Assembly: GCA_963766735.1 (NCBI GenBank)
Contig: CAVYBU010000007.1
Location: 320,001 to 384,000 of the forward strand
Source of the DNA: an uncultured Chloroflexia bacterium
Lineage (GTDB): Bacteria > Chloroflexota > Limnocylindria > Limnocylindrales > CSP1-4
Reading direction: 5' to 3'
Length of the DNA stretch: 64,000 bases
Both the position numbers and the translations under genes were made by a program. How positions within the stretch are numbered: the first letter of the stretch is position 1; the number at the start of each line of letters is the position of its first letter. The notes under the pieces are model-generated. The model made no database searches. It had not been told where the DNA came from and was given only the letters and a program-made list of their open reading frames with translations. This document shows, in pieces, positions 1 through 64,000 of the stretch.

Positions 1-147
1 TCGATCGTCAGCCAGGCGTGGAGGCCGTGGTCGGTGCCTCGGGCGCGGGCGAGGTGCGCGGCCGTGAGCTCGCGCGAGGAGACGATCGCCGGCCCGGAGG
101 CGGGCGGCCATCTGGTGCGCGGGCAGCGTCGTCGGGTCTGCCGTCAT
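1..147 (-). CDS. gatA: Asp-tRNA(Asn)/Glu-tRNA(Gln) amidotransferase subunit A, 5' fragment (runs off the window; apparent 1-nt insertion near 85)
   Basis: ATG at 147, just after gatC. It reads MTADPTTLPAHQMAARLRAGD and, after a +1 shift, VSSRELTAAHLAR...LHAWLTID, a typical GatA N-terminus. Confidence 0.8.
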   Translation of the reverse strand, partial: MTADPTTLPAHQMAARLRAGDRLLARAHGRAPRPRPRHRPRPPRLADDR

Positions 148-154
148 CGGCCGC

Positions 155-451
155 TCAGTCGCCGCCCAGGATCGCCGGGACGACGAAGAAGTCACCGTCG
201 CGCTCGGGTGCGTTCGCCAGGACCGCGTCGGCCGCCAGGGATGGCCGGGCCACGTCCTCCCGGAGGATGTTCTCCAGCTCGATGACCTGCGCCGTGGGCG
301 GGATCGCGTCGGTGTCCAGGTCCGCGAGCTTGGCGTACTGGTCCAGGATGTGGTTGAGCTGCCCCTCGAGCCGGGCGATCTCCTCGTCCGTGAGCCCGAG
401 TCGGGCGAGGTGGGCAACGTGCTCGACATCGGCACGGGTAAGCGAGGCCAT
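155..451 (-). CDS. gatC: Asp-tRNA(Asn)/Glu-tRNA(Gln) amidotransferase subunit C
   Basis: LTRADVEHVAHLARL...NILREDV...VLANAPERDGDFFVVPAIL is the GatC pattern; 98 aa. Confidence 0.95.
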   Translation of the reverse strand: MASLTRADVEHVAHLARLGLTDEEIARLEGQLNHILDQYAKLADLDTDAIPPTAQVIELENILREDVARPSLAADAVLANAPERDGDFFVVPAILGGD

Positions 452-568
452 GGCGGGATGATACGCGGCCCGGATGCGACGGCCGGCGCGAGGACTGCCC
501 GGAGAGTCCGCCCGGAGGACCCGCCGGACGCCGGCAATCGGTCGCCCAGGGGGGACGCCCCCTGACCC

Positions 569-1526
569 CTAGAGCGGACCGTGCGGTGGTCGGCGGCGTC
601 TGGAGCTCCGGCGGCCACCCGGTCTGGTCGACCCGAGGCTGCGCGGCCGAGGCCGCGGCGGAGGGCCCGCCCTGCCCCTGCGAGGCGCCCAGGAACCGCG
701 ACAGGAACTGGCGCGTGCGCTCCTCCTGCGGCCGGTCGATCACCTGCTCGGGCGGACCGATCTCGACGAAGACGCCCTCATCGATGAAGTAGACGCGGTC
801 GGCCGCCTCGCGGGCGAACTGCCATCTCGTGCGTGACCACGATCATGGTCTGCGCCCTCGTGGGCCAGGTCCTCCATGACGTTGAGCACCTCGCCGACGA
901 GCGACGGGTCAAGGGCCGACGTGGGCTCGTCGAAGAGCAGCACCTTGGGCTCCATCGTCAGCGCCCGGGCGATCGCGACGCGCTGGCTTCTGGCCGCCGG
1001 AGAGGCGCGCCGGGTACTCGTCGCGCTTGTCCTGACAGGCCCACCTTGTCGAGGTAGTTCTCCGCGAGCGCAACGGCCTCGCTTCCTCGACAGGCCCTTG
1101 ACGCGGATCGGGCCCTCGATGAGGTTGTCGATCACGGAGAGGTGCGGGAACAGGTTGAACTCCTGGAACACCATCCCGGCCTGGATCCGCATCTGGCGGA
1201 TCTGCTCGCGATGGTGGCCGGAGCGGCCGCCGAACGGCATCGCCTCGACCGGGTAGTTGCCGATGGTCACGGTGCCGGCGCTGGGCTCCTCGAGGAAGTT
1301 GATGCATCGCAGGAAGGTGCTCTTGCCGGACCCGGAGCGACCCAGGATCGCGATCGTCTCGCGCGGACAGACCGTCATGGAGCAGCCACGGAGCACGTGG
1401 TTGGTCCCGAAGTACTTCTCGATGTCGGTCGCGAGGACGATGGGATCCGAGCCCGCGGGCGTCAGGGCACCCGGGATTCGGAGGGGTGGATGACTGCTTG
1501 GCGGGGATAGCCGTGGCATTGCTCAC
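569..1526 (-). pseudogene. Polar amino-acid ABC transporter ATP-binding protein (GlnQ family), frameshifted as sequenced, probably intact in vivo; both ends approximate
   Basis: Walker A GRSGSGKST, Q-loop MVFQEFNLFPH, signature LSGGQKQRVAIARAL, Walker B LLFDEPTSALD and H-loop VVTHEM are spread over three frames by at least 5 single-base insertions. Confidence 0.85.
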
Positions 1527-2386
1527 GGGGGTTCACCGCTCGATCGCCGACGGCCAGGCGCTTCTCGAGCCGGTCCTGGAAGTACGAGAGGACGATGGTC
1601 ATGGCCCAGTAGACGAGCGCCGCGACGATCAGCGTCTGGATCGACTTGTAGGTCGGCCGGCCGGCCGCCTGTGCCTTCCACAGGAGCTCGTGGACGCCGA
1701 TCACCGACACCAGCGAGGAGTCCTTGACCATCGAGATGAAGTCGTTGCCGATGGCCGGGATAATGATCCGGACCGCCTGCGGAACGACGATGCGCCGCAT
1801 GCGTGTCCGTCCGCTCATCCCCAGCGACTGCTGCCGCCTCCGTCTGGCCACGCGGAACGGCCTGGATGCCGGCCCGGAAGGTCTCGGTCATGTACGCGCC
1901 GTAGTTGAAGGCGAGCGCGATGATGCCGAGGACCTCCTTGGGCACGTCGTTGATGAACGGCAAGACCTGCGGCAAGGCGAGGTAGATGAACAGGATCTGC
2001 ACGAGAAGTGGGGTGCCGCGAACCATCGACACATAGAGCGTCGACAGCGAGTAGAGGATGGAGTTGGAGCTCAGGCGCCCCAGGGCGCCGACCACCGCGA
2101 ATGCGATCGCGAACGCGATGGAGATCACTGCGACGTAGATCGTGGTCGTGACGCCGCCGAGGATGTACGGCATCCACTCGGCCATGAAGGGGAAGTCGAC
2201 CTTCCCTGCCACGACGAGCGACGAGAGCGCGCCGCCGATGACGATCAGCCAAGTCGCGATGAAGATCAGCCGGAACCTGCGCTGCTGGCGCCGCCGCTGC
2301 TCGGCGATGGCCGCGACGATCGGGTTCGTCGCTTCGGCGGGAACGCCACCCACAGGCGCGCCCACTGCACCGCTCGCTGCTGTCAT
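1523..2386 (-). pseudogene. Polar amino-acid ABC transporter permease (HisM/GlnP family), frameshifted near 1830 as sequenced
   Basis: RGTPLLVQI and AYMTETFRAGIQAVPRGQTEAA lie in one frame; SLGMS...RRIVVPQAVRIIIPAIGNDFISMVKDSSL continues in another. Confidence 0.85.
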
Positions 2387-2410
2387 TGCGTCCTCCCGTC
2401 GCCTAACGAG

Positions 2411-2440
2411 AACGGGGGCGTCCGTTCGGACACCCCCGTT
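2411..2440 (-). terminator. Stem-loop between the binding-protein and permease genes (partial terminator or mRNA stabiliser)
   Basis: AACGGGGGTGTCCG-AA-CGGACGCCCCCGTT on the minus strand, with one G.U wobble. Confidence 0.6.
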
Positions 2441-2460
2441 GGGTTACGTGCTCCGTGGCG

Positions 2461-3399
2461 TCAGCCGGACGGATCGACCGTGAGGTCCCCGCCGAACCAC
2501 TTCTCGGAGAAGGCCTTCAGCGTCCCGTCGGCACGCATCTCTTCCAGGATCCCGTTGACTCGCAGGACCATGTCCGTCGGATCGGGACCGCTCTTGTCGA
2601 AGGCGACACCAAGCGGCTCCGAGAACACCGGGTCACCGACGGCCACCAGCGGCAGGCCCTCGGCGATGGCCGCATCGACGGTCGTCTTGGAGCTGAGCCA
2701 GCCCTCGAAGTCCTTGCGGCCGGCCTTCCACGTCTCGGCGCACAGCCGGTCTGTGGTCAGGGTCGTGGCCGTTGAGCCCTCGGGGGGCTTGGCGGTCGGG
2801 GTGTAGCTCCCGAGGTCGAGCGTGCCCTGCATCCAGTCGTAGTAGGTGGTGGCCTCGCCGACGCAGATGGTCTTGCCGGCAAGACCCTCGAGCGTCGTGA
2901 TGCCGGATTCGGTCGAGGCGGCCATCTGGGCGGGGGTGTAGTAATACGGATTGCTGAACGCCAGGACCTGCTCACGCGGGGTCGTGATCGTCATCGAACC
3001 CACGCTGAAGTCCCAGCGCGCGCCCCACGAGCCGGCCGTCAGGAGGTTCCAGTCGGGTGTTTCGAAGGCAATATCGACGCCGAGCCGCTTCGCGATCTCG
3101 GTCCCCACGTCGATGTCGAAGCCCTCGTACGTCCCGTCGGACTTGATCTCGGACTGGGGTGGGTACTGCGGATCGGTCGACATCTTGATCGTGCCGGCCG
3201 TGAGCACCTTGTCGAGCAGGCCGCCGGCGATCGGCCCGGCACTCGGCGCCTCGGTGGGTGCCATGGATTCGGCGGCGCTCGGGGCGGCGTCGGTCGGCGG
3301 GGCGGCCGTCGGCGGTGCCGGGGTGGCTGCCCCACCGCTACAGGCGGCGACGAGCACGGCCGTGGTGCCAAGTAGGACTAGGCGTCCTCGTAGGGACAT
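2461..3399 (-). CDS. Amino-acid ABC transporter substrate-binding lipoprotein (SBP family 3)
   Basis: SD AAGGAGGAG before ATG 3399; lipobox LVAAC; DPQYPP, GFDIDV and SMTITTPR motifs. Confidence 0.9.
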   Translation of the reverse strand: MSLRGRLVLLGTTAVLVAACSGGAATPAPPTAAPPTDAAPSAAESMAPTEAPSAGPIAGGLLDKVLTAGTIKMSTDPQYPPQSEIKSDGTYEGFDIDVGTEIAKRLGVDIAFETPDWNLLTAGSWGARWDFSVGSMTITTPREQVLAFSNPYYYTPAQMAASTESGITTLEGLAGKTICVGEATTYYDWMQGTLDLGSYTPTAKPPEGSTATTLTTDRLCAETWKAGRKDFEGWLSSKTTVDAAIAEGLPLVAVGDPVFSEPLGVAFDKSGPDPTDMVLRVNGILEEMRADGTLKAFSEKWFGGDLTVDPSG

Positions 3400-3575
3400 T
3401 CGCTCCTCCTTCACGGGGCATCGCCCGACATACAAGGCGTCGCCTGATTGCGCCCCATTATGTGCCGGTCGGAGGCCAACGCGAGCAAGGGCCGAACGGC
3501 CCCCCGTGCCAAAGGCGCGCCTGAGAGCCGGCGTCAGGCCGGCACCGTCGGTGTCCCGCGGCGGCCGTTCCGGCC

Positions 3576-7203
<3,628 letters not shown>

Positions 7204-7270
7204 GTTCCGCAGCATATGTCCCGGGGCGACGACATGGCATGCACGCCGGAGCTCCGCCAGCACACGTGCC

Positions 7271-7638
7271 TCAGCGAAGGCGGAGGCCCGCGCCGATCGC
7301 GGCTCCCCCGTGGAGTGCCAGGGCGGCGCCGACCAGCATCGTGCAGGCCTCGCCTCTGGTGTCGGCCGAGGTGGACGCCCATGCCCCGATGAGCAGGACG
7401 CCTGTCACGTCGCCGCCACGCCCACGACGCCCAGACCCAGACGGATCGGGTCCGCCGGGCGCACGAGGAATGCCACGGCAGCAGCAACCGCGGCCAGGTC
7501 AACGGCCGTCACGATCGCCCACACGACCACGTTGTCCGGATCCCGAACGGGCAGCACGAACACCATGACGGAGACCAGCCACAGCCCGACCAGCGCGGCC
7601 ACGATGGTCGTCGCCGCCAGGGCGCCTCGCCGGGTCAG
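7271..7638 (-). CDS. Small multi-pass membrane protein, with an apparent 1-nt deletion near 7408
   Basis: Hydrophobic helices (ALAATTIVAALVGLWLVSVMVFVL; VVVWAIVTAVDLAAVAAAVAFLV) continue in another frame as VTGVLLIGAW...ALALHGGAAIGAGLRLR-stop. Start uncertain. Confidence 0.55.
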
Positions 7639-10331
7639 CCGATGACCTCGAGGTTCGCGAGGCTGGCGAGCATCGTCTTGCGGCCGACGGACAGGTCCTT
7701 GAAGCCGACCATCACCTCCTCGTCGTCCCGAGTCAGCTTCGAGGTGATCACGATGCCGTCGCCCCACCGGGCGTGGCGCACGCGGTCCCCGTCGCGGTAG
7801 CGGCGTTGCCCGGGGACGATCGGCCGGGGCGGGATCGCCGCTCGCGGCTGTGGCTGCGGCGACAGTGATCCCGACGGCGCCCCCGCTGCGAACGCGTCGC
7901 GCTTCGCGCCCAGGTCCCTCGTCGGCCGGAACGTCTCCCCGGCCTGCGGCGCCCCCGGTCGCCCGCTTCCCTGCCGGTAGGCACCTCCGCCGGCCCGGAC
8001 GCCGGCCCCGAACCGTGACCCCCGCTCGCGGAACACGACGTCCGGGTCGAGGTCTGCGCCCATCTCGCCCCCGCCCTGGAGCCGCGGCCCGGACATCAGC
8101 TCCGGCGGGATCTCCAGCAGGAACCGGGACGGAATGCTCATGCCGCCGCCGCCCCACGTCGCGCGGCGCCAGGCGTGGGAGAGGAACAGCCGCCGCTTGG
8201 CGCGGGTGATGCCGACGTACGCGAGCCGGCGCTCCTCCTCCAGCTCCTTCTCGTCGTCCAGGGCCCGGTTGTGCGGGAAGAGACCCTCCTCCATGCCGGC
8301 GATGAACACGACCGGGAACTCCAGGCCCTTGGCGGCATGGAGCGTGATGAGCGTCACCGCATCGGCCTCGCCCTCGTACGTGTCCTGGTCCGCCACCAGC
8401 GCCGTCTCCTCCAGGAGTCGGTCCAGGGCATCCTCGGGTGAGAGGTCCTCGTAGCGCAACGTGACCTCGCGCAGCTCGAGCAGGTTCGCCCAGCGGTCCT
8501 CGCCTTCCTCGGAACCGTCCGCGAGCATCGCCCGGTAGCCGGACGTCTCGAGGATCTCGTCCAGCAGCTCCGGCAGCGGCAGCACCCCGATCCGCTTCCG
8601 CAGCCTCCGAACCAGCGCCACGAATTCGCCGAGGGCCGTCCGGATGCGCGGCCCCAGTCCCTCCACGGAGCCGGCAGCGCCCGCCTCGACCGCCGCCCAG
8701 ACGTCGTCGCCGTGCCTCACCGCGTAGCGCCGCAGCGCCTCCACGCTCTTCTCGCCCACACCGCGCGCCGGGACGTTGATGATCCGCTCGAACGAGACGA
8801 CGTCCGTGTCCGATCTGAGCACCCGAAGGTAGGCCAGCGCGTCCTTGACCTCGCGCCGCTGGTAGAAACGCGTGCCGCCGACCAGCTGGTAGCGAATCCC
8901 ATAACGGAGGAACGCCTCCTCGATGGCGCGGGACTGCGCGTTCATCCGGTACATCACGGCCACGCCCTTGGGCCGGAACCGCGTGGACTCGTCGTCGTCG
9001 GCCCGGCGGGTCAGCAGGGAACCGCGGCCGGTTGAACCCACCAGGCCCTCCACCTGGCGGGCGATCCACTCGGCCTCCTCGTCCTCGTTGTAGGCCTCGA
9101 AGCGCTGGATCGGCACGCCGCCCTGGTTGTTCGTCCAGAGCTTCTTGTCCGTGCGGCGTTCGTTGCGCGAGACCACGGAGTGCGCCGCGTCCAGGATCAG
9201 CTGCGTGGAACGGTAGTTCTGCTCCAGCTTCACGACCGTGACGTCGGGGTAGTCGCGCTCGAAGTCGAGGATGTTCTGCACGTTGGCGCCGCGCCAGCCG
9301 TAGATCGACTGGTCGTCGTCCCCCACCACGCACAGGTTCCGGTGGGCCGCGGCGAGGGCCCGCACCCACAGGTACTGCGGCCGGTTGGTGTCCTGGTACT
9401 CGTCCACATGGAGGTAGCGCCAGCGGGCCTGGTACTTCTCCAGCACCTCGGGCGCACCCTCGAACAGCTCCACCGCACGCAGGAGCAGGTCGTCGAAGTC
9501 GAGCGCGATCGCGGCGCGGAGTCGCTCCCGGTAGCGGGCCGCCAGCTTCGCGATGACCCGCTCCTTGTGCGTCGTCGCGTTCTCGGCGAGAAACACGTCG
9601 TCGAGCATCTCGTTCTTGGCCCGGCTGATGGCACCCAGGATCGCGGCCGGACGGAACTCGCCCGTGGCAGGCAGGTCCTCCTCGGCCAGGATCCGCTTCA
9701 TCAGCTGCTGCTGGTCGTCCGTGTCGTAGATGACGAAGCGCCGGTCGAGCCCGATCGCCTCTCCGTCGCGCCGCAGGACACGTGCGCACAGGGCGTGGAA
9801 GGTTCCGGCCTCCACCTCCTTGCCCTGTTCCCCGACCAGGGCGATGATCCGCTCCCGGAGCTCACCGGCTGCCCGGTTCGTGAAGGTCACGGCGAGGATC
9901 CGGCGCGGCTGGACCGCCTTCACGCCGATGAGATACGCGATCCGGTGGGCGACCACGCGCGTCTTGCCGGACCCCGCTCCGGCCAGGATCAGGAGGGGGC
10001 CGTCCGTGGTGGTGACCGCCCGGGCCTGTTCCGGGTTGAGGTTCGTGACGATCTCGTCGGCGCGGGCGGCGCGGCGCTCCGCGAGCGCGGCGGCCACAGC
10101 CGCGGGGTCCAGGGCGGGCGCGGTGCCAACCTCGGGTTCCGGGGGCGCGTCCCGAAGCCATTCCGGCTCCTCCGGCGGGGCCGGCTCGGGTTGTGCCGGC
10201 TGATCCGAACCGCCGGTTCCGGCACCCGGGTCAGCGTCCGACCCGAAGTCCAGCCACGTGCCCTGGACGTCGGGCTCCGCGGCACGGGTGCGACGGCGCT
10301 TCGCGGGCTGGCCGGAAGGGGTGGGACTCAC
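7635..10331 (-). CDS. pcrA: ATP-dependent DNA helicase PcrA/UvrD, with a low-complexity N-terminal extension
   Basis: LAGAGSGKT, VTFTNRAA, VDEYQDTN, VGDDDQSIYGWRGA, LEQNYRST, TLHAAKGLEF and EERRLAYVGITRA motifs; C-terminal Tudor-like GDRVRHARWGDG. Confidence 0.96.
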   Translation of the reverse strand: MSPTPSGQPAKRRRTRAAEPDVQGTWLDFGSDADPGAGTGGSDQPAQPEPAPPEEPEWLRDAPPEPEVGTAPALDPAAVAAALAERRAARADEIVTNLNPEQARAVTTTDGPLLILAGAGSGKTRVVAHRIAYLIGVKAVQPRRILAVTFTNRAAGELRERIIALVGEQGKEVEAGTFHALCARVLRRDGEAIGLDRRFVIYDTDDQQQLMKRILAEEDLPATGEFRPAAILGAISRAKNEMLDDVFLAENATTHKERVIAKLAARYRERLRAAIALDFDDLLLRAVELFEGAPEVLEKYQARWRYLHVDEYQDTNRPQYLWVRALAAAHRNLCVVGDDDQSIYGWRGANVQNILDFERDYPDVTVVKLEQNYRSTQLILDAAHSVVSRNERRTDKKLWTNNQGGVPIQRFEAYNEDEEAEWIARQVEGLVGSTGRGSLLTRRADDDESTRFRPKGVAVMYRMNAQSRAIEEAFLRYGIRYQLVGGTRFYQRREVKDALAYLRVLRSDTDVVSFERIINVPARGVGEKSVEALRRYAVRHGDDVWAAVEAGAAGSVEGLGPRIRTALGEFVALVRRLRKRIGVLPLPELLDEILETSGYRAMLADGSEEGEDRWANLLELREVTLRYEDLSPEDALDRLLEETALVADQDTYEGEADAVTLITLHAAKGLEFPVVFIAGMEEGLFPHNRALDDEKELEEERRLAYVGITRAKRRLFLSHAWRRATWGGGGMSIPSRFLLEIPPELMSGPRLQGGGEMGADLDPDVVFRERGSRFGAGVRAGGGAYRQGSGRPGAPQAGETFRPTRDLGAKRDAFAAGAPSGSLSPQPQPRAAIPPRPIVPGQRRYRDGDRVRHARWGDGIVITSKLTRDDEEVMVGFKDLSVGRKTMLASLANLEVIG

Positions 10332-10354
10332 CCGCCCATTCTAGGTTGGGCGGC

Positions 10355-11191
10355 TCACTCCGGGCTCACGGGCGGCTCATCGATCCGGACTGGTGCGTCC
10401 CAGTCCCAGAACCTGAGCACGAGCCGCAGGTCGATCGTTCCGTCCTCCGAGGCCGCGATCACGCTGAGTGAGGTCGGGCGCAGCGTGAGCGCGTCCGTCC
10501 GAAGCGTGACGACGGTTGAGACGGGGGGCACCGTGGCGTCGGACGCACCGGGCAGCATTCCCGTCAGGATGCCGGCCGGATCGGTCCCTGCCTCCAGGCG
10601 GACCTCGTGACAGCGACCCGAGGCGCTGCCGCACGCGACGTCCGTCGTCGTTGGCGTCCGGCCGCTGCTGTCCAGATAGGAGCGAAGGCGGTCCACGAGC
10701 GTGAGGGGGTTGATGTCCACGCCGGTATCGGACGTCGCCTCCACGACCGGAGCCTGTTGCCACGGGCCACCCCCGTTCCGATACCAGGCCGTCGTCCAGA
10801 CGGTGATCGTCTCGAGGTCCACGCCAAGGGGAAGCGCCCTGATGCGCGCCCTTGTGCGGGCGTCGCGAGGCCGCAGATCTGCGGTGAGCTGTGTCCCGGC
10901 GAGGTCAACCTCGGCCTCGTCCCGCTCCAGGAGCGTGCCCGGCAGGGTGCCCTCGAGCGTGCCGTCGACATGGACGGAGGCTGCATCGAGGGTCGCCTGG
11001 AGCGAGCGAGCGATCATCTCGCCCGGGTCGGTGACCTGGTCCGGCGGCACCACGCCCGCGAGTGGCCCGATGCCGACCGCGCGACCCACGCCCGCCGCCA
11101 CCACCAGCAGGAGGACGAGCGTGAGGGCACCCTGAACCGCGCCGCCGATCAGCGGGCGGCGACGGACCGTTGGCGGCGTCGGGCGGCTCAG
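10355..11191 (-). CDS. Membrane-anchored exported protein, possibly LppX/LprG/LolA-like fold; start uncertain
   Basis: N-terminal TM segment, beta-rich body with a Cys pair (ACGSASGRC) and a C-terminal FWDWDAPVRIDEP typical of LppX/LprAFG-like proteins. Fold is inferred. Confidence 0.6.
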   Translation of the reverse strand: MSRPTPPTVRRRPLIGGAVQGALTLVLLLVVAAGVGRAVGIGPLAGVVPPDQVTDPGEMIARSLQATLDAASVHVDGTLEGTLPGTLLERDEAEVDLAGTQLTADLRPRDARTRARIRALPLGVDLETITVWTTAWYRNGGGPWQQAPVVEATSDTGVDINPLTLVDRLRSYLDSSGRTPTTTDVACGSASGRCHEVRLEAGTDPAGILTGMLPGASDATVPPVSTVVTLRTDALTLRPTSLSVIAASEDGTIDLRLVLRFWDWDAPVRIDEPPVSPE

Positions 11192-11652
11192 CCGGGTGCG
11201 CCCGGAGGAGGAGGCGGAACGGACCCAGGAGAGCCGAACGAGGTGGGCTGCCCACCGTACTGACCCGGCGCGCCGTACTGCCCGGCGGGAGCCCCGTATC
11301 CGCCGGGAGCGCCGTAGGCCGGGTAGCCCCCGGACGGTCCCACGGGTCCAAGGGCTTCGACCTGCATCTCGATACCGCCGACCCAGCCCGCGGCCAGGTT
11401 GTAGATGGCACAAGCGATGGCCGTCACGATCCAGCCGATCACCGCGTAGATGGCGGCCCCGAACAGGCCGAACAGCAGCACCCCGGCAACGCCCGCCCCG
11501 AACCCGGCAAACCCGCCGTCCGGCACCATCGACACGCCGATGATCGCCAGCGGGAACAGGATCACCAGCGTCACGATGAGCGTCATCACCGCATACATGG
11601 CCGCGGCCACGGTCGCCGTCTTGACGATTCCAAAGCGCCGGATGCGGATCAT
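11188..11652 (-). CDS. Membrane protein (DUF3566-like) with Gly/Pro/Tyr-rich tail
   Basis: Two TM segments followed by IYNLAAGWVGGIEM; AGGAGG SD. Confidence 0.7.
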   Translation of the reverse strand: MIRIRRFGIVKTATVAAAMYAVMTLIVTLVILFPLAIIGVSMVPDGGFAGFGAGVAGVLLFGLFGAAIYAVIGWIVTAIACAIYNLAAGWVGGIEMQVEALGPVGPSGGYPAYGAPGGYGAPAGQYGAPGQYGGQPTSFGSPGSVPPPPPGAPG

Positions 11653-11729
11653 CGAGGCCTCCTGGCAGGTTTCGGGGTGGCCCGAGTGTACGCCCGCGGA
11701 CGCGACGCTCCGCAGCAGGCGGGACGCAG

Positions 11730-11764
11730 AACGGCCCCCGGAGGCGGTGCCTCCGGGGGCCGTT
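11730..11764 (-). terminator. Intrinsic terminator downstream of groEL
   Basis: Perfect 16-bp stem AACGGCCCCCGGAGGC/GCCTCCGGGGGCCGTT, 19 nt after the groEL stop. Confidence 0.8.
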
Positions 11765-11783
11765 GGTTGTCGCGAGGTTCGGA

Positions 11784-13454
<1,671 letters not shown>

Positions 13455-13491
13455 TCAGGCGCCGGCGAGTCGGTGCCGGCGGTGCGCCGCG

Positions 13492-13800
13492 TCAGTCCTC
13501 GACGATCGCGAGGATGTCCTTCTGGCTGACGATGAGGAGATCCTCGGCGTCGACCTTGAACTCGGTCCCGGCGTACTTCGCGTACAGGACCTTGTCGCCG
13601 ACGGCGACATCCATGGTCTCGCGGGATCCGTCGTCGAGGATCTTGCCGGGGCCTGCGGAGAGGACGACGCCCTCCTGGGGCTTCTCCTTCGCGGTATCCG
13701 GCAGGACGATGCCCGACTTCGTCATCTCCTCACGCGGGGTGGGCTTGATGACGAGGCGGTCGCCCAGCGGGCGGAGCTTCGTCGAAGAGGCGGTGGCCAA
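13492..13800 (-). CDS. groS: Co-chaperonin GroES
   Basis: [23 protein letters not shown] and KYAGTE motifs; TTG start with GGAGG SD. Confidence 0.98.
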
Positions 13801-13995
13801 GGTGCATTCCTCCTGTGGCGGCCGCGACCGGCCGCCTGTGGCCTATGACATGGGTCGGGTCGACCGGGCAGGCCGCGGACGCCCCGTGTTGCTCTTGGTC
13901 GAGTGCTGGGCCAGGTTCGCGAGCGGGGGCCTGTGCCGCCGGATGCTTTCCCCGTGGGGTTCCGGCCGGGCCCCAGCGGATCGCGTTCCGCTGGA

Positions 13996-14022
13996 TTGGC
14001 ACTCTCGCGTTGAGAGTGCCAA
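13996..14022. promoter_or_regulatory. CIRCE element (HrcA operator)
   Basis: TTGGCACTC-N9-GAGTGCCAA perfect inverted repeat upstream of groES (consensus TTAGCACTC-N9-GAGTGCTAA). Confidence 0.93.
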
Positions 14023-14023
14023 C

Positions 14024-14052
14024 AAGGTAGCGAATGGTCGTCCGGCTGTCAA
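14024..14052 (-). promoter_or_regulatory. Sigma70-type promoter of groESL
   Basis: TTGACA (14052-14047), 17-nt spacer, TACCTT (14029-14024), directly next to CIRCE. Confidence 0.85.
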
Positions 14053-14386
14053 CCGCGGCGTCGTGGACAGTGCTCACCGCTCACCTGGGCGGCGCGAAAC
14101 GCTGGGACTGGCAGTCACAGCTGCGCCGGAACGCGATGCTGCCCCATGACTGCGGCGCACTCCCCGCGCCTGCGGATGCCCGGATTCGGGCCTCTCCTGC
14201 GACCACCAGCCCCAGGTGAGCCCATCGCGACGGTGCAGCTCTGACCTGGAGTCCTCTGTCCGCTGCCGCCTGGTGGCGCAGCCGCCCGCGCAGCAGCCGG
14301 TCCGGGCAACGAACGACCCCGGCAGCAGGCGCCGCCGGGGTCCGATCTTCGGGCGCCTTGCCTGGGCGAGGCGCTCGTCTACGGGT

Positions 14387-14719
14387 CTAGAGCCCGAGCG
14401 CCTTGGCCTTGGCCGCGGCGAACTCCTCGTCGCTGAGGATGCCGGCAGAGTGCAGGCTGGCGAGGTTCGTCAGCTGCGCCATCACCGGGTCCGCGGCCGG
14501 AGCCGCGGGAGCGGCAGCCGGAGCGGCGGCTGCCGGAGCGGCAGCCTGCTGCGCCTGGAGGGCGGCGATCTGCGCATCCTGGTCGGCCAGCTGCTGCTGC
14601 TGAGCCTGGTCGTTGTACTGCTCCTGGGCCTTCTTGTTCGCGTGGGAGGTGCCCACGCTCGCTGCCGTGCCGACCACGGCTGCCGTCATGAGAAGACCGG
14701 GGCCTCGTCGTCGTCGCAT
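14387..14719 (-). CDS. SHOCT domain-containing protein
   Basis: C-terminal QLTNLASLHSAGILSDEEFAAAKAKALG, Gln/Ala/Pro linker and GPGLL..AAVVGTA N-terminus. Confidence 0.85.
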   Translation of the reverse strand: MRRRRGPGLLMTAAVVGTAASVGTSHANKKAQEQYNDQAQQQQLADQDAQIAALQAQQAAAPAAAAPAAAPAAPAADPVMAQLTNLASLHSAGILSDEEFAAAKAKALGL

Positions 14720-14752
14720 TCGGATTCGTTCCTTCCTGGTCGTTCGGGTGGG

Positions 14753-15190
14753 TTACGCGGAGAGGGCTGCGGCCTCGATCTCGGCCTCCAGCATCTCCAG
14801 GGACTCGGGCCGGATTGACTCCCGCGCGATCAGGAATCCGCCGGCGTTGACCATCGCGGTCTTGAGCTTCACGGCCCAGCGGTGCTCGAACATGATCACG
14901 AGCGCGGAGGTGTTCGGCTCGAGGTCAGCCGCGATCTCGTCGATGTCCTCCTCGGTCAGCAGGCCGGTGAGGCCCTCGAACATCCCTGCGAACCCGGCGA
15001 AGCGCGGATCGTCCTTGTTGTCGAGCTCCAGGGACTTGGCGTTGCCGTCGATGTCCTTGGTGACGAACACGAGGTCCACCAGGGCGATGATCCCCGAGTC
15101 GATGACCTCGGCGAGGTCCTTGGCGATCTCGCCGTTGAACCGGTTCCCTTCGAACCCGATGACCGTGTACTCGAGCGGTCCCAGCGTCAT
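14753..15190 (-). CDS. DUF6325/DUF1269-like protein
   Basis: LGPLEYTVIGFEGNRFNGEI...DLVFVTKD...FEHRWA pattern; GGAGG SD. Confidence 0.75.
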   Translation of the reverse strand: MTLGPLEYTVIGFEGNRFNGEIAKDLAEVIDSGIIALVDLVFVTKDIDGNAKSLELDNKDDPRFAGFAGMFEGLTGLLTEEDIDEIAADLEPNTSALVIMFEHRWAVKLKTAMVNAGGFLIARESIRPESLEMLEAEIEAAALSA

Positions 15191-15500
15191 GGTTTCCTCC
15201 TGATGTCCCGGGCACGAACGTCGATCCCGGATCGCCGCGAGGATCGACGAGGATCTGTGACGTTCCCCACGCTCGCGCGGAGAGAGTCTAATCCCTCGGG
15301 TGCCGATTGCGCCTCACCCACAACAGGCGATGGTGGCGCAGTCCAGGCCGAGTCGCGCAGTCACATGCCGGCGAGGCTCGTGGGCGCTCGCCGTCCAATA
15401 GGCGCGGCGGACCAGGGGATCCGCGCCGGGATCGCCAACCAGGCGGGAGCGTCAGGCGCTACCGTCCTCGCAGCATCGACGACAGGCAGATGGAGGAGAC

Positions 15501-16538
15501 ATGACCGTGAACACGGGCACCGGCGCCACGGTGCCGCAGCTCGGGCAACCCCCGCACCCGGGGCTCATCGATGCTCGGCAGTCGCTCGGGCCGGCCAAGC
15601 TCGGCGACCTGTTCCCGGAAGGCGAGCTGTTCCGGCGATCGCTGCTGACCTTCGTCGCGCTCCTGGCGCTCGCAGGGCTGATCGCCTCCTTCGGCCTCTA
15701 CCAGGACTCCGTCGCATCGATCATCGGCGCGATGGTCGTGGCGCCCCTCGGGGGCGCGATCATGGCCTTCGCCGGGGCCCTCGTCACGGGGCGGACGCGC
15801 TGGCAGGGGATCACCCTGCTCCAGGTGGGGCTGGGCGCGCTGATGGTCGCCGGGATCGGGTACCTGGTCTCGTGGGTCATGCCCGATCCACTCGCTCTCA
15901 CGCCGTCGCTCGAGGCGCGCACGTCGCCGGGGCTGCTCGACCTGGGCGTCGCGCTCAGCGCGGGAGCCGCCGGCGCCTGGGTCGCCGTCCGCCGCACCGG
16001 CAGCGACGCGCTGCCGGGCGTCGCGATCGCCGTGTCGCTCGTGCCGCCGCTTGCCACGGTGGGGATCTGCCTGGAGCTCGGGCGCCCAGACGACGCGTTC
16101 GGTGCGTTGACCCTGTTCCTCACCAACTTCTGCGCGATCGTCGTGGTGGCCTGCATCGTGTTCATGACGGCCGGCGCTGCTCCCAGCCGGGAGATGATGC
16201 GAGAGCGTCACCGGCTGCGCAATGGCTTCATCCTGGCCCTCGTCGCGCTCGTGATCATCGCGATCCCGCTCGCCATCCACGGCATCGACACGGCTCGATC
16301 GACCATCTGGAGCACGATCGGCGCTCCGGTCGTCCGCGAGTGGGTGGGCGACCGCGACCTCGAGGTGACCGCCTGGAGCATCACCGGCGACACGGTCTCG
16401 ATCGCGCTGACCGGGCCCGATGCCCCGGCCGCGGCCACGCCGCTCGCTGCGTCCCTGGCGCAGGCCATCGGCCAGGCCGTCAACCTGGAGATCAGCTACA
16501 CCCCCGTGGTGCACGAGCAGGCAAGCGCGTCGCCGTAG
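15501..16538 (+). CDS. DUF389 family membrane protein
   Basis: IIGAMVVAPL, ARTSPGLLDL and LPGVAIAVSLVPPL motifs; GGAGG SD. Confidence 0.85.
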   Translation: MTVNTGTGATVPQLGQPPHPGLIDARQSLGPAKLGDLFPEGELFRRSLLTFVALLALAGLIASFGLYQDSVASIIGAMVVAPLGGAIMAFAGALVTGRTRWQGITLLQVGLGALMVAGIGYLVSWVMPDPLALTPSLEARTSPGLLDLGVALSAGAAGAWVAVRRTGSDALPGVAIAVSLVPPLATVGICLELGRPDDAFGALTLFLTNFCAIVVVACIVFMTAGAAPSREMMRERHRLRNGFILALVALVIIAIPLAIHGIDTARSTIWSTIGAPVVREWVGDRDLEVTAWSITGDTVSIALTGPDAPAAATPLAASLAQAIGQAVNLEISYTPVVHEQASASP

Positions 16539-16600
16539 CCGGGGCGTCGCCAGGCGGGTGCGTCGCCGTCGTAGCGCGTCGCCGTAGCCGGGGCGTCGCC
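16524..16600. repeat. Two exact 28-bp direct repeats with a 21-bp spacer
   Basis: AGCGCGTCGCCGTAGCCGGGGCGTCGCC at 16524-16551 and 16573-16600. Confidence 0.9.
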
Positions 16601-16615
16601 GTGGCCCGCCCTCCG

Positions 16616-17443
16616 TCAGCGCGGGCGCACCCGCGGGAACGTGCCGTCGTACGCGGGCACCAGGGAGTCGCCCAGCTCGTCCTCCCCCACCCCGCGGAGG
16701 CCCGCCGCCCAGCGGGCCGTGATCGACACCCAGGCCGGCTCGTTGCGCGACCGCGGGGCTCCCGGCGGCGACAGGAACGGCGAATCCGTCTCGACCAGGA
16801 GCCGCTCCGCGGGGACGAGGGCGACCGCCTCCGCCGAGGGCTCCTCGCCGCGCCGGAACACGAGGCCGGAGAAGCTCACCGCGAGGCCCATCGCGATCAC
16901 CGTCTCCGCGTAGTCCACGGGACCAGAGAAGCTGTGGATCACCGCCGGTGGCCGGCTGCCGAACGCCGCCCGTGCCGGCGCCCCGTCGAACCCCGCTGCC
17001 CTCAGCTCGTCCACGAGCGCGTCCTGCGCGTCGCGCGCGCCGGCGCGCGAGCGACAGTGGAGGATCGCCGGCTTCCCGGTCGCCAGCGCGAGCGCGAGGT
17101 TGGCCCGCAGATTGTCCAGCTGGGCGTCCCACGGCGAGAACATCCGGTCCGAGTCGAGACCGGTCTCCCCGATTCCGACCACCCGCTCGTCACGTGCCCA
17201 GCCCTCGATCGCCCCCCACTCGGCATCCGTCACCTTCGCGGCGTCGTGGGGATGCACTCCGACGGCCGCGTCCAGCCACGACCATTGGTCGGCCAGGTCC
17301 AGCGCACGCTCGGACGAGTGGGCGTTCCAGCCCGGGACGAGGATCCGCTCGAGCCCGGCCAGGCGCGCGTCATCCACCACGGCTCCGACGTCGTCCGCGA
17401 AGCGGTCCGCGTTGAGATGCCCGTGGGAGTCGATCAGGCGCAC
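16616..17443 (-). CDS. tatD: TatD family hydrolase
   Basis: IDSHGHL, GVHPH, IGETGLD, LHCR, IHSF and LVETDSPF motifs. Confidence 0.92.
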   Translation of the reverse strand: MRLIDSHGHLNADRFADDVGAVVDDARLAGLERILVPGWNAHSSERALDLADQWSWLDAAVGVHPHDAAKVTDAEWGAIEGWARDERVVGIGETGLDSDRMFSPWDAQLDNLRANLALALATGKPAILHCRSRAGARDAQDALVDELRAAGFDGAPARAAFGSRPPAVIHSFSGPVDYAETVIAMGLAVSFSGLVFRRGEEPSAEAVALVPAERLLVETDSPFLSPPGAPRSRNEPAWVSITARWAAGLRGVGEDELGDSLVPAYDGTFPRVRPR

Positions 17444-17518
17444 GGGTCGATGGTACGCGGCGCGTGGGCCCGACGGTTGGAGACCACTCGGCCGGCGATG
17501 GGCCCGAGCCGGTGCGTG

Positions 17519-17893
17519 TCAGCGGCGAGGGGCGTCGGGCGATGCCTCGAACAGGCCAACCTCGGTGCCCTCGGAATCGAGAACCACGGCAAACCGGCCC
17601 ATGCCCGCGCCGATCACCGTCGGGGCCTCCACGATCGACCCGCCGTTCGTTTCGGCCGCGGCGCAGGCATCCTCGAGCGAATCGACGGAGATGTAGATCC
17701 GGAGTGCCCTGGCGATCGTCTCGCCACGCGTGCCGATGGCCCCGCCCTGCCCTGGTGCGGTGCTGAACAGGTGGTAGCCGGGCATCTCCGGCATCTCGCC
17801 GAACTCCCAGCCCGCGACCGCGGCATAGAAGCGCTTCGCGCGCTCGGGATCGTCGGCGGGGAACTCGACGTGGGTGATCTCGCCTCTGGCCAT
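17519..17893 (-). CDS. VOC/glyoxalase family protein
   Basis: ITHVEFPADDPERAKRFY...GRFAVVLDSEGTEVGLF. Confidence 0.88.
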   Translation of the reverse strand: MARGEITHVEFPADDPERAKRFYAAVAGWEFGEMPEMPGYHLFSTAPGQGGAIGTRGETIARALRIYISVDSLEDACAAAETNGGSIVEAPTVIGAGMGRFAVVLDSEGTEVGLFEASPDAPRR

Positions 17894-17964
17894 GACCAGC
17901 ACCTCGTGGGACGCGGAGTGGACCCGGAGCATACGGCGACGGCGTCGGCGCGGCTCCAGACGGA

Positions 17965-19614
17965 CTACGCCTCCGGGGCTTCGGCCGTCTCGATCTCGAT
18001 GCGCGGGAACAGCGGCACGGGCGTGTCGGTCACCCGGCCGGGACTGCTCGCCGCTCCCCACACCAGCAGCTCCAGGATCCCGGGGCCACCGTTGCCGTCC
18101 TCCGCGTACGGATACGTGTACCCGAGCTGCTCCAGGATGCGCGGAGCGATGCCAGGCATGAACGGCGCAACCGCCAGCCCCACCAGCCTGCAGGCCTCGA
18201 CCAGGTCGCCCAGCACCCCCCGCAGGCGCGCCTCGGCTTCCACGTCGCCGGCCTTCGCTGCCTTCGCCAGCGTCCACGGCTGCTCGGCATCAACCGTCTT
18301 GTTCGCCCCGCCCACGAATTCCCAGAGCTCGCCCAGGGCGTCATGGAGGAGGGTGGCGTCCAGTCGCTCCCCGTACAGCCGCAGGGTGTCGGTCCAGCCC
18401 TCGGCCAGCGGCGACTGCCCGGCTGCGCGCGGATGCGGCCGTTCCCCGCCGAAGTACCGGTTGACCATCGAGACGGTGCGGTTGACGAGGTTGCCGAAGT
18501 CGTTGGCGAGGTCCGCGTTGTAGCGGCGGACGAACGAGTCCCAGGAGACCTCGGTATCACGATCGAAGGCGACCTCGCGCAGGGTCACGTACCGGGCGCC
18601 GTCCGCGCCGAACGCCGCGACGACCGCGTGGGGGTCCAGGAAGTTGCCCCGGCTCTTGCTCATCCGCTCGCCGCCCTGGACCAGCAGCCAGCCGTGGACC
18701 CAGACGTGCTTCGGCGCATCGATCCCGGCCGACCACAGCATCGCCGGCCAGTAGATGGTGTGGAAGCGGGCGATGTCCTTCCCGATCACGTGGAGATCCG
18801 CCGGCCACCACTCGCGGAACAGGTCCATGTTGTCCGGGAATCCTGCGCCGGTGATGTAGTTGATCAGCGCGTCGTACCAGACATAGATGGTGCCGGCGTC
18901 CGGGTCCCACGAACCGTCCGATCGCTGGGCGGACGATCCGTCCGGCATCACCGGGAACGGGATCCCCCACGTGGCGCCCGCGCGGCTGATCGAGAAGTCC
19001 TGCAGCCCCTGGCGGATGAAGCCCAGCATCTCGTTGCGCCGGTAGTCCGGCTGGACGAAGTCCGGGTTCTTCTCGTACCAGTCGAGCAGGCGGTCCTGGT
19101 AGGCCGACAGCCGGAAGAACCAGTTCCTCTCCGACAGCCACTGCAGCGGCACGTCCGGGTGATTGGGGCACTGCATGCCCTTCGCGGTCTCGTGCAGGTC
19201 GGAGGGCGCCTTGAAGCCCTCGCTGGGGCAGTACCAGCCGTCGTAGCTCGCCTGGTAGATGTCGCCGTTGGCGTACGCCTTGCGGACCATCTCCTGGGCG
19301 GAGCGGTAGTGGTCAGGGTCGGTGGTGCGGATGAACCGGTCGGGGCTGATGAGGAGCGCGTCCTCGGCCGCCCTGAACAGCGCCACCTTCTCGTCCACGA
19401 ACGCGCGAGGGGTGACTCCGAGGGCATCGGCGGACTGGGCGATGTTGACCGAGTGCTCGTCCGTGCCGGTCAGGAACCGCGTGTCGTCGCCCTGCATCCG
19501 GTGCCAGCGCGCGACCACGTCCGCCCCGATCACCTCGTACACGGTGTGGAGTCCGGGCGCGTTGTTCGCGTACGCGATGGCGGTGGTCAGGTAGAAGCGC
19601 TTGCGATCTGACAT
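17965..19614 (-). CDS. metG: Methionyl-tRNA synthetase (short form, atypical HIGH motif)
   Basis: FYLTTAIAY, TGTDEH, FIRTTD, YVWYDALINY, IGKDI.RFH, RMSKS and YNADLANDFGNL motifs. Confidence 0.95.
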   Translation of the reverse strand: MSDRKRFYLTTAIAYANNAPGLHTVYEVIGADVVARWHRMQGDDTRFLTGTDEHSVNIAQSADALGVTPRAFVDEKVALFRAAEDALLISPDRFIRTTDPDHYRSAQEMVRKAYANGDIYQASYDGWYCPSEGFKAPSDLHETAKGMQCPNHPDVPLQWLSERNWFFRLSAYQDRLLDWYEKNPDFVQPDYRRNEMLGFIRQGLQDFSISRAGATWGIPFPVMPDGSSAQRSDGSWDPDAGTIYVWYDALINYITGAGFPDNMDLFREWWPADLHVIGKDIARFHTIYWPAMLWSAGIDAPKHVWVHGWLLVQGGERMSKSRGNFLDPHAVVAAFGADGARYVTLREVAFDRDTEVSWDSFVRRYNADLANDFGNLVNRTVSMVNRYFGGERPHPRAAGQSPLAEGWTDTLRLYGERLDATLLHDALGELWEFVGGANKTVDAEQPWTLAKAAKAGDVEAEARLRGVLGDLVEACRLVGLAVAPFMPGIAPRILEQLGYTYPYAEDGNGGPGILELLVWGAASSPGRVTDTPVPLFPRIEIETAEAPEA

Positions 19615-19643
19615 GGCTGCTCGATGGTAACAGCGGCGGGGGT

Positions 19644-20348
19644 TCAGCCGAGCCCCAACACCCCTGCGACGCGCCCGGCAACAACGGCGATTGCGTCGCC
19701 GGGACGACGTTCGAGGACCGGGATGCCGGCAGCCTCGGCGTCCTCGACCATCGCGCGGGCAAGATGGCGGTCCAGGGCCAGGAACCGCCCGACCGGGTCG
19801 GCGACCGCCGTCACACCGGCCACCATGTCGAGGAACGCGCGGCGATCCTCGGTCGCGGTCCAGACGCGGGCCTGGTCCGCGAGCGGCAGGGCGAGGCAGG
19901 CGACACGATCCGTCGCCACGACGCGAGCCAGCACCCCGACGCTCCCGAAACCGCCGTCGATGAGCAACTGGCGGTCGGGGTCCATGTCGCGGAGCTCGTC
20001 GACGAGCAGGTCCAGTGCCTCCGCGGTGCTGGCCGCCTGGAACGCGAGGTACGCCTCCGGCTCGAGCGCCAGCTGCCAGGCAAGGGGATCGGGCGCCACC
20101 GCCCAGGCGTGACTTGCCGGGTGGCGCGCCGCGTCGAACCTGCCGTGCCAGCTGCCGTAGATCCGGGCGTCCATGTCCAGCACGTCGATGCCCATGCGTT
20201 CGGCCAGCGCGGCACAGACCGTCGTCTTGCCCGTGCCCGCGGCCCCGACGACGAACCGGAGCCCGGATCTCGCCTGCAGGGCTTCCCGGGCGCCGTCGAC
20301 CAGTGCGGCATCTACCGGGCCGGCCTCGCCGTGTGCCATCCCGGTCAT
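19644..20348 (-). CDS. Uncharacterised P-loop kinase-like protein
   Basis: N-terminal Walker A GAAGTGKT and LLIDG Walker B-like strand; ATGA overlap with the upstream gene. Confidence 0.7.
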   Translation of the reverse strand: MTGMAHGEAGPVDAALVDGAREALQARSGLRFVVGAAGTGKTTVCAALAERMGIDVLDMDARIYGSWHGRFDAARHPASHAWAVAPDPLAWQLALEPEAYLAFQAASTAEALDLLVDELRDMDPDRQLLIDGGFGSVGVLARVVATDRVACLALPLADQARVWTATEDRRAFLDMVAGVTAVADPVGRFLALDRHLARAMVEDAEAAGIPVLERRPGDAIAVVAGRVAGVLGLG

Positions 20349-21313
20349 CGGAGCGCTGCGCTGAAGAAGCCTGCCAGGCGCTCCTCGTACAGCTCGGGAT
20401 CGACGAAGGCAGCCTGCACGTGTTCCACTCCCTCGAGGATCCACGGATCGACGGCTGTTCCACCCTGGCCCGCGGCAGCGGCGAGCGCGATGCCCTGGCT
20501 GACGTCGATGGTGGCGTCCGATGAGCCGTGGACGATGTACACGGGACGGCCCGCCAGCCTGGTCCGGAAGTAGTCCGCCGGGCTCGCTCCGAGCAGGTCG
20601 TCGCCGCCGATGATCCCGCCGATGAAGAGCGCACCGGGGACGAGCCAGCCGGGTTTGTCGTTGGCGTCGGCGTAGAAGGTCGACGCCTCCAGGATGTTGG
20701 CGTACGGGCTGTCGAGAAAGGCCGCTGCAATCGCGGGCTCGCGACCCATCGCGATCGAGACAGACCCGGCGCCCATCGAGCTGCCGTACAGGCCGATGTG
20801 ATCCGCCGTGTACCCCAGGTCCCGGAGCCACTGCCAGGCGCCCAGCACGTCCTGCCACTCGTCGGTGCCGCCAGCCCAATGCCCGTCCTCGCTGTCCAAT
20901 TCGCCGTGGTCCCGCAGATCCGGCACCAGCACCCCGAAGCCGGCCCGCGCAAGCATGCCCGCGGGCAGCAGCGAGGTGGCGTCGCGGCGGCACGAGCCCT
21001 TGCCGTGGACCACGATCACAACCCGATCCCCGCCGTCTCGCGGCGCGACCCACCAGGCGCGGAGCGTCAGCCCGGACGTGAGGCTCGGAATCGACACATC
21101 CTGCGCGTCGAAGTGGAACGCGGCGGCGTCCACGAACGGCCCGGTCTCCTGGTTCCACGCGCCGACGAAGTTCGCAGGCGTCTGGGTGGTGCGCGTGGCG
21201 AGGCAGCTCCCATCGACCGTCGTGATCTGGTCCCAGGCGGCGGCCGACACCCCGAGGTACGCCACCACCCCAACCCCAACAGCGAGGACCAGGGCGATCA
21301 GCAGTTTGCGCAC
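20345..21313 (-). CDS. Signal-anchored alpha/beta hydrolase
   Basis: N-terminal hydrophobic anchor, VHG, DLRDHG, GSSMG nucleophile elbow, HGSSD and C-terminal His (VEHV). Confidence 0.88.
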   Translation of the reverse strand: MRKLLIALVLAVGVGVVAYLGVSAAAWDQITTVDGSCLATRTTQTPANFVGAWNQETGPFVDAAAFHFDAQDVSIPSLTSGLTLRAWWVAPRDGGDRVVIVVHGKGSCRRDATSLLPAGMLARAGFGVLVPDLRDHGELDSEDGHWAGGTDEWQDVLGAWQWLRDLGYTADHIGLYGSSMGAGSVSIAMGREPAIAAAFLDSPYANILEASTFYADANDKPGWLVPGALFIGGIIGGDDLLGASPADYFRTRLAGRPVYIVHGSSDATIDVSQGIALAAAAGQGGTAVDPWILEGVEHVQAAFVDPELYEERLAGFFSAALR

Positions 21314-21349
21314 GTCACCTCCCCGGATGCCTGCGGAACACGATGCGGC

Positions 21350-23617
21350 TCAGTGGCGGAAGTGCCGGGTACCGGTCACGAGCATCGCCGCGCCGGCGGC
21401 CTCGACGTCCACGAGGACCTCCGCGTCCCGCATCGATCCGCCGGGCTGGACGATGGCGCTCACGCCCGCGTCGAGCAGCACACGGGGGCCGTCCGCGAAC
21501 GGGAAGAACGCGTCCGACGCGGCGGCGGCGCCGATCGCGCCTGCTGCGCCCTGGAACAGGCGCGCCTTGTCAACGGCCCCGCGGCAGGCATCCACGCGGC
21601 TGACCTGCCCGGAGCCGACGCCGATGAGCATCCCGTCCCGCACGAGCACGATGGCGTTGGAGACCACTCCCCGGCAAAGGCGCCAGGCGAGGTCCAGGTC
21701 ACGCCGCTCGGCATCCGTCGGCGGCCGCGAGGTGGTGCAGCTCCACTCCGCGGGGTCGTCGATCAGGATGTCAGGGGCGGTGACGAGGACGGCCCCACCG
21801 GCAGTCCGGAACGACCCCAGGTAGTCCACGGCCAGGAGGCCGCGCTTCGTCAGCCCGCTCCGGTCCGCGGCAGCGTCCAGGCTCGGATCCAGGACCAGTC
21901 GCAGGTTCGGCTTCGCCGCCATGACCGCGCGGGCGTCTTCGTCGAACGCCGGCGCGACCACCACCTCGAGGAAGATCGAGACCAGCCGCTCGGCCAGGGC
22001 CCGCTCCACGGTGCCGGTGACCGCCACCACGCCGCCGAAGGCCGAGACAGGGTCGCCGGCCAGCGCCGAATCCCATGCCTCGAGCAGGGTTTCGCGCTCG
22101 GCGGCGCCGCACGGGTTCGTGTGCTTGACGATGACCACGGCGGGGCCGCGCATGAGGCGTGCGAGGGAGGCCGCGGCGGACGCGTCGAGCACGTTGTTGT
22201 AGCTGAGCGCCTTGCCCTGGAGCGGCGGCTCGCCGCTCGCGAAGGGCCCCTCCGCGGTTCGCGGTTCACGGTCGGTGCGGCGGTAGCGAGCGGCCGGCTG
22301 GTGGGGGTTCTCGCCGTAGCGGAGGGACTCGACCTTCTCGAGCGAGATCGTCAACACCGGCGGGTACGGGTCTTCGGAGCCTGGCAGACCGGGCTCCGGG
22401 GGAAGCTCCACCCCCGCCTCGAGCATCCGGCACGGCAGCTCCGCGGCAATGCGCGCGTCGTAGGCGGCGGTGTGGCGGAACGCCTCCACGGCAAGCGCGG
22501 ATCGGAGGCCCAGCGGGACCTCGCCCTGCTCGTCCAGCGCGGCAAGGACCTCGCCGTACTGCGCGGGCGAGGTGACGATCGCCACCGACGCGTGGTTCTT
22601 GGCGGCAGCGCGGACCATCGACGGCCCGCCGATGTCGATCTCCTCCACGAGGCCGTCGAAGGAGAGGTCGGACCTGCGGGCGGCGGCGGCGAACGGGTAG
22701 AGGTTGACGACGACGAGACCGAAGGGCGCGATGCCTGAGGCCAGGAGCGCCTCGCGGTGGTCGGCGCGGCGACGGTCCGCGAGGAGTCCTCCGTGGACCC
22801 GCGGGTGGAGCGTCTTCACGCGGCCGTCGAGCATCTCCGGGAAGCCGGTCACGGCCGCGACATCGGTCACGGGGAGACCCGCCTCGCGCAGTGCCCGCGC
22901 CGTGCCGCCGGTGCTGACCAGCTCCCAGCCACGGGCGACCAGGCCGCGACCCAGCTCGGCCAGGCCGGTCTTCTCGTAGACGGAGAGGAGGGCCCGTCGC
23001 GGGACGGGGAGGCGGGCATCGGCAACGGCCGTGTCCAGGCGCGCGCGCCGGGCGCCGGGGGCCACCGTGAGCGCCCCGGCCAGCAGCGCTGCCACGGTTG
23101 CCGGCAGGAGCCGGTGCTCGATCGGGTGGATCCGCGCCAGCAGCGAGGCCTCGTCGTCGTCCGGCAGCACCGGGACCGCCTCCTGGGCTGCGATCGGCCC
23201 ACCGTCCAACGTGGCGTCCACGAGGTGCACGGTCACGCCGCTCACGGCCACGCCGGCGGCCAGGGCGTCGCGCACCGCATGGAGGCCGGGAAATGACGGC
23301 AGCAGAGATGGATGGACGTTCAGGATCCGGCCACCGAAGGCCGCCAGGACCGCGGGGCCGATCAACCGCAGATACCCGGCCAGGACGACGACGTCCGGGG
23401 CCACGGCCAGCAGCGTCTCGGCCAGCGTCTCGTCATCGCCGCCGGGGACCAGGATCGTGTCGATCCCCTGCTCCGCCGCCCAGTCCAGCCCCGGGCACGG
23501 CCGATCCGCGAAGACGAGGACCACGTCACCGCCCAGCGTCCCCCGCCCCGCCGCTGCGACCAGCGAGCGCAGGTTGGACCCGGTGCCCGACACCCCGACC
23601 GCGATCCTGCCGCTCAC
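21350..23617 (-). CDS. purH: Fused PurN-PurH: GAR transformylase plus IMP cyclohydrolase/AICAR transformylase
   Basis: N-terminal PurN (SGTGSNL, LAGYL, NVHPSLLP, LDGGPI) is in frame with PurH (RALLSV, STGGT, GRVKTLHP, IDIGGP, RYGENPHQ, KHTNPCG, SDAFFPF, RHFRH). Confidence 0.93.
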   Translation of the reverse strand: MSGRIAVGVSGTGSNLRSLVAAAGRGTLGGDVVLVFADRPCPGLDWAAEQGIDTILVPGGDDETLAETLLAVAPDVVVLAGYLRLIGPAVLAAFGGRILNVHPSLLPSFPGLHAVRDALAAGVAVSGVTVHLVDATLDGGPIAAQEAVPVLPDDDEASLLARIHPIEHRLLPATVAALLAGALTVAPGARRARLDTAVADARLPVPRRALLSVYEKTGLAELGRGLVARGWELVSTGGTARALREAGLPVTDVAAVTGFPEMLDGRVKTLHPRVHGGLLADRRRADHREALLASGIAPFGLVVVNLYPFAAAARRSDLSFDGLVEEIDIGGPSMVRAAAKNHASVAIVTSPAQYGEVLAALDEQGEVPLGLRSALAVEAFRHTAAYDARIAAELPCRMLEAGVELPPEPGLPGSEDPYPPVLTISLEKVESLRYGENPHQPAARYRRTDREPRTAEGPFASGEPPLQGKALSYNNVLDASAAASLARLMRGPAVVIVKHTNPCGAAERETLLEAWDSALAGDPVSAFGGVVAVTGTVERALAERLVSIFLEVVVAPAFDEDARAVMAAKPNLRLVLDPSLDAAADRSGLTKRGLLAVDYLGSFRTAGGAVLVTAPDILIDDPAEWSCTTSRPPTDAERRDLDLAWRLCRGVVSNAIVLVRDGMLIGVGSGQVSRVDACRGAVDKARLFQGAAGAIGAAAASDAFFPFADGPRVLLDAGVSAIVQPGGSMRDAEVLVDVEAAGAAMLVTGTRHFRH

Positions 23618-24747
23618 CCCGCGAGCCCCTCCTCCACGTACCGCTTGCCGCCGAGCGCCGCGGCGTCCACGACCTCGCCCACGACCCAGGCCGGGATTCC
23701 ACGCTCCCGCGCCAGCTCCACGGTAGCCGCGGCGGCTCCCGCCGGCACGACGATCACCATCCCCAGCCCCGCGTTGAACGTCGCGCGCAGCTCCGCCTCC
23801 GCGATCCCCCCGAGCGTCCCCAGCACGCGCATGACCGAGGGCATCGGCCAGAGCGACGGGTCCAGGCGGGCTCCAAGCGCTTCAGGCAATGCGCGCGGAA
23901 CGTTGCCGGGCAGGCCTCCACCAGTGACGTGGGCGATCCCGCGAACCTCGTGGCCCGCCGCCCCGAGGGCGGAGCGCATCGCCAGCATGTCCTTCGCGTA
24001 GATCCGCGTGGGCGTCAGAAGGACGTCACCCAGCGTCGCATCGGCGTCGAGCATCTCCCGCACCAGCGCCTCGTCTGCCGAGGCGTCGCCCAGCACCCGC
24101 CGGAGCAATCGCACATACGCCTCTCCAAGATCCAGCCGGTGCTCGGCGATCAGTCCTCGCACCAGCGAGTACCCGTTCGCATGCAGCCCTGAGGACGCCA
24201 GCCCCACGATCGCGTCGCCGGCCCGGGCGGCGGACCCGTCCAGCAGCCGCGACCGCTCGCCCACCCCGATGCAGAACCCCGCCAGGTCGAACGCGTCAGG
24301 CTCCATCACGCCCGGGTGCTCCGCCGTCTCGCCACCAGTGAGCGCGCAGCCCGCCTGGCGGCAGCCCTCGGCGATCCCCGACACCAGCGCGGCCACCCGG
24401 TCCGGGTCCAGTCTCCCGATCGCGATGTAGTCCAGGAACGCCAGCGGCTCGGCTCCCGTGCACGCCACGTCGTCCGCGCACATCGCGACGAGGTCGATCC
24501 CGATCGTGTCCAGCCGCCCCAGCGCGGCCGCAATCGCCGTCTTCGTGCCCACGCCGTCCGTGGACGAGATGATGACGGGCTCCCGGTAGCCAGCCGGGAT
24601 CGCCACCGCGGAGCCGAACCCGCCCAGGCCGTCCAGCACCTCCGGCCGCCAGGTGGATGCCACGGACCCGCGCATCAGCTCCACGGCCCGCTCGCCGGCG
24701 GCGACATCGACCCCGGCGCGTGCGTAGGCGGCCCGCTCGCCGGTCAT
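23614..24747 (-). CDS. purM: Phosphoribosylformylglycinamidine cyclo-ligase (AIR synthetase)
   Basis: YARAGVD, TDGVGTK, GGETAE, SSGLHANGYSL, HVTGGG and TFNAG motifs. Confidence 0.96.
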   Translation of the reverse strand: MTGERAAYARAGVDVAAGERAVELMRGSVASTWRPEVLDGLGGFGSAVAIPAGYREPVIISSTDGVGTKTAIAAALGRLDTIGIDLVAMCADDVACTGAEPLAFLDYIAIGRLDPDRVAALVSGIAEGCRQAGCALTGGETAEHPGVMEPDAFDLAGFCIGVGERSRLLDGSAARAGDAIVGLASSGLHANGYSLVRGLIAEHRLDLGEAYVRLLRRVLGDASADEALVREMLDADATLGDVLLTPTRIYAKDMLAMRSALGAAGHEVRGIAHVTGGGLPGNVPRALPEALGARLDPSLWPMPSVMRVLGTLGGIAEAELRATFNAGLGMVIVVPAGAAAATVELARERGIPAWVVGEVVDAAALGGKRYVEEGLAG

Positions 24748-26198
24748 CGGGCCTCCACCGCCCCCACGGACCCTTCGAGCATGAACTTGCGCGCCGACAC
24801 GTCGTAGGGGACGGGCACCGGGTACCTGCCGTCGAAGCAGGCGAAGCAGAACTGGTCGTAGGGCAGGTCCAGCGCCGCCAGGACGCCGCGGATGGACAGG
24901 TAGCCCAGCGAGTCCGCCCCGATGAAGTCGCGGATCTCGTCGACCGAGTGACTGCCGGCGATCAGCTCGGTGTCGATCGCCGTGTCGATGCCGTAGAAGC
25001 ACGGGTGGTAGATCGGCGGGGCCGAGATCCGGACGTGGATCTCCCGGGCGCCGGCGCGCCGCAGAAGGCCCACGATCTGCTTGGTCGTGGTGCCGCGGAC
25101 GATCGAGTCGTCCACGACGATCAGGCGCTTGTCGCGGACGACCTCGCGCAGGGGGCTCAGCTTGACGTTGACGCCGCGCTGGCGCATCGCCTGGGAGGGC
25201 TGGATGAACGTCCGGCCGCTGTAGCGGTTGCGGACCATCCCCTCGCGGTACGGGATCCCGGATGCCTCCGCGAAGCCCGCCGCGGCCGGCGCGCCCGTGT
25301 CCGGCACGGGCATCACCATGTCGGCCTCCACCGCGTGCTCCGAGGCCAGCTGGATCCCCATCTGGCGGCGCGCCTCGTACAGGTTGCGCCCCAGCATGTA
25401 TGAGTCGGGCCGGGCGAAGTAGATGAGCTCGAACACGCACAGGGCGGGCGTTGCGGTTGCGTAGCGCACCGAGACGGGCTCGCGGCCGGGCTCCAGGATG
25501 ACGATCTCGCCGGGTTCCACGTCCCGGACCAGCTCCGCGCCGACGATGTCGAGCGCGGCGGTCTCGGACGCGAGGATCCAGCCGCCGGTGTCGTCGCCCC
25601 AGAGGTCGGGACCGCCGGCGTCGGCCGGGACCGGGAGGCGGCCGAGCACGAGCGGACGGAAGCCGTGCGGGTCACGGACGCCGATGACGCGGTGCTCGTC
25701 GAGGATCACGAGGCTGAACGCTCCACGGACACGCGGCAGGACCTTGCGAAGGGCATCCACGGTGTCGTCCGCGGGCTCGTCCGCGAGGAGGGCCGTCAGC
25801 AGCTCCGTGTCCGTGCTGGCAGGGAGCCGGCCACGGCCGCCACGGAGCTGCTCGAGGAGCTCTCGCGTGTTGACGAGGTTCCCGTTGTGGCCGATGGCGA
25901 GGGCGCGCCGTGGGCCCAGGCGGAGCGTCGGCTGGGCGTTCTCCCAGACCGTGGAGCCCGTGGTGGAATAGCGGCAGTGGGCCACGGCCAGGTCCCCGGC
26001 CAGCGACGGGATCCGTCGCTCGTCCAGCACCTGGCCCACCATGCCCAGGTCCTTGTAGATCATGAGGTGTTGACCGTCGGACACGCCGACGCCCGCCGAT
26101 TCCTGGCCCCGGTGCTGGAGTGCGAAGAGGGCGGTCGCCGCCACGGCCGCCGCCTCGTGGCCACGGTTGGGCAGGACGACCCCGACCACGCCGCACAT
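24744..26198 (-). CDS. purF: Amidophosphoribosyltransferase
   Basis: N-terminal MCG, LQHRGQESAG, HNGNL, CVFELIYFARPDS, VDDSIVRGTT and CFACF motifs. Confidence 0.97.
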   Translation of the reverse strand: MCGVVGVVLPNRGHEAAAVAATALFALQHRGQESAGVGVSDGQHLMIYKDLGMVGQVLDERRIPSLAGDLAVAHCRYSTTGSTVWENAQPTLRLGPRRALAIGHNGNLVNTRELLEQLRGGRGRLPASTDTELLTALLADEPADDTVDALRKVLPRVRGAFSLVILDEHRVIGVRDPHGFRPLVLGRLPVPADAGGPDLWGDDTGGWILASETAALDIVGAELVRDVEPGEIVILEPGREPVSVRYATATPALCVFELIYFARPDSYMLGRNLYEARRQMGIQLASEHAVEADMVMPVPDTGAPAAAGFAEASGIPYREGMVRNRYSGRTFIQPSQAMRQRGVNVKLSPLREVVRDKRLIVVDDSIVRGTTTKQIVGLLRRAGAREIHVRISAPPIYHPCFYGIDTAIDTELIAGSHSVDEIRDFIGADSLGYLSIRGVLAALDLPYDQFCFACFDGRYPVPVPYDVSARKFMLEGSVGAVEAR

Positions 26199-28540
26199 CA
26201 GCCGCCGGACTCCCAGCCGAGCGCCCGAGGCAGACCGTGCTCCCACGCGTGCCGCAGGTCCGCCACCGGGACCTCCAGCGCATCCGCGATCCGGCTGCCG
26301 CGCTCCTCGGCGGCGCCCGTGGCGCCCTCGCCGGTCAGCTCCACGACCAGGCGGTGGCCACCGGTCGCCCCGAGCGTCTCCACCGGCAGGCCGTGATGGC
26401 GGGCAAGGAGCGCGAGGGCCGGTGCGTGGCGCTGCGTCGTCTCCACGACCAGGCGCGACGGGCTCTCCCCGAACAGCGCCACGGCCGGCGAGTCGCCGAC
26501 GCCGAGCCTCAGCTGCGCGCCCACGTCGCCCCAGATGCACATCTCGGCGAGCGCCACGGCCAGGCCGCCGCCGGAGACGTCCTGGCAGCTCTCCACGAGG
26601 CCCCGGGCAATGGCCTCCCGGATGAACGCCTGCAGCCGTGTCTCCACGGCCAGGTCAAGGACCGGCGGGCCGTCCTCGAAGGCGCTGCCCGCCAGGCGGG
26701 CGTACTCGCTGCCGGCGAGGCCCGGGCCCGCGTGACCGACCAGCAGCACGGCACTCCCGGCCGCGACGAACGCCGGACCGACGCGCCTGGACACGTCCGT
26801 CAGCAGCCCCACGATCCCGATCTCCGGCGTGGGCGCGATGGCGGAGCCGGGCGCCTCGTTGTAGAGCGAGACGTTGCCACCCGTGACCGGAAGGCCCAGT
26901 GCGGTGCACGCGTCGGCAAGACCACGGACGCCCTCTGCCAGGGCCCAGAAGGCCTCCGGCCGCGTCGGATCGCCGTAGTTGAGGCAGTTGGTCACGCCCA
27001 GCGGCCGCGCGCCGGTGATGGACACGTTGCGCGAGGCCTCGGCAACCGACATGGCGGCGCCCAGCCACGGGTCCACGGCGCTGACCGGGGCGTTGCCGTC
27101 CGTCGTGGCGACCAGCGCCTTCGTCGTGCCCTTGATCCGGATCACTGCCGCCCCTCGCCCGGGGCCGGTCACGGTGTTGGCCTGGACGTTGTGGTCGTAC
27201 TGCTCGTAGACGGACCGGCGCGACGAGAGGTTCGGCGAACCGAGCAGCGCCACCAGCACGGCACCGGGGTCCTGGCCGCGGAGCGGCAGCTGGTCCACAG
27301 GCTCCGCAGGGGCACCGGGAGCGGGGGCCGGGCGACGCCGGGCCGGTGCCCGCGACACACGTTCGAAGACGATTGCCTCGGACGCCAGGGCGCGCGCAGG
27401 GATGCGGGCGAGCTCCTCGGCGCCGCTCACCGGGCGGCCGTCGGCATCCAGCGCGCCGCGACCGCCGGGTCCCGTGAGAATGACGATATCCCGCTCCCCC
27501 GTGACCCGGCCGATGATCGCAACGGGCAGGTCCCACCGCTCGCAGACAGCTCGGACTCCCTCCCAGCGCGCGGGCTCAACGATCGCGACCATCCTCTCCT
27601 GAGACTCGGAGATCATGACCTCGAACGGCTCGAGGCCCGGCTCCCGGCGCGGGATCGCGTCCAGGTCCACCAGCATCCCGGTGCCGCCGCGGTCCGCGGT
27701 CTCGCAGGTGGCGCACGTGATCCCGGCGGCGCCCAGGTCCTGGATCGAGACGACGAGACCCTTCGCGATCAGCTCCAGCGTCGCCTCGATGAGCAGCTTC
27801 TCCGCGAACGGGTCCCCGACCTGGACGGACGGGCGCTTGCTGGGGTCCTGCTCACCGAAGGTGGCGCTGGCGAGGACCGACGCCCCACCGATGCCGTCCC
27901 GGCCGGTCGCCGAGCCGTAGAGCACGACGAGGTTGCCGGGGCCGTCCGCGGACGCCCGCATCAGCATCCCGTCCTCGAGCAGACCGATCGCCATGACGTT
28001 GACCAGCGGATTGCCCTGGTAGGACGGATCGAACACCAGCTCGCCGCCGACGGTGGGCACGCCCACGCAGTTGCCGTAGCCGCCCACGCCGCGTACGACG
28101 CCGTCGACGAGGTGTCGCGTCCGGGCATCGGACGGATCCCCGAAACGCAGCGCGTCCAGGACGGCGATCGGGCGCGCGCCCATTGCGAACACGTCGCGCA
28201 GGATGCCGCCGACGCCGGTCGCGGCGCCCTGGTACGGCTCCACGGCGGACGGGTGGTTGTGGCTCTCGATCTTGAACGCGACCGCCAGGCCGTCGCCGAT
28301 CGCGATGACCCCCGCCTGCTCCCCCACCCCGGCGACAACGTCCTCGCCCTTCGTCGGGAGGGTGGCGAGCAGCGGCCGGGAGCTCTTGTAGGAGCAGTGC
28401 TCGCTCCACATGACGCTGAACATGGCCAGCTCGAGGTCGTTGGGGTCCCGGCCCAGCTTCGCCCGGATCGCCTCGAGCTCCACGTCCTCGAGCCCGAGGG
28501 TCCGGTGCAGCGGCATCGGCGGGATCGCGGACGCGGTCAT
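26198..28540 (-). CDS. purL: FGAM synthase subunit PurL (small form)
   Basis: [41 protein letters not shown] and LFGESPSR motifs. Confidence 0.97.
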
Positions 28541-29298
28541 CGCACGCCCCCGGTGGCCACGACACCCGTGCCCGCGATCGAGCCCGTGCTGGCCCATTCC
28601 GCGGCGCTCACCACCAGCGAGCGGATGATGCCCAGGCCATCGTCCGAGCCGAGGATCGACTCGACCGCGGTCTCCGGGTGGGGCATCAGCCCCGCCACGT
28701 TGCCCGCGGCGTTGCGCACGCCCGCGATCCCGCGCAGCGACCCGTTCGGGTTGCCGGCATCGTCCGGTCCCGCGACGGAGCCGTCCCCGTTCGCGTAGCG
28801 CCACAGCACGCCGCCGTCGCGCTCCAGCTCGTCCAGCGTCGCCTCGTCAGCGTAGTAGCAGCCCTCACCGTGGGCGACGGGCATCCGCAACGGCCGCCGT
28901 GCCCCGATCTCGCGCGTGAACGGCGAGTCCATGTGCTCGGGCAGGAGGGTGACCTCACGGCAGACGAACCGCAGGCCGCGGTTGCGCAGCAGGGCACCCG
29001 GCACCAGACTCGCCTCGGCGAGGACCTGGAACCCGTTGCAGATGCCCAGGACCGGGCCGCCCCGCTCCGCGAAGTCCGCCACGGCGCGCATCACGGGACT
29101 GAACCGCGCGATGACGCCGGCGCGCAGGTAGTCCCCGTACGCAAACCCGCCCGGGAGCAGGATCCCGGCGACGCCCGCCAGGTCCGCGTCCTCGTGCCAC
29201 AGGATCTCCGGCTCGGCACCAGCCACGCGCAGGGCATTGACCGCGTCGATGTCCCTGTTGGAGCCCGGGAACAGGACGACCCCGACGCGCACCGTCAC
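28537..29298 (-). CDS. purQ: FGAM synthase glutaminase subunit PurQ
   Basis: [33 protein letters not shown] and MPHPE motifs. Confidence 0.97.
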
Positions 29299-29600
29299 CC
29301 GTGCGTCCCCGTATCGGCCACCACGACCTCGCCCACCTCGCCCAGCGGCTCGACCTCGAACAGCTCCATCAGCGGGTTCGAGAGCAGCTCGCCCGCCAGT
29401 CGGTCCACCACGGCCCGGGCGGCGGCCTCGTCGGCGGCCTCCACGACCATCTCGACCCGGCGGCCGACCCGGACTCCGCTCACCCCGGTGATGCCGAGGT
29501 GCGGGAGGCTGCGCTCAACGGCCTTTCCCTGGGGGTCCAGGATGCCGGGCTTGGGCGTGACGTTGACGGCGTAGCGGTAGGCGCGGGCCGGGTCGCTCAT
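29295..29600 (-). CDS. purS: FGAM synthase subunit PurS
   Basis: KPGILDPQGKAV...LLSNPLME; lies between purC and purQ. Confidence 0.95.
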   Translation of the reverse strand: MSDPARAYRYAVNVTPKPGILDPQGKAVERSLPHLGITGVSGVRVGRRVEMVVEAADEAAARAVVDRLAGELLSNPLMELFEVEPLGEVGEVVVADTGTHG

Positions 29601-30514
29601 CGTGCGATGACATCCTCCGTGAGATAGCGGGCGAAGCTCGCCCCGGTGATGCGTTCGAAGGCCTCGACGTAGCGGGTCCGGGTGCCGGCCACCACGTCCT
29701 CCGGGAGCTCCGGCCCGGGCGCGGTCTTGTCCCACGGCTGCCGCTCCAGCCAGTCGCGGACGAACTGCTTGTCATAGCTGGCCTGGGCACGCCCCGGTTC
29801 ATACGCCGCGGCATCCCAGAAGCGCGAGGAATCCGGCGTCATGACCTCGTCGATGAGCACCAGCGCGCCCGACGACACGAGGCCGAACTCGAACTTGGTG
29901 TCCGCGAGGATGATCCCGACCCGCTCGCATTGGGCGGCGCCGCGGTGGTAGAGCGCGAGCGAGACCGAACGCACCTGCTCCGCCAGCTCCTCGCCGATCA
30001 ACTCCTGAACGTGGTGGAAGTCGACGTTCTCGTCGTGCTGGCCGGCCGGCGCCTTCGAGGCCGGCGTGAAGATGGCCGACGGCAGGCGGTCGCTCTCGCG
30101 GATGCCATCCGGGAACCTGATCCCGCAGACGGCGCCGGTGGCCTGGTAGTCCCTCCAGCCGGAACCGCTGAGGTATCCGCGCACGACGCATTCCACCGGC
30201 AGGACGGAGGCTTGGCGACCGAGCATGATCCGGCCGCGGAGGTCCGCGATGAGCCACGGGTCGCCCCGCGTGATCTCCTCGGGGAGGTCCACGGGATCCG
30301 TGGCCAGCAGGTGGTTCGGGACGATGTCGGTCGTCTCGGAGAACCAGAACCGAGAGAGGCCGGTCAGGATCCGGCCCTTGTCGGGGATCGGCGTGGGCAG
30401 GACGACGTCGAAGGCGGACAGGCGATCGCTGGCGACCAGGAGGAGGCGGTCGTCGTCGACGCGGTACAGGTCCCGGACCTTGCCGGACCGCACAAAGGAA
30501 TCAGCGAGCGGCAT
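29597..30514 (-). CDS. purC: SAICAR synthase
   Basis: SGKVRDLY, SDRLSAFD, ECVVRGY, DTKFEFG, TPDSSRFW and DKQFVRDWL motifs. Confidence 0.97.
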   Translation of the reverse strand: MPLADSFVRSGKVRDLYRVDDDRLLLVASDRLSAFDVVLPTPIPDKGRILTGLSRFWFSETTDIVPNHLLATDPVDLPEEITRGDPWLIADLRGRIMLGRQASVLPVECVVRGYLSGSGWRDYQATGAVCGIRFPDGIRESDRLPSAIFTPASKAPAGQHDENVDFHHVQELIGEELAEQVRSVSLALYHRGAAQCERVGIILADTKFEFGLVSSGALVLIDEVMTPDSSRFWDAAAYEPGRAQASYDKQFVRDWLERQPWDKTAPGPELPEDVVAGTRTRYVEAFERITGASFARYLTEDVIAR

Positions 30515-31829
30515 CGGGATCCCCCTTGCGCTCGAGCGCGTCCAGGCGGGCGATCACCTCCGGCACGTGCCGGAGGACCGCTGCGTCATCGAAGCAGGAA
30601 TCGAGGTCCGCGAGCGGCAGCCGCCCGGCGACCGCGGGATCCGTGGCCAGGAGGTCGTGAAGCGGCACCCGCTCGTCGGCGGCCCGCAGGGCATTGCGCT
30701 GGACGATGGCGTAGGCGTCCTCGCGCGACAGCCCGGCCGTCTCGACCAGGGCCAGCAGCACCCGCGAGGAGGCATGGAGCCCAAGGCCGCGCTCGATGTT
30801 CTCGCGCATCCGCTCCGGGCGGACCACCAGCCCTTCGACCAGGCCCGTCGTCCTGACCAGCATGTAGTCCAGCAGCGTCGTGGCGTCGGGGAGGATCACC
30901 CGCTCCGCGGAGCTGTGGCTGATGTCGCGCTCGTGCCACAGGGGCTGGTTCTCGAGGGCCGTGTGGGCGTAGCCGCGCAGGAGCCGCGCGAGACCCGCGA
31001 TCCGCTCGGACAGGATCGGGTTGCGCTTGTGGGGCATGGCGCTCGAGCCCTTCTGGCCGCTCCTGAACGGCTCCATGACCTCGGCGATCTCGGTGTGCTG
31101 GAGGTTGCGGACCTCGGTTGCGAGCCGCTCGAGGGTGCCGCCGAGGATCGCGATCGCCGCGAGGAAGGCGGCGTGACGGTCCCGCTGGACGATCTGGGTG
31201 CTGACCGGGTCCACGCGCAGGCCCAGGTCAGCGAGCACCTCCGCCTCGAGATCGGGGCCGAGGTGGCTGTACGTCCCAACCGGGCCACTGATCTTGCCGG
31301 TGGCGATCTCGGCGGTGGCCTGCGCCAGGCGCTCGCGGCCGCGGGCGACCTCGAACGCCCAGCCGGCGCACTTCAGGCCGAAGGTCGTGGGCTCCGCGTG
31401 CACGGAGTGCGTGCGACCCATCATCACGGTGCCTGCCTCGCGCCGGGCACGGGCGATGAGGGCGGCGAGCAGGTTGTCCGCATCGAACAGGAGGCGTTCC
31501 CCGGCGGCCCGCAGTTGGAGCGCCAGCGCAGTATCCACGACGTCGCTGCTGGTCAGGCCCAGGTGCAGGAACCGCCCCTCGGGCCCCACGCTCTCCGCCA
31601 CCTGCGAGACGAAGGCGATGACGTCGTGATCCGTGGTCGCCTCGATCTCGGCGATCCGGTCCACGTCCACGACCGCGCGGACCTCGATGACGGCCAGTGC
31701 CTCGGCCGGAACGAGCCCGCGACGGACCTGCGCCCGGCAGACGGCGATCTCCACCTCGAGCATGCGCTCGAAACGGGCCTGCTCGGACCAGGTGGCAGCC
31801 ATCTCCGGGAGCGTGTAGCGGCGGATCAC
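30501..31829 (-). CDS. purB: Adenylosuccinate lyase
   Basis: HDVIAF, GLTSSD, GRTH, GSSAMPHKRNP and HERDISHS motifs. Confidence 0.97.
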   Translation of the reverse strand: MIRRYTLPEMAATWSEQARFERMLEVEIAVCRAQVRRGLVPAEALAVIEVRAVVDVDRIAEIEATTDHDVIAFVSQVAESVGPEGRFLHLGLTSSDVVDTALALQLRAAGERLLFDADNLLAALIARARREAGTVMMGRTHSVHAEPTTFGLKCAGWAFEVARGRERLAQATAEIATGKISGPVGTYSHLGPDLEAEVLADLGLRVDPVSTQIVQRDRHAAFLAAIAILGGTLERLATEVRNLQHTEIAEVMEPFRSGQKGSSAMPHKRNPILSERIAGLARLLRGYAHTALENQPLWHERDISHSSAERVILPDATTLLDYMLVRTTGLVEGLVVRPERMRENIERGLGLHASSRVLLALVETAGLSREDAYAIVQRNALRAADERVPLHDLLATDPAVAGRLPLADLDSCFDDAAVLRHVPEVIARLDALERKGDPDAAR

Positions 31830-33160
31830 CGGGCGACCTCCAGCGCTGCGGGGTGTGGCAGGTCCAGCGCGATGTCGCGCCGGCGCTGCAGGCCATCCCA
31901 GGTGATGGACTCCGCGGCCACCTCGGCCGCCACCCGTGCTGCCGCCAGGTCCGGGCCCCGCCCGACGACCGTCAGCACCCGACCGCCGTTCGTCCCGAAG
32001 CCGGTGCCGTCCTGCTGCGCCACGGTTCCCGCATGGAACACCAGCGCACCCCGGTCCCGGGCGGCGTCCAGGCCGCTGATCGGGTCACCGCGGCGTGGGT
32101 CGCCGGGGTAGCCCGCTGCAGCCAGGACGATCCCCACGGCGGCGCCCGGCATGACCGGCACCCGCGGCGGGAGGGTGTCCGCGAGGCTGCCCTGCGCGGC
32201 GGCAAGGAGCAGCGGGCCCAGGTCGGCGGCGACGCGCGGCAGGATCACCTGCGCTTCGGGATCCCCCAGGCGGACGTTGATCTCCAGCATGACCGGCCCG
32301 TCGGTCGTGAGCATCAGGCCCGCGTACAGGAAGCCGCGGAAGGGGGCGCCTCGACGGGCCATCTCGGCGAGGATCGGCCGGTGGACGGTCTCGAGCACCT
32401 TCTCGACTGCGGCATCGCCCAGGTCCGGGAGCGGCGAGTAGGCGCCCATGCCGCCGGTATTGGGGCCTGCGTCGCCGTCGCACAGGCGCTTGTGGTCCCG
32501 GGCGGCCGGCAGGGCCACGACCCGCTCCCCGTCGCAGATGGCGATGACGCTGGCCTCCCGGCCCGTCAGCCGCTCCTCCACGACCAGGGCGGGAGCGTCT
32601 CCCGGACGGCCCTCCAGGAAGGAGGGTGCCAGCTCGAGGGCCTGCGCGATCGACGTCGTGACGACGACGCCCTTCCCCGCCGCCAGGCCGTCCGCCTTGA
32701 GGACCACCCCGACGTCGGCACCGGCCAGCTCCCGGATGAACGCCAGCGCGGCGTCCGTCTGGTCTCCGGCGAAGCTTCGGGCTCGGGCCATTGGCACTCC
32801 GGCGTCCTGTGCGACCTCATGGCAGAACGTCTTGGACGTCTCGAGCCGCGCGGCCTCCCTCGTCGGCCCGAAGACCGGTATGCCGGCGGCGCCCAGGGCA
32901 TCCGCGACGCCGACCGAGAGAGGGGCCTCCGGCCCGACGACCACGAGGTCGACGGCGGCGGCGCGGGCGAGAGCGGCCACGGCACCGGGGTCCATCGGGT
33001 CAACGGCAAGCGTCCTCACGCGTGGCTCAGCGTTGATCGCCGCGCCACCGGGTGCGACCAGCACCTCGGCGATTCCGTGCTCGTGAGCCAGCTTCCAGGC
33101 GAGCGCGTGCTCGCGGCCTCCTCCGCCGAGGACCAGGATGCGGGCGGGCACCTCGCGCAT
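31826..33160 (-). CDS. purD: Phosphoribosylamine-glycine ligase
   Basis: GGGGREHAL, GPEAPL, KADGLAAGKGV, GPNTGGMGAY, RLGDPE and GGRVL motifs. Confidence 0.97.
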   Translation of the reverse strand: MREVPARILVLGGGGREHALAWKLAHEHGIAEVLVAPGGAAINAEPRVRTLAVDPMDPGAVAALARAAAVDLVVVGPEAPLSVGVADALGAAGIPVFGPTREAARLETSKTFCHEVAQDAGVPMARARSFAGDQTDAALAFIRELAGADVGVVLKADGLAAGKGVVVTTSIAQALELAPSFLEGRPGDAPALVVEERLTGREASVIAICDGERVVALPAARDHKRLCDGDAGPNTGGMGAYSPLPDLGDAAVEKVLETVHRPILAEMARRGAPFRGFLYAGLMLTTDGPVMLEINVRLGDPEAQVILPRVAADLGPLLLAAAQGSLADTLPPRVPVMPGAAVGIVLAAAGYPGDPRRGDPISGLDAARDRGALVFHAGTVAQQDGTGFGTNGGRVLTVVGRGPDLAAARVAAEVAAESITWDGLQRRRDIALDLPHPAALEVAR

Positions 33161-33176
33161 CGGCGTGCTCGTGGGC

Positions 33177-34484
33177 CTACGCGGGTGTGGGCGGGCGGTG
33201 GCGCATCGGCCTCCACGCACGCTCGATCGTCTGGGTGCGCTCCGGTCCCACGGACACGAAGACGATGGGCACGCCGGCGTGGTCCTCGAGGGCCGTCACG
33301 TAGCGGCGGGCGTTCTCAGGCAGGTCCGCCAACGAGCGCACTTCGTGGATCGGCTCCTCCCAGCCCTCGAAGTCCTCGTAGACAGGCACGGCACGCGAGA
33401 GCGCGGCGCCGGACGACGGCCAGGTGTCGACCCGCCTGCCGTCGATCTCGTAGGCCACGCCCAGCCTGATCGTCTCGATGCCGGAGAGGATGTCGAGCTT
33501 GTTGAGGACGATCGCGCTGTTGGAGTTGACGGCGACGGCGTACCGCAAGGGGACGGTGTCGAACCAGCCAACGCGGCGCGCGCGACCGGTGACGGTGCCG
33601 AACTCCCGGCCGCGCTCCGCGATCCCCTTGCCGATGTCGTCGAACAGCTCGGTCGGGAACGGTCCGGAGCCCACCCGCGTGGAATATGCCTTCATGACGC
33701 CAATGACCTCGTCCACCTGGAGCGGGCCGATGCCGCCCCCGGTGCACGCGCCGCCCGCGACGGGGTTGGACGATGTGACGAAGGGGTAGCTGCCGTGGTC
33801 GAGGTCCAGGAGCGTGCCCTGGGCCCCTTCGAGGAGCACGTGGTCCCCGCGCCGGAGCGCGTCCTGGACAAGCCAGGTGCTGTCGTCCAGGTGCGGTCGC
33901 AGGCGCTCTCCCCAGGCCAGGCACTGGGCCACCAGCGGCTCGACCTCGAAGGCGTCGGTCCCCATCGCGAGGAGAAGCAGGTTCTTGTCGACGAGGGCGC
34001 GGGTGATGCGCTCGCGGAGGGTCGGCTCGTCAACCAGGTCCTCCATCCGGAGCCCCAGGCGCCAGGCTCGGTCGCCATACGTGGGCCCGATGCCGCGCCC
34101 GGTGGTTCCTACCTTGGCGCCCGCCAGCCGGCTCTCGTTGCCCTTATCGAGCGCCACGTGGTACGGCATGATCACGTGGGCGCTCCGGCTGACGCGGACC
34201 CTGGCCACGTCGATCCCGCGGGCGATCAGCATGTCCAGCTCGCGGATGAGCGTGGCCGGGTTGACGACCACCCCATTCCCGATGACCGACGTGATATGCG
34301 GATACAGGACGCCCGACGGGCACAGCTGGAGCTTCACCGTCTCGTCCCCGACCACCACCGTGTGGCCGGCGTTGTCGCCACCCTGGTAGCGGACGACCAT
34401 GGCGACCTGCTCGGCGAGGAAGTCGGTGGTCTTTCCCTTGCCTTCATCGCCCCACTGGAGGCCGACGATCACGGTCGCGGGCAT
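33177..34484 (-). CDS. purA: Adenylosuccinate synthetase
   Basis: QWGDEGKGK, GGDNAGHT, GTTGRGIGP, EGAQG and GTVTGRARRVGW motifs. Confidence 0.97.
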   Translation of the reverse strand: MPATVIVGLQWGDEGKGKTTDFLAEQVAMVVRYQGGDNAGHTVVVGDETVKLQLCPSGVLYPHITSVIGNGVVVNPATLIRELDMLIARGIDVARVRVSRSAHVIMPYHVALDKGNESRLAGAKVGTTGRGIGPTYGDRAWRLGLRMEDLVDEPTLRERITRALVDKNLLLLAMGTDAFEVEPLVAQCLAWGERLRPHLDDSTWLVQDALRRGDHVLLEGAQGTLLDLDHGSYPFVTSSNPVAGGACTGGGIGPLQVDEVIGVMKAYSTRVGSGPFPTELFDDIGKGIAERGREFGTVTGRARRVGWFDTVPLRYAVAVNSNSAIVLNKLDILSGIETIRLGVAYEIDGRRVDTWPSSGAALSRAVPVYEDFEGWEEPIHEVRSLADLPENARRYVTALEDHAGVPIVFVSVGPERTQTIERAWRPMRHRPPTPA

Positions 34485-34691
34485 CACACGTCTCCGGAAA
34501 TGAAACGACCCCGGCCCATGCCGGAGTCCTGGATAGACGCCTCCCGTGAGTGCCCGCCGGCGCTGCGGCGGACCGGGCGACCGAAGGTGCAGTCCCGTCT
34601 CACGGGGCGGACGCCGCGCCTCCCTCGAGCAATGGTCAGACCCTCCATCGCGGTCCTGGCTGAGCGCAGCCTCGAGGACCCCGGGAGTATA
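34485..34691 (-). promoter_or_regulatory. Purine operon promoter (-10 TATACT) and ~195-nt structured leader ending in an intrinsic terminator (candidate riboswitch/attenuator)
   Basis: TATACT at 34691-34686; hairpin GACTCCGGC-ATGG-GCCGGGGTC (34528-34507) followed by GTTTCATTT just before the purA ATG; several stems upstream. Confidence 0.65.
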
Positions 34692-35034
34692 CCGAACGGG
34701 GGTGCCCGCCACGTTGGATCTGGGGGTTGCGTCTGGGTTGCGACCTCGCGTGCGTGGTGGCCTTGGAGCGTGCCAGGCGGGCCTCGGCGCGAATTGAGGG
34801 CCGGCGGTGAGTCCCGGGCAAGCAGGACGTAAGGGCCGGCGAAGTCGCCTTCTCTAGGGTTCGCAGTGCCCGTCGAGATCGCCGGCCTCCGCCGACCCAT
34901 CCCCGCCAAGGCCCCGACCGGGGCCGGCACCCGACCCGCCCGCCGGAACATCGTTGCCCGCCGCGCACGCAGGATCGGCCGCATGGAGACGCGCCCAGGC
35001 ACGTCTGCGGTCCGATCGGAAGGAGACAGAGACC

Positions 35035-35520
35035 ATGAACAGGGTGCTCCTCACCGGTCGCCTCACCCGCGACCCCGAGGTTCGCACGACCGCCGGTGGC
35101 AAGGCGGTCGCAAGCTTCGCAGTCGCCACGCACGAGTACGTGGGCGGCGGCAAGGAGAAGTCCGAGTTCCACAATGTCGTCGCGTGGGACCGGCTCGCGG
35201 AGACCTGCGGCCGCTATCTCGGCAAGGGACAGCAGGTCGCGATCGAAGGCCGGCTCCAGACCCGGTCCTGGGACGACGACCAGGGCAAGCGCCACTGGAA
35301 GACCGAGGTCATCGCGAACAACGTGGAGATGCTCTCAGGTCGCCGCAAGAAGGACTACGCGGCGGAGACTGCGGCCACGGCGCTCGAGACGCAGGCGCTG
35401 GCGGCCGGGATCGCGCCCGATGCGGGCGAGCCCATCGCAGACGACGCGGGCTTCTCCGTGGCGTCCGGCGACGACAACGAGGAGGAGGACGAGGTCCTCG
35501 AGGAGGCCGTCGCGGCCTGA
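35035..35520 (+). CDS. ssb: Single-stranded DNA-binding protein (no canonical C-terminal PF tip)
   Basis: MNRVLLTGRLTRDPE, FHNVVAW, KGQQVAIEGRLQTRSW and TEVIA motifs; AAGGAG SD. Confidence 0.93.
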   Translation: MNRVLLTGRLTRDPEVRTTAGGKAVASFAVATHEYVGGGKEKSEFHNVVAWDRLAETCGRYLGKGQQVAIEGRLQTRSWDDDQGKRHWKTEVIANNVEMLSGRRKKDYAAETAATALETQALAAGIAPDAGEPIADDAGFSVASGDDNEEEDEVLEEAVAA

Positions 35521-35538
35521 CGTCCTTCCCTCTCCTGC

Positions 35539-35578
35539 CCGGCGGCGGTGCGGACTCCCCCTCCCGTGCCGCCGCCGG
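35539..35578 (+). terminator. GC-rich hairpin after ssb (probable terminator)
   Basis: CCGGCGGCGG...CCGCCGCCGG stem 18 nt after the stop; no U tract. Confidence 0.5.
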
Positions 35579-35759
35579 CTGCTCCCCGGGACTGGCGGGC
35601 GATCATCAGCACGCCGCGCCGGACTCAGGCGGAACCGCAGTAGCGGTCATCACCCTTGCGGCCTGCTGCAATGGCATGCCGCAAGGTGCTGGGACGCCTC
35701 GGGATGCCGGTGCGACCGTGGCCGGCGCGCCGGCGCCGGTGCTGCCGACTGCCCTGTAT

Positions 35760-37343
35760 CTAGGCCCCCGGAATCCCCGTCTCCCCGCGGACCTTGCGCC
35801 GGTACGCGCGCCATGTGACCGCCCACTGCGCCGGATCGTCCAGCACGCTGTGGTCGATGGCGTGGATCGTGCTCCGGTGGGGCGCGGTCCGGACGATCTC
35901 CGGCTCCTCGTACGCCTCGCGGGCGACGGACGCCAGGATGGCTGCGTACTCGTCCAGGTCGGCCTTCGAGTAGGACTCGGTCGGCTCCAGCGTGAAGGGC
36001 TCCGGAACGATGAACGGGTGGTGGCTCGTCCAGTAGTGGACGCCGTAGTCCAGCGCGCGGACACCGATCTGCTCGGACGTGATGCCTGTCTCCCGGGTCA
36101 GCTCCTCCCAGCTGTAGCGGACCTGCTCGATCCGGCGCTTGCCGGTCGCGTACGGCGCCGACGCGCCTCTGATCTCAAGGATCCGCTTGAGCAGGTAGTT
36201 GTTGTTGAGGACGGCGATCTCCGCGACCTCGCGCAGTCCCTCCGCGCCCAGGCTCATGATCCAGGCGTATGCCCGCAGGAGGTTCGGGGTGACGCCGATG
36301 AACGGCCGGATCTTCCCGATGCTCTGTGGCCCGCCGTTGTCGAGTCGATACGCCTCGCCGTCGAACTCGACGGTCGGGCGCGGGAGGAAGGGGGCCAGCG
36401 CCTCCGTGACGCCGCTCGCCCCGGCCCCCGGTCCGCCGCACGCGTGCGGCGTCGAGAACGTCTTGTGCAGGTTGAAATGGCACAGGTCGAACCCGGCCTC
36501 CCGTGCCCGCGTGATCCCCAGGATCCCGTTCGCATTCGCCTGATCGTACGAGGCCAGACCGCCCGCCTCGTGAACGACGCGGACCCACTCGCCGATCTCC
36601 GGGTTGTAGATCCCCGTGTCCTCGGGGTTCGTGATCAGGAGGGCCGCCGTCCGCTCGCTCACCGCGGCCCGGAGCGCGGTGAGGTCCGGGTAGCCGTCGG
36701 GATCGGGGTGCAGCGTGATGACCCTGTAGCCGGCCGTCTTTGCACACGCGGCGTTCGAGGGATGCGAGAAGATCGTCGTGATGACCTCGTCGCGCTGGTC
36801 GCCCTCGCCGCGGGCGGCATGGTAGGCGCGGATCATCGATACGTTGGCGAAGATGGCCGCGGACCCTGCTCCGGGCTGGAGCGTGAAGCGGTCCATCCCG
36901 CTGATCTCGCGGAGCAGACCCTCGAGGCGCCAGATGACCTCGAGGATCCCCTGAACGGTGGTGGCGTCCTGGAGCGGGTGCAGATCGGCCACCTTGGGCG
37001 ACCGGGCGAGTTGGTCGTTGACCTTGGGGCTGTACTTCATCGTGCAGGTCCCCTGCCCGACGTCGATGTTGAGATCCGCCCCGAGGTTCTCCTGAGACAA
37101 GCGGTCGTAATGCCGGAGCACGTGCACCTGTGACAGCTCCGGGAGCGCCGGCGGCACGGAGCGACGGACGCCCGCGGGCAGCAGGGCCGCGGGATCGCCC
37201 ACGGAAGCCGTGATGCCGGACTCCACGGGCGGCGGGAGGATGCCGCGGGCACCCGGCTGGCTCAGCTCGAAGATGATCGGCTCGTCCCAGCTCGCCTGGT
37301 GGAAACGTCGGACGGTGGGCTTGGGCCCGATCGGCCAGCTCAT
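35760..37343 (-). CDS. gcvPB: Glycine decarboxylase P-protein subunit 2-like, divergent paralog
   Basis: LPELSQVHVLRHY, GTCTMKYSPK, ITNP, DQANAN, PLP-lysine motif HFNLHKTFSTPH and LEPTES. Confidence 0.88.
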   Translation of the reverse strand: MSWPIGPKPTVRRFHQASWDEPIIFELSQPGARGILPPPVESGITASVGDPAALLPAGVRRSVPPALPELSQVHVLRHYDRLSQENLGADLNIDVGQGTCTMKYSPKVNDQLARSPKVADLHPLQDATTVQGILEVIWRLEGLLREISGMDRFTLQPGAGSAAIFANVSMIRAYHAARGEGDQRDEVITTIFSHPSNAACAKTAGYRVITLHPDPDGYPDLTALRAAVSERTAALLITNPEDTGIYNPEIGEWVRVVHEAGGLASYDQANANGILGITRAREAGFDLCHFNLHKTFSTPHACGGPGAGASGVTEALAPFLPRPTVEFDGEAYRLDNGGPQSIGKIRPFIGVTPNLLRAYAWIMSLGAEGLREVAEIAVLNNNYLLKRILEIRGASAPYATGKRRIEQVRYSWEELTRETGITSEQIGVRALDYGVHYWTSHHPFIVPEPFTLEPTESYSKADLDEYAAILASVAREAYEEPEIVRTAPHRSTIHAIDHSVLDDPAQWAVTWRAYRRKVRGETGIPGA

Positions 37344-38746
37344 CGCAGGATCTCGTGCAGCTCGGCGGCAAGCCGGTCGATGTCGTCCTGGGTGTGGATC
37401 TCGGTCACGCAGTAGAGCGCGGACCGGCCGAGCTCGGGGAAGTCCGAGGACAGGTCGAATCCACCGAAGACGCCCCTGTCCAGCAGGCCGGCGTTCACCT
37501 GTGCGACCGTCCTGCCCGATGGACCGAAGTCAACGACGAACTCCCGGAAATGGTGGCTGGCCAGGTGGTCGATGCGGATGCCAGGCACGGCGGCAAGGCG
37601 CTCCATTGCGTAGCGCGTCCGCGCCATGATCCCCTCGCCAATCTCGGTCATCCCCTTCGGACCCATCAACGCCAGGTAGACGCCCGCGGTGATGCCCCAC
37701 AGGGCGGCGGCCGTCCCCACCCATTCCTTGCCCTCCTCGCGGACAGCAAAGCTGGTCCGCTCGTAGGCGACGTCGCCGAACCCGTACTCACCCTCGACCG
37801 CCGTTGGAGCGAGGCCGAACAGCCGGGAGGGAAGCTCCATCACGAACCGGGGGTCGTCGCGCACGCCGATGTAGCCCGCGTGCCCGCCCCCGTACTGGAG
37901 GTGCATCCCGAGCGACTGGATGTCCCCGCAGGCGATGTCCGCCCCGTAGGCCAGGGGTGGCTCGAGCACCCCGAGGCTGATCGGGTCTGCGCCCACGACG
38001 AACAGGGCACCGGCACCGTGGGCGAGCCGCGCGACCTCCGCCCCGACGGTCGAGATCACTCCGAGGAAGCTCGGGTTCTCGAGGTAGATTCCCGCCGTCC
38101 TCTCGTCGACCATGCCCGCGAGCGCGGCCAGGTCGACCTCGCCGGTCCCCTCGTCGATCGGGGCGAGATCGACCGCGACCCCGCCCGCCAGGTAGTCGCG
38201 GATCTTTGACAGCTTGTCGGCGCCGATCGTGCGCGTGATCACGACGCGGCTTCGACCGGTGATGCGGGCGGTCATGAGGAGCGATGTCGCGGCCGCCTGG
38301 AACCCGTCGTAGGTGGGGACGTTGACCACGTCCATGGTCAGCAGCTCGCCCATCATCGATTCGTACTCGAAGAGGGTCTGGAAGCGGCCGTGGTCCTCGT
38401 ACGGATCGCCGGCGTACGCGGTCAGGAACTCGGCCCGCGAGTTGATCTCGTCGCACACCGCGGGGACGTGGTGCTGGTAGGCGCCCGCGCCCAGGAAGCT
38501 GAGGACCTCCCGCGTCGATCGGTTCCGCGCGAGGATGCCCTCGACGTGACGGACGAGCGCCGCCTCCGAGGTGAACGGCGGCGGGAGATCAAGCGGCCGT
38601 CGCATCCGGAGCGACTCGGGGATGGACTCGTACAGCTCCTCGATGTCGGCCGCACCGATGTCGGCCAGCATCTGTGCCCTGGTCGCCGGGGCAGAGTTGG
38701 GGATGTACGGGTGCACCGGGGGGCGACTCGAAGCAGGCAATGGCAC
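37340..38746 (-). CDS. gcvPA: Glycine decarboxylase P-protein subunit 1-like, divergent paralog
   Basis: HPYIPNS, FLGAGAYQH, LFEYESMMGEL, YGADIACGDIQSLG and CVTEIH motifs; ATGA overlap with subunit 2. Confidence 0.88.
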   Translation of the reverse strand: MPLPASSRPPVHPYIPNSAPATRAQMLADIGAADIEELYESIPESLRMRRPLDLPPPFTSEAALVRHVEGILARNRSTREVLSFLGAGAYQHHVPAVCDEINSRAEFLTAYAGDPYEDHGRFQTLFEYESMMGELLTMDVVNVPTYDGFQAAATSLLMTARITGRSRVVITRTIGADKLSKIRDYLAGGVAVDLAPIDEGTGEVDLAALAGMVDERTAGIYLENPSFLGVISTVGAEVARLAHGAGALFVVGADPISLGVLEPPLAYGADIACGDIQSLGMHLQYGGGHAGYIGVRDDPRFVMELPSRLFGLAPTAVEGEYGFGDVAYERTSFAVREEGKEWVGTAAALWGITAGVYLALMGPKGMTEIGEGIMARTRYAMERLAAVPGIRIDHLASHHFREFVVDFGPSGRTVAQVNAGLLDRGVFGGFDLSSDFPELGRSALYCVTEIHTQDDIDRLAAELHEILR

Positions 38747-38925
38747 GCGCCTCTCTCGTACATCGGTTCGCCGGCGGGCCACCACCGGCCACCGGAGGGC
38801 CGCCCGTGGCCACCGCCGGGCAGGCCCATGATAGCCATCCAAACGGCTAGACTTCGGTCGGTGCCGCCGTGCGAGCGGGCGGATTCGACAGCGTCGCTCT
38901 GCCGCATACGGAGGATCCGCCGGCG

Positions 38926-41379
38926 ATGACCGAGACCGCTCCGGCACACGCCCAGGCCGTCGTCATCGGCGGGGGGATCCTGGGCGTATCTGTCGCGTAC
39001 CACCTCACGAAGAGGGGCTGGCGCGACGTCGTGCTCGTCGAGCGGGCGGACCTCACCTCCGGGACCACGTGGCACGCGGCCGGCCTGATGATGCAGGTGC
39101 AGTCGTCGCGCACCGTCACGCTGTGGGGCAAGTACAACGACGAGCTGATCCCCGAGGTCGAGGCCCTGACCGGCATGGGGACCGGCTACCGTCGGACGGG
39201 ATCGATCCTCGCGGCCAGCACGGACGCCCGCTGGGAGGAGGTCAGGCGGTCGATCTCGATGGCACACGCTGCCGGCGTCGAGGTTCATGCCATCGGGGAG
39301 GCCGAGGCGAAGCGGGCCTGGCCGCTGATGGACACGACCGGGATCGTGGGGGCCGCGTGGTACCCCAATGACGCCGTGGCCAACGCGACCGATCTGACCC
39401 AGGCCATCGCCGCTGCCGCCCGCCTCGGGGGAGCGCGGATCCTCCGGCACACCGCCGTGACCGGCGTGGACAGCGTCGATGGGCGGGTGACCCTGGTCAG
39501 GACGAGCCGCGGGGACATCGTCACCGACACCGTGGTGAACTGCACCGGGATGTGGGGCCGCGAGGTCGGGCGGCGCTCCGGCGTGACGGTCCCCCTCCAC
39601 GCCGCGGAGCACTTCTACCTCGTCACGGAGCCGATCGAGGGGCTCCCGCCGGACCTGCCCGTCCTTCGCCTCCCCGACGAGCGGACGTATGTCCGCGAGG
39701 ACACCGGCAAGCTGCTGATCGGCTTCCTCGAGCTCACCGCCAAGCCGTGGGCGACGATGGGGATCCCGGACGGGGCCGAGTTCATCCGCCTGCCGGAGGA
39801 CTGGGACCATCTCGCCCCGGAGATCGCCCTCGCGGCGCGCCGCCTGCCGTTGATCAACGACGTCGGGATCATGCTGTTCTTCAACGGACCGGAGAGCTTC
39901 ACCCCCGATGACCGGGCGATCCTGGGACCGGCGCCGGAACTGTCCGGGTACTGGGTGGCCGCGGGGTTCAACTCGCACGGGCTGCGCAGCGGCGCCGGAG
40001 CGGGACGGGCTCTCGCCGACTGGATCGTCGATGGCGACCCGCAGGAGGACCTGTGGGAGATGGACATTCGCCGGTTTGCCCCCTTCCAGGGGAACCGGCG
40101 GTACCTGCACGATCGGGTCACGGAGTCCGTCGGCCTGCTCTACGCGCCGCACTGGCCCTTCCGCCAGGTGGAGACGGCCCGCGGCATCCGCAAGACGCCG
40201 TTCTACGATCGCCTGGCTGCGCGCGGCGCCTGCTTCGGCGAGCTGATGGGCTGGGAGCGAGCCAACTGGTACGCACCACCCGGCGTCGAACCGAGATACG
40301 AGTACGCGCACAGTCGCCAGAACTGGTTCCCCTGGTCGGCTGAGGAGCACCGGGCCGCCCGCGAGGGCGTTGCGATCTTCGACGAGTCGACGTTCGGGAA
40401 GATCCTGGTGTCCGGCCCGGACGCCTGCGCCGTCCTGAACCGGATCTGCACGGCGGAGGTCGATGTTGCGGTCGGCCGGATTGTGTACACGCAGTGGCTC
40501 AACGACCACGGCGGCACCGTCGCGGACGTGACCGTCACGCGGCTGGACGAGTCGAGCTTCCTGGTCGCGACTGGCGGTCCGGTGCTCTATCACGACATGG
40601 CCTGGGTCCGAAGGCATATCCCCGATGATGCCCGTGCGACCGCCGTGGACATCTCGAACGCATACGCCGTCCTGGGCGTCATGGGTCCCCGCTCACGGAC
40701 GTTCCTCGCGTCCCTGACCGACAGCGACCTCTCCAACGAGGCCTTCCCGTTCGGGACGTCACGCGAGATCGACCTCGGCCACGCGTTCGTGCGCGCCTCG
40801 CGGATGACCTACGTGGGCGAGCTCGGCTGGGAGCTCTGGATCCCGGCCGACGTCGCCCTCCACGTCTACGACAGGATCGTGTCGGCCGGCGACGCGTTTG
40901 GCCTCCGCCACGCCGGCTTCCACGCAATGGACACGCTCCGGATCGAGAAGGCCTACCGCAGCTGGGGACACGACATCGGCGAGACCGACACATCCATCGA
41001 GGCGGGGCTCGGGTTCACGCATGATTACGACAAGCGCGGCGGTTTCATCGGGCGCGAGGCCGCCCTTCGCCAGCGAGAGTCAGGCGTTCAGCGGCGCTGT
41101 GTCGTGTTCGCGCTGGAGGATCCGACGCCGCTGCTCTCGCACAATGAGCCGATCTGGCGGGACGGGACCCTGTGCGGCTGGACCACCTCTGCCGCCTACG
41201 GCCACACGGTTGGGCGGTCGATCGGGATGGGGTACGTCGCGGATCCAGGCGGCGGCGTCGTGAGCCCGGAGTGGATCGAGTCGGGCCGCTACGAGCTGGA
41301 GATTGCCAACGAGCGGTTCCCTGCCCGCGCCTCGCTGCGGGCGTTCTACGACCCGACGAACGAGCGTATCCGGGCGTAG
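38926..41379 (+). CDS. FAD-dependent oxidoreductase with C-terminal GcvT (folate-binding) domain; dimethylglycine/sarcosine dehydrogenase or methylaminobutanoate oxidase family
   Basis: IGGGILG FAD motif, SGTTWHAAGL covalent-FAD His motif, NGPESFTPD, GWERANW, TYVGELGWEL and LRIEKAYRSWG; ~817 aa. Confidence 0.92.
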   Translation: MTETAPAHAQAVVIGGGILGVSVAYHLTKRGWRDVVLVERADLTSGTTWHAAGLMMQVQSSRTVTLWGKYNDELIPEVEALTGMGTGYRRTGSILAASTDARWEEVRRSISMAHAAGVEVHAIGEAEAKRAWPLMDTTGIVGAAWYPNDAVANATDLTQAIAAAARLGGARILRHTAVTGVDSVDGRVTLVRTSRGDIVTDTVVNCTGMWGREVGRRSGVTVPLHAAEHFYLVTEPIEGLPPDLPVLRLPDERTYVREDTGKLLIGFLELTAKPWATMGIPDGAEFIRLPEDWDHLAPEIALAARRLPLINDVGIMLFFNGPESFTPDDRAILGPAPELSGYWVAAGFNSHGLRSGAGAGRALADWIVDGDPQEDLWEMDIRRFAPFQGNRRYLHDRVTESVGLLYAPHWPFRQVETARGIRKTPFYDRLAARGACFGELMGWERANWYAPPGVEPRYEYAHSRQNWFPWSAEEHRAAREGVAIFDESTFGKILVSGPDACAVLNRICTAEVDVAVGRIVYTQWLNDHGGTVADVTVTRLDESSFLVATGGPVLYHDMAWVRRHIPDDARATAVDISNAYAVLGVMGPRSRTFLASLTDSDLSNEAFPFGTSREIDLGHAFVRASRMTYVGELGWELWIPADVALHVYDRIVSAGDAFGLRHAGFHAMDTLRIEKAYRSWGHDIGETDTSIEAGLGFTHDYDKRGGFIGREAALRQRESGVQRRCVVFALEDPTPLLSHNEPIWRDGTLCGWTTSAAYGHTVGRSIGMGYVADPGGGVVSPEWIESGRYELEIANERFPARASLRAFYDPTNERIRA

Positions 41380-41401
41380 GGCCCGCCGGTCACGACCAGC
41401 C

Positions 41402-42352
41402 CTACGGGTCAAGCGCCGGCCCCGACAGCCCCTCCCCGGCGTCATCGGCTTCATCGCCGCGGTCGGAGGCGGGCGCATACAGCGCGCGGCGAGGCACACC
41501 CGTCTCGCGGGACACGCGCCGGGCGGCTTCGCCGCGGGCGGTTCCCTCGTCCACCAGCCGCTGGACGGCCGAGCGGGCCGCAGCGATCACAGCATCGCGC
41601 GCCTCGCCACCGGTTCGGCCGCCGGCCGCGTCGGCCGCAGCCGCGCCTGCCCGATCCCCGGCCCCGCTCGCCCACCCGACCACGATCACGATCTCGCCAC
41701 GTGCCGGGATGGTCCCATCGGCCACCTGCGCGGCCAGCTCCGCGAGCGTCCCCCTGGCCACCTGCTCGTGCAGCTTGGTGAGCTCCCGGCAGACCGCCGC
41801 GGGCCGGTCCACACCGCAGGCCGAGGCCAGGTCCCGGAGCGTGACGGCGAGGCGCGATGGAGCCTCGAACAGGAGGCTCCCCCGCTCGTCCGAGGCCAGC
41901 TGGCCGAGCCGGTCCCGGCGCTCCCGGCCGCTCCGTGGCAGGAACCCCTCGAACGACCAGCGTGGTCCTGCCACTCCGCTCGACGCCACCGCCGCCAGCA
42001 CCGCGGAGGGCCCCGGGATCGCGACGACCGAACCCCCGGCGGCGGCCCACGCGGCCACGAGGCCCTCGCCGGGATCCGAGACCACGGGCGTGCCGGCATC
42101 GGTCACCAGCGCGAGATCCTGCCCGCCCGCGAGGTGCGAGAGCAGCTCCCTGGCCCGAGCCGGCCCGCTCTGCGCGTGGTAGCTGGTGGTGCGCGTGGGG
42201 ATCTCGTACCGCGCCAGCAGGCGCCGCGTGATCCGCGTGTCCTCGGCGGCGATCAGCGGCACCGCTCGCAGGACCTCGAGGGCGCGGTACGTGACGTCGC
42301 CCAGGTTGCCGATGGGCGTGGCCACCACGTAGAGCGTCCCGCCGGCGGTCAT
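41402..42352 (-). CDS. rsmI: 16S rRNA C1402 2'-O-methyltransferase
   Basis: LYVVATPIGNL, AAEDTR, DAGTPVVSDPG, FEGFLPR and RELTKLHE motifs. Confidence 0.95.
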   Translation of the reverse strand: MTAGGTLYVVATPIGNLGDVTYRALEVLRAVPLIAAEDTRITRRLLARYEIPTRTTSYHAQSGPARARELLSHLAGGQDLALVTDAGTPVVSDPGEGLVAAWAAAGGSVVAIPGPSAVLAAVASSGVAGPRWSFEGFLPRSGRERRDRLGQLASDERGSLLFEAPSRLAVTLRDLASACGVDRPAAVCRELTKLHEQVARGTLAELAAQVADGTIPARGEIVIVVGWASGAGDRAGAAAADAAGGRTGGEARDAVIAAARSAVQRLVDEGTARGEAARRVSRETGVPRRALYAPASDRGDEADDAGEGLSGPALDP

Positions 42353-42356
42353 CCCG

Positions 42357-43289
42357 TCAGCCGCGCGATGATCCGGGGCGTTGCCGCGGGTACAGGTAGT
42401 CCACGCCCGCCGTCCGGGGTCCCAGCTTCGCGATCGGCGCCACCTGGCGCTTGAACTCGGACCCCGCGATCATCCGGTCCACCCGCTCCACCAGGGCGGG
42501 CGTGAACCCCTTCGCGACCAGCTCCTCGGTGCTCCGGCGCTTGTCGACTCGCCAGAACAGCAGCCGGTCCAGCTCCGGGTAGGAGAAGCCGGCCTCGGTC
42601 TCGTCGGTCTGGCCCGGCCACAGGTCAGCCGACGGTGCCTTGCGGATGATCGCCTCGGGCACACCGATCGCAGCGGCGAGCTGTCGCACCTGGCTCTTGT
42701 ACAGGTCCCCGACCGGGTTGAACGCACACGCGGAGTCGCCGAAGAGCGTCGTGTAGCCGATCAGCGACTCGGTCTTGTTCCCGGTCCCGACGACGAGGCC
42801 CTGCCACGAGACGCTCCTGTCGTACAGGACGGCCATCCGCATCCGGGCCATGAAGTTGCCCCGCCGCAGGGGGGCCGCCTCGAGAGCCGCCGGCCCACCC
42901 TCGCCGGGCACGCCGTCGCGCCCGAAGTACCCGTCCACCATGCCGCTGATCTCGACCAGCTCCGCCGCACAGCCGAGGTCCGCGATCACCGCCTCGGCGT
43001 CGCCCCGGGAGGCGGGTGAGGACGTGCGGTAGGGCATCATCACGCACAGCAGCCGCTCGGGCCCGATCGCCTCGGCCACGAGGTAGGCCACGAGCGCCGA
43101 ATCGACGCCGCCGGACAGCCCGAGCACCGCACGCTCAAACCCTGCCTGCCCGAGCTGGCCGCGGATGAAGGCCGCGATGGCCGTGCGAGCGACGTCGGTG
43201 TCGATGGCAAGCTCCTGCGGCAACTCGAACAGGGGCTCGCTGCCATCAGCGCCAGTCACAAGGTCCGAGCCCGTTCCGCTGTCGCTCAT
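42357..43289 (-). CDS. nadE: NAD+ synthetase, synthetase subunit
   Basis: GLSGGVDS, GNFMARMRM, GTGNKTE, GYTTLFGD and KAPSADLWPGQTDE motifs. Confidence 0.95.
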   Translation of the reverse strand: MSDSGTGSDLVTGADGSEPLFELPQELAIDTDVARTAIAAFIRGQLGQAGFERAVLGLSGGVDSALVAYLVAEAIGPERLLCVMMPYRTSSPASRGDAEAVIADLGCAAELVEISGMVDGYFGRDGVPGEGGPAALEAAPLRRGNFMARMRMAVLYDRSVSWQGLVVGTGNKTESLIGYTTLFGDSACAFNPVGDLYKSQVRQLAAAIGVPEAIIRKAPSADLWPGQTDETEAGFSYPELDRLLFWRVDKRRSTEELVAKGFTPALVERVDRMIAGSEFKRQVAPIAKLGPRTAGVDYLYPRQRPGSSRG

Positions 43290-44212
43290 CGGTCCACCTC
43301 CAGGTCGATGCCCGCCGTCGCACCCGGCTCGGCCGATTCGTCCGTCGGAAGCCCCGCGCGCTCCGCGATCAGCCGGCGCCACTCTCGCACCACCAGCTCC
43401 GGGCGCTCGTCCCGCAGGAGCGGCAGCGCGATCCGCTGCCGCCGCACGTCGGCGAGGTCCACGTCCACGGTGAACAGCCCCTCCTCGAACATCGGGGCAC
43501 CGAAGACCAGCGCGCCGGTGGGGCCAATGATCTCGGATCCGCCCCAGAACGAGAGCGACTCCTCCACGCCCACCCGGTTGCAGAACACGACGAACGACGT
43601 CGTCAGCTGCGCGTAGGCCCGCATCAGCGTCCGCCACGACGTCGCGGTCCCCAGGCCCACCTCGTTGCTCATCGCCAGGTCGCTGCCCGGCGATGACGAC
43701 ACGTTGACCAGGATCTGCGCGCCGTCGAGGGCCAGCAGCTGAGGCGTGGAAACGTGCCAGAAGTCCTCGCACACTCCCAGGCCCACACCGACGCCCAGCC
43801 GCGAGGGCACCGCGCGCATCATGCCGCCGGGGGCGAAGAACCGCCGCTCGTCGAACATGCCGTAGGTGGGCAGGTAGGTCTTGCGGTGGACGTGCCGCAG
43901 CTCGCCGTCCTCGAACAGCGCGGCGGCGATGAACAGCCGGTGGTCCGCGGACTCCTCCACGAACGACACGACCGCGGACAGCCCGGTCGTCGCAGCGGCG
44001 AGGCCCGCCAGCCGCGGGTCATCCAGGCGCATCGCGACCTCGGAGGCCAGGTCCTGGAGCAGGTACCCGGTCAGCCCCAGCTCGGGGAACACGACCAGGC
44101 CGGCTCCCGCCTCGCGCGCCTCGGCGAGCAGCTCCTGATGGCGCGCGAGGTTGACCTCGACGTCCCCGAGGCGTGGCGCGGTCTGGGCGAGGGCGATGCG
44201 GAGCGGTTGCAC
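43286..44212 (-). CDS. Nitrilase-fold amidohydrolase, probable glutaminase subunit of NAD synthetase
   Basis: FPEL, RKTYLPTYGMFDERRFF and VCEDFW (E-K-C triad); ATGA overlap with nadE. Start is GTG 44212 or ATG 44218. Confidence 0.88.
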   Translation of the reverse strand: MQPLRIALAQTAPRLGDVEVNLARHQELLAEAREAGAGLVVFPELGLTGYLLQDLASEVAMRLDDPRLAGLAAATTGLSAVVSFVEESADHRLFIAAALFEDGELRHVHRKTYLPTYGMFDERRFFAPGGMMRAVPSRLGVGVGLGVCEDFWHVSTPQLLALDGAQILVNVSSSPGSDLAMSNEVGLGTATSWRTLMRAYAQLTTSFVVFCNRVGVEESLSFWGGSEIIGPTGALVFGAPMFEEGLFTVDVDLADVRRQRIALPLLRDERPELVVREWRRLIAERAGLPTDESAEPGATAGIDLEVDR

Positions 44213-44341
44213 GCCCATGAGTCTAGGGCTCGTCCGACGCGGACGCCGTCCGGCGCGGCGCACGCCTTGATCATCGACAGGCGCTGGCCCCGGCCGTGGG
44301 TCGCCCGGCCCGGACCCCGGCGCTGGGATAGGCTCTTCCCG

Positions 44342-46045
44342 ATGTTCTTGTCCTCCCGAGTCCTCGCCGTCCTGATGATCGCGGCACTCTCCGCCGGCGG
44401 CTGCGGACCTGGCCCCACCGTCACGGAGACACCCGCGAGCAGCGGGCCGGCTGCGTCCGCAGCCGCCACGCCCGCACCCACGGAGGTCTCCTTCTCACCC
44501 GCCGCATGGCCGGACGCCGGGTCAGCCTGCGAGGACCCGGGGTACGGCGGGAGACTCGGCCGGGTCGAGGCGCTCGACGCGCTGACGGTGCGCTTCACGC
44601 TGTGCTCGCCCGACGGGGCGTTCCGCACGCGGCTCGCCCACCCGTCGCTGGCCATCGTGGACGCCACGACCATCGCCCGCCTCGCCGCCGATGGGAACGC
44701 CGGACGGACCGTGGCCGGCACGGGCCCCTACCGGGTCGTGGCGTGGCACCAGGGCAATGTCGAGCTGGGTCTGGCCTCACCTGGAACGGGCGGGGATCTC
44801 CTCGAGACGGTGGTGATCGGGTGGGAGGCGGACGCCGCAACCCGCGCCGTGTCCGTCCTCGGCGCGACCGTCGACGGGATCGATCGACCCGACGCTGCCG
44901 TGGCGGAGGCGATGACCACCCAACCCGAGGTCGCCGTGTTTCCCCGTCCGAACCTGGCCACGGCCTACCTCGGTTTCGGGTCCGGGGCCGCATTCGAGGC
45001 AGTCCCCGTGCGCCGCGCGATCGCAATGGGTCTCGACGCCGACGCCCTCGCGGCGTCCTTCGGCGCCGGCTCGATCCCCGCGAGGGCCACCGCTCCTTGC
45101 TCGGTCGCCGGCGGCTGCGCGGGTGACGCCTGGTGGACCTTCGATGCGCCGGCCGCCACCGCCGCGCTTGCCGCCGCCAGCTTCGACCTCAAGACCGTCT
45201 ACCCGCTCATGGTCCCCGATGCGCCCATGCCCGGGCTGCCAGACCCCACCGCGGCGGCCGCGGAGGTCCAGGCCCAGCTGCAGGCGAACCTCGGGCTCCT
45301 GGTCGAACCGGCGGTCGTCCCAGCCGCCACGTTTGCCGCCGATCTCGCCGGCAGCCGCATCGAGGGCCTCTACCTGGCGGGAGTCTCCTCCTCGCTCGCG
45401 GATGCCTCGGGGTTCCTCGAGCCGCTCTTTGGTCGGTCCGTTGCCACGACCGCCGCGGGGCGCGCGACGGGTGTCGCGGATGCGCTCGAGAGGCTCGCCC
45501 GTACTACCGGGACGGCGGCCCGCGCTGCCGTCCTGGCCGACGCCAACGACGCGGTTCGCGAGACCGTCCCGATCTCGCCGCTCGTCCACCCGGGCTCCGT
45601 AGCCGCCTACCGGTCTGACGTGACCGGGATCGCCGTCTCACCGCTCGGCCTGGACGCCCTCGGCTCGTTCGTGCCGGGCGACCGTCACCAGCTCGTCTAT
45701 CTCGGGGCGACGGAGCCCGTCAGCGCCTGGTGTGGAAACCAGGCCACCCTCGATGCCTTCCGCGTGTGCGGCCTCGTGACCGAGGGGCTGTACTCGTTCA
45801 CGCCTGGAACCCTGGACCCGGAGCCCAGCCTGGCGGTCCGTTGCACCCCAAGTGCCAGCGCGACGACCTGGACGTGCCCGCTGCGGAAGGGTGTCACCTT
45901 CGAGGACGGCATGCGCCTCGACGCCGGCGATGTGCTGGCGTCGTTCGTCGCCCAGTGGGATGAGGAGAGCCCGTTGAGGACGGCGGGTCCGGCGGGGGCT
46001 TTCGCGAGCTGGGATTCGCTGTTCGGTGCGCCGGCCGGCGAGTAG
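44342..46045 (+). CDS. Family-5 ABC substrate-binding lipoprotein, circularly permuted
   Basis: Lipoprotein signal (SAGGC); VEALDALTVRFTL and GTGPY near the N-terminus; LRKGVTFEDG...DAGDV near the C-terminus. Confidence 0.8.
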   Translation: MFLSSRVLAVLMIAALSAGGCGPGPTVTETPASSGPAASAAATPAPTEVSFSPAAWPDAGSACEDPGYGGRLGRVEALDALTVRFTLCSPDGAFRTRLAHPSLAIVDATTIARLAADGNAGRTVAGTGPYRVVAWHQGNVELGLASPGTGGDLLETVVIGWEADAATRAVSVLGATVDGIDRPDAAVAEAMTTQPEVAVFPRPNLATAYLGFGSGAAFEAVPVRRAIAMGLDADALAASFGAGSIPARATAPCSVAGGCAGDAWWTFDAPAATAALAAASFDLKTVYPLMVPDAPMPGLPDPTAAAAEVQAQLQANLGLLVEPAVVPAATFAADLAGSRIEGLYLAGVSSSLADASGFLEPLFGRSVATTAAGRATGVADALERLARTTGTAARAAVLADANDAVRETVPISPLVHPGSVAAYRSDVTGIAVSPLGLDALGSFVPGDRHQLVYLGATEPVSAWCGNQATLDAFRVCGLVTEGLYSFTPGTLDPEPSLAVRCTPSASATTWTCPLRKGVTFEDGMRLDAGDVLASFVAQWDEESPLRTAGPAGAFASWDSLFGAPAGE

Positions 46046-46130
46046 CACCCGCTCCACCGCGACTCACCACGCTGCGCGCGCCCGGTCCGCGAGCGCGCCG
46101 GCAACCCGGCGCGCGAGGCGTGACCAGGGC

Positions 46131-47258
46131 TCAACCCCGGGCGAACCAGTCCTCGGCGTTCCACGTGGAACCGGCCTCGGTTCCGTTGGCGAAGAAGTTG
46201 CCGATGCGCGGACCCGCGAGCTCCACGTTCCGGCGGAGCTCGTACCCGAGGGCAGCGGCGGCGACCACCTGGTCGCCGAGGTCCTGCACCTTCGGGATGT
46301 CCGCGTCCTGGAGGTCAAACGCGATGTCGATCTGGCCGGCGCGGAAGCCCGCGATCATGGATTCGACATCCTCGTACCACTTGAAGTTGACCTTGTCGAG
46401 GTTCGCGGCGAGGCCGGTGCGTGGGTTGACGTAGCTGTCGTTGCGTGCGAGGCGAAGGTCGGACCCCGGCGCGACGGAGACGTACCTGAACGGCCCGCTG
46501 ACGGGCATCGTGGCAACCTCGTCCGGTCGGAACCCGGCGCCTTTGACCTGGTCGGCTATCGGGATGGGGGCCAGGGCGTGGCGGGGCAGCGGCGCCTTCA
46601 TCAGGGTCAGGTACCCCTCATAGACCCTCCCGAAGTGCCAGATCATGTCCGTGGCGGACGCGCACTCGACGTCGGTGATGTCCTCGAAGCCGGCCGTGCT
46701 CGCGGCGTTGCCCTCGGTCATGACCCACTCCCACGCATACCTGAAGTCGTCGCAGGTGAGGGGGTGGCCGTCGGACCAGGAGAGCCCGCCCCGGAGCTTC
46801 CAGTTGACCGTCATGGCATCGTCGCCGCGGCCGAGGCTGACACCGCCGTTGGCTGTCGTCGGGATCGGTTCGGCGGCGAGACGCGGGATGTACCTTGCGT
46901 CGCCGGTGACGGTCAGCAGGGAGTGCCACACGAGCGAGGCAACGTTGGCTTCCGTCGCTTTGGACAGGTAGTACGGGTTGAGCTGGGTGGCTTCCTGCCA
47001 GTCGCCGATGATGATCGAGCCGCCGGTTGCGGCCGCCGCGGGGGCGTAGGCGGTATCGAACAGATCTACGGCGGATGCGGACGTCGCCGATGGCGCCGGC
47101 GCCCCTGTTGCCGGGGAGGTCGTGGGCGCCGCGGTCGCCGGGAGCGTCGCAGGGGCAGGGGTGGTGGTGTCGCCGCCACAGGCCGCGACCAGGAAGGTCG
47201 CCCCTGCGAGCAGGCTCACCAGCGTCCGCGCGAGGACACCTCCGGGTTGCGTGAGCAC
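46131..47258 (-). CDS. Family-5 ABC substrate-binding lipoprotein, short form lacking an internal domain
   Basis: Lipobox LVAAC, LRGGLSWSDGHPLTCDD, SGPF and a C-terminal WNAEDW, in only ~375 aa. Confidence 0.75.
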   Translation of the reverse strand: MLTQPGGVLARTLVSLLAGATFLVAACGGDTTTPAPATLPATAAPTTSPATGAPAPSATSASAVDLFDTAYAPAAAATGGSIIIGDWQEATQLNPYYLSKATEANVASLVWHSLLTVTGDARYIPRLAAEPIPTTANGGVSLGRGDDAMTVNWKLRGGLSWSDGHPLTCDDFRYAWEWVMTEGNAASTAGFEDITDVECASATDMIWHFGRVYEGYLTLMKAPLPRHALAPIPIADQVKGAGFRPDEVATMPVSGPFRYVSVAPGSDLRLARNDSYVNPRTGLAANLDKVNFKWYEDVESMIAGFRAGQIDIAFDLQDADIPKVQDLGDQVVAAAALGYELRRNVELAGPRIGNFFANGTEAGSTWNAEDWFARG

Positions 47259-47262
47259 GGCG

Positions 47263-48330
47263 TCACGCTTCCTTGGTGACACCCTCGGACGCTGCAGCGG
47301 CGGTGCGAGCGGCGTGGGCCAGCTGCACCTCCGCGGGCGGGGTCAGAACCGGGAAGTGGCACGCGATCTTGTGGCCCGGCGCCGCCTCCACCAGCTGTGG
47401 CACCTCGACCCGACAGCGCTCCTGCGCCTGGAAGCAGCGGGTGTTGAAGACGCAGCCGCTCGGGGGGTTGATCGGGCTCGGGAGATCGCCCTCGAGCGGG
47501 ATCCGGTAGCGCGCTCGCTGACGCTCGGGGTCCGGGATCGGCACGGCCGACAGCAGTGAATGCGTATACGGGTGGAGGGGCGCCGAGTAGATGACCTTGC
47601 GAGGCGCGCTCTCCATGATGTGCCCGAGGTACATGACCGCGACCCGCTCGGAGATCTGCCGCACGACGGCGAGGTCGTGGGCGATGAACAGGTAGGCGAT
47701 ACCGAACTCTTCCTGCAGGTCCCGAAGCAGGTTGAGGATCTGGGCCTGGATCGAGACGTCGAGGGCGGAGACCGGCTCATCACAGACGATGAGCTTCGGC
47801 TTGAGGGCGACCGCCCGGGCGATCCCGATCCGCTGGCGCTGACCCCCGGAGAACTCGTTCGGGTAGCGGTTGTAGTGCTCGGGGTTCAGGCCGACACGCT
47901 CCATCAGGTCCTGCGTCGTGCGCCGGACCCCGCCGGGCGGTTCCACCCCCTGGATCCTAAACGGCGCCTCGATGATCTTCCCGATCGTATGACGGGGGTT
48001 CAGGGCGTTGTAGGGATCCTGGAAGATGATCTGCGCCTTCCGCCGGATCGGGACGAGCGTCTTGGTCGAGAGGTTCGTGATGTCCTGCCCGTCGAGCTCG
48101 ATTGTCCCGCTCGTCGGGCGGAGCAGCCGCAGGATCGTCCGGCCGGCGGTCGTCTTGCCGCAACCGCTCTCGCCGACAAGGCCGAGCGTCTCGCCCGCAT
48201 CGAGCGAGAGGCTGATGCCGTCGACAGCCTTCACGTGGCCGACGACCCGCGGGAAGACGCCCCGCGACCGCACCGGGAAGTACTGGCGCAGGTCGGTGAC
48301 CCTGAGGACCTCCTTCTGCTGACCGGTCAT
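47263..48330 (-). CDS. Peptide ABC transporter ATP-binding protein (OppF/DppF type)
   Basis: GESGCGKT, FSGGQRQR, CDEPVSALD and HPYT motifs; C-terminal Cys motif. Confidence 0.93.
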   Translation of the reverse strand: MTGQQKEVLRVTDLRQYFPVRSRGVFPRVVGHVKAVDGISLSLDAGETLGLVGESGCGKTTAGRTILRLLRPTSGTIELDGQDITNLSTKTLVPIRRKAQIIFQDPYNALNPRHTIGKIIEAPFRIQGVEPPGGVRRTTQDLMERVGLNPEHYNRYPNEFSGGQRQRIGIARAVALKPKLIVCDEPVSALDVSIQAQILNLLRDLQEEFGIAYLFIAHDLAVVRQISERVAVMYLGHIMESAPRKVIYSAPLHPYTHSLLSAVPIPDPERQRARYRIPLEGDLPSPINPPSGCVFNTRCFQAQERCRVEVPQLVEAAPGHKIACHFPVLTPPAEVQLAHAARTAAAASEGVTKEA

Positions 48331-49385
48331 GCCGGATCTCCGGCAAGGGCGGCGAGCACCTCGGCCGCGATGCGCCCTCGCTCGGCCCGCGGCAGATGGC
48401 AGCGGACGAGGTGATCGGGCTCGGTCAGGATGAGATCGGGGTTGACGCTCAGGCAGGCGCCGTCGGTGACGCGATCCGAGTACGTGCAGCGCGGCTGGAA
48501 GACGCAGCCCGGCGGCAGGTTGACTGCGGACGGCGGATTGCCGGGGATGGGGTCCAGCCGGTCGGCGCGCTCGCGGTCCATGCGGGGGACCGAGGTCAGC
48601 AGCCCAAGCGTGTAGGGCATCTCGGGGGCGTAGTAGATGCGCTCAGTTGGGCCGGCCTCGACCACGCGCCCGCCGTACATCACCACCACGTCGTCGGCGA
48701 TGTCGGCGACGATCCCGAGGTCGTGGGTGATCAGGACGACCGCGGTATCGAACTCGACCTGCAGGGTCGCGATCAGCTCGAGGATCTGCGCCTGCACGGT
48801 CACGTCGAGCGCCGTCGTGGACTCGTCCGCGATCAGGAGAGCCGGGGAGTTGATCAACGCCATCGCGATCATCACCCGCTGGCGCATGCCGCCGGAGAGC
48901 TGGTGGGGGTACTCGTCGACCCGCCGCTCGGGCGAAGGGATGCCGACGCGACGCAGCATCTCGATGGCCAGGGCGCGAGCCTCAGACTTTGAGATCTTCT
49001 GGTGGACGAGCGCCGCCTCGGTGAGCTGGGCACCAATCCGGTAGAACGGGTGCAGGCTCGACATCGGATCCTGGAAGATCATCGCCATCTTCGAGCCGCG
49101 CAGACCGCGAAGCTCCTCGTCGGGCATCGTGATGAGCTCCTCGCCGTCGAGCCACACCTCGCCGGAGACGCTCGCCGAGCCGCGATCGATGAGGCCCATG
49201 ATGGCCTGCGCGGTGACGCTCTTGCCGGAACCCGACTCCCCGACGATGGCGATCGTCCTCCCGCGCGCGACCGAGAAGGAGACGCCCTCGACCGCGTGGA
49301 CAATGCCGTCCTCGGTCGGGAACCGGACCACCAGGTCGGAGACGGAGAGATACGCCTCGGGGTTCGACCCCACGTCCTGCCTCAT
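48327..49385 (-). CDS. Peptide ABC transporter ATP-binding protein (OppD/DppD type)
   Basis: GESGSGKS, LSGGMRQR, IADESTTALD and ITHDL motifs. Confidence 0.93.
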   Translation of the reverse strand: MRQDVGSNPEAYLSVSDLVVRFPTEDGIVHAVEGVSFSVARGRTIAIVGESGSGKSVTAQAIMGLIDRGSASVSGEVWLDGEELITMPDEELRGLRGSKMAMIFQDPMSSLHPFYRIGAQLTEAALVHQKISKSEARALAIEMLRRVGIPSPERRVDEYPHQLSGGMRQRVMIAMALINSPALLIADESTTALDVTVQAQILELIATLQVEFDTAVVLITHDLGIVADIADDVVVMYGGRVVEAGPTERIYYAPEMPYTLGLLTSVPRMDRERADRLDPIPGNPPSAVNLPPGCVFQPRCTYSDRVTDGACLSVNPDLILTEPDHLVRCHLPRAERGRIAAEVLAALAGDPA

Positions 49386-50374
49386 GCGAGCCTGACCCTG
49401 GGATCGACGACCGCGTACAGCAGGTCGACCACCAGGTTCGCGACGATGAGGAGGGTCGCCGTCAGGAGCGTGATCCCGGCGATCACCGGGAGGTCCGAAT
49501 CGAGGATCGACCTGATGGCAAGTGAGCCGAGCCCGGGAAGGCTGAAGATGTTCTCCGAGATGATCGCGCCACCAAGCAGGTAGGCGAGGTCCAGGCCGGC
49601 CGCCGTGACGATCGGGGTCAACCCGGCCCGAAGGGCGTGGTGGACCACCACCGTGCGCTTCGGCAGGCCCTTCGCACGGGCAGTCCGCACGTAGTCCTCG
49701 CCCAGGGTTTCGAGCACCTGGTTGCGCGTGAGGCGCATGTAGAACGCCGCGTTCAGGATCGCCAGGACCATCCACGGCAGGATCATCGTCTGCAGGAATC
49801 GGACCGGATCCTCGAACGGCGATACGTACACGGGATACGGCAGCAGGCCCCATTTGAGGATCACGAAGAAGATCATCACGAGGCCGAAGAAGAACGAGGG
49901 CAGCGAGTAGCCCACCAGCGAGATCGTCATCACCAGCCGATCCAGCCATCTGCCGCGGTTGAGGGCGGCAACGATCCCCAGGGATATGCCGATGGTGATC
50001 CAGATGATGAACGCCCCGATCGCGAGCCAGAAGGTGACCGGCGCGGCCTGCGTGATCAGCGTCAGCACCTCCTCGCCGCGGTTGAACGAGTAGCCGAGGC
50101 ACGGCGCCTCGCACACGATCGGCTCGGGCGACTCCGGGGAGAAGGTGCGCCCGAAGAAGAGCCCCGACACGAACTTCGTGTACTGGGTCAGGGGCGGTTC
50201 ATCCAGGCCGAGGCGATGGCGGTTCGCCTCGATGATCGTGGGCGTGCACGCCTTGCCGCACGTCAGGCGCGCCGGATCGCCCGGCAGGATGTTGAACAGG
50301 AAGAAGACCGTGAGGGTCAGGAGGAACAGGAGCACGAACATCGAGATAACGCGGCGAACGAGATATCCCGCCAC
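49382..50374 (-). CDS. Peptide ABC transporter permease (OppB/DppB type)
   Basis: LPGDPA, EDYVRTARAKGL, HALR and ENIFSLPGLG motifs. Confidence 0.93.
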   Translation of the reverse strand: MAGYLVRRVISMFVLLFLLTLTVFFLFNILPGDPARLTCGKACTPTIIEANRHRLGLDEPPLTQYTKFVSGLFFGRTFSPESPEPIVCEAPCLGYSFNRGEEVLTLITQAAPVTFWLAIGAFIIWITIGISLGIVAALNRGRWLDRLVMTISLVGYSLPSFFFGLVMIFFVILKWGLLPYPVYVSPFEDPVRFLQTMILPWMVLAILNAAFYMRLTRNQVLETLGEDYVRTARAKGLPKRTVVVHHALRAGLTPIVTAAGLDLAYLLGGAIISENIFSLPGLGSLAIRSILDSDLPVIAGITLLTATLLIVANLVVDLLYAVVDPRVRLA

Positions 50375-50401
50375 TCAGATGTCCCTCCTTCGTGCAAGTA
50401 A

Positions 50402-50438
50402 CGTCCCCGGGGAGCGGCGTGGCCGCTCCCCGGGGACG
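50402..50438. terminator. Perfect 17-bp hairpin between the binding-protein and permease genes
   Basis: CGTCCCCGGGGAGCGGC-GTG-GCCGCTCCCCGGGGACG. Confidence 0.7.
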
Positions 50439-50463
50439 ATGGATGCTCTACTGGCTCTTGGAC

Positions 50464-52287
50464 CTACTGCTTGATGTAGATGTCGCCGTACGGATTGGAT
50501 CCGTAGGGGCCCCACATGTAGTAGCCGCCATCGGGTCCGGCGGTGGTCGCAAGCTTGGTGCCCATGAGGATCTGCTGGAGCCCGAAGAAGCTCGGGATGA
50601 CCCAGACGTTCTCCATGGTCTTGGTGTTGAGCGCCTGCCACATGGTCGCCTGCTTGGCGCGGTCGACCTCGACCTGCGCGGCCTTGACCTCTGCGTTGAA
50701 GGCGGCGTCGTCCACCTGGGACAGGTCCCAGCCACCCTCCTGGGTGAACAGCGGCGGGATGACCGTCGAGGCGTTCGGCCAGTCAGGACCCCAGCCGCCG
50801 GTGCCGAAGTCGCCGGACTGGTCGGGATTGAAGACGACGCTGTAGTACTTGCCACGCTCGATCGGGTTCGGCGTGACGGTGATCCCGGCCTTGCCAAGCG
50901 AGTCGACGATGATCGCCGCTGCCTTGTCGCCAACCGGGGTCTGCGCGTAGTCGTACTGGAGCTTGAGATCGGACTTGCCCGCCTCGGCGAGCAGCTGCTT
51001 CGCGTACTCCGGATCGCCGGTGTCCGGGATCGCCTTGCCGAGCAGGGTCTCCCACATGCCCGTCGGAGCGTAGTCCTGGCCGATGTTCGGCTTGACGGTG
51101 CCGTCGGCGTAGTCGCCGTAGAAGTCACCGCCCGCGTTCTTGCGGAGCGCGCTGCGGTCGAGGGCGACCGCCATGGCCTGGCGGACCTTGAGGTCCGGGA
51201 CCTTCTGGACGTTGATGAAGTAGTACCGGGAATAGATGTCGTAACCGCTGACAGCGCGGCCCTGGAAAGCGGGGAGCACCGTCGCGGGATCCGAGAAGAC
51301 CGTCGCGAGGTTCTCGGGCAGCATGGTGCCGTACATCAGCGCCGTCTCGTCGTTGCCCGAGCTCTGGATCATCCGCTGATCCCTGATCTCGTCGGCGACG
51401 CCGAAGTTGACTTCCCACTTGTCGGGATACGGCGTGCGGTAGGTGTCGCTGGCCGGGTCCCAGTTCTCGTTGCGAACGAGGACCATCTTGCCGCCGTTGC
51501 CGGTGGTGTAGCTCTCGATCTTGTAGGGACCCGACGAGACGGGCTTCTTGTCGTAGGACTCGCCCGTGTCGGCGGCCTTCGGCACCGGCACGAAGCCGAG
51601 CGTGACGGTGTAGTTGAAGTCGGCGATCGGCTGCTTCAGGTTGAAGGTGATCGTCTTGCCGTCGGCGGAGCAGGTGACCGCCTTGTCGAAGAGGTCCTGC
51701 CCGACGCCCGTGTAGGGCCCCTTGTAGGACGAGCTGCCGTCCTCGTCGGTCGGGATGTCGAGGTACGCGATCGCGTAGGTCGGACCCTCGCTGATGACAT
51801 CGGTCGCGAACGTGCGCGAGGTGCCGTAGGCGACATCCGCACAGGTGATCGGCGAGCCATCCTCGAAGCTGACGCCATCACGGAGCGTGAACTCCCATGT
51901 CTGGCCGCCGTTGCTCGGGGTCCCGAGATCGGTCGCGAGGTCCGGCACGAGCACCGATGCCTCGGCGTTGTCGGCCGAGTAGGTGTATGCCGTGAGCGAC
52001 CGGAAGATCGTGGCCGAGAACAGCGCCAGGTCTTCGCCGGTATAGGCGCGCTGCGGATCGACGCGGTTGAACTGCTCAGCCGAAGTGAGCAGATAGACCG
52101 TTCCACCGGGGGTCGGACCCGCGGGCGGGGCCTCGGTGGCCGGCGCGGCTGTCGCACCCGGCTCCGTTGAAGCGGCCGGTGTGGCCGGTGCATTGGTGGC
52201 GGTCGAGCCACCGCACGCCGCCACGGCCAGCGCGGCGACGACGCCCAGCGTCACGCCGCGCAGCCAGCGCGTTTCTGATCTGACCAT
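50464..52287 (-). CDS. Peptide ABC transporter substrate-binding lipoprotein (family 5, canonical order)
   Basis: Lipobox VAAC, DPQRAY, PDLATD, LRDGVSFEDG, SSGPY and VRQAM motifs; GGAGG SD; internal TACCAT box upstream. Confidence 0.93.
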   Translation of the reverse strand: MVRSETRWLRGVTLGVVAALAVAACGGSTATNAPATPAASTEPGATAAPATEAPPAGPTPGGTVYLLTSAEQFNRVDPQRAYTGEDLALFSATIFRSLTAYTYSADNAEASVLVPDLATDLGTPSNGGQTWEFTLRDGVSFEDGSPITCADVAYGTSRTFATDVISEGPTYAIAYLDIPTDEDGSSSYKGPYTGVGQDLFDKAVTCSADGKTITFNLKQPIADFNYTVTLGFVPVPKAADTGESYDKKPVSSGPYKIESYTTGNGGKMVLVRNENWDPASDTYRTPYPDKWEVNFGVADEIRDQRMIQSSGNDETALMYGTMLPENLATVFSDPATVLPAFQGRAVSGYDIYSRYYFINVQKVPDLKVRQAMAVALDRSALRKNAGGDFYGDYADGTVKPNIGQDYAPTGMWETLLGKAIPDTGDPEYAKQLLAEAGKSDLKLQYDYAQTPVGDKAAAIIVDSLGKAGITVTPNPIERGKYYSVVFNPDQSGDFGTGGWGPDWPNASTVIPPLFTQEGGWDLSQVDDAAFNAEVKAAQVEVDRAKQATMWQALNTKTMENVWVIPSFFGLQQILMGTKLATTAGPDGGYYMWGPYGSNPYGDIYIKQ

Positions 52288-52409
52288 CTAGTTACCTCCT
52301 CCAGGTTCTTGCCGGAACGATCCGGCCCAGTTGCATGATGGTACACGTGGGGAAAGGGCGCACGCGCCCGGGAGTCGCTGCCAGGCACGGCGGTGCGCCG
52401 GCGAGCGCT

Positions 52410-53339
52410 TCAGTGAACACTCTTCGGATCCATGGCATCCCGGAGCGAGTCGCCGAACAGGTTGAACGAGACAACGAGGATGACGAGAAGGCTGCCCGGG
52501 ATGAACAGGTACGTTGGGACGACGTTGAAGTACGCCACCGAGTTGGCGAGCATCGCGCCGAACGTCGTTTCCGGCGGGATCACGCCCACTCCCAGGAACG
52601 AGAGGGCAGCCTCCAGGCCGATGTACGCGGGCAGCGTCAGCGACGCATAGACCAGGATCGGCGCCCACAGGTTCGGAAGGATCTCGGTGAACAGGATCCG
52701 GCGCTTGCTCGACCCCATGGCGACCGCGGCCTCGACGAACTCGCGTTCGCGGAAGCTGAGCACCTGGCCCCGCACGATCCGCGCGAGGTAGGGCCAGCCG
52801 AAGATGCTGATCACGAGGATCAGGTAGAGGATCCGTGACGGGTTGCCTTCAGGCACCCCCAGCGCCGTCAGACGCTGCGTGAGGACCCCGGACAGGGCCA
52901 GGATGATGAGCAGCGTGGGGAACGCGAGCACCAGGTCCATCAGGCGGCCGATGATGTTGTCGGTCTTGCCACCGGTATAGCCGGCGACGATGCCGATGAC
53001 GGTCCCGAGCGTGACGGTGATGAACGTGGCGCTGGTCGCGATCACGAGGGAGATCCGCAGGCCGTACAGGAGCTGGGCGGCGATATCCCGACCGGTGCCC
53101 CACTCGACCCCCAGCGGGTGCGAAGGGGTGATACCGCCCCAGTCCCCGTTGGGGCGTCCACCCAGGTCGCTGATCGCACCCGGGTCAAAGCGGTAGGGGT
53201 CGATATTGACCAGGCCAGCGACGAACGGCCCGAACAGGGCGATCGCGTAGTACGCCACGAGGATCGTCAAAGCACCCATCGCGACGCGATCGCGCCGGAG
53301 ACGCGCCCAGACGATCTGGCGGAGGCTTCTACCAACCAT
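52410..53339 (-). CDS. Peptide ABC transporter permease (OppC/DppC type)
   Basis: HPLG..GRD, ARIVRGQVL, EFVEAA, ILPN, EAALSFLG and FNLFGDSLRD motifs. Confidence 0.93.
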   Translation of the reverse strand: MVGRSLRQIVWARLRRDRVAMGALTILVAYYAIALFGPFVAGLVNIDPYRFDPGAISDLGGRPNGDWGGITPSHPLGVEWGTGRDIAAQLLYGLRISLVIATSATFITVTLGTVIGIVAGYTGGKTDNIIGRLMDLVLAFPTLLIILALSGVLTQRLTALGVPEGNPSRILYLILVISIFGWPYLARIVRGQVLSFREREFVEAAVAMGSSKRRILFTEILPNLWAPILVYASLTLPAYIGLEAALSFLGVGVIPPETTFGAMLANSVAYFNVVPTYLFIPGSLLVILVVSFNLFGDSLRDAMDPKSVH

Positions 53340-53347
53340 CGCGCCGG

Positions 53348-53375
53348 AGCATAGCGGACTTGCAACCGGTGTCAA
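53348..53375 (-). promoter_or_regulatory. Sigma70-type promoter of the peptide ABC operon (probably leaderless)
   Basis: TTGACA (53375-53370), 16-nt spacer, TATGCT (53353-53348), 8 nt, then ATG. Confidence 0.7.
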
Positions 53376-53471
53376 ACACGGATCCGTCGAGCACGTATGC
53401 GACAGCCGCGCGTCCCCCGAACGCCCACCTCGAACGATGGGCTCGCCGGGACGACCGGCGGCGCGGCTTGA

Positions 53472-54971
53472 TCAGTCCGGACACGGCGCGTGGGTGCCGG
53501 CCATGCCCCGCCAGCGCAGGTTCGGCTGCCGCGCGGCGGTCGCCTCGTCCAGCCGACGGACCGGGGCCGTGTGCGGGGCGCCGGTCACGGTGTCCGGCTC
53601 CGTCTCCGCCTCGCGGGCGATCTCCAGCATGGCGTCCACGAACCCGTCGAGGGTCTCGAGCGACTCGGTCTCGGTCGGCTCGATCAGCATCCCTTCCTCG
53701 ACTGTCAGCGGGAAGTAGATCGTCGGCGGGTGGTAGCCCTTGTCGATCAGCCGCTTCGCAATGTCGAGGGTGCGGACGCCCGTGCGGTGCTTGATGTCCG
53801 CGGCAGAGGCAACGAACTCGTGCTTGCACGCGCGCTCGAACGGGACGAGATACGCGGACGAGAGCCGTGCCTTGAGGTAGTTCGCGGCCAGCACGGCATC
53901 GTCGCTGACCTCGCGCAGGCCCGACGCCCCGTGGGCCCGGATGTACGCGTACGCCCGGACCAGGACGCCGGTGCTGCCGACGAAGGAGCGGATCCGCCCG
54001 ATGGACGTGGGGCGCTCCCCGTCGCGCTCGAGCCGGTAGGTGCCGCCGGGCTCGCGCAGGACGCGCGGGCTCGGCAGGAAGGGCACGAGGTTCGCCCCGA
54101 CCCCAACCGGCCCGGCACCCGGCCCGCCGCCGCCATGGGGTGTGCTGAACGTCTTGTGGACGTTGAAGTGCATGACGTCAAATCCGGCTTCGCCCGGTCG
54201 GAACCGGCCGAGGATGGCGTTCAGGTTCGCCCCGTCCATGTAGGCGAGCGCACCGGCGGCATGGGTCGCCTCGAGCAGCTCCCCGATCTGCCGCTCGAAG
54301 AGGCCGAGCGTGGACGGGTTGGTGATCATGATCGCGGCGGTCCTGGGCCCCAGGGCAGCCCTGAAGGCGTCCAGGTCCACGCCACCGTCCGACGCGGACG
54401 GGATGGTGATCGTCCGGAAGCCGGCCATCGTTGCCGTTGCCGGGTTGGTGCCGTGCGAGGAGTCCGGCACCAGAACCTCGGTGCGGTCCAGGTCCCCGCG
54501 GGACCGATGGTAGGCCCGGATCATGAGGATTCCGGTCAGCTCGCCGTGGGCCCCGGCCGCGGGCTGCAGCGTCACGGCTGCCATGCCGCTGATCTCGGCC
54601 AGCATCGCCTCCAGCTCGAACAGCAGCTCGAGCGTTCCCTGCGCCAGGGTGTCCGGCGCCATCGGGTGGAGTCCGGCGAAACCGGGCAGGCGCGCCGCCC
54701 ACTCGTTGAGCTTGGGGTTGAACTTCATCGTGCAGGAGCCCAACGGGTAGAACCCCGAGTCCACGGAGTAGTTCAGCGAGGAGAGGTTGACGTAATGACG
54801 GACGACCTCCGGCTCGGACAGCTCCGGCAGGGCGGGCGGGCTGGCGCGAAGCGCCGCGGCCGGGATCCGGTCGAGGGCATCTGCCGGCGGATGCGGGATC
54901 TTGCCGCCGCCCCGCCCGGGACGGCTGAGTTCGAACAAGGTGGGCTGCAGGCGCTCGCCGACGACGTTCAC
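53472..54971 (-). CDS. gcvPB: Glycine decarboxylase P-protein subunit 2 (canonical)
   Basis: FYPLGSCTMK, QPAAGAHGE, SHGTNPA, HFNVHKTFSTPHGGGGPG and IEPTETE motifs; GTGA overlap with subunit 1. Confidence 0.96.
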   Translation of the reverse strand: MNVVGERLQPTLFELSRPGRGGGKIPHPPADALDRIPAAALRASPPALPELSEPEVVRHYVNLSSLNYSVDSGFYPLGSCTMKFNPKLNEWAARLPGFAGLHPMAPDTLAQGTLELLFELEAMLAEISGMAAVTLQPAAGAHGELTGILMIRAYHRSRGDLDRTEVLVPDSSHGTNPATATMAGFRTITIPSASDGGVDLDAFRAALGPRTAAIMITNPSTLGLFERQIGELLEATHAAGALAYMDGANLNAILGRFRPGEAGFDVMHFNVHKTFSTPHGGGGPGAGPVGVGANLVPFLPSPRVLREPGGTYRLERDGERPTSIGRIRSFVGSTGVLVRAYAYIRAHGASGLREVSDDAVLAANYLKARLSSAYLVPFERACKHEFVASAADIKHRTGVRTLDIAKRLIDKGYHPPTIYFPLTVEEGMLIEPTETESLETLDGFVDAMLEIAREAETEPDTVTGAPHTAPVRRLDEATAARQPNLRWRGMAGTHAPCPD

Positions 54972-56356
54972 CGGACACCTCCGGCCACCGCGGCGCCGGC
55001 CAGCTCGGCCCGGAGCGCGGTTGCGAACTGCTCGATCTCGGCGGCGGTCGTGACCTCCGTCGCGCAGACCAGGAGACCGTCTGCGAGGGCCGGCTCGTCC
55101 GGCAGGAATCGAGCCGTGGGGATCCCGGCGAGGACGCCCCGGTCCAGGAGCCCCTCGTGGACGGCCTGGGCGTTCGGGACCTGGACGACGAACTCGTTGA
55201 GGTAGGCGCCCGAGTGAAGGCGCGGCACTCCGACACCCGCCAGGGCGGCCTCCAGCTCGGCGGCCCGGGACGCCCCCGTGGCGGCCACGTCCCGCAGCCC
55301 GTGGGGGCCGATCGCGGCGAGGTAGATGGACGCCGCAAGCGCCAGGAGCGCCTGGTTGGTGCAGATGTTGCTGGCCGCCTTCTCGCGGCGGATGTCCTGC
55401 TCCCGGGCCCGCATCGTCATGACGAACGCACGCCGCCCTTCCAGGTCGGTGGTCTGACCGACAAGCCGCCCGGGGATCTGGCGCACGAGCGCGTTCGTGC
55501 AGGACACGATGCCGAGATACGGTCCCCCGTACTGGAGCGGGATGCCCAGGGGCTGGCCCTCCCCGGCCGCGATGTCCGCGCCGTACTCGCCTGGGGGTGC
55601 CAGCACGGCCAGCGAGACGGGCTCGATGACGCTGACGAAGAGGGCGCCCGCATCGTGTGCGAGCCGGCCCACCTCGGGCATGTCCTCCAGCAGCCCCAGG
55701 ACGTTGGGCTGCGCCACCACGACCCCGGCCACTGGTCGGGCCGGATCGGCCAGCAGGCGGGCAAGCGCCTCGAGGTCCGTCGTTCCCGCAAGGGGCCCGT
55801 CGGCGACCAGCGGGATCTCGTCGGCGACCAGCCCGGCACCGTCCGCGTAGGTCGCGAGGGTCCCTCGGTAGTGGGGATGTACGCCACGCGACACAAGGAT
55901 CCGCTCTCGCCGGGTCGCCCGACAGGTCATGAGCGCGGCCTCGGCCGTGGCGGCGCCGCCGTCGTAATGTGAGGCGGAGACCACATCCAGGCCCGTCAGC
56001 TCGGCAAGCAGCGACTGGTACTCGTAGATGCTCTGCAGCGTGCCCTGGCTCACCTCCGGCTGGTAGGGCGTGTAGGCCGTATACCACTCCCCGCGGAGCA
56101 GCATCTGGTCCACCACTGCGGGCGTCCAGTGACGGTAGGCGCCGGCCCCCAGGAAGCTCGCCAGGTCGACGCGGTTGCGCGCCGCCAGCGCCTCGAGCCG
56201 GGCCGAGAGCGCCAGCTCGGGCTCGGGCTCGTCAAGGGCGAGCGGGCCTGCCCGCAGCGCGTCAGGGATGTCCTCGAACAGCTCGTCAACGGAGGTGATG
56301 CCGATGGTGTCGAGCATTCGCGCCCGGTCGTCGGCAGCATGCGGGCCATACGGCAT
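54968..56356 (-). CDS. gcvPA: Glycine decarboxylase P-protein subunit 1 (canonical)
   Basis: TAYTPYQPEVSQG, SHYDG and REQDIRREKAASNICTNQ motifs. Confidence 0.96.
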   Translation of the reverse strand: MPYGPHAADDRARMLDTIGITSVDELFEDIPDALRAGPLALDEPEPELALSARLEALAARNRVDLASFLGAGAYRHWTPAVVDQMLLRGEWYTAYTPYQPEVSQGTLQSIYEYQSLLAELTGLDVVSASHYDGGAATAEAALMTCRATRRERILVSRGVHPHYRGTLATYADGAGLVADEIPLVADGPLAGTTDLEALARLLADPARPVAGVVVAQPNVLGLLEDMPEVGRLAHDAGALFVSVIEPVSLAVLAPPGEYGADIAAGEGQPLGIPLQYGGPYLGIVSCTNALVRQIPGRLVGQTTDLEGRRAFVMTMRAREQDIRREKAASNICTNQALLALAASIYLAAIGPHGLRDVAATGASRAAELEAALAGVGVPRLHSGAYLNEFVVQVPNAQAVHEGLLDRGVLAGIPTARFLPDEPALADGLLVCATEVTTAAEIEQFATALRAELAGAAVAGGVR

Positions 56357-56360
56357 GCGA

Positions 56361-56741
56361 TCAGCCCTCGGCGATCAGCTGCTCGTACGCGGCGGCGTCG
56401 AGCAGGGAATCCAGCTGGGACGCGTCGGCCAGCCGCACGCGCACCAGCCATCCCTCGCCATACGGGTCCGTGTTGACGACCTCGGGCGTACCGCCCAGGT
56501 TGTCGTTACCGGCGGTCACCTCGCCGGAGACGGGCGCGAACAGGTCGCTGACTGCCTTCACGGACTCCACCACTCCGAAGGTGGCGGCCTGCTCGAGAGC
56601 CCGGCCAGTGTCCGGCAGCTCGACGAAGACGATGTCGCCCAGCTGGTCCGCCGCGTACTGGGTGATGCCGATGACGGCCTCCTCACCCTCGACGCGGATC
56701 CATTCGTGTTCCTTGGTGTAGCGCAGGTCGCCGGGGACCAT
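56361..56741 (-). CDS. gcvH: Glycine cleavage H protein
   Basis: YTKEHEW, GITQYA, ESVKAVSD (lipoyl-Lys) and DPYGEGW motifs. Confidence 0.97.
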   Translation of the reverse strand: MVPGDLRYTKEHEWIRVEGEEAVIGITQYAADQLGDIVFVELPDTGRALEQAATFGVVESVKAVSDLFAPVSGEVTAGNDNLGGTPEVVNTDPYGEGWLVRVRLADASQLDSLLDAAAYEQLIAEG

Positions 56742-56835
56742 CGGGCAGGTTCCTCCGTGGTGTACCGCGGCGGGAGCCGCGGGCTGGCGCGTGGACGTGG
56801 GTGCGAGGCGGGCGGGTCATCGGGCCCATCCGACG

Positions 56836-57945
56836 TCAGGCGGGCCGCTTGTAGAACGGAAGTGGTACGACCTCGGCGGCGACGCGGGCACCCCGGATCT
56901 CGATTGCCAGCATCGTACCGGGTTCCACATGGGCGGGGGCGACATAGGCCATCGCGATCGCCGACCCGAGCGTGGGCGACATCGTGCCGGAGGTGACGAC
57001 CCCGGTCGTGCCGGCGTCATCCAGCACGGGATACCCGTGGCGGGCGATGCCCCGCTCGCGCAGGACGAGGCCGACCAGCCGTCGACCGACGCCGTCGCGC
57101 GCCACGGCCTCGAGCGCGGCGCGACCCGTGAAGTCGCCCGGCTTGCCCAGCTTGACGACACGGCCCAGGCCGGCCTCGAAGGGGTTGGTCGTGCGGTCCA
57201 GCTCGTTGCCGTAGAGCGGCATGCCGGCCTCCAGGCGGAGCGTGTCGCGGGCGCCGAGACCCACTGGTACCAGTCCGTGTGGACGGCCGGCCTCGAGCAT
57301 GGCGTCCCAGACGGCACCCGCCTGGCCGGCGTCCACGAAGGCCTCGAAGCCGTCCTCCCCGGTGTACCCGGTGCGCGCGACCAGCGCGCGCACGCCGGCG
57401 ACGGTCCCCTCCGCGATCCCGTAGTAGCGGACGGCATCGAGGTCAAGGTCCGTGAGCGACCCGAGGACCTCCTGCGAACGCGGGCCCTGGACCGCCACCA
57501 GGCCAGTCGCCAGCGAGCGGTCGTCCAGGACCACGCGGAACCCGTCGAGGCGCTCGACGAGCGCATCGGACACGACCCGGTAGTTGGAGGCGTTGGCCAC
57601 CACCATGAACCGGTCCTCGGCCAGCCGGTAGACGATGAGGTCGTCCAGGATCCCGCCGTCGGAGGCGCAGATCATCGAGTAGTGGGCACGGCCCACCTCC
57701 AGCGCCGGCGGGTCCGTCACCAGCGCCGCCGCCAGCGCGGCGCCCGCCTCGGGACCCTCCACGAACAGCTCGCCCATGTGCGAGAGGTCGAACAGACCGG
57801 CGGCGGCGCGAACGGCCCGATGCTCCTCGAGGATGCCGGTGTACTGGATCGGCATCAGCCAGCCGGCGAACTCCACCACCTTGGCGCCCAGCGCCTCATG
57901 GCGATCGAGAAGCGGCGTGGCCAGCGGATCGGCGGGTTTGGTCAT
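56836..57945 (-). CDS. gcvT: Glycine cleavage T protein (aminomethyltransferase)
   Basis: FAGWLMP, FDLSHMG, RTGYTGEDGFE and ARDTLRLEAG motifs. Confidence 0.97.
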   Translation of the reverse strand: MTKPADPLATPLLDRHEALGAKVVEFAGWLMPIQYTGILEEHRAVRAAAGLFDLSHMGELFVEGPEAGAALAAALVTDPPALEVGRAHYSMICASDGGILDDLIVYRLAEDRFMVVANASNYRVVSDALVERLDGFRVVLDDRSLATGLVAVQGPRSQEVLGSLTDLDLDAVRYYGIAEGTVAGVRALVARTGYTGEDGFEAFVDAGQAGAVWDAMLEAGRPHGLVPVGLGARDTLRLEAGMPLYGNELDRTTNPFEAGLGRVVKLGKPGDFTGRAALEAVARDGVGRRLVGLVLRERGIARHGYPVLDDAGTTGVVTSGTMSPTLGSAIAMAYVAPAHVEPGTMLAIEIRGARVAAEVVPLPFYKRPA

Positions 57946-58424
57946 GGTTCGGTCTGCCTCGTGGTGGAGCCCGCTCCGGGGAAGGTGCCGTCGGTGGCCG
58001 CCGTGGCGGCCCGGGCGACCAGCGCCCGCTCCGTCTCGAACGTCAGCATCGTGGCGGCCTCGTCGAACCCGATCCAGCGAACCTCGTCGAACTCGTGGTC
58101 ATGGCGCGCGAGGTCTCCGCCGGTGGGGACCATCAGGAAGTAGTGGACCGTCTTGTGGATGCGCGTGCGGCCCTGCACGAACGTGTAGGCGATCGAATCG
58201 AACGGGCGGACGATGCCGACCTCGAGGCCCGATTCCTCCGTCACCTCCCGGAGCGCGGTCTCCTCGGTGGTCTCACCGGGATGCGGCGTTCCCTTGGGAA
58301 GGGTCCAGGTGACCCCATCGCGCTCACGGAGACGCTTGCCGACGACAAGCTGGGGGCCGGCCCCATCGAAGCGGATGACGATGCCGCCGGCGGAGGTGGC
58401 TGTTGCCTGTCTCAGGCGGGCCAC
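57942..58424 (-). CDS. NUDIX hydrolase (Ap4A hydrolase/MutT1-like)
   Basis: SAGGIV and WTLPKG..HPGETTEETALREVTEESG Nudix box; ATGA overlap with gcvT. Confidence 0.9.
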   Translation of the reverse strand: MARLRQATATSAGGIVIRFDGAGPQLVVGKRLRERDGVTWTLPKGTPHPGETTEETALREVTEESGLEVGIVRPFDSIAYTFVQGRTRIHKTVHYFLMVPTGGDLARHDHEFDEVRWIGFDEAATMLTFETERALVARAATAATDGTFPGAGSTTRQTEP

Positions 58425-58729
58425 GCCGGCGCCACGGACGAGCGATGTGGGCCTCCGGCGCGGTGGATGCTCGTCCAGGCCATGCCGGCCGCGTGTCGCG
58501 GGCGCCCGTTGCGGACGGGGCGGGCCGGCGCGATGGTGAGCGAGCGCCACGGCGCGCGCAGCGCGGTCAGCGGCCCCACATCCGGACGGAGGAGCACGGT
58601 GCGGCGCGGCGAGGCGGCCACGAAGACGGATCCGGGGTGCAGGCCGAGTCGCCGCTCGCGGGCCCTGGCCGACGGGTGGTTGTAGCGTGCCGGCCATGCC
58701 GCGTACCGGGCGGCGATGCTGTGCTGCAT
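58412..58729 (-). CDS. Arg/Pro-rich hypothetical protein (~105 aa)
   Basis: Strong GC bias at third codon positions and TACGAT 6 nt before ATG 58729; no recognisable motif. Confidence 0.45.
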   Translation of the reverse strand: MQHSIAARYAAWPARYNHPSARARERRLGLHPGSVFVAASPRRTVLLRPDVGPLTALRAPWRSLTIAPARPVRNGRPRHAAGMAWTSIHRAGGPHRSSVAPAWPA

Positions 58730-58746
58730 GACCGCATCGTACCGCG

Positions 58747-59808
58747 TCACGGGCTCCCCGCAAGTGCGGTACGGAGGCGTTCGGACGCTTCCGGTGACAG
58801 GGCGCCCCGCTCGATCGCGATGGCGACCGACCGGTCGACCAGGGCCCGGTACACGGGCAACGCCTCAGGGGCGCTCGCCGCCAGCGCCTCGAGGTGCATG
58901 CCCACGGTGCCCGCATCGCCGCGGATCGCCGGGCCGGTGAGCGCGGCCGCGATCCCGAGCGCACGCGCGTTGGCCACGGTCTGCTCCAGGAGCGGCAGGT
59001 AGATCCCGAGGGCGCCCGCCTCGTCCAGGCCCATGACCGCGGCCACCTCACGGATCGTGTCCAGGAGCGCGATGACGCCACCGGCCGCCAGGACGGCCGC
59101 TGCGTGGTAGGCGGCCTTGGAGCCGGTGGCCAGGCGAACCGGCACCCCGCCGATGGCCTCCGCCATGTCCGCGAGGTGCGCGACCAGCTCGTCGTCGCCC
59201 TCGATCGCGATCGTCGCGCCAGGGATGGCCGCGAGCGCCCGGTCCAGGTCGGCGAACGCCACCAGCGGGTGGAACGCCCCGGCCTGTGTCCCGGCCGCCA
59301 TCGCCGGCCGGAGCACCTCGGCGCCCAGCAGGCCGCTCGTGTGGATCATCGCCTGGCCCGCGTACATGCGCAGGGACGCAGCGAGCGACGGCAGGACGTC
59401 GTCCGGCACCGCGAGGATGACCAGCTCCACGTCGTCCAGCAGCGCTTCGGGCTCCGCGAACGCACGGACCTCCGGGACGTGCTCCCGGAATCGTTCGCGG
59501 CGGGCGAGGTCCCGCGACGCAACCGCGCCCACCGGCCAGCCGGCGCGGTGCAGCGCGACGCCGAGGGCCAGGCCCACGGCCCCGGCGCCGACGATCCCGG
59601 TGACCGGGCGTTCGCCGGGCGTCGAGTGCACGTGCGGGTGATCGTGATCGCTCTCGTGTTCGAGGTCCCCGTGTCGGTGCCGCCCGGGCACCGGGGGATC
59701 CAGGGCGATCCCCTCCTCCTCGATCTCCGCGAGCGTCTCCTCGTGGCTGGCGGCCCGTCGCTCGGCTGCGCGGAGGGCCGCGGCCTCGGCCTCGTCCCAG
59801 GCTCTCAT
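58747..59808 (-). CDS. Rossmann-like plus DUF2520 domain protein (PanG-like putative ketopantoate reductase) with His-rich N-terminal extension
   Basis: GIVGAGAVG, LAVPDD, HTSG, FHPL, YHAAA and LTGPAIRGD motifs. Confidence 0.85.
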   Translation of the reverse strand: MRAWDEAEAAALRAAERRAASHEETLAEIEEEGIALDPPVPGRHRHGDLEHESDHDHPHVHSTPGERPVTGIVGAGAVGLALGVALHRAGWPVGAVASRDLARRERFREHVPEVRAFAEPEALLDDVELVILAVPDDVLPSLAASLRMYAGQAMIHTSGLLGAEVLRPAMAAGTQAGAFHPLVAFADLDRALAAIPGATIAIEGDDELVAHLADMAEAIGGVPVRLATGSKAAYHAAAVLAAGGVIALLDTIREVAAVMGLDEAGALGIYLPLLEQTVANARALGIAAALTGPAIRGDAGTVGMHLEALAASAPEALPVYRALVDRSVAIAIERGALSPEASERLRTALAGSP

Positions 59809-59924
59809 CGGACGGGCTCGCAACCCGGGAAACGGCTCTTGTTGTACATTTGCACCCGACGAGTGTAGCGAGCGGTCAGAGGGCGCACCCTCATCGCCCG
59901 ATCCCCATAGTGGAGATTGAGCAC

Positions 59925-62600
59925 ATGACCACGCCCAGCGCATTCGGCGCCCGCTCCCCCCTCGGCGCCGGCCTCCCCGACCACTACCGGCTATCCGTCC
60001 TCACCACGTCCGGACTCGAGCTGGGCGTGGACCTCGGCCGGGCGCCGATGACCCTCAAGATCCTGCTGGAGAACGTGCTCCGCCACGCTGGCGATGGCAT
60101 CGTGCGGGAGGAGGACGTCGCAACCCTCGCGGCGTGGCGACCGGGCGCGGGGGGCGAGGCCGAGGTGCCGTTCATGCCCGGCCGTGTCGTGCTCCAGGAC
60201 TTCACCGGCGTGCCGGCGGTGGTGGACCTGGCGGCGATGCGCGACGCGATGGCAGGGCTCGGCGGCGATCCCGCGCGGGTGAACCCTCTCGTGCCCGCGG
60301 ATCTCATCATCGACCACTCGGTCCAGATCGACGCATGGGGCGGCCCCGGTGCGTTGGCGTTCAACATGGAGCGCGAGTACGAGCGCAACGGCGAGCGCTA
60401 CCAGCTGCTGCGCTGGGCCCAGACGGCATTCCGGGACCTGCGGGTGGTCCCGCCGGGGACGGGCATCATCCACCAGGTCAACCTCGAGCACCTGGCCACG
60501 GTCGTGGCGGACCGCACGGACGACGGCGGGCGGGTCGCCTTCCCGGACACCCTCGTCGGGACGGATTCCCACACCACGATGATCAACGGGCTCGGCGTCC
60601 TGGGCTACGGCGTGGGCGGGATCGAGGCCGAGGCCGTGCTGCTCGGCCAGCCGCTGTACCAGCCGATGCCGCGGATCGTGGGCGTGCGCCTGCACGGCGA
60701 GCTGCCCAGGGCCGCGACCGCCACCGACCTCGTGCTCGTCATCACCGAGATGCTGCGCGCGTTCGGCGTGGTCGGGTCGTTCGTGGAGTTCGCCGGGGAC
60801 GGCCTCGCCGGGTTGTCGCTGGCGGACCGGGCCACGATCTCGAACATGAGCCCGGAGTTCGGGGCAACCTCCACGCTCTTCCCCATCGACGACGAGACGC
60901 TCGCCTACCTCCGTCTCACGGGCCGCCCGGCGGAACGCGTGGCCCTCGTGGAGCGCTATGCGAAGGCCCAGGGCCTGTGGCGCGAGCCCGGCCACGGGCC
61001 GGAGTTCGACGTCGCCCTCGAGCTGGACCTCGGCACCGTGGAGCCCTCGCTCGCGGGGCCGCGGCGCCCGCAGGACCGCGTCGGCCTCGCCGGCGTCGGC
61101 GACAACTTCCGCGCGGCGTACCCGGATACCGTCGGCACGACGCCGGTTGTCGTCGAGACGGCCAGCGGTCCCGCGCAGGTCGGCCACGGGACCGTGACCA
61201 TCGCCGCCATCACCTCCTGCACCAACACATCGAACCCGATGGTCATGGTGGGTGCCGGCCTCCTGGCGCGGAACGCCGTCGCCCGTGGGCTGTCCGTCTC
61301 CCCCGTCGTGAAGACCTCGCTGGCCCCGGGCTCCAGGGCCGTCACCGGCTACCTCGAGCGGGCAGGTCTCATCGAGCCGCTCGCGGACCTCGGCTTCGCC
61401 CTGGCCGGCTACGGCTGCACGACCTGCATCGGCAACTCGGGTCCCCTCGACGAGCCCGTGGCGCAGGCGATCGACTCCGGCGAGCTCGTGGTGGCGGCCG
61501 TGCTGTCAGGCAATCGCAACTTCGAGGGACGGGTCCACGCGCTCGTCCGGGCCGCCTACCTCGCCTCGCCGCCCCTCGTGGTGGCGTTCGCCCTGGCCGG
61601 CCGCGTTGACATTGACCTCACGACCCAGCCTCTTGGCACCGACTCCGACGGGTCGCCGGTCATGCTGTCCGAGATCTGGCCGACGCCGGAGGAGGTGCGG
61701 CAGGTCGTGGGCGACACGATCGACGCGGAGCTCTTCCGGGCCACGTACGCCTCGGTGTTCGACGGCGACGAGCGCTGGCAGGCGATCGAGGTCCCGGACG
61801 GCGACCGCTACGCCTGGGAGGCCGCCTCGACCTATATCGCGAACCCGCCCTTCTTCCAGGGGCTCACCGCGGAACCCGAACCCCTGGTCGACATCGAGGG
61901 CGCCCGTGTCCTGGCGCTGCTCGGCGACTCCGTCACGACGGACCACATCAGCCCAGCGGGCTCGATCGCCGCCTGGTCGCCGGCCGGACGGTGGCTGCAG
62001 GAGCAGGGCGTCGCACCGCTCGACTTCAACTCGTACGGAGCCCGTCGCGGGCACCACGAGGTGATGATGCGGGGGACCTTCGGCAACATCCGGCTCCGCA
62101 ACAGGCTGGTCGAGGGCAAGGAGGGGCCGTACACGGTCCACCTGCCCGACGGCGAGCAGACCTTCATCTACGACGCGGCGATGCGCTACCGGGACGATGG
62201 TGTCCCGCTCGTGATCGTTGCGGGCCGCGAGTACGGCTCCGGTTCCTCGCGCGACTGGGCGGCCAAGGGAACCGCGCTCCTGGGGGTTCGCGCCGTGATC
62301 GCCGAGAGCTACGAGCGGATCCACCGCTCCAACCTCGTCGGGATGGGCGTGCTGCCGCTCCAGTTCCTGCCGGGCGAGAGCGCCTCGTCGCTGGGACTCA
62401 CCGGACGGGAGGCCCTCACGATCACGGGGCTCTCGGACATCTCGCCACGCCAGGTCGTGACCATCCTGGCGCGCTCGGATGAAGACGCATCGGAACGGAC
62501 ATTCCGGGCGATCGCCCGCCTGGACGGCCCGATCGACGTGGAGTACCTGCGCCAGGGCGGCATCCTGCCGGCAGTGCTTCGGCGGCTGGCCGCGGGCTGA
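59925..62600 (+). CDS. acnA: Aconitate hydratase A
   Basis: QDFTGVP, IDHSVQ, GTDSHT, SCTNTSN, GCTTCIGNSG, TTDHISP and GSGSSRDWAAKG motifs. Confidence 0.97.
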   Translation: MTTPSAFGARSPLGAGLPDHYRLSVLTTSGLELGVDLGRAPMTLKILLENVLRHAGDGIVREEDVATLAAWRPGAGGEAEVPFMPGRVVLQDFTGVPAVVDLAAMRDAMAGLGGDPARVNPLVPADLIIDHSVQIDAWGGPGALAFNMEREYERNGERYQLLRWAQTAFRDLRVVPPGTGIIHQVNLEHLATVVADRTDDGGRVAFPDTLVGTDSHTTMINGLGVLGYGVGGIEAEAVLLGQPLYQPMPRIVGVRLHGELPRAATATDLVLVITEMLRAFGVVGSFVEFAGDGLAGLSLADRATISNMSPEFGATSTLFPIDDETLAYLRLTGRPAERVALVERYAKAQGLWREPGHGPEFDVALELDLGTVEPSLAGPRRPQDRVGLAGVGDNFRAAYPDTVGTTPVVVETASGPAQVGHGTVTIAAITSCTNTSNPMVMVGAGLLARNAVARGLSVSPVVKTSLAPGSRAVTGYLERAGLIEPLADLGFALAGYGCTTCIGNSGPLDEPVAQAIDSGELVVAAVLSGNRNFEGRVHALVRAAYLASPPLVVAFALAGRVDIDLTTQPLGTDSDGSPVMLSEIWPTPEEVRQVVGDTIDAELFRATYASVFDGDERWQAIEVPDGDRYAWEAASTYIANPPFFQGLTAEPEPLVDIEGARVLALLGDSVTTDHISPAGSIAAWSPAGRWLQEQGVAPLDFNSYGARRGHHEVMMRGTFGNIRLRNRLVEGKEGPYTVHLPDGEQTFIYDAAMRYRDDGVPLVIVAGREYGSGSSRDWAAKGTALLGVRAVIAESYERIHRSNLVGMGVLPLQFLPGESASSLGLTGREALTITGLSDISPRQVVTILARSDEDASERTFRAIARLDGPIDVEYLRQGGILPAVLRRLAAG

Positions 62601-62669
62601 CAGATCTGGCGGGCCATGGCGGCGGGGCGGCCACGGCGGCCATCCACGATCGCGAGTTCCCAGACGCCG

Positions 62670-62700
62670 AGAGGCCCCTCGACGAACGCGAGGGGCCTCT
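62670..62700. terminator. Probable bidirectional terminator between acnA and the MFS gene
   Basis: 12-bp stem AGAGGCCCCTCG/CGAGGGGCCTCT between convergent genes. Confidence 0.7.
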
Positions 62701-62757
62701 CGATCTACGGTCCAACCTCGTCAGGCGGGGAGGAGGTCCGCTGGGCGAGGAGGTTGC

Positions 62758-64000
62758 TCATCCATGCGACGCGCGGGTTCCGGCGAGTGTGACGCTCCGC
62801 CCGGCTCGCGCCATCCGAGCGGCCATGAAGATGAGCGCCGCGGCCGCAAAGGAGAACAGGGCGGCACCCAGGATGCCCACCGCCAGACCCGCGGTCTCGG
62901 ACAGCGGGCCCATGAGCGGCGGGTAGACGATCGACCCGACGATCGCCGCGGAGGCGAGGACGGAGCTCACCATGCTCGTCCGGTCGGGGTACAGGGACCC
63001 GCCGATCGCCATGATCATCGGGTACACGGGTCCGGCGGCCAGGCCCGCGATCGCGAAGCAGGCGATCGCGATCCAGACGGTCGGGGCCACCAGTGACGCG
63101 AGGATGGCGACGCCGAAGACGACCGACCAGGTCGCGGCGAGGACGACCGCTCCGAAGCGATCGGCGAGGTACGACGTGAGCAGTCGGCCGACGGCCACGC
63201 CGCCCCAGAACAGCGACAGGGCCAGGGTCGCAACCTCGATCGGGACGTCGTCCAGGTATCGGACCAGCCAGCCGGTGACGCCCATCTCCGTCGCCACGTA
63301 GCACCCGATCGCGATGGAGAGGAGCAGAACCGGCAGCGGCACGTGGCGCTTTGCCGGGAACGACACCGCGGCCCGCTGCGTCCCCGTCGCGGACTCGACC
63401 GGTCCATGCTGCGTCGGCGGCAGGCGCCGACTCAGCAGCGCCACGGCGATGATCGCAGCACCCGCGGCGGTCGCGGCAACCACCGACTGCCACGGAACGC
63501 CGGCGCCGACCATGCGCCCGATCGTGACCGGACCGGCGAGGGCGCCGACCGCGACCCACAGGTGCAACCTGTTCAGGGCCGCGGCCTGGCGTGTCGGGAA
63601 GAGGTCCATGAACACGGCGTTCATGCCGGAGTCGATGATCCCGAGGCCGAACCCGAACACGAGGAACCCGGCGAGGAAGACGCCCCAGGCACCGGCGGCC
63701 GCCATCACGGCCAGGCCGAGTGCGATGAGAACGGGGCTGCCACCCATGAGCAGGCGCCGGGGCAGGTGGGCAGCGAGCACACCCGACGAGATCGTGCCGC
63801 TCACCCACGCCAGGCTGAACAGGAGGTAGGCCAGCCCCATCGCGGCGTCCGACTTCGAATACTCGGCCTCGATGTCCCGGATGAGCGACGGGGCGAGGAG
63901 CATGCACCAGCCAACCAGGAAGAACGAGGCGTAGCCCGCCCAGACCACGCTCCGGGCGGGCCGAGGGCCACTGGCGGGCAGAGGACTACCGGCGGAGACC
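62758..64000 (-). CDS. MFS transporter (FucP/TsgA-like); frame open to the window edge, so the start is GTG 63948 or lies outside
   Basis: About 12 hydrophobic helices; LNRLH, YVATE, GRLL...LADRFG and PPLMG motifs. Confidence 0.88.
   Translation of the reverse strand, partial: VSAGSPLPASGPRPARSVVWAGYASFFLVGWCMLLAPSLIRDIEAEYSKSDAAMGLAYLLFSLAWVSGTISSGVLAAHLPRRLLMGGSPVLIALGLAVMAAAGAWGVFLAGFLVFGFGLGIIDSGMNAVFMDLFPTRQAAALNRLHLWVAVGALAGPVTIGRMVGAGVPWQSVVAATAAGAAIIAVALLSRRLPPTQHGPVESATGTQRAAVSFPAKRHVPLPVLLLSIAIGCYVATEMGVTGWLVRYLDDVPIEVATLALSLFWGGVAVGRLLTSYLADRFGAVVLAATWSVVFGVAILASLVAPTVWIAIACFAIAGLAAGPVYPMIMAIGGSLYPDRTSMVSSVLASAAIVGSIVYPPLMGPLSETAGLAVGILGAALFSFAAAALIFMAARMARAGRSVTLAGTRASHG

What the first reader, a model, noticed from the sequence alone, without database searches (positions are those of the whole stretch)
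34485..34691. Candidate unassigned riboswitch: two-domain structured leader with terminator/antiterminator ahead of the whole purine operon
Seen on the minus strand: -10 TATACT, then domain 1, closed by CCTCGAG/CTCGAGG (34677-34623) with inner stems GCTG/CAGC and CGATGG/CCATTG. Domain 2 is closed by CGCC-CCGTGAG/CTCACGG-GA-GGCG, with an ACC-TTCG-GT loop and a CCGCCG/CGGCGG hairpin. Next is an intrinsic terminator, GACTCCGGC-ATGG-GCCGGGGTC-GTTTCATTT, 13 nt before the ATG. The extreme 5' sequence (CCGG)GGTCCT duplicates the terminator's 3' arm and can pair with AGGACT(CCGG), a mutually exclusive antiterminator. Established: pur operons use guanine, PRPP (ykkC 2b) and ZTP riboswitches, sometimes in tandem. 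I do not see their consensus cores. There is only a weak, from-memory likeness of GCGCTCAGC...ATTGCTC to the NMT1/xanthine motif. Inference: a new or variant purine-pathway sensor, possibly two-input.
Basis: partly seen in the sequence, partly recalled or inferred. Interest (0 to 1): 0.8.

Follow-up and report, generated by a model that had tools for sequence, protein, structure and literature searches.

The report
Structured, translated attenuator before purine operon
A conserved, folded RNA leader with a built-in terminator sits in front of the purine-synthesis operon of an uncultured Chloroflexota lineage, and it also carries small reading frames that run through the terminator up to the first gene, so it looks like a new ribosome-dependent attenuator and not a plain riboswitch.

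Summary
On the minus strand, 34485-34691 holds a -10 box, a multi-helix leader and an intrinsic terminator directly before purA. purA is the first gene of purA-purD-purB-purC-purQ-purL-purF-purM-purNH. No Rfam family matches.

The leader is single-copy and always lies before purA. It was found in 106 of 150 genomes of the family with model R1, and in 94 of 108 with model R2. It is almost confined to one family of Candidatus Limnocylindria.

Covariation supports six helices plus the terminator.

New finding: the leader carries conserved reading frames.
- GGAGG-N9-UUG opens a 10-codon ORF. It stops at the loop UGA, which overlaps an in-frame GUG (GUGA).
- The GUG frame stays open for 34-150 codons, through hairpin P4, the terminator and a spacer of variable length.
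- It ends within -10 to +13 nt of the purA start in 73 of 73 and 85 of 89 loci, mostly as UGAUG.

Best reading: a translation-coupled attenuator with pyrBI-like logic. The signal it senses is unknown, and a ligand-binding aptamer is not excluded. It is novel as an RNA family and as a way to control a purine operon.

The parts
34686..34691 (-). -10 promoter box TATACT. Sequence conservation among relatives begins here.
   Evidence: Read. TATAC/TATGC is conserved in 24 of 25 genus sequences in alignment A1. The consensus promoter scan found no full sigma-70 site, so the promoter is inferred.
34623..34677 (-). Domain 1: helix P1 (CCUCGA 34672-34677 with UCGAGG 34623-34628), which encloses hairpins P2 and P2b.
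   Evidence: P1 pair counts on 81 sequences include AU 48 / GU 7 / GC 5 / CG 4 at the innermost pair. Domain 1 is missing in about 8 of 81 loci.
34658..34671 (-). Hairpin P2 (GGCUG-CGCU-CAGCC). Its sequence varies between genera.
   Evidence: Covariation, for example GC 29 / CG 13 / UA 3 at one pair.
34629..34651 (-). Hairpin P2b (GCGAUGG / CCAUUGC). Its loop shows a Shine-Dalgarno-like GGAGG (34642-34646). Its 3' strand holds the UUG start of ORF1 (34630-34632), 9 nt after GGAGG.
   Evidence: Pairs GC 49 / CG 8 / AU 2 and GC 58 / CG 4. UUG sits at this column in 59 of 81 sequences. An SD-like word plus an in-frame start is present in 60 of 81.
34600..34632 (-). ORF1: a 10-codon mini-ORF from UUG to UGA. 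The UGA lies in the apical loop of hairpin Pb.
   Evidence: UGA sits at this column in 77 of 81 sequences. UUG lies exactly 10 codons upstream with an SD-like word in 52 of 81. Translation is inferred, not shown.
34584..34622 (-). Extended hairpin Pa/Pb. Pa is GAGGCGC (34616-34622) with GCACCUU (34584-34590). Pb is CGUCCG (34608-34613) with CGGGAC (34592-34597). The loop is CCCCGUGAGA (34598-34607).
   Evidence: On MAFFT alignment A4 (70 sequences), Pb pairs read CG 34 / UA 19 / UG 12 / GC 2 and CG 61 / GC 5 / GU 3. Pa shows AU-to-GC swaps in 5 and 8 sequences. The loop tetranucleotide is GUGA in 66 of 70.
34484..34603 (-). ORF2: 39 codons starting at the loop GUG (34601-34603, overlapping the ORF1 stop as GUGA). 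It runs through P4, the conserved block, the terminator and the purA Shine-Dalgarno. Its stop is UGA at 34484-34486, which overlaps the purA AUG (UGAUG).
   Evidence: GUG sits at this column and in this frame in 77 of 81 sequences. The ORF ends -10 to +13 nt from the purA start in 73 of 73 and 85 of 89 loci, with lengths of 34-150 codons. The distance from GUGAG to ATG is in phase in 19 of 19 genus sequences and 51 of 62 others. A stop overlaps the purA start in 47 of 81 and 60 of 91.
34552..34573 (-). Hairpin P4 (GUCCGCCG-CAGCGC-CGGCGGGC). Its sequence is variable.
   Evidence: All 8 pairs show changes on both sides on A4. All 6 pairs counted on A3 do so too.
34528..34545 (-). Conserved unpaired block GGGAGGCGUCUAUCCAGG. 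The family consensus is GGGnnnnGU(C/G)UA(U/A)CCAGG. It abuts the terminator.
   Evidence: Nearly invariant in A3, A4 and the outgroup hits. Its role is unknown.
34497..34528 (-). Intrinsic terminator: a 9-bp G+C stem (34507-34528) with tail GUUUCAUUUC. In most other genera it is an 11-bp stem followed by UUUU.
   Evidence: Found by the terminator scan. 8 of 10 stem pairs show changes on both sides on A3, and 7 of 11 do on A4. Tails are listed.
33177..34495 (-). purA with its Shine-Dalgarno GGAG (34492-34495, 7 nt before the AUG at 34484).
   Evidence: Pfam Adenylsucc_synt, E 1.8e-167. Sequence read.
21350..33220 (-). The rest of the operon: purD, purB, purC, purQ, purL, purF, purM and the purN-purH fusion.
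   Evidence: Pfam matches. The order purA-purD-purB-purC-purQ-purL is kept, as far as the DNA held reaches, in 90 of 93 related loci.

Best explanation
This is a cis-acting transcription attenuator for the whole purine operon. It combines a covarying RNA fold, an intrinsic terminator and a relay of two leader reading frames.

Shown by comparison:
- The fold consists of P1, P2, P2b, Pa/Pb and P4.
- The terminator lies inside a reading frame that is kept open over 34-150 codons and always ends at the purA start codon.
- That frame begins at a GUG which overlaps the stop of a 10-codon ORF. The short ORF has a Shine-Dalgarno-like GGAGG 9 nt before its UUG.

Inferred mechanism:
1. A ribosome loads at GGAGG/UUG while RNA polymerase is still in the leader.
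2. It terminates at the loop UGA and restarts at the overlapping GUG.
3. It then follows the polymerase across P4 and the 5' arm of the terminator.
4. If it is close behind the polymerase, the terminator hairpin cannot form. The operon is transcribed, and purA is translated by stop/start coupling (UGAUG).
5. If translation is not started, or lags behind, the hairpin forms and transcription stops.

This is the logic of the E. coli pyrBI attenuator.

Not known: what sets the coupling. Two candidates remain. One is the speed or pausing of the polymerase as a function of purine NTP levels. The other is a ligand or protein that locks the P1/P2b/Pa/Pb fold and blocks the ribosome relay.
For: Conservation and location:
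- BLASTN finds the leader in 23 of 24 genomes of the same genus.
- Model R1 finds it in 106 of 150 family genomes, one copy each. Model R2 finds it in 94 of 108.
- 81 of 81 hits lie 18-355 nt upstream of purA on the same strand.

Structure:
- 48 pairs, 82.6% paired, 37 pairs with changes on both sides, and 0 of 500 shuffles reach the score.
- The same helices are supported on a structure-blind MAFFT alignment.

Reading frames:
- The distance from the loop GUGAG to the purA ATG is 2 mod 3 in 19 of 19 genus sequences and in 51 of 62 other sequences, over 36 distinct lengths (110-452 nt).
- The distance UAUCC to ATG is in phase in 48 of 60, with 25 of 36 distinct lengths in phase. The binomial P is about 1e-5 on distinct lengths.
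- Three sequences carry compensated phase shifts.
- A stop codon overlaps the purA start in 47 of 81 sequences: TGATG 43, TAATG 3, TAGTG 1. In a second set it does so in 60 of 91. About 7% is expected by chance.
- The frame is open from domain 1 to purA in 76 of 81, against 49 and 6 for the other two frames. From the Pb loop to purA it is open in 80 of 91, against 56 and 11.
- No alignment column has 3 or more stops in this frame.
- ORF2 ends -10 to +13 nt from the purA ATG in 73 of 73 and 85 of 89 loci.
- GUG overlaps UGA in 77 of 81. An SD-like word plus an in-frame start occurs in 60 of 81, and 52 of those are UUG at 10 codons.
- Variants keep the function with other letters. Genus g36 and the outgroup family f4 have AUGA or UGAUG in place of GUGA. 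One f4 sequence has the UUG directly in frame with the long ORF.

Precedents:
- The pyrBI terminator lies inside its 135-bp leader peptide gene and is controlled by coupling (passages read in PMC4824070).
- ATP is sensed through coupling at mgtM (passages read in PMC3641672).
Against: - No direct evidence of translation or of regulated termination exists.
- The spacer shows no GC3 periodicity: 0.756 / 0.775 / 0.745.
- Stop codons in spacers are depleted only about 2.4-fold in the ORF2 frame: 5 in 1081 codons, against 12 in 1115 and 12 in 1111. G+C-rich DNA keeps frames open easily.
- 12 of 81 sequences have no AUG, GUG or UUG for ORF1; they carry AUC at that place. 5 more have a start without an SD-like word.
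- 11 of 62 non-genus sequences are out of phase, and 4 of 89 ORF2 frames run on into purA.
- The conserved blocks are invariant at third codon positions too. An RNA-level constraint is therefore primary, as expected for an aptamer.
- The elaborate, covarying fold is more than a pyrBI-type attenuator needs.
- No purine-specific pause tract was demonstrated.
Confidence: 0.5

Rival explanations
1. An orphan riboswitch. Domain 2 (the Pa/Pb hairpin with its conserved loop, P4 and the GGGnnnnGUCUAUCCAGG block), with or without domain 1, would bind a purine-pathway metabolite and set the fate of the terminator directly. The reading frames would serve only to couple purA translation, or would be gated by the aptamer.
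For: - Covarying stems flank highly conserved unpaired blocks, and an intrinsic terminator follows.
- There is no Rfam match.
- The conserved blocks are invariant at synonymous positions (alignments).
- The genome has no purine or ZTP riboswitch match, so the regulatory niche is free.
- The block before the terminator is conserved even in the outgroup.
Against: - No conserved alternative (antiterminator) pairing was found. A GGG:CCC alternative has only 3 constant pairs. MFE folds of truncated leaders disagree with one another.
- The loop-to-downstream pseudoknot has no covariation.
- The most conserved 'loop' is replaced by AUGA or UGAUG in g36 and f4 while the ORF relay is kept. That fits a translation signal better than a binding pocket.
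- It is single-copy and tied to one gene in every genome.
- An aptamer model does not predict a 34-150-codon frame that always ends at the purA start.
Confidence: 0.27
2. A protein-bound leader. An RNA-binding regulator, in the manner of PyrR or TRAP, would recognise the conserved block next to the terminator, or the Pb loop, and promote or prevent termination.
For: - A nearly invariant single-stranded block (GUCUAUCCAGG) directly abuts the 5' arm of the terminator.
- The element is single-copy and tied to one operon, as is typical for dedicated regulators.
Against: - No candidate regulator gene lies beside the element. The upstream neighbour is a divergent ssb and the downstream genes are pur enzymes.
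- There are no repeated short binding motifs.
- This model does not explain the conserved reading frames.
Confidence: 0.1
3. ORF2 is a real small, arginine-rich protein gene upstream of purA. On this view the 'leader' is mostly coding sequence, with an internal hairpin that is not a regulated terminator.
For: The frame is open and maintained in phase, and its stop is coupled to purA.
Against: - ORF2 length varies from 34 to 150 codons, and the extra part is not conserved.
- There is no GC3 signal.
- The compensatory base-pair changes and the hairpin plus U-tract are RNA features.
- The conserved blocks are fixed at the nucleotide level, not the amino-acid level.
Confidence: 0.05

Closest known systems
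E. coli pyrBI attenuator (UTP-sensitive, translation-coupled attenuation)
   Same: - A nucleotide-biosynthesis operon is preceded by a leader ORF that contains the intrinsic terminator.
- A ribosome close behind RNA polymerase would suppress the hairpin.
- The ORF ends next to the first structural gene.
The pyrBI facts come from passages read in PMC4824070 and PMC3641672.
   Different: - The pathway is purine, not pyrimidine.
- There are two relayed ORFs with a stop/start overlap inside a hairpin loop.
- An elaborate covarying multi-helix fold lies upstream.
- No NTP-specific pause tract has been identified.
- There is no sequence similarity, and the lineage (Chloroflexota) is unrelated.
Salmonella mgtCBR leader (mgtM/mgtP tandem attenuators)
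   Same: - A long structured leader holds two short ORFs whose translation decides downstream transcription.
- One of the ORFs is proposed to read ATP through coupling or uncoupling of transcription and translation.
From the abstract and passages of PMC3641672.
   Different: - The ORFs there are separate, not relayed by an overlap, and they do not span an intrinsic terminator.
- The signals there (high ATP, low proline) turn on a virulence/Mg2+ operon.
- There is no homology.
Purine-pathway riboswitches on pur operons (guanine/purine RF00167, ZTP RF01750, PRPP ykkC subtype 2b)
   Same: A 5' leader with an intrinsic terminator stands in front of purine biosynthesis genes. The biological role is recalled from general knowledge.
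   Different: - No match to any of these models in the leader, in 20 relatives, or (for the purine and ZTP models) in the whole genome.
- The architecture is different.
- Conserved reading frames run through the element.
Classical amino-acid attenuators (trp, his, leu leaders)
   Same: A leader peptide, RNA hairpins and an intrinsic terminator. Transcription and translation are coupled.
   Different: - In those leaders the leader ORF stops well before the terminator. PMC4824070 (passage read) states more than 20 bp.
- Runs of regulatory codons set ribosome stalling, and a 2:3 antiterminator competes with the terminator.
- Here the ORF covers the terminator, no codon runs are seen, and no conserved antiterminator was found.

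Membership tests
Any Rfam 15 family (4227 models, including purine, ZTP, ykkC/PRPP, NMT1, THF and T-box) | A score at or near the family's gathering threshold against its covariance model | tested here: not met
   0 matches at gathering score in the 64-kb window. At E<=10 on 34300-35000 only two chance matches appear (Prion_pknot, snoU82P), both inside purA. Twenty diverse relatives at E<=5 give 4 unrelated single matches and no recurring family.
Purine riboswitch (RF00167) | A three-way junction aptamer that the model can detect anywhere in the genome | tested here: not met
   0 matches in the own genome (93.85% complete). The control search hits B. subtilis and L. lactis.
ZTP riboswitch (RF01750) | The pfl-motif aptamer, detectable by the model | tested here: not met
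   0 matches in the own genome. The control search hits 3 genomes.
Riboswitch (generic) | A conserved structured RNA with covarying helices in a 5' leader | tested here: met
   37 of 48 pairs change on both sides, and 0 of 500 shuffles reach the score.
Riboswitch (generic) | An expression platform with mutually exclusive terminator and antiterminator pairings that are conserved | tested here: inconclusive
The terminator is conserved and covaries. The GGG:CCC alternative has only 3 constant pairs. Truncated-leader folds give no common partner.
Riboswitch (generic) | Direct, selective binding of a small molecule | not testable with these tools
   This needs in-line probing, ITC or termination assays.
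pyrBI-type translation-coupled attenuator | A leader ORF with a ribosome-binding site and a start codon | tested here: met
   GGAGG-N9-UUG is present in this genome. An SD-like word plus an in-frame start occurs in 60 of 81 sequences. 12 of 81 lack a canonical start and 5 lack an SD-like word.
pyrBI-type translation-coupled attenuator | The intrinsic terminator lies inside the leader ORF | tested here: met
   ORF2 spans the terminator and ends -10 to +13 nt from the purA ATG in 73 of 73 and 85 of 89 loci. The phase is conserved over 36 distinct lengths.
pyrBI-type translation-coupled attenuator | NTP-sensitive pause sites before the terminator, and suppression of termination by the ribosome | not testable with these tools
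   Purine-rich conserved tracts exist (GAGGAAGG, GGGAGA), but pausing and coupling need experiments.
Classical amino-acid attenuator | Runs of regulatory codons, with the leader ORF ending upstream of the terminator | tested here: not met
   The translations show no codon runs. The ORF1 peptide reads LLEEGAxxxP. ORF2 covers the terminator.

The most novel reading that the evidence does not exclude
This is a purine counterpart of the pyrBI attenuator. A ribosome relay (mini-ORF, then a GUGA restart, then a long ORF through the terminator, then UGAUG at purA) would read the purine nucleotide supply through the pace of RNA polymerase. Alternatively, a new aptamer that locks the start sites would gate the relay. 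Either way it would be a previously undescribed way to control de novo purine synthesis, and a rare case of a dual-coded RNA whose 'invariant loop' is a stop/start overlap.
Probability: 0.35. Interest if true: 0.8.

Novelty: new variant of a known kind. Interest (0 to 1): 0.66.

Why it matters
As far as I recall, purine operons are known to be controlled by DNA-binding repressors and by guanine, ZTP and PRPP riboswitches. I know of no purine operon controlled by translation-coupled attenuation. My searches of the held library found none, and found no paper linking Limnocylindria with riboswitches.

If the relay model holds, it extends the pyrBI principle to purines. It also gives a clean natural example of three things: overlapping constraints (RNA fold plus reading frame), termination-reinitiation inside a hairpin loop, and an intrinsic terminator kept inside an ORF.

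There is a practical caution as well. Conserved 'loops' in candidate riboswitches can be translation signals, so triplet phase to the downstream start is a cheap test.

The element is also a sharp marker for one family of an abundant but uncultured soil and sediment lineage.

Tried and rejected
- The single-sequence fold of 34480-34700 gave z = -0.28, which is uninformative.
- RNAalifold on the genus alone found little covariation, with 4 of 47 pairs compensated. I therefore widened the search to the family.
- The loop pseudoknot CCCGUG:CGCGGG has 0 compensated pairs and many unpaired cells. I rejected it as a supported helix.
- The alternative pairing CGAAGG:CCUUCG between domains 1 and 2 is less consistent than Pa; one position pairs in only 29 of 72 sequences. 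I rejected it.
- The antiterminator search gave no result. MFE folds of leaders cut before the 3' arm gave no common partner for the 5' arm. The GGGA:UCCC pairing has only 3 constant pairs. This question is unresolved.
- The purA-frame N-terminal extension is rejected. That frame has recurrent stops at three alignment columns and is open in only 49 of 81 sequences.
- GC3 periodicity in the spacers is absent.
- Expression data: the look-up of sequencing runs listed 3 RNA-library runs with small shares. When laid, one 454-nt contig from an RNA library (X18, 12 differences) covers 34312-34753. It therefore bridges the leader, the terminator and the purA 5' end. The tool notes that this does not show transcription and that DNA may be present. 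Contigs give no ends, so I draw no conclusion from it.
- MFE and other checks on genera 'without' the motif: genus g16 has a divergent copy upstream of purA (E 1.2e-5 to 1.1e-3 with filters off) and no Rfam match. Replacement by a known riboswitch is therefore not seen there.
- Literature: (purA / riboswitch candidate / Chloroflexi, listing only) returned nothing relevant. One search (purA, riboswitch, orphan, structured RNA; listing and abstracts) returned no purA leader. One search (Limnocylindr* plus riboswitch) returned 0 papers. Supplementary files were not consulted, because they are closed. Motif lists in supplements of the structured-RNA discovery papers could hold this element.
- The P values treat sequences as independent. 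They are not independent, so I rely mainly on the count of distinct lengths.
- A3 was aligned to model R1, so it leans towards R1's helices. Pa and Pb were not in R1, and A4 is a MAFFT alignment.
Full report
**What is there.**
On the minus strand, purA starts at 34484. Pfam gives Adenylsucc_synt with E 1.8e-167. On the same strand follow purD, purB, purC, purQ, purL, purF, purM and a purN-purH fusion. Upstream lies a divergently transcribed ssb, and beyond it gcvPB and gcvPA. The stretch 34485-34691 holds the TATACT box, several hairpins and a G+C hairpin followed by a U-rich tail. The terminator scan found that hairpin; it reported 2 sites against 0.1 expected.

**Not a known RNA family.**
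Rfam 15 gives no match at gathering score in the 64-kb window. At E<=10 it gives only two chance matches, both inside purA. Twenty diverse relatives give no recurring family. The genome, 93.85% complete, has no ZTP or purine riboswitch match.

**Distribution.**
- BLASTN finds the leader in 23 of 24 genomes of the genus and in 0 of 16 of the sister family.
- Covariance model R1 (whole leader) finds one copy in 106 of 150 genomes of the family, in 37 of 49 genera. This tally includes the unpublished genomes G121 and G178.
- Model R2 (domain 2 plus terminator) finds it in 94 of 108 family genomes and in 0 of 42 of the sister family.
- In the class, R2 finds it in 42 of 44 (own family), 0 of 6, 0 of 49 and 2 of 50, plus one weak match in the single genome of a fifth family (1 of 1). 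The two hits in the 2-of-50 family lie upstream of purA; the weak hit has no purA downstream.
- In the rest of the phylum there is 1 weak hit in about 136 genomes.
- Genus g16, which looked negative, has a divergent copy.
- An exact-pattern scan of 185,579 species genomes returned 93 stretches. Of the 80 titles listed, 77 name Chloroflexota, most of them 'uncultured Chloroflexia' or Candidatus Limnocylindrales/Limnocylindria MAGs; 3 carry other labels.
- 81 of 81 R1 hits lie 18-355 nt upstream of purA on the same strand.
- 90 of 93 pattern loci show (ssb) purA-purD-purB-purC-purQ-purL as far as the DNA held reaches.

**Structure.**
A single-sequence fold is not unusual (z = -0.28), and genus-level variation is too small to decide. 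Family-wide data settle it. An MI scan and pair counts support the following helices:
- P1: CCUCGA with UCGAGG.
- P2: a variable hairpin.
- P2b: GCGAnGG with CCnUUGC, with one non-canonical centre position.
- Pa: GAAGGCGC with GCACCUUC, with a central C.A.
- Pb: a 5-6 bp stem with many compensated changes.
- P4.
- The terminator.

On 81 sequences, 48 pairs are 82.6% paired and 37 pairs change on both sides. The covariation score is 0.252, against 0.123 for shuffles (0 of 500 reach it) and 0.037-0.073 when the partners are slid. The MAFFT alignment A4 is blind to structure and gives the same picture for Pa, Pb, P4 and the terminator.

CCCGUGAG is the Pb loop, and the proposed pairing has no compensated change. 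Domain 1 is missing in about 8 of 81 loci. I found no conserved alternative pairing.

**The unexpected part: reading frames.**
While testing a leader-peptide rival, I found that distances inside the leader keep triplet phase.
- The distance from the loop GUGAG to the purA ATG is 2 mod 3 in 19 of 19 genus sequences and in 51 of 62 other sequences, over 36 distinct lengths from 110 to 452 nt.
- From UAUCC to the ATG, 48 of 60 are in phase, and 25 of 36 distinct lengths are in phase. The binomial P is about 1e-5 on distinct lengths.
- Three sequences carry compensating phase shifts.
- In that frame a stop overlaps the purA start in 47 of 81 sequences: TGATG 43, TAATG 3, TAGTG 1.
- The frame is open from domain 1 to purA in 76 of 81, against 49 and 6 for the other frames.
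- No alignment column has 3 or more stops in that frame. Its only conserved start codon is the GUG of the 'invariant loop', present in 77 of 81.
- That GUG overlaps (as GUGA) the UGA stop of a 10-codon ORF. The short ORF begins at the UUG of CCGUUGC, 9 nt after the conserved GGAGG in the P2b loop.
- An SD-like word plus an in-frame start is present in 60 of 81 sequences, and 52 of those are this UUG. Twelve have no canonical start (AUC stands at that place), and 5 have a start without an SD-like word.
- The ORF from the loop GUG is 34-150 codons long. It ends between -10 and +13 nt of the purA ATG in 73 of 73 loci of the first set and 85 of 89 of the pattern-scan set.
- The second set replicates the rest: 71 of 91 are in phase, 60 of 91 have a stop overlapping the start, and the frame is open in 80 of 91 against 56 and 11.
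- Variants keep the arrangement with different letters. Genus g36 and the outgroup family have AUGA or UGAUG where the main type has GUGA. In one outgroup sequence the UUG is directly in frame with the long ORF.

**Against a simple 'it is coding' reading.**
- The spacer has no GC3 signal.
- Stops in spacers are depleted only about 2.4-fold.
- The extra length of ORF2 is not conserved.
- The conserved blocks are fixed at all codon positions.

The RNA fold and the frame are therefore two superimposed constraints.

**Mechanism.**
The terminator lies inside a maintained ORF whose stop sits on the start codon of the first gene. That is the arrangement of the pyrBI attenuator. There, a ribosome coupled to a paused polymerase suppresses the terminator within the 135-bp leader peptide gene (passages read in PMC4824070; also described in PMC3641672). 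PMC3641672 also describes ATP sensing through coupling at mgtM.

I therefore read the element as a translation-coupled attenuator with a two-ORF relay. The ribosome initiates at GGAGG/UUG, stops and restarts at GUGA in the Pb loop, translates across P4 and the terminator, and hands over to purA at UGAUG.

The comparative facts are shown. The ribosome's role and the sensed signal are inferred. The signal could be purine NTP supply acting through polymerase speed, or a ligand or protein that locks the fold around the two start sites. A pure riboswitch remains a serious rival, because the fold is elaborate and the unpaired blocks are very conserved.

**Expression data.**
These are uninformative. 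One RNA-library contig from a relative bridges the leader, the terminator and the purA 5' end, but contigs show neither ends nor transcription.

**Novelty.**
No Rfam family matches. No paper in the held library links purA leaders or Limnocylindria with riboswitches or attenuators (listings and abstracts only; supplements closed). The kind of system, transcription attenuation by a leader, is known. This RNA family, its use on a purine operon and the ORF relay are new.

Noticed in passing
window 21350-23617 (-): One ORF of 755 aa carries Formyl_trans_N (PurN), MGS and AICARFT_IMPCHas (PurH) domains. This is an apparent purN-purH fusion at the end of the operon. The ORF limits come from the mechanical ORF list only.
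   Followed up: no
window 34954-35520 (+), likely start about 35035: A single-stranded DNA-binding protein gene (translation MNRVLLTGRLTRDPEV...) is transcribed divergently from the purA leader. This ssb | leader | purA arrangement recurs in many related loci. No Pfam search was run on this ORF, so the name rests on my reading of the translation.
   Followed up: partly
L153, L169, L193: Three contigs that carry the exact motif are titled Verrucomicrobiia, proteobacterium and Candidatus Sulfotelmatobacter. L153 and L193 also have purA downstream in the usual arrangement. These contigs may be mis-binned or mislabelled Limnocylindria DNA.
   Followed up: partly
G019 (L015 and L025), G089, G093: Two copies of the leader occur on different contigs of one genome. 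G019 is listed with 8% contamination, so these are probably two strains in one bin and not a duplication.
   Followed up: no
L131-L134, L140, L141 (genus g36): This variant of the leader lacks the CCCGUGAG hairpin. It has CCCGAUGAAC or CUGAUGAAC there, and 3 extra bases before AGGUCC.
   Followed up: partly
A1 columns 8-16, upstream of the promoter (window about 34725-34745 and relatives): A short word, (AU)CCGCAACCC, recurs about 35-45 nt upstream of the -10 box in many genus members, although the surrounding DNA is not conserved. It could be a binding site in the divergent ssb/purA promoter region.
   Followed up: no
Leader variants L063, L066, L067, L073, L084, L089, L090: Where the UUG start is missing, an AUC stands at that place behind the same GGAGG(U). 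In at least L063 and L084 it is in frame with the long ORF and not with the mini-ORF. This may be a non-canonical start.
   Followed up: partly
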